From a virus: a stretch of DNA of 26,059 nt. The stretch lies in the UHGV virus genome UHGV-0143644; one strand, given 5' to 3'. Made by a program: the position numbers and the translations under genes. The notes beneath the pieces are model-generated. The model ran no database searches. It was not told where the DNA came from and worked only from the letters and a program-made list of their open reading frames with translations. Below are positions 1 to 26,059 of this stretch, piece by piece. Every line of letters starts with the position of its first letter. Positions within the stretch are counted from its first letter, which is position 1.

Positions 1-9580: not shown

Positions 9581-9614
9581 GCGCTTTGTCAGCGCATCAT
9601 CGAAGTTAAAGAGC
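9581..9614 (-). promoter_or_regulatory. nutL: boxA-like GGCTCTTTAA plus boxB hairpin GCGCUGACAAAGCGC
   Basis: Minus strand reads ...CAGGCTCTTTAACTTCGATGATGCGCTGACAAAGCGCG...; the boxB stem-loop with GACAA loop is the P22 type, matching the N protein. Confidence 0.75.
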
Positions 9615-9654
9615 CTGCCAATCTGTTCCGTTTGGCTGCCAGCGTCCTGCTGAT

Positions 9655-9735
9655 GGCGATGATAATGAACCAATAGTTCGATATTATCAAGAACTATAAG
9701 TACGAATTGTTTGTGGCTCATTAACTTAATGAGAT
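9655..9735 (-). promoter_or_regulatory. Candidate pL promoter and OL operator region
   Basis: Minus-strand -35 TTGATA (plus 9684-9689), 17-nt spacer, -10 CATTAT (plus 9661-9666). Inverted repeat ATAGTTC-N11-GAACTAT (9672-9696) overlaps the -35. A 17-bp perfect palindrome CTCATTAACTTAATGAG lies at 9716-9732. Confidence 0.45.
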
Positions 9736-9871
9736 ATGTTTTTGATATGTAAAGGAATTTATTTTTGTAAAGATTGAAGATTGGTCAGTAGGAGAGAAAG
9801 AATTGTTTGCTGGCGTGTTAGTTCGTGGGTTAGCACATGTGCGGATGTTAAATAAGGTAGACGATCGTGAG

Positions 9872-9899
9872 GAAAAGAAAAACCGGCGCTGAGGCCGGG
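9872..9899 (-). terminator. Intrinsic terminator downstream of the cI-distal membrane-protein gene
   Basis: Minus-strand hairpin CCGGC-CTCAGC-GCCGG followed by TTTTTCTTTT, starting 6 nt after the stop of the 9905..10804 gene. Confidence 0.65.
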
Positions 9900-9904
9900 T
9901 ATAA

Positions 9905-10804
9905 TTATTTGATTATTTCTTTTATAAAGACTTCTTTCGGTTGGTATTTTTTATCTGATGATTTGAGCTGGTACGTTATTGTTATATCAGCACGTACAGC
10001 AAATTTACCTGCAAAATCTGATGGGTTTACGTTGGGGCCAAGAACCATATTTACTCTTCGATCTATTAATCCAGGGATAACAGCAGCCCAACCTTTCTCT
10101 GGATTGTCGAGGTCTAATGCACGGATTTCAACATCAACATCAAAATGATCCTGAGTATATGACTCTGGTGTGAAGACAACTTCAGTTGGGGCTTTTTTAA
10201 TGGTTTCAGCGGGAATGGTCACTGTACCACCCCCTGTACCTATGACCATCGTAGATCCTTCGTCTGCCCTAGCTGGGGCAAGCGTCTTAATGGAACTTTT
10301 GGCAAGAGTCTTCTTATTGGTTACCGTGCTTTCTATGATTGCTTGAAGACGGTCAGGTGAAATATTAGCCTCACCGGCACCAATATTGATGATTGTATTG
10401 TTATTTGCTTCAAAGTGGGAGGTGTTGCTTGGAGCCATAGCCTTAGTTGCTAGAACTAAGCCATATCCAACCAGACCAATAACAACAGCACCAACGAGAG
10501 CGTTTCTCATTTTCCCATTTCCGATCTTTGCATGAGCGCCAGCAAGAAACTTGTCCATTTCTTCTTGGCTACCAAAGAGGAGTTTAATAACAATATCTTC
10601 ATAAAGGCTTCCTGCTTCTAATCGCGCAACATGCACCGATATATCAAGGATATTAGCCCCTGTCAGTTCCTGCAAAACACCTTCTGATTGTTTTGCGATG
10701 GCCTCCCACCCTTGAAGGGAGGTAATCACATCTTTGATGCTTACAGGTTCTTTAGTTGAATAATATATGTTTTCGGTAAAGGTTAAAGATAATTCTTGGG
10801 ACAT
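9905..10804 (-). CDS. Unknown single-pass membrane protein (299 aa) in the rexAB position; candidate exclusion / abortive-infection function
   Basis: Clean ORF with GAGGG Shine-Dalgarno 5 nt upstream. One hydrophobic helix (ALVGAVVIGLVGYGLVLATKAMA, about aa 103-125). AT-rich codon usage. Lies between cI and OL/pL and is followed by a terminator. Confidence 0.8.
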   Translation of the reverse strand: MSQELSLTFTENIYYSTKEPVSIKDVITSLQGWEAIAKQSEGVLQELTGANILDISVHVARLEAGSLYEDIVIKLLFGSQEEMDKFLAGAHAKIGNGKMRNALVGAVVIGLVGYGLVLATKAMAPSNTSHFEANNNTIINIGAGEANISPDRLQAIIESTVTNKKTLAKSSIKTLAPARADEGSTMVIGTGGGTVTIPAETIKKAPTEVVFTPESYTQDHFDVDVEIRALDLDNPEKGWAAVIPGLIDRRVNMVLGPNVNPSDFAGKFAVRADITITYQLKSSDKKYQPKEVFIKEIIK

Positions 10805-10933
10805 CCGAGCCCTCGCTGTTTCTTTCGATTTGCTGTGTTAAGCTAATATTTTAATATCCATGTTTCTGTTTGCTTGCAGTGTGTTTCTCACCACCATCCA
10901 AACGTACTGGTTACTAGCTATGTGATGATGAAG

Positions 10934-11641
10934 TCATGAACTTTTCAGCCATTCCCTGGCCTCGATGTCATCTAGGTGGCGAGATTGCTTCAGAATACCA
11001 GCTACATACTCCACCTTTGCTACTTGATGATAAGGCAACGTTATTGGCCTGTGGTCTTGGTTGATGCTTGTAAATTGGTATTCTCCGTCTCTGTCATAGC
11101 CAAGAACCTTGATCATGTTGTGCCCTTCAATGGTTCTGACAAACACCTCATCACCTGGGAATACTTTGGTGTTAGGCTCAATGAGTACATATTCTCCTGA
11201 TTTTATTCTGGGCCACATGCTGTCTCCTTTTACACGAAGACCAAAGGCATCTGGATCATCGCTATAAATCTTGAGCCACCCATCGCGCTCTTCGGTCATC
11301 TCGATGGCACCATCAACACCAAGAATTGCCTCACCAACCACGCGCACTAACCCTTTTTTTAATTTGCCAACAATTGAAAAAGTATCTTCATCATTCGCTC
11401 CATTTAACGAAGTGCCGTGCTGAAGCCAAACAACATCAACGTTTAGAAATTTCGCAAGCGCATTCATTTTTTCCTGGCGTGGTAAAGACTCAGCATTAAA
11501 CCATTTGCTAACGCCTTTGGACGAAAGAGAAAGGGCACGGGCTATGGCCATTCCCCTACCATGTTCATCAAGACCAGCTTCTTTACAGGCTTGCGCTAGC
11601 CGCTGGGCGAATTCTTTGCGCACTTTTTCATTCTGAACCAT
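10934..11641 (-). CDS. cI: CI-type prophage repressor, HTH plus LexA-like S24 peptidase domain (235 aa)
   Basis: N-terminal HTH region; C-terminal KGDSMWPRIKSGEYVLIEP...KV Ser-Lys autocleavage domain. The ATG abuts the operator with no Shine-Dalgarno, consistent with a leaderless pRM transcript. Confidence 0.9.
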   Translation of the reverse strand: MVQNEKVRKEFAQRLAQACKEAGLDEHGRGMAIARALSLSSKGVSKWFNAESLPRQEKMNALAKFLNVDVVWLQHGTSLNGANDEDTFSIVGKLKKGLVRVVGEAILGVDGAIEMTEERDGWLKIYSDDPDAFGLRVKGDSMWPRIKSGEYVLIEPNTKVFPGDEVFVRTIEGHNMIKVLGYDRDGEYQFTSINQDHRPITLPYHQVAKVEYVAGILKQSRHLDDIEAREWLKSS

Positions 11642-11719
11642 GAGTACGATACTAAAGCACTTGCAAAAACTTTCAGTTCAACCATAATGCGTACTGAAAG
11701 TACGAAAAAGGACATTCCT
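11642..11719. promoter_or_regulatory. OR operator / pR-pRM divergent promoter region
   Basis: Candidate pR: -35 TTGCAA (11661-11666), 17-nt spacer, -10 ATAATG (11684-11689). Inverted repeats ACTTTCAGT (11669-11677) and ACTGAAAGT (11693-11701) flank the -10. AGTACGA recurs at 11643, 11699 and in OL at 9698. Confidence 0.5.
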
Positions 11720-11947
11720 ATGCAAAATCTTGATGAGCCGATTAAAGGTGTCGGCATCCCTGAAGTTGCGAAGGCTTGTGGAGTTAGCGAAAGGGCTGTC
11801 TATAAGTGGCTCAAAAACGGCTTCCTCCCTAAGACTGAGTTTTTTGGGAAAACGAAATACGCATCAAAAATCGAAGAGATTTCTGGTGGCAAATATCAAG
11901 CAAGCGAAATGCTTGAAATAAGCAAAAAGAACCTTCTGGCAGCATAA
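11720..11947 (+). CDS. cro: Cro-like HTH repressor (75 aa)
   Basis: MQNLDEPIKGVGIPEVAKACGVSERAVYKWLKNGF... Start set at the second ATG, which has an AAGGA Shine-Dalgarno; the 11687 ATG sits inside the predicted pR -10. Confidence 0.7.
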   Translation: MQNLDEPIKGVGIPEVAKACGVSERAVYKWLKNGFLPKTEFFGKTKYASKIEEISGGKYQASEMLEISKKNLLAA

Positions 11948-11954
11948 GTAACAC

Positions 11955-11989
11955 CGCTCTTTATCAATCTGCACCGCCGACAACGCGGT
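11955..11989 (+). promoter_or_regulatory. nutR: boxA CGCTCTTTA plus boxB hairpin ACCGCCGACAACGCGGT
   Basis: boxA consensus at 11955-11963 followed 9 nt later by a stem-loop with a GACAA-containing loop, between cro and cII. Confidence 0.7.
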
Positions 11990-12053
11990 AACTAATTAAG
12001 AACTCATCGAAAGATGCGTATTAGTGATTATTTACCTATGGAAATAGTAAGAA

Positions 12054-12353
12054 ATGGAACAAACAAATTACAGCAAACTATCACAGCGCGACGTTGATCG
12101 CGCAGAAACAGATTTACTTATCAACCTGTCAACGCTTACTCAGCGCGGTCTGGCAAAGATGATTGGCTGTCATGAATCGAAGATAAGCAGAACAGACTGG
12201 AGGTTTATAGCTTCGGTCTTGTGTGCTTTTGGCATGGCATCAGACATCAGTCCGATTAGCAGAGCTTTTAAGTATGCGCTTGATGAAATCACCAATAAAA
12301 AACGCCCGGTGTGCAAGACCGAGCGTTCTGAACAAATCCAGATGGAGTTCTGA
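12054..12353 (+). CDS. cII: CII-like transcriptional activator (99 aa)
   Basis: C-terminus TNKKRPVCKTERSEQIQMEF closely matches lambda CII (TNKKRPAATERSEQIQMEF); N-terminal part differs from lambda, indicating a mosaic. Confidence 0.8.
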   Translation: MEQTNYSKLSQRDVDRAETDLLINLSTLTQRGLAKMIGCHESKISRTDWRFIASVLCAFGMASDISPISRAFKYALDEITNKKRPVCKTERSEQIQMEF

Positions 12354-12385
12354 GGTCATTACTGGATCTATCAACAGGAGTCATT

Positions 12386-13303
12386 ATGACAAATACAGCA
12401 AAAATACTCAACTTCGGCAGAGGTAACTTTGCCGGACAGGAGCGTAATGTGGCAGATCTCGATGATGGTTACGCCAGACTATCAAATATGCTGCTTGAGG
12501 CTTATTCGGGCGCAGATCTGACCAAGCGACAGTTTAAAGTGCTGCTTGCCATTCTGCGTAAAACCTATGGGTGGAATAAACCAATGGACAGAATCACCGA
12601 TTCTCAACTTAGCGAGATTACAAAGTTACCTGTCAAACGGTGCAATGAAGCCAAGTTAGAACTCGTCAGAATGAATATTATCAAGCAGCAAGGCGGCATG
12701 TTTGGACCAAACAAAAACATCTCAGAATGGTGCATCCCTCAAAACGAGGGAAAATCCCCTAAAACGAGGGATAAAACATCCCTCAAATTGGGGGATTGCT
12801 ATCCCTCAAAACAGGGGGACACAAAAGACACTATTACAAAAGAAAAAAGAAAAGATTATTCGTCAGAGAATTCTGGCGAATCCTCCAACGACCGTCTGGA
12901 AAAGTTTTTTTCAGCTCACCCTGAGGCAGTGATTTACACCCCCAACTTCACCAAGTGGGGAACAACTGCTGACCAGCAATGCGCAGAGTGGATCCTCGCC
13001 CTGCTCGAAAAAGTTAAACCCTTCCCGAAGAAACCCGTCATGGCCGCCTGGGCTAACGACGTACGCCTGATGCGTGAACTGGACGGCCGCAGTCATCGCG
13101 AAATATGCGAGCTATTCCAGTGGGCAAGCAAAGACGCGTTCTGGCACACCAATATCCTCTCGCCTTCAAAGCTCCGCGCTAAGTGGGACACGCTGAGCCT
13201 TCAGAGAGATGCTGGCCGCAGGACGAATACCGCGAGCACCCAGGGCATCGACTTCAACAACACAGACTGGATCAACGAGGTGTTCGATGGAAAGACTATC
13301 TGA
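12386..13303 (+). CDS. O: Replication initiator O, lambda type (305 aa)
   Basis: MTNTAKILNFGRGNFAGQERNVADLDDGYARLSNMLLEAYSGADLTKRQFKVLLAILRKTYGWNKP... matches lambda O; the ori iterons lie inside the gene. Confidence 0.92.
   Translation: MTNTAKILNFGRGNFAGQERNVADLDDGYARLSNMLLEAYSGADLTKRQFKVLLAILRKTYGWNKPMDRITDSQLSEITKLPVKRCNEAKLELVRMNIIKQQGGMFGPNKNISEWCIPQNEGKSPKTRDKTSLKLGDCYPSKQGDTKDTITKEKRKDYSSENSGESSNDRLEKFFSAHPEAVIYTPNFTKWGTTADQQCAEWILALLEKVKPFPKKPVMAAWANDVRLMRELDGRSHREICELFQWASKDAFWHTNILSPSKLRAKWDTLSLQRDAGRRTNTASTQGIDFNNTDWINEVFDGKTI
12734..12819 (+). repeat. Lambda-type replication origin: four O-binding iterons, followed by an AT-rich tract
   Basis: Four ~18-bp inverted-repeat iterons (ATCCCTCAAAACGAGGGA, ATCCCCTAAAACGAGGGA, CATCCCTCAAATTGGGGGA, ATCCCTCAAAACAGGGGGA), then an A-rich stretch at 12820-12860. 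Confidence 0.85.
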
Positions 13304-13976
13304 GCAGCTGGCGAACTGCGACCGTGAAAGCTTTCGCCGCATCGCCCATAACATGCCTGACGCCCCGGCAGAACGCCCTCAGGTTGAGCAGACGGCTGAA
13401 ATCTTCAACTCCCTGTTTAGCGCGCTACGAGCTGCATTTCCGGCAGCAATGGCTGCTTTCCGTGAGCAGAGCGAGTTCAACGAACTGCGCCGTCAGTGGG
13501 TGATGGCATTTCAAGAAAACGGGATTACCACCATGGCACAGGTGGCCGCAGGCATGCGGATTGCCCGCCGCCAGGAGAAGCCATTCCTGCCGTCACCCGG
13601 TCAGTTCGTTGCCTGGTGTAAAGAGGGGCGCTGCCTGCTGGGGTTCAGCGTTGATGACGTGATGACTGAGTACTGGAAATGGCGCCGCCTGGTGTTCCGG
13701 TATCCAACCAGCGAGCAGTATCCGTGGCCTGCGCCAGTTCTGTACCACATTTGCATCGAACTACGCCGCCAAAGCACCGATCGCCAGATGACCGAAAGCG
13801 AGATGTGCCAGGCCGCCAGTAAGGTGCTGGCTGGGTGGGAAGAGCGCGTTGCCGCAGGTAAGCCGGTACCGCCGATCCGCCGTGCTATCGCCGCCCCGGC
13901 CAAGGCCAGCGGTCCTACGCCAGCAGAGATGCTGAAAGCCCAATATGCGCAGCGCAAAGCCGCTGGTCTGATCTAA
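13287..13976 (+). CDS. P: Replication protein P, DnaB helicase loader, lambda type (229 aa)
   Basis: MERLSEQLANCDRESFRRIAHNMPDA...RRQWVMAFQENGITTMAQVAAGMRIARRQEKPFLPSPGQFVAWCKEG matches lambda P; start overlaps the O stop. Confidence 0.9.
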   Translation: MERLSEQLANCDRESFRRIAHNMPDAPAERPQVEQTAEIFNSLFSALRAAFPAAMAAFREQSEFNELRRQWVMAFQENGITTMAQVAAGMRIARRQEKPFLPSPGQFVAWCKEGRCLLGFSVDDVMTEYWKWRRLVFRYPTSEQYPWPAPVLYHICIELRRQSTDRQMTESEMCQAASKVLAGWEERVAAGKPVPPIRRAIAAPAKASGPTPAEMLKAQYAQRKAAGLI

Positions 13977-13987
13977 CAGGAGATCAC

Positions 13988-14677
13988 ATGGAAACCGTAA
14001 TTCAAGCGCTTGAGAAAATTGGCCCGGCAACATACCGCCAGGTGGCCGACCGTCTGGATATCGAACCCGTTGAGGCGCTGAACATGCTGCGCGAACAGCG
14101 CGATCAGGGGCTGTGTGATTTTTCCGACGGCGGCTGGTTCATTGGCAAAGTGACCAGCGCAAAACGCACCGCGCCAGCGGCTAAGCCGGCACTTCACGGC
14201 GTAGCGCCAGACCCCGTTGACCCCGAAGTAATCAGAACGCTGCTTGCGAAGAATGGCGCTATGGATACAGCGTCGTTGGCTCTGGAAGTTAACCGCAACG
14301 GGCGTGGAATGACATCAGCAATGCGCGCGCTCGAGCGCCAGGGTGTCGTGGTGAAGAACGGGGAGGGCAAGGGCGTAACTTGGTCACTGCCGGCGGCGGC
14401 AGCCGAACCTGAGCCAGCTCCTGCCTCACCCGAAGTTCCCGCATTAACCGACGCAGCTAAGCCGCTGGAGCAGTTCGTCAGCGAGATCCCCTCGTTTACC
14501 GAAGGGCGCGTAGCCGGGCAGGTAATCCCAACTGTGCGAGTGCTGTCCCGCGAAATCCGACGCACCAAAAACAAGCTGGCGAGCCTCGAGAAACTGCGCG
14601 ATGCGGTCCGGGTTGTTGGCCGCCATAAGGATCTCGTTAATCAGCTGGTGGGTGCGGAGGTGGACAATGGCCAGTAG
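13988..14677 (+). CDS. Hypothetical phage protein (229 aa), two winged-helix-like segments joined by an Ala/Pro-rich linker
   Basis: AGGAG Shine-Dalgarno; first of four translationally coupled genes downstream of P. Confidence 0.7.
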   Translation: METVIQALEKIGPATYRQVADRLDIEPVEALNMLREQRDQGLCDFSDGGWFIGKVTSAKRTAPAAKPALHGVAPDPVDPEVIRTLLAKNGAMDTASLALEVNRNGRGMTSAMRALERQGVVVKNGEGKGVTWSLPAAAAEPEPAPASPEVPALTDAAKPLEQFVSEIPSFTEGRVAGQVIPTVRVLSREIRRTKNKLASLEKLRDAVRVVGRHKDLVNQLVGAEVDNGQ

Positions 14678-14978
14678 CAACCTCTGGACAATCATTCGCG
14701 CCATCCAGCGCAGCGGGGAGATCACCCCGCGTCAGGTTCGCCGACTGCTGGGCTGCGACAGCAAAAAGGCCTGTCGTCTGCTGGAGCATCTCGTTTCTGC
14801 TGGTGCTTTGAAGAACATCGGCCAGCGCCGCCACCCGGTCTACGTCATGGAGCCGGGCGGGGAGACTCGCATTAAGCCAATGCCTGTGGCGCGCCATGAA
14901 CCCAGTATCGCAGAAGTTTGTCGCCAGAAGTGGCAGGGCTATCAGATCCACAAAATTATCGGGAGCGCGCTAGCATGA
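14667..14978 (+). CDS. Hypothetical protein (103 aa)
   Basis: ATG overlapping the upstream stop (ATGGCCAGTAG); the longer six-frame ORF start is unsupported. Confidence 0.55.
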   Translation: MASSNLWTIIRAIQRSGEITPRQVRRLLGCDSKKACRLLEHLVSAGALKNIGQRRHPVYVMEPGGETRIKPMPVARHEPSIAEVCRQKWQGYQIHKIIGSALA

Positions 14979-15355
14979 GTGATTCACTGAACAATATCGA
15001 CAAACAAGCTTACCAGGTGAGCAGATATGACCTTGTTAGTGGATACATGCAGAAGTGGCCTGATGGTGAGTTCGTTTATCACTCTGACTATCAGGCGCTG
15101 CTGGATGAGAAGGAAGCCGCAGAGAATCGGATCGCTGAGCTGGAGGCGAATAACGATTCGGCCCATAAAGCATTGATAAATGCGAGACACCGGACCGTAA
15201 CTATGCCGACCGGGTATTCGATTAGGCCAGGCCATCCGATTAACGAAACAGAGCGCAGTGTCATGATCCCCAAAGATGGTGGTCAATGGCTTTCTCGTTT
15301 CGATGTTGAGCATGCACTGCGGGTGGCTGGCATCCGCATCAACAGGGATGAATGA
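14975..15355 (+). CDS. Hypothetical protein with coiled-coil segment (126 aa)
   Basis: ATGA start/stop overlap with the upstream gene; predicted coiled coil QALLDEKEAAENRIAELEANN. Confidence 0.55.
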   Translation: MSDSLNNIDKQAYQVSRYDLVSGYMQKWPDGEFVYHSDYQALLDEKEAAENRIAELEANNDSAHKALINARHRTVTMPTGYSIRPGHPINETERSVMIPKDGGQWLSRFDVEHALRVAGIRINRDE

Positions 15356-15356
15356 T

Positions 15357-15614
15357 ATGGACTCATTACTGCAATACGCCTGCCGGAGAGTGGCCGAACT
15401 GGAAAGTTTGCTGCTGGTGGATGTAACCGAAACCGTCTGGCCTGCCGAGATTGGCATGGTCTACGGCCAGGTTGAAAACGCCGGGGATTTACCGGCGCAT
15501 CACCAGCGCCGCCTGAAGCATCACATCAACCGCATGTGGCTGGAGAAAATGCCGGTACCGGCTATCGTCACCGCGGCCCGGTCGCTGGCTGCCGCCATGG
15601 AGGAATACGCGTGA
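15357..15614 (+). CDS. Hypothetical protein (85 aa)
   Basis: Start immediately after the upstream stop; stop overlaps the methyltransferase GTG start. Confidence 0.5.
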   Translation: MDSLLQYACRRVAELESLLLVDVTETVWPAEIGMVYGQVENAGDLPAHHQRRLKHHINRMWLEKMPVPAIVTAARSLAAAMEEYA

Positions 15615-17599
15615 GAGAAATCATCGTTGATAACTTTGCCGGTGGCGGCGGGGCGAGTACGGGTATCGAGCTGGCAATCGGGCGCAGCGTGGACATTGCC
15701 ATCAACCACGACGAGAACGCCGTGGCGATGCACACCACCAACCACCCGGATACGCTGCACTACTGCGAATCTGTTTTTGATGTAAATCCCTTGGTGGCGA
15801 CTGCTGGCCGCCCGGTGGGGCTGGCGTGGTTCTCCCCGGACTGCCGTCACTTCTCGAAGGCCAAAGGTTCTAAGCCGGTAGAGAAGGAAATTCGCGGTCT
15901 GGCGTGGATCGTCATTCGATGGGCGCTGGCAGTACGCCCGCGCGTGATGATGCTGGAGAACGTCGAGGAGTTCAAAACGTGGGGGCCGCTTATCGTATCG
16001 GCTGATGGTGGGCAGCGCCCGGACCCGGCCCGCGCCGGAGAAACCTTTGATGCGTTCTGCGGCATGCTGTCCGACGGTATCCCCGCCGGGCATCCCGCGC
16101 TGGTGGAATGCTGCGAGTTCCTGGGCATTGCCGCCGACGGTGAACAGGCGCAGCAGCTGGTTGCCGGACTGGGCTATGTCGTCGATTACCGCGAGCTGCG
16201 CGCGTGCGACTTTGGCGCGCCGACCATCCGGAAGAGATTCTTCATGGTGATGCGCTGCGACGGTGTGCCAGTGACATGGCCGGAGCCGACCCATGGCGAT
16301 CCGAAAACACCAGCAGTGCAGGCTGGCAAGTTGGCGCCATGGCACACCGCGGCGGAATGTATTGACTGGTCTATCCCGGCGCAGTCCATCTTCGACCGCA
16401 AAAAGCCGCTGGCGGAGAACACGCTTAAGCGCATCGCCCGCGGCATCCAGCGTTTCGTGATTGATAGCGCTTCGCCGTTTATCGTGAAGTGCAACCACAC
16501 CACGACAAAGGGGAAATACGACTGTTTCCGCGGGCAGGGGCTGACTGAACCATTGCAGACCATCACCAAAACGCATGGCTATGCGATTACGGTACCGCAC
16601 CTGACGAAGTTCCGCACCGGAGCGACCGGGCAGCCAGTGACCGAACCGGTGCCAACAGTCACCGCCGGCACATCAGTACGTCCTGGCGGAAATGGGCACG
16701 CTTTGGGCGTCGTTGAGGCGGAGCTGGCACCATTCCTGGCGGGTAGTGGCGGCAGTGAGTATCAAGCGAAGCCACGCCCAATGGATAAACCCATGCACAC
16801 CATTCTGAAAGAGTCCCGCGCATGTGTTGTCGCGCCGGTGATCGCCCGGCAATTCGGTGCCAGCATCGGGCATCGGGCCGACGAACCGAGCGCCACGATC
16901 ACCGCCGGCGGGGGCGGCAAATCACAGCTGGTGTCCACGACACTGATTCAGATGGGTTACGGCGAACGCCCGGGGCAGGAGCCGCGCGTGCCAGGCCTGC
17001 ATAAGCCGCTAGGCACGGTCGTGGCTGGCGGTGGTAAGTTTGGGCTGGTGGCCGCGAATTTGGTTAAGCATTTCGGTGGTAACTACCAGGGCGCTGGCTT
17101 GGGGCTGGATGAACCAGCACACACGGTCACCACCGCGGATCATCATGGACTGGTCACATCGCACCTGGTGATGCTTCGCGGCACCTGCCGGGATGGTCGG
17201 GTGGTAGACGCGCCAGCGCCGGGGTTAACTGCGGGCGGCCTGCATGTCGGTAACGTTGAGACTAGGCTGGCGACAGAGGGCTATGACGAGCAGCGCGCAG
17301 CCCAGGCGCTGGCGTTCCTGCGGGAGTATTGCGGGACGGATTCTGACGGGCTTGTGACGGTTGATGGCGTGGTGTACCGCATCGTTGACGTTGGCATGAG
17401 AATGCTTCAGCCAGCAGAACTGTACCGCGCCCAGGGCTTCCCGAAGTGGTACATCATTGACCAGGACTACCGCGGGGTGAAGTACGCGAAAGATAAGCAG
17501 GTGGCCCGCTGCGGCAACGCTGTGCCGCCGCCCTTCGCTGAAGCTCTTGTGCGGGCAAACCTGCCGGAGATGTGCCAGCAGCAGGGGCAGGCGGCGTAA
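15611..17599 (+). CDS. DNA (cytosine-5)-methyltransferase with a very long variable region (662 aa)
   Basis: Motif I DNFAGGGGAS, catalytic motif IV SPDCRHFSKAKG, motif VI MLENVEEF, motif VIII RKRFFMV, motif X GNAVPPPF. GTG start with GGAGGA Shine-Dalgarno. About 400 aa lie between motifs VIII and X. No restriction endonuclease partner recognised nearby. Confidence 0.9.
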   Translation: MREIIVDNFAGGGGASTGIELAIGRSVDIAINHDENAVAMHTTNHPDTLHYCESVFDVNPLVATAGRPVGLAWFSPDCRHFSKAKGSKPVEKEIRGLAWIVIRWALAVRPRVMMLENVEEFKTWGPLIVSADGGQRPDPARAGETFDAFCGMLSDGIPAGHPALVECCEFLGIAADGEQAQQLVAGLGYVVDYRELRACDFGAPTIRKRFFMVMRCDGVPVTWPEPTHGDPKTPAVQAGKLAPWHTAAECIDWSIPAQSIFDRKKPLAENTLKRIARGIQRFVIDSASPFIVKCNHTTTKGKYDCFRGQGLTEPLQTITKTHGYAITVPHLTKFRTGATGQPVTEPVPTVTAGTSVRPGGNGHALGVVEAELAPFLAGSGGSEYQAKPRPMDKPMHTILKESRACVVAPVIARQFGASIGHRADEPSATITAGGGGKSQLVSTTLIQMGYGERPGQEPRVPGLHKPLGTVVAGGGKFGLVAANLVKHFGGNYQGAGLGLDEPAHTVTTADHHGLVTSHLVMLRGTCRDGRVVDAPAPGLTAGGLHVGNVETRLATEGYDEQRAAQALAFLREYCGTDSDGLVTVDGVVYRIVDVGMRMLQPAELYRAQGFPKWYIIDQDYRGVKYAKDKQVARCGNAVPPPFAEALVRANLPEMCQQQGQAA

Positions 17600-17838
17600 T
17601 GTACGACAAATACACCCTCAACCGCTGCGACGCAATGGAGTGGCTGGCCGAGCATTACCCAGACTTTCCAGACAAGATGCCAGATGTGCCCCTAAAGGCT
17701 GACTGGTGTAGTGCCAGTTTGTTTATGGGATGGCGCTTCGTGATTTTGCTCGATGGTACCCTGGTGTTTGCTGACTGCTTATCGCCTCCCATCCGCGCGG
17801 AAGATATGGCTGGCTTCAAATTACCTGACTTGGTCTGA
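17599..17838 (+). CDS. Hypothetical protein (79 aa), translationally coupled to the methyltransferase
   Basis: ATG overlaps the methyltransferase TAA (TAATG); followed by a strong terminator. Confidence 0.55.
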   Translation: MYDKYTLNRCDAMEWLAEHYPDFPDKMPDVPLKADWCSASLFMGWRFVILLDGTLVFADCLSPPIRAEDMAGFKLPDLV

Positions 17839-17880
17839 CTGCCATACAAGCGATATGAGAATCCCCATATCGACAGCCAG

Positions 17881-17904
17881 GGCCTCTTCGGAGGCCTTTT
17901 TCTC
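17881..17904 (+). terminator. Intrinsic terminator
   Basis: GGCCTC-TTCG-GAGGCC hairpin followed by TTTTTCT. Confidence 0.8.

Positions 17905-26059: not shown

Follow-up and report, generated by a model that had tools for sequence, protein, structure and literature searches.

The question raised by this locus is what a phage does with a C5 cytosine methyltransferase that stands without a recognisable endonuclease and carries a very long region between its late catalytic motifs. The DNA is that of a lambdoid prophage of Enterobacter type, in whose early-right region the gene follows O and P, between replication gene P and ninB, in a block (13988-17904) whose genes are all on the + strand (Table 1). 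The stretch of DNA that we analysed (the window) comprises 26,059 nucleotides of the viral genome UHGV-0143644, and its recognisable genes other than the methylase are all lambdoid phage genes. We consider it probable that the product is an orphan phage C5 methylase of the SPDC family, which would be multispecific by virtue of seven recognition modules and would have a broad anti-restriction role.

Table 1. Positions of the methylase, its parts and its neighbours in the window
Feature	Position	Strand	Evidence
DUF1627 / phrog_630 protein, 229 aa	13988..14677	+	Pfam PF07789 E = 6e-9; phrog_630
Ren-like exclusion protein homolog, 103 aa, ATG	14667..14978	+	phrog_142 E = 3e-16
Ead/Ea22-like protein, 126 aa, ATG	14975..15355	+	PF13935 E = 4e-4, below cutoff; PHROG matches
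Small ORF, 88 aa (85 aa from ATG 15357)	15348..15614	+	phrog_16025 E = 4e-50
C5 cytosine DNA methyltransferase, 662 aa, GTG start	15611..17599	+	Pfam PF00145 E = 1.1e-19
Motif IV S-P-D-C, aa 75-78, catalytic Cys78	15833..15844	+	Alignment to G-P-P-C of 3g7u
Array of seven TRD-like modules, aa 305-550	16523..17260	+	Regex, module HMM
Lineage-specific helix (YDEQRAAQALAFLREYCG)	17279..17386	+	Comparison with family consensus and phiNP met
Motifs IX (MRMLQPAELYRAQGFP, from residue 596; RMLQPAELYRAQGFP) and X (GNAV, 635-638)	17387..17524	+	Alignment to PDB C5 methyltransferases
Small ORF, 79 aa, ATG	17599..17838	+	phrog_34180 E = 3e-42
Intrinsic terminator	17880..17903	+	GGCCTC / TTCG loop / GAGGCC, then TTTTT; read directly from sequence

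Profile matches to solved C5 methyltransferases place the predicted protein in this fold family: the PF00145 match reached 71.5 bits against a cutoff of 22, the family profile matched PDB 3g7u (2e-21) and M.HhaI (1e-11), and the TIGR00675 superfamily model gave 50.6 bits, under its cutoff of 100.65. The start as read in an earlier note on this DNA was corrected to the GTG at 15611, where all the database homologs begin (MREIIVDNF..., 662 aa), and not at the longest-ORF start, 15536; this codon overlaps the upstream stop (GTGA), and GGAGGA lies 6 nt upstream of it. The identical protein was carried by 40 contigs, and homologs at 95-96% identity with a source name came from Enterobacter. In the 662-aa numbering, aligned to solved enzymes, motif I is FAGGGG (residues 9-14), motif VI is ENV (116-118), and motif VIII is TIRKR (205-209), and together with motifs IV, IX and X all the canonical motifs announced in that note were located; the distance from VIII to X, which it had put at about 400 residues, measured about 426 aa (about 390 aa from VIII to IX). 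C78, E116-N117-V118, R207, R209 and G635-N636 were invariant among 112 relatives, and the AF2 pLDDT of the core exceeded 90. The P-D-C of motif IV had been taken as an oddity of this gene: the residue before Cys78 is Asp, in place of the Pro of the usual Pro-Cys dipeptide, and aligns to the second P of G-P-P-C in 3g7u. We found the same motif family-wide: allowing for a few substitutions, almost every one of 150 representatives shows SPDC[KTR]H[FH]SKA, with P76 and C78 invariant and S75 and D77 conserved in at least 90% of relatives. Among the proteins that carry it are Pyei1_p05, which shares about 69% identity with enzymes of reported activity, and ARM81mr_p29, for which relaxed specificity has been reported. 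As judged from these alignments, S-P-D-C appears to be a family signature and not a defect.

For the long middle region, a multispecific enzyme and a fused extra domain had both been proposed, and it was the former that found support, since seven modules of the target-recognition domain (TRD) type were recognised and no foreign domain was found in the long region by Pfam or module analysis. The sequence indicates a row of seven short recognition-type modules, which are diverged, 32-48 aa each, and have a P-x-x-T-[IV]-T core. Their P-x-x-[T/G]-[IVL] anchors stand at aa 314, 346, 394, 426, 466, 502 and 535, seven being observed against 0.56 expected (20,000 shuffles) and none elsewhere in the protein, and the module HMM likewise counted seven; no DNA-level repeat was found in the array. 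The core is typical of C5 target-recognition domains, which the modules appear to resemble, and it is similar to the conserved TL element of the C5 methyltransferase TRD that is flanked by recognition loops 1 and 2 (PMC2790894). In the SPR, rho11s and H2 enzymes, the module HMM also landed on the SPT[IL]TT and EPAFTVNT elements, with weak scores of 9-10 bits. Both AF2 models had pLDDT below 50 across most of the array and were uninformative there, giving no support for independent docking of the modules.

Behind the array, the family's fixed last module has been partly lost in this lineage. The helix YDEQRAAQALAFLREYCG stands in for its P-x-H-T...KDRF half, and the GLVTV-x-G-x-x-Y-R-IVD strands before motif IX are retained; AF2 predicts a helix at residues 560-574, with pLDDT above 85 from residue 557. 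As the half thus replaced is the one with the T-[IV]-T core, another module would have to supply that contact if the enzyme is active.

The length of the variable region, which had also seemed peculiar to this gene, is typical of a large and partly characterised family. By homology, the methylase belongs to the known and widespread large phage C5 methylases, and the SPDC family counts thousands of phage and prophage proteins. Its module array shows cassette-like variation. At identities above 82%, large indels between homologs coincided exactly with modules of the variable region (two deletions, of 41 and 35 aa, and one insertion of 32 aa), and homologs with six, seven and eight modules have lengths of 621-628, 653-680 and 691-694 aa, respectively. 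Across 150 representative clusters, proteins had 1-12 modules, a number that correlated with length (r = 0.76, about 31 aa per module). The best match of a module had a median identity of 28% within its own protein and 58% in other proteins. At least 48 module types recur, a duplicate type was present in only 8 of 151 proteins, and both orders were seen for 34 of 130 pairs of types, with the last two types holding fixed positions. Matched module types were 58-78% conserved, compared with 55-77% for the catalytic core. The minimum by module HMM was one module, in a 495-aa member; some modules may be structural, because the shortest members inspected (472-478 aa) keep about three or four by manual reading.

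The function of such enzymes has been addressed in the Paracoccus/Aeromonas/Rhizobium group, with which this methylase shows full-length homology at 38-47% identity (E 1e-129 to 1e-162). Pyei1_p05 of a Paracoccus phage is 41% identical over residues 4-657 (E = 2e-162; SPDCKHFSKA; 8 modules), ARM81mr_p29 of Aeromonas phage phiARM81mr is 47% identical (E = 5e-153; SPDC; 5 modules), and the Rhizobium phage RR1-A homolog is 38% identical; phiNP met, another SPDC protein, has 6 modules. Common to the group and to this methylase are the SPDC[KTR]H[FH]SKA motif IV, a length of 565-710 aa with 5-8 modules, a prophage early/replication location and the lack of an endonuclease. Researchers have found that phage m5C methylases of about 700 aa are widespread and that ARM81mr_p29 has relaxed specificity (PMC5537653), and the enzymes to which Pyei1_p05 is about 69% identical are JCM7686_0772 and JCM7686_2655 of Paracoccus aminophilus (PMC6536676). 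In PMC3925955, close relatives of SPDC-bearing members expressed in E. coli block m5C-sensitive enzymes, and its Additional file 8 gives partial protection by JCM7686_0772 and JCM7686_2655 against AluI, BglI, Bme1390I, BsuRI, CaiI, EcoO109I, EcoRII, Hin6I, HpaII and HpyF10VI; the panel also included MspI. We found no description of the repeat architecture in the published accounts of the Paracoccus/Aeromonas relatives. Unlike that group, this methylase comes from an enterobacterial lambdoid prophage, and it is 41-47% identical to the assayed members; its seven module types form a set of their own, a helix replaces half of its terminal module, and motifs VI and VIII enclose an additional helical insert. 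By extension from the assayed relatives, this methylase may likewise confer broad, partial protection. The self-protection reading of the earlier note gains support from the relatives that partly protect DNA against many restriction enzymes (PMC3925955).

That the methylase is an orphan was borne out, as no endonuclease was recognised by Pfam or gene annotation anywhere in the 26-kb window. Its homologs lie in prophage early or replication regions, often 3' of an adenine methylase, and in the related loci inspected no gene was recognised as an endonuclease, the neighbours being phage early genes, adenine methylases, Ant, Q or RusA. The strong terminator and the start-stop overlaps described before are present in the sequence: the Ren-like gene overlaps the DUF1627 gene by 11 nt, the Ead/Ea22-like gene has an ATGA overlap with its preceding gene, and the 79-aa ORF has a TAATG overlap with the methylase stop. 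The terminator hairpin at 17880-17903 is present in the MFE fold and was not listed by the consensus terminator scan. In lambdoid nin regions, neighbouring genes usually overlap by a few nucleotides. The further idea that the methylase and the five small genes form a unit did not hold, because among 80 related viral loci the DUF1627 gene occurred in 1, the Ren-like gene in 11 (adjoining the methylase in none), the Ead/Ea22-like gene in 3, and the downstream phrog_34180 ORF in 0. Four of the five are neighbours of the ordinary, non-conserved kind and not partners. The sole constant neighbour is the small upstream ORF, whose last 55 or so residues form a conserved YfdM-like element and whose stop is the one overlapped by the methylase start. 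This element immediately precedes the methylase in 52-54 of the 80 viral loci and in 7/7 cultured phages, and is also found without it, so that the association is one-way; it is homologous to the C-terminal tails of the Dam-type and MT-A70 adenine methyltransferases that precede methylase homologs.

Our preferred explanation builds on what was observed here, namely the family membership, intact catalytic residues, module array with its gain and loss of whole modules, lack of an endonuclease and conserved neighbours. One catalytic core (motifs I-VIII plus IX-X) would serve seven diverged target-recognition modules arranged in tandem; every module, with a loop, a T-[IV]-T core and a Gly-rich loop to itself, would act as an independent recognition domain, the modules would be used alternatively, and several short targets would together make up the specificity of the enzyme, as they do for the multispecific methylases of Bacillus phages SPR, rho11s and H2. 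We also infer that the methylase may be silent in the lysogen and made in lytic growth, when it would methylate the replicating phage DNA, and the progeny DNA would then be resistant to many m5C-sensitive restriction enzymes. It is possible, though we think it rather unlikely, that the repeats instead jointly form one extended DNA-binding domain, in an enzyme of the same family and anti-restriction role with truly degenerate specificity (CC or near context-free C), where the number of modules would tune affinity or processivity and not the list of targets. The authors who assayed the relatives describe their specificity as relaxed, the protection as partial and the context as CC, AF2 gave no sign of separate domains, and the three or four modules kept by the shortest members on manual reading and the position-fixed last two types also point this way. 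However, paralogous modules are only about 28% identical and yet their types are 58-78% conserved across 50%-diverged proteins, duplicate types are almost never kept, order is shuffled in 34/130 pairs, and near-identical proteins gain or lose whole modules without other change; a repeat serving as a generic scaffold would hardly fall into dozens of types, each sharply set apart and conserved on its own. The natural variants with six, seven and eight modules are ready-made material on the question of one TRD, one specificity.

The conservation of every module type, comparable to that of the catalytic core, also speaks against a monospecific orphan methylase with a Dam- or CcrM-like regulatory or replication role, in which one module recognises DNA and the rest are inert relics. 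The adjoining replication genes and the speculation of a Sinorhizobium study on a replication role for such methylases favour this idea, but relatives protect many unrelated sites and the module degraded in this lineage is the canonical terminal one, and we regard it as very improbable. Still less credible is that the chemistry differs, with a CmoX-like carboxymethyl transfer or some other C5 adduct, or that the protein binds DNA but is inactive. The Asp in place of the Pro of the Pro-Cys dipeptide and the CmoX structure 8yf3 among the fold and sequence matches would invite it, as would the Cx-SAM that enterobacterial hosts make via CmoA (PMC12783734). CmoX enzymes are defined by SPPC, by an Arg where motif X otherwise has its Asn (Asn304 in M.HhaI) and by CmoA/CmoY neighbours (PMC12783734), whereas this methylase has SPDC, keeps in GNAV an Asn that is invariant in the family, and has no CmoA or CmoY gene in the window; the block to m5C-sensitive enzymes in E. 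coli by close relatives of SPDC-bearing members (PMC3925955) argues in the same direction. That the gene is one half of an ordinary restriction-modification pair is the least credible of all, with no endonuclease recognised in the 26-kb window or the loci examined and no supporting evidence found.

Among other known systems, M.HhaI and M.HaeIII share the catalytic motifs and fold, and the T-L dipeptide between the loops of their TRD resembles one module (PMC2790894); unlike this methylase, they are 324-327 aa long in all, with one TRD of about 80 aa and a P-C dipeptide. M.EcoGII, Hia5 and Hin1523 are also prophage-borne orphan enzymes with very broad protection, and M.EcoGII reportedly stays silent in the lysogen, but their target is N6 of adenine, their fold class is unrelated and they have no repeat array. 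The enzymes of Bacillus phages SPR, phi3T, rho11s and H2 (M.SPRI type) are alike in being phage-borne orphan C5 methylases with one catalytic core, in which TRD elements, each with a T-[LIV]-[TS] core and then a Gly-rich loop, stand in a row between motifs VIII and IX, and their layout is the same: about 90 non-repeated aa after motif VIII, then modules, then motif IX. Independent function of each TRD is established for these methylases. They differ in a motif IV of S-P-C-Q-S-F-S, compared with S-P-D-C-R-H-F-S here, and in having 3-4 modules in 439-503 aa (manual reading), compared with seven here and up to 12 in the family; beyond the C5 core they match the modules weakly (9-10 bits). A 2025 review gives them as an example of arrayed TRDs, and the present methylase, which stands outside their lineage, may be likened to them in its mode of working.

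The window methylase is an ordinary member of a large family of phage C5 cytosine methyltransferases that has been partly characterised by experiment, and the long region between its motifs VIII and IX is built from short repeated modules that resemble target-recognition domains (TRDs). The protein matches Pfam PF00145 (71.5 bits) and carries motif I FAGGGG (residues 9-14), motif IV S-P-D-C (75-78), motif VI ENV (116-118), motif VIII TIRKR (205-209), motif IX from residue 596 and motif X GNAV (635-638), with about 390 aa separating VIII from IX; no endonuclease was recognised among the window genes. Because of these motifs, the ~390-aa gap and the absence of an endonuclease in the window, the observation of the earlier note, an orphan C5 methylase with an unusually long variable region, is upheld with a corrected start codon, and its main guess was a good one. 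The start at 15611 gives 662 aa, in agreement with all database gene calls. Forty public contigs carry an identical protein, and the sources named for homologs of 95-96% identity are Enterobacter (cloacae complex, roggenkampii, hormaechei). Between motifs VI and VIII, residues 124-188 hold an additional helical insert (IPAGHPALVECCEFLGIAADGEQAQQLVAG) that is modelled with high confidence and is not in the family consensus; the close homolog P0058 has 18 aa more inserted within it.

From its recognised genes, the window is a lambdoid prophage, and the chain of overlapping genes running through the methylase to a terminator could be read directly, ending in a clean hairpin and T-run (see the table). 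G+C is 56-63% across the block at ~13000-17800, against 36-47% in most of the left arm. Just beyond the integrase end of the prophage, where G+C is 36-41%, the 632-aa product of a minus-strand gene (66-1964) combines ankyrin repeats with an N-terminal domain of the ShET2 enterotoxin type (PF07906, E = 1e-44). A 299-aa ORF adjoining the repressor gene (9905-10804, minus strand) aligns from end to end with phrog_4506 (E = 2e-170), while Pfam gives no hit; by its position it is a candidate exclusion or defence gene. The spacer between the terminator and ninB (17905-18720), with ~48% G+C against ~60% on either side, contains ORFs at 18212-18412 and 18423-18638 (phrog_4847) and a promoter-like site at 18635-18664, and looks like a moron-type insertion.

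Genes and sites of the prophage recognised in the window
Feature	Position (nt)	Strand	Remarks
Integrase	2639-3847		
Exonuclease and RecT	5404-6866	-	
Gam-like gene			
N-like gene, SieB, CII-like gene			
cI-type repressor	10934-11641	-	
O	12386-13303		
P	13209-13976		
DUF1627 / phrog_630 protein	13988-14677	+	
Ren-like protein, phrog_142	14667-14978	+	11-nt overlap with preceding gene
Ead/Ea22-like protein	14975-15355	+	ATGA overlap
ORF with YfdM-like element	15348 or 15357 to 15614	+	C-terminal 55 aa match phrog_16025
Methylase	15611-17599	+	GTGA overlap; GGAGGA 6 nt upstream
Small ORF, phrog_34180	17599-17838	+	TAATG overlap
Hairpin GGCCTC-TTCG-GAGGCC, then TTTTT	17880-17903		
NinB	18724-19323		
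NinG			
Q	20258-21073		
Holin, endolysin, small terminase subunit			

Scanned in full with HMMER, a set of 1.84 billion representative proteins gave 8,288 clusters at E <= 1e-3 and 2,492 at E <= 1e-30, and the proteins of the best 150 clusters are 472-1,113 aa long. Motif IV reads SPDC[KTR]H[FH]SKA in nearly all of these 150, with few substitutions, and an alignment of 112 sequences shows no variation at P76, C78, E116-N117-V118, R207, R209 or G635-N636, and conservation of D77 in at least 90%. Thus, the P-D-C motif, singled out earlier as a departure from the usual P-C, is indeed present, and it is a signature of the whole family rather than a lesion or a peculiarity of this gene. Cultured-phage members come from phages of Klebsiella, Escherichia, Citrobacter, Pectobacterium, Aeromonas, Vibrio, Pseudomonas (including F116), Burkholderia, Ralstonia, Rhizobium, Rhodobacter and Paracoccus, with more distant matches in Gordonia and Mycobacterium phages; literature searches on F116 itself and on the methylome of E. 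coli ST131 turned up nothing about the family. In members of ~900-1,100 aa, motif IV is interrupted precisely at its catalytic cysteine by an intein (WFSPD / C...intein...HN / CKHFS), in which Pfam finds Hint and LAGLIDADG domains (relatives P0152 and P0201); P0229, P0236, P0250 and P0258 carry it likewise, judged by sequence pattern.

The long region had been attributed either to multispecificity or to a fused extra domain. A foreign domain was rejected, as Pfam, NCBIfam and PHROGs give methylase families only, and what was found instead are repeated TRD-like modules. Seven short units with the anchor P-x-x-[T/G]-[IVL]-[T/L/K/V] stand at residues 314, 346, 394, 426, 466, 502 and 535, spaced 32-48 aa apart; in 20,000 shuffles of the region the mean was 0.56 copies and seven were never reached, and the rest of the protein contains no copy of the anchor. 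The consensus of 789 family units is G-G-x-R-G-x-x-[LV]-D-E-P-L-x-T-[VI]-T-A-G-G-x-H-x-L-V-x-A-x-L-x-K-Y-G-G. Judged by its sequence, the core of the unit resembles the hallmark of a C5 target-recognition domain: DNA recognition in M.HhaI and M.HaeIII falls to loops 1 and 2, which flank a conserved T-L dipeptide (PMC2790894), and a single KPSPTITT element lies ahead of motif IX in a monospecific enzyme (PMC11954522). The DNA under the array contains no tandem or direct repeats; a recent DNA duplication was therefore rejected as its origin, and the units must be old and diverged.

The array behaves as a series of cassettes. Among 12 homologs of 86-95% identity, each large indel of the variable region adds or removes one complete module: three proteins lack module 2 (41 aa), two lack module 3 (35 aa), and three have an additional 32-aa module beside module 6. 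By HMM counts in the 120 closest homologs, 6, 7 and 8 modules correspond to 621-628, 653-680 and 691-694 aa; across 150 representatives the HMM counts 1-12 modules with a mode of 8, and length follows module number (r = 0.76, ~31 aa per module). When 1,060 modules from 151 proteins were compared, the median best-match identity was 28% within the same protein versus 58% in other proteins, at least 48 module types recurred, and only 8 of the 151 proteins held two modules of one type. Both orders were seen for 34 of 130 co-occurring type pairs; the final module keeps a fixed position, and that of the penultimate type is almost fixed. At 58-78%, matched types are as conserved as the catalytic core (55-77%). 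In the Enterobacter/Atlantibacter lineage, a helix (YDEQRAAQALAFLREYCG, 17279-17344, residues 557-578) takes the place of the P-x-H-T...KDRF half of the terminal module, which is kept in canonical form, EPLxTVTTxDRF, in the 65% identical enzyme of Citrobacter phage phiNP. With this half lost, the T-[IV]-T contact must come from another module if the enzyme is active.

The earlier note had also coupled five small genes to the methylase. The overlaps stand, and co-occurrence led us to reject a functional set: of 80 related IMG/VR loci, 1, 11, 3 and 0 contain the DUF1627, Ren-like, Ead/Ea22-like and phrog_34180 genes, respectively, and these are neighbours of the methylase, not partners. In further prophages, the methylase follows MT-A70 and DndB, lies between a Dam-type adenine methylase and Ant, or precedes O and P. 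The YfdM-like element, which is the C-terminal 55 aa of its ORF (VWPAEI...HINRMWLEKMP...AARSLAAAME), immediately precedes the methylase start codon in 52-54 of these 80 loci (L006-L056, L086 and L087). Among loci whose methylase shows 61% identity or more and whose 5' DNA can be seen, almost all have the element there, and it directly precedes the gene in all seven cultured phages with a methylase of at least 65% identity. Classified by ORF length and sequence motifs, with representatives checked in Pfam, the element stands alone in 22 loci. In the rest it is the C-terminal tail of a larger protein: an adenine or class-I methylase of one of three unrelated kinds, Dam-type (17), FDPPH-motif (5) or MT-A70 (3), or a PAPS-reductase-Dam fusion (2), with 3 unclassified. 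In Salmonella phage ST64B the same tail ends sb44, a PAPS-reductase gene, and the next gene is RusA rather than a methylase. The association is therefore one-way, which weakens the idea of a dedicated methylase partner; the element may act as a partner, serve to couple translation, or mark a joint that recombination favours.

The protein belongs to the family, its catalytic residues are intact and its module array is cassette-like. As for how it works, we propose an orphan phage m5C methylase that would be expressed in lytic growth, from the early-right transcript, and would mark phage DNA at several short targets, because seven alternative recognition modules, probably used independently, would serve one catalytic core. 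The 'relaxed specificity' of the family may then be combinatorial multispecificity, with at least 48 types of ~35-aa module shuffled, gained and lost, up to 12 per core, and with the YfdM-like element working alongside in enterobacterial phages; we put this forward tentatively. The main rival, which we hold to be rather unlikely, is that the array forms a single composite domain of truly degenerate specificity. A domain prediction of the ~400-aa region, as had been suggested, was run with AlphaFold2 on the 662-aa protein, using 112 relatives; the core was confident and residues 300-557 had pLDDT < 50. For a four-module relative of 478 aa, pLDDT was also < 50 in modules 3-4, so that both models are uninformative over the array and neither tells independent modules from a single domain; Foldseek against the PDB returned the general C5 fold and nothing beyond. 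A composite domain would also be consistent with the shortest inspected members, which have about three or four modules by manual inspection and as few as one by HMM count, and with the protection published for relatives, which is partial only. A different chemistry, carboxymethylation, is unlikely: the carboxymethyltransferase CmoX requires SPPC together with an Arg where motif X normally has its Asn (PMC12783734), whereas the window protein has SPDC and keeps the Asn, and on these published criteria we rejected it.

If the modules are interchangeable, they would account, simply and in structural terms, for the 'relaxed' protection by the phage enzymes of Paracoccus and Aeromonas, and the family would amount to a naturally occurring collection of small C5 recognition modules from which methylation specificities could be read or designed. 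Under combinatorial multispecificity, the list of modules could reveal target sets and allow them to be engineered. The cassette build offers a testable explanation of the 'relaxed' specificity in a large family, at a time when m5C specificities are badly under-mapped. Which hosts a phage or prophage can enter is decided by orphan methylases of this kind, and such enzymes are therefore relevant to phage therapy and to horizontal gene transfer in Enterobacter and related bacteria.

Among known enzymes, the closest comparisons are Pyei1_p05 of a Paracoccus phage (41% identity to the window protein over the full length, SPDCKHFSKA, 8 modules) and ARM81mr_p29 of Aeromonas phage phiARM81mr (47% identity, SPDC, 5 modules). 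The latter is described as an enzyme of relaxed specificity in PMC5537653, where phage proteins of this type, roughly 700 aa long, are called widespread. Two Paracoccus aminophilus methylases ~69% identical to Pyei1_p05 (PMC6536676), JCM7686_0772 and JCM7686_2655, both 2.1-kb genes, have been expressed in E. coli (PMC3925955). Additional file 8 of that study lists partial protection against enzymes that include AluI, BglI, Bme1390I, BsuRI, CaiI, EcoO109I, EcoRII, Hin6I, HpaII and HpyF10VI, with MspI also in the enzyme panel. Broad protection is reported for relatives, and the window enzyme may provide it too. The cited accounts of the Paracoccus and Aeromonas relatives mention neither repeats nor the term 'multispecific', a 2025 review attributes arrays of target-recognition domains to Bacillus temperate phages only, and a modular, cassette-like variable region in this family appears to be undescribed in the searchable literature. 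The multispecific enzymes of the Bacillus phages SPR, rho11s and H2 contain three or four SPT[IL]TT, SHTLSA or EPAFTVNT elements in the same position as the window array, and our module HMM matches these elements weakly (9-10 bits), which is a lead. The Bacillus-phage enzymes have three or four TRDs, whereas the arrays proposed here go far beyond this number, up to 12.
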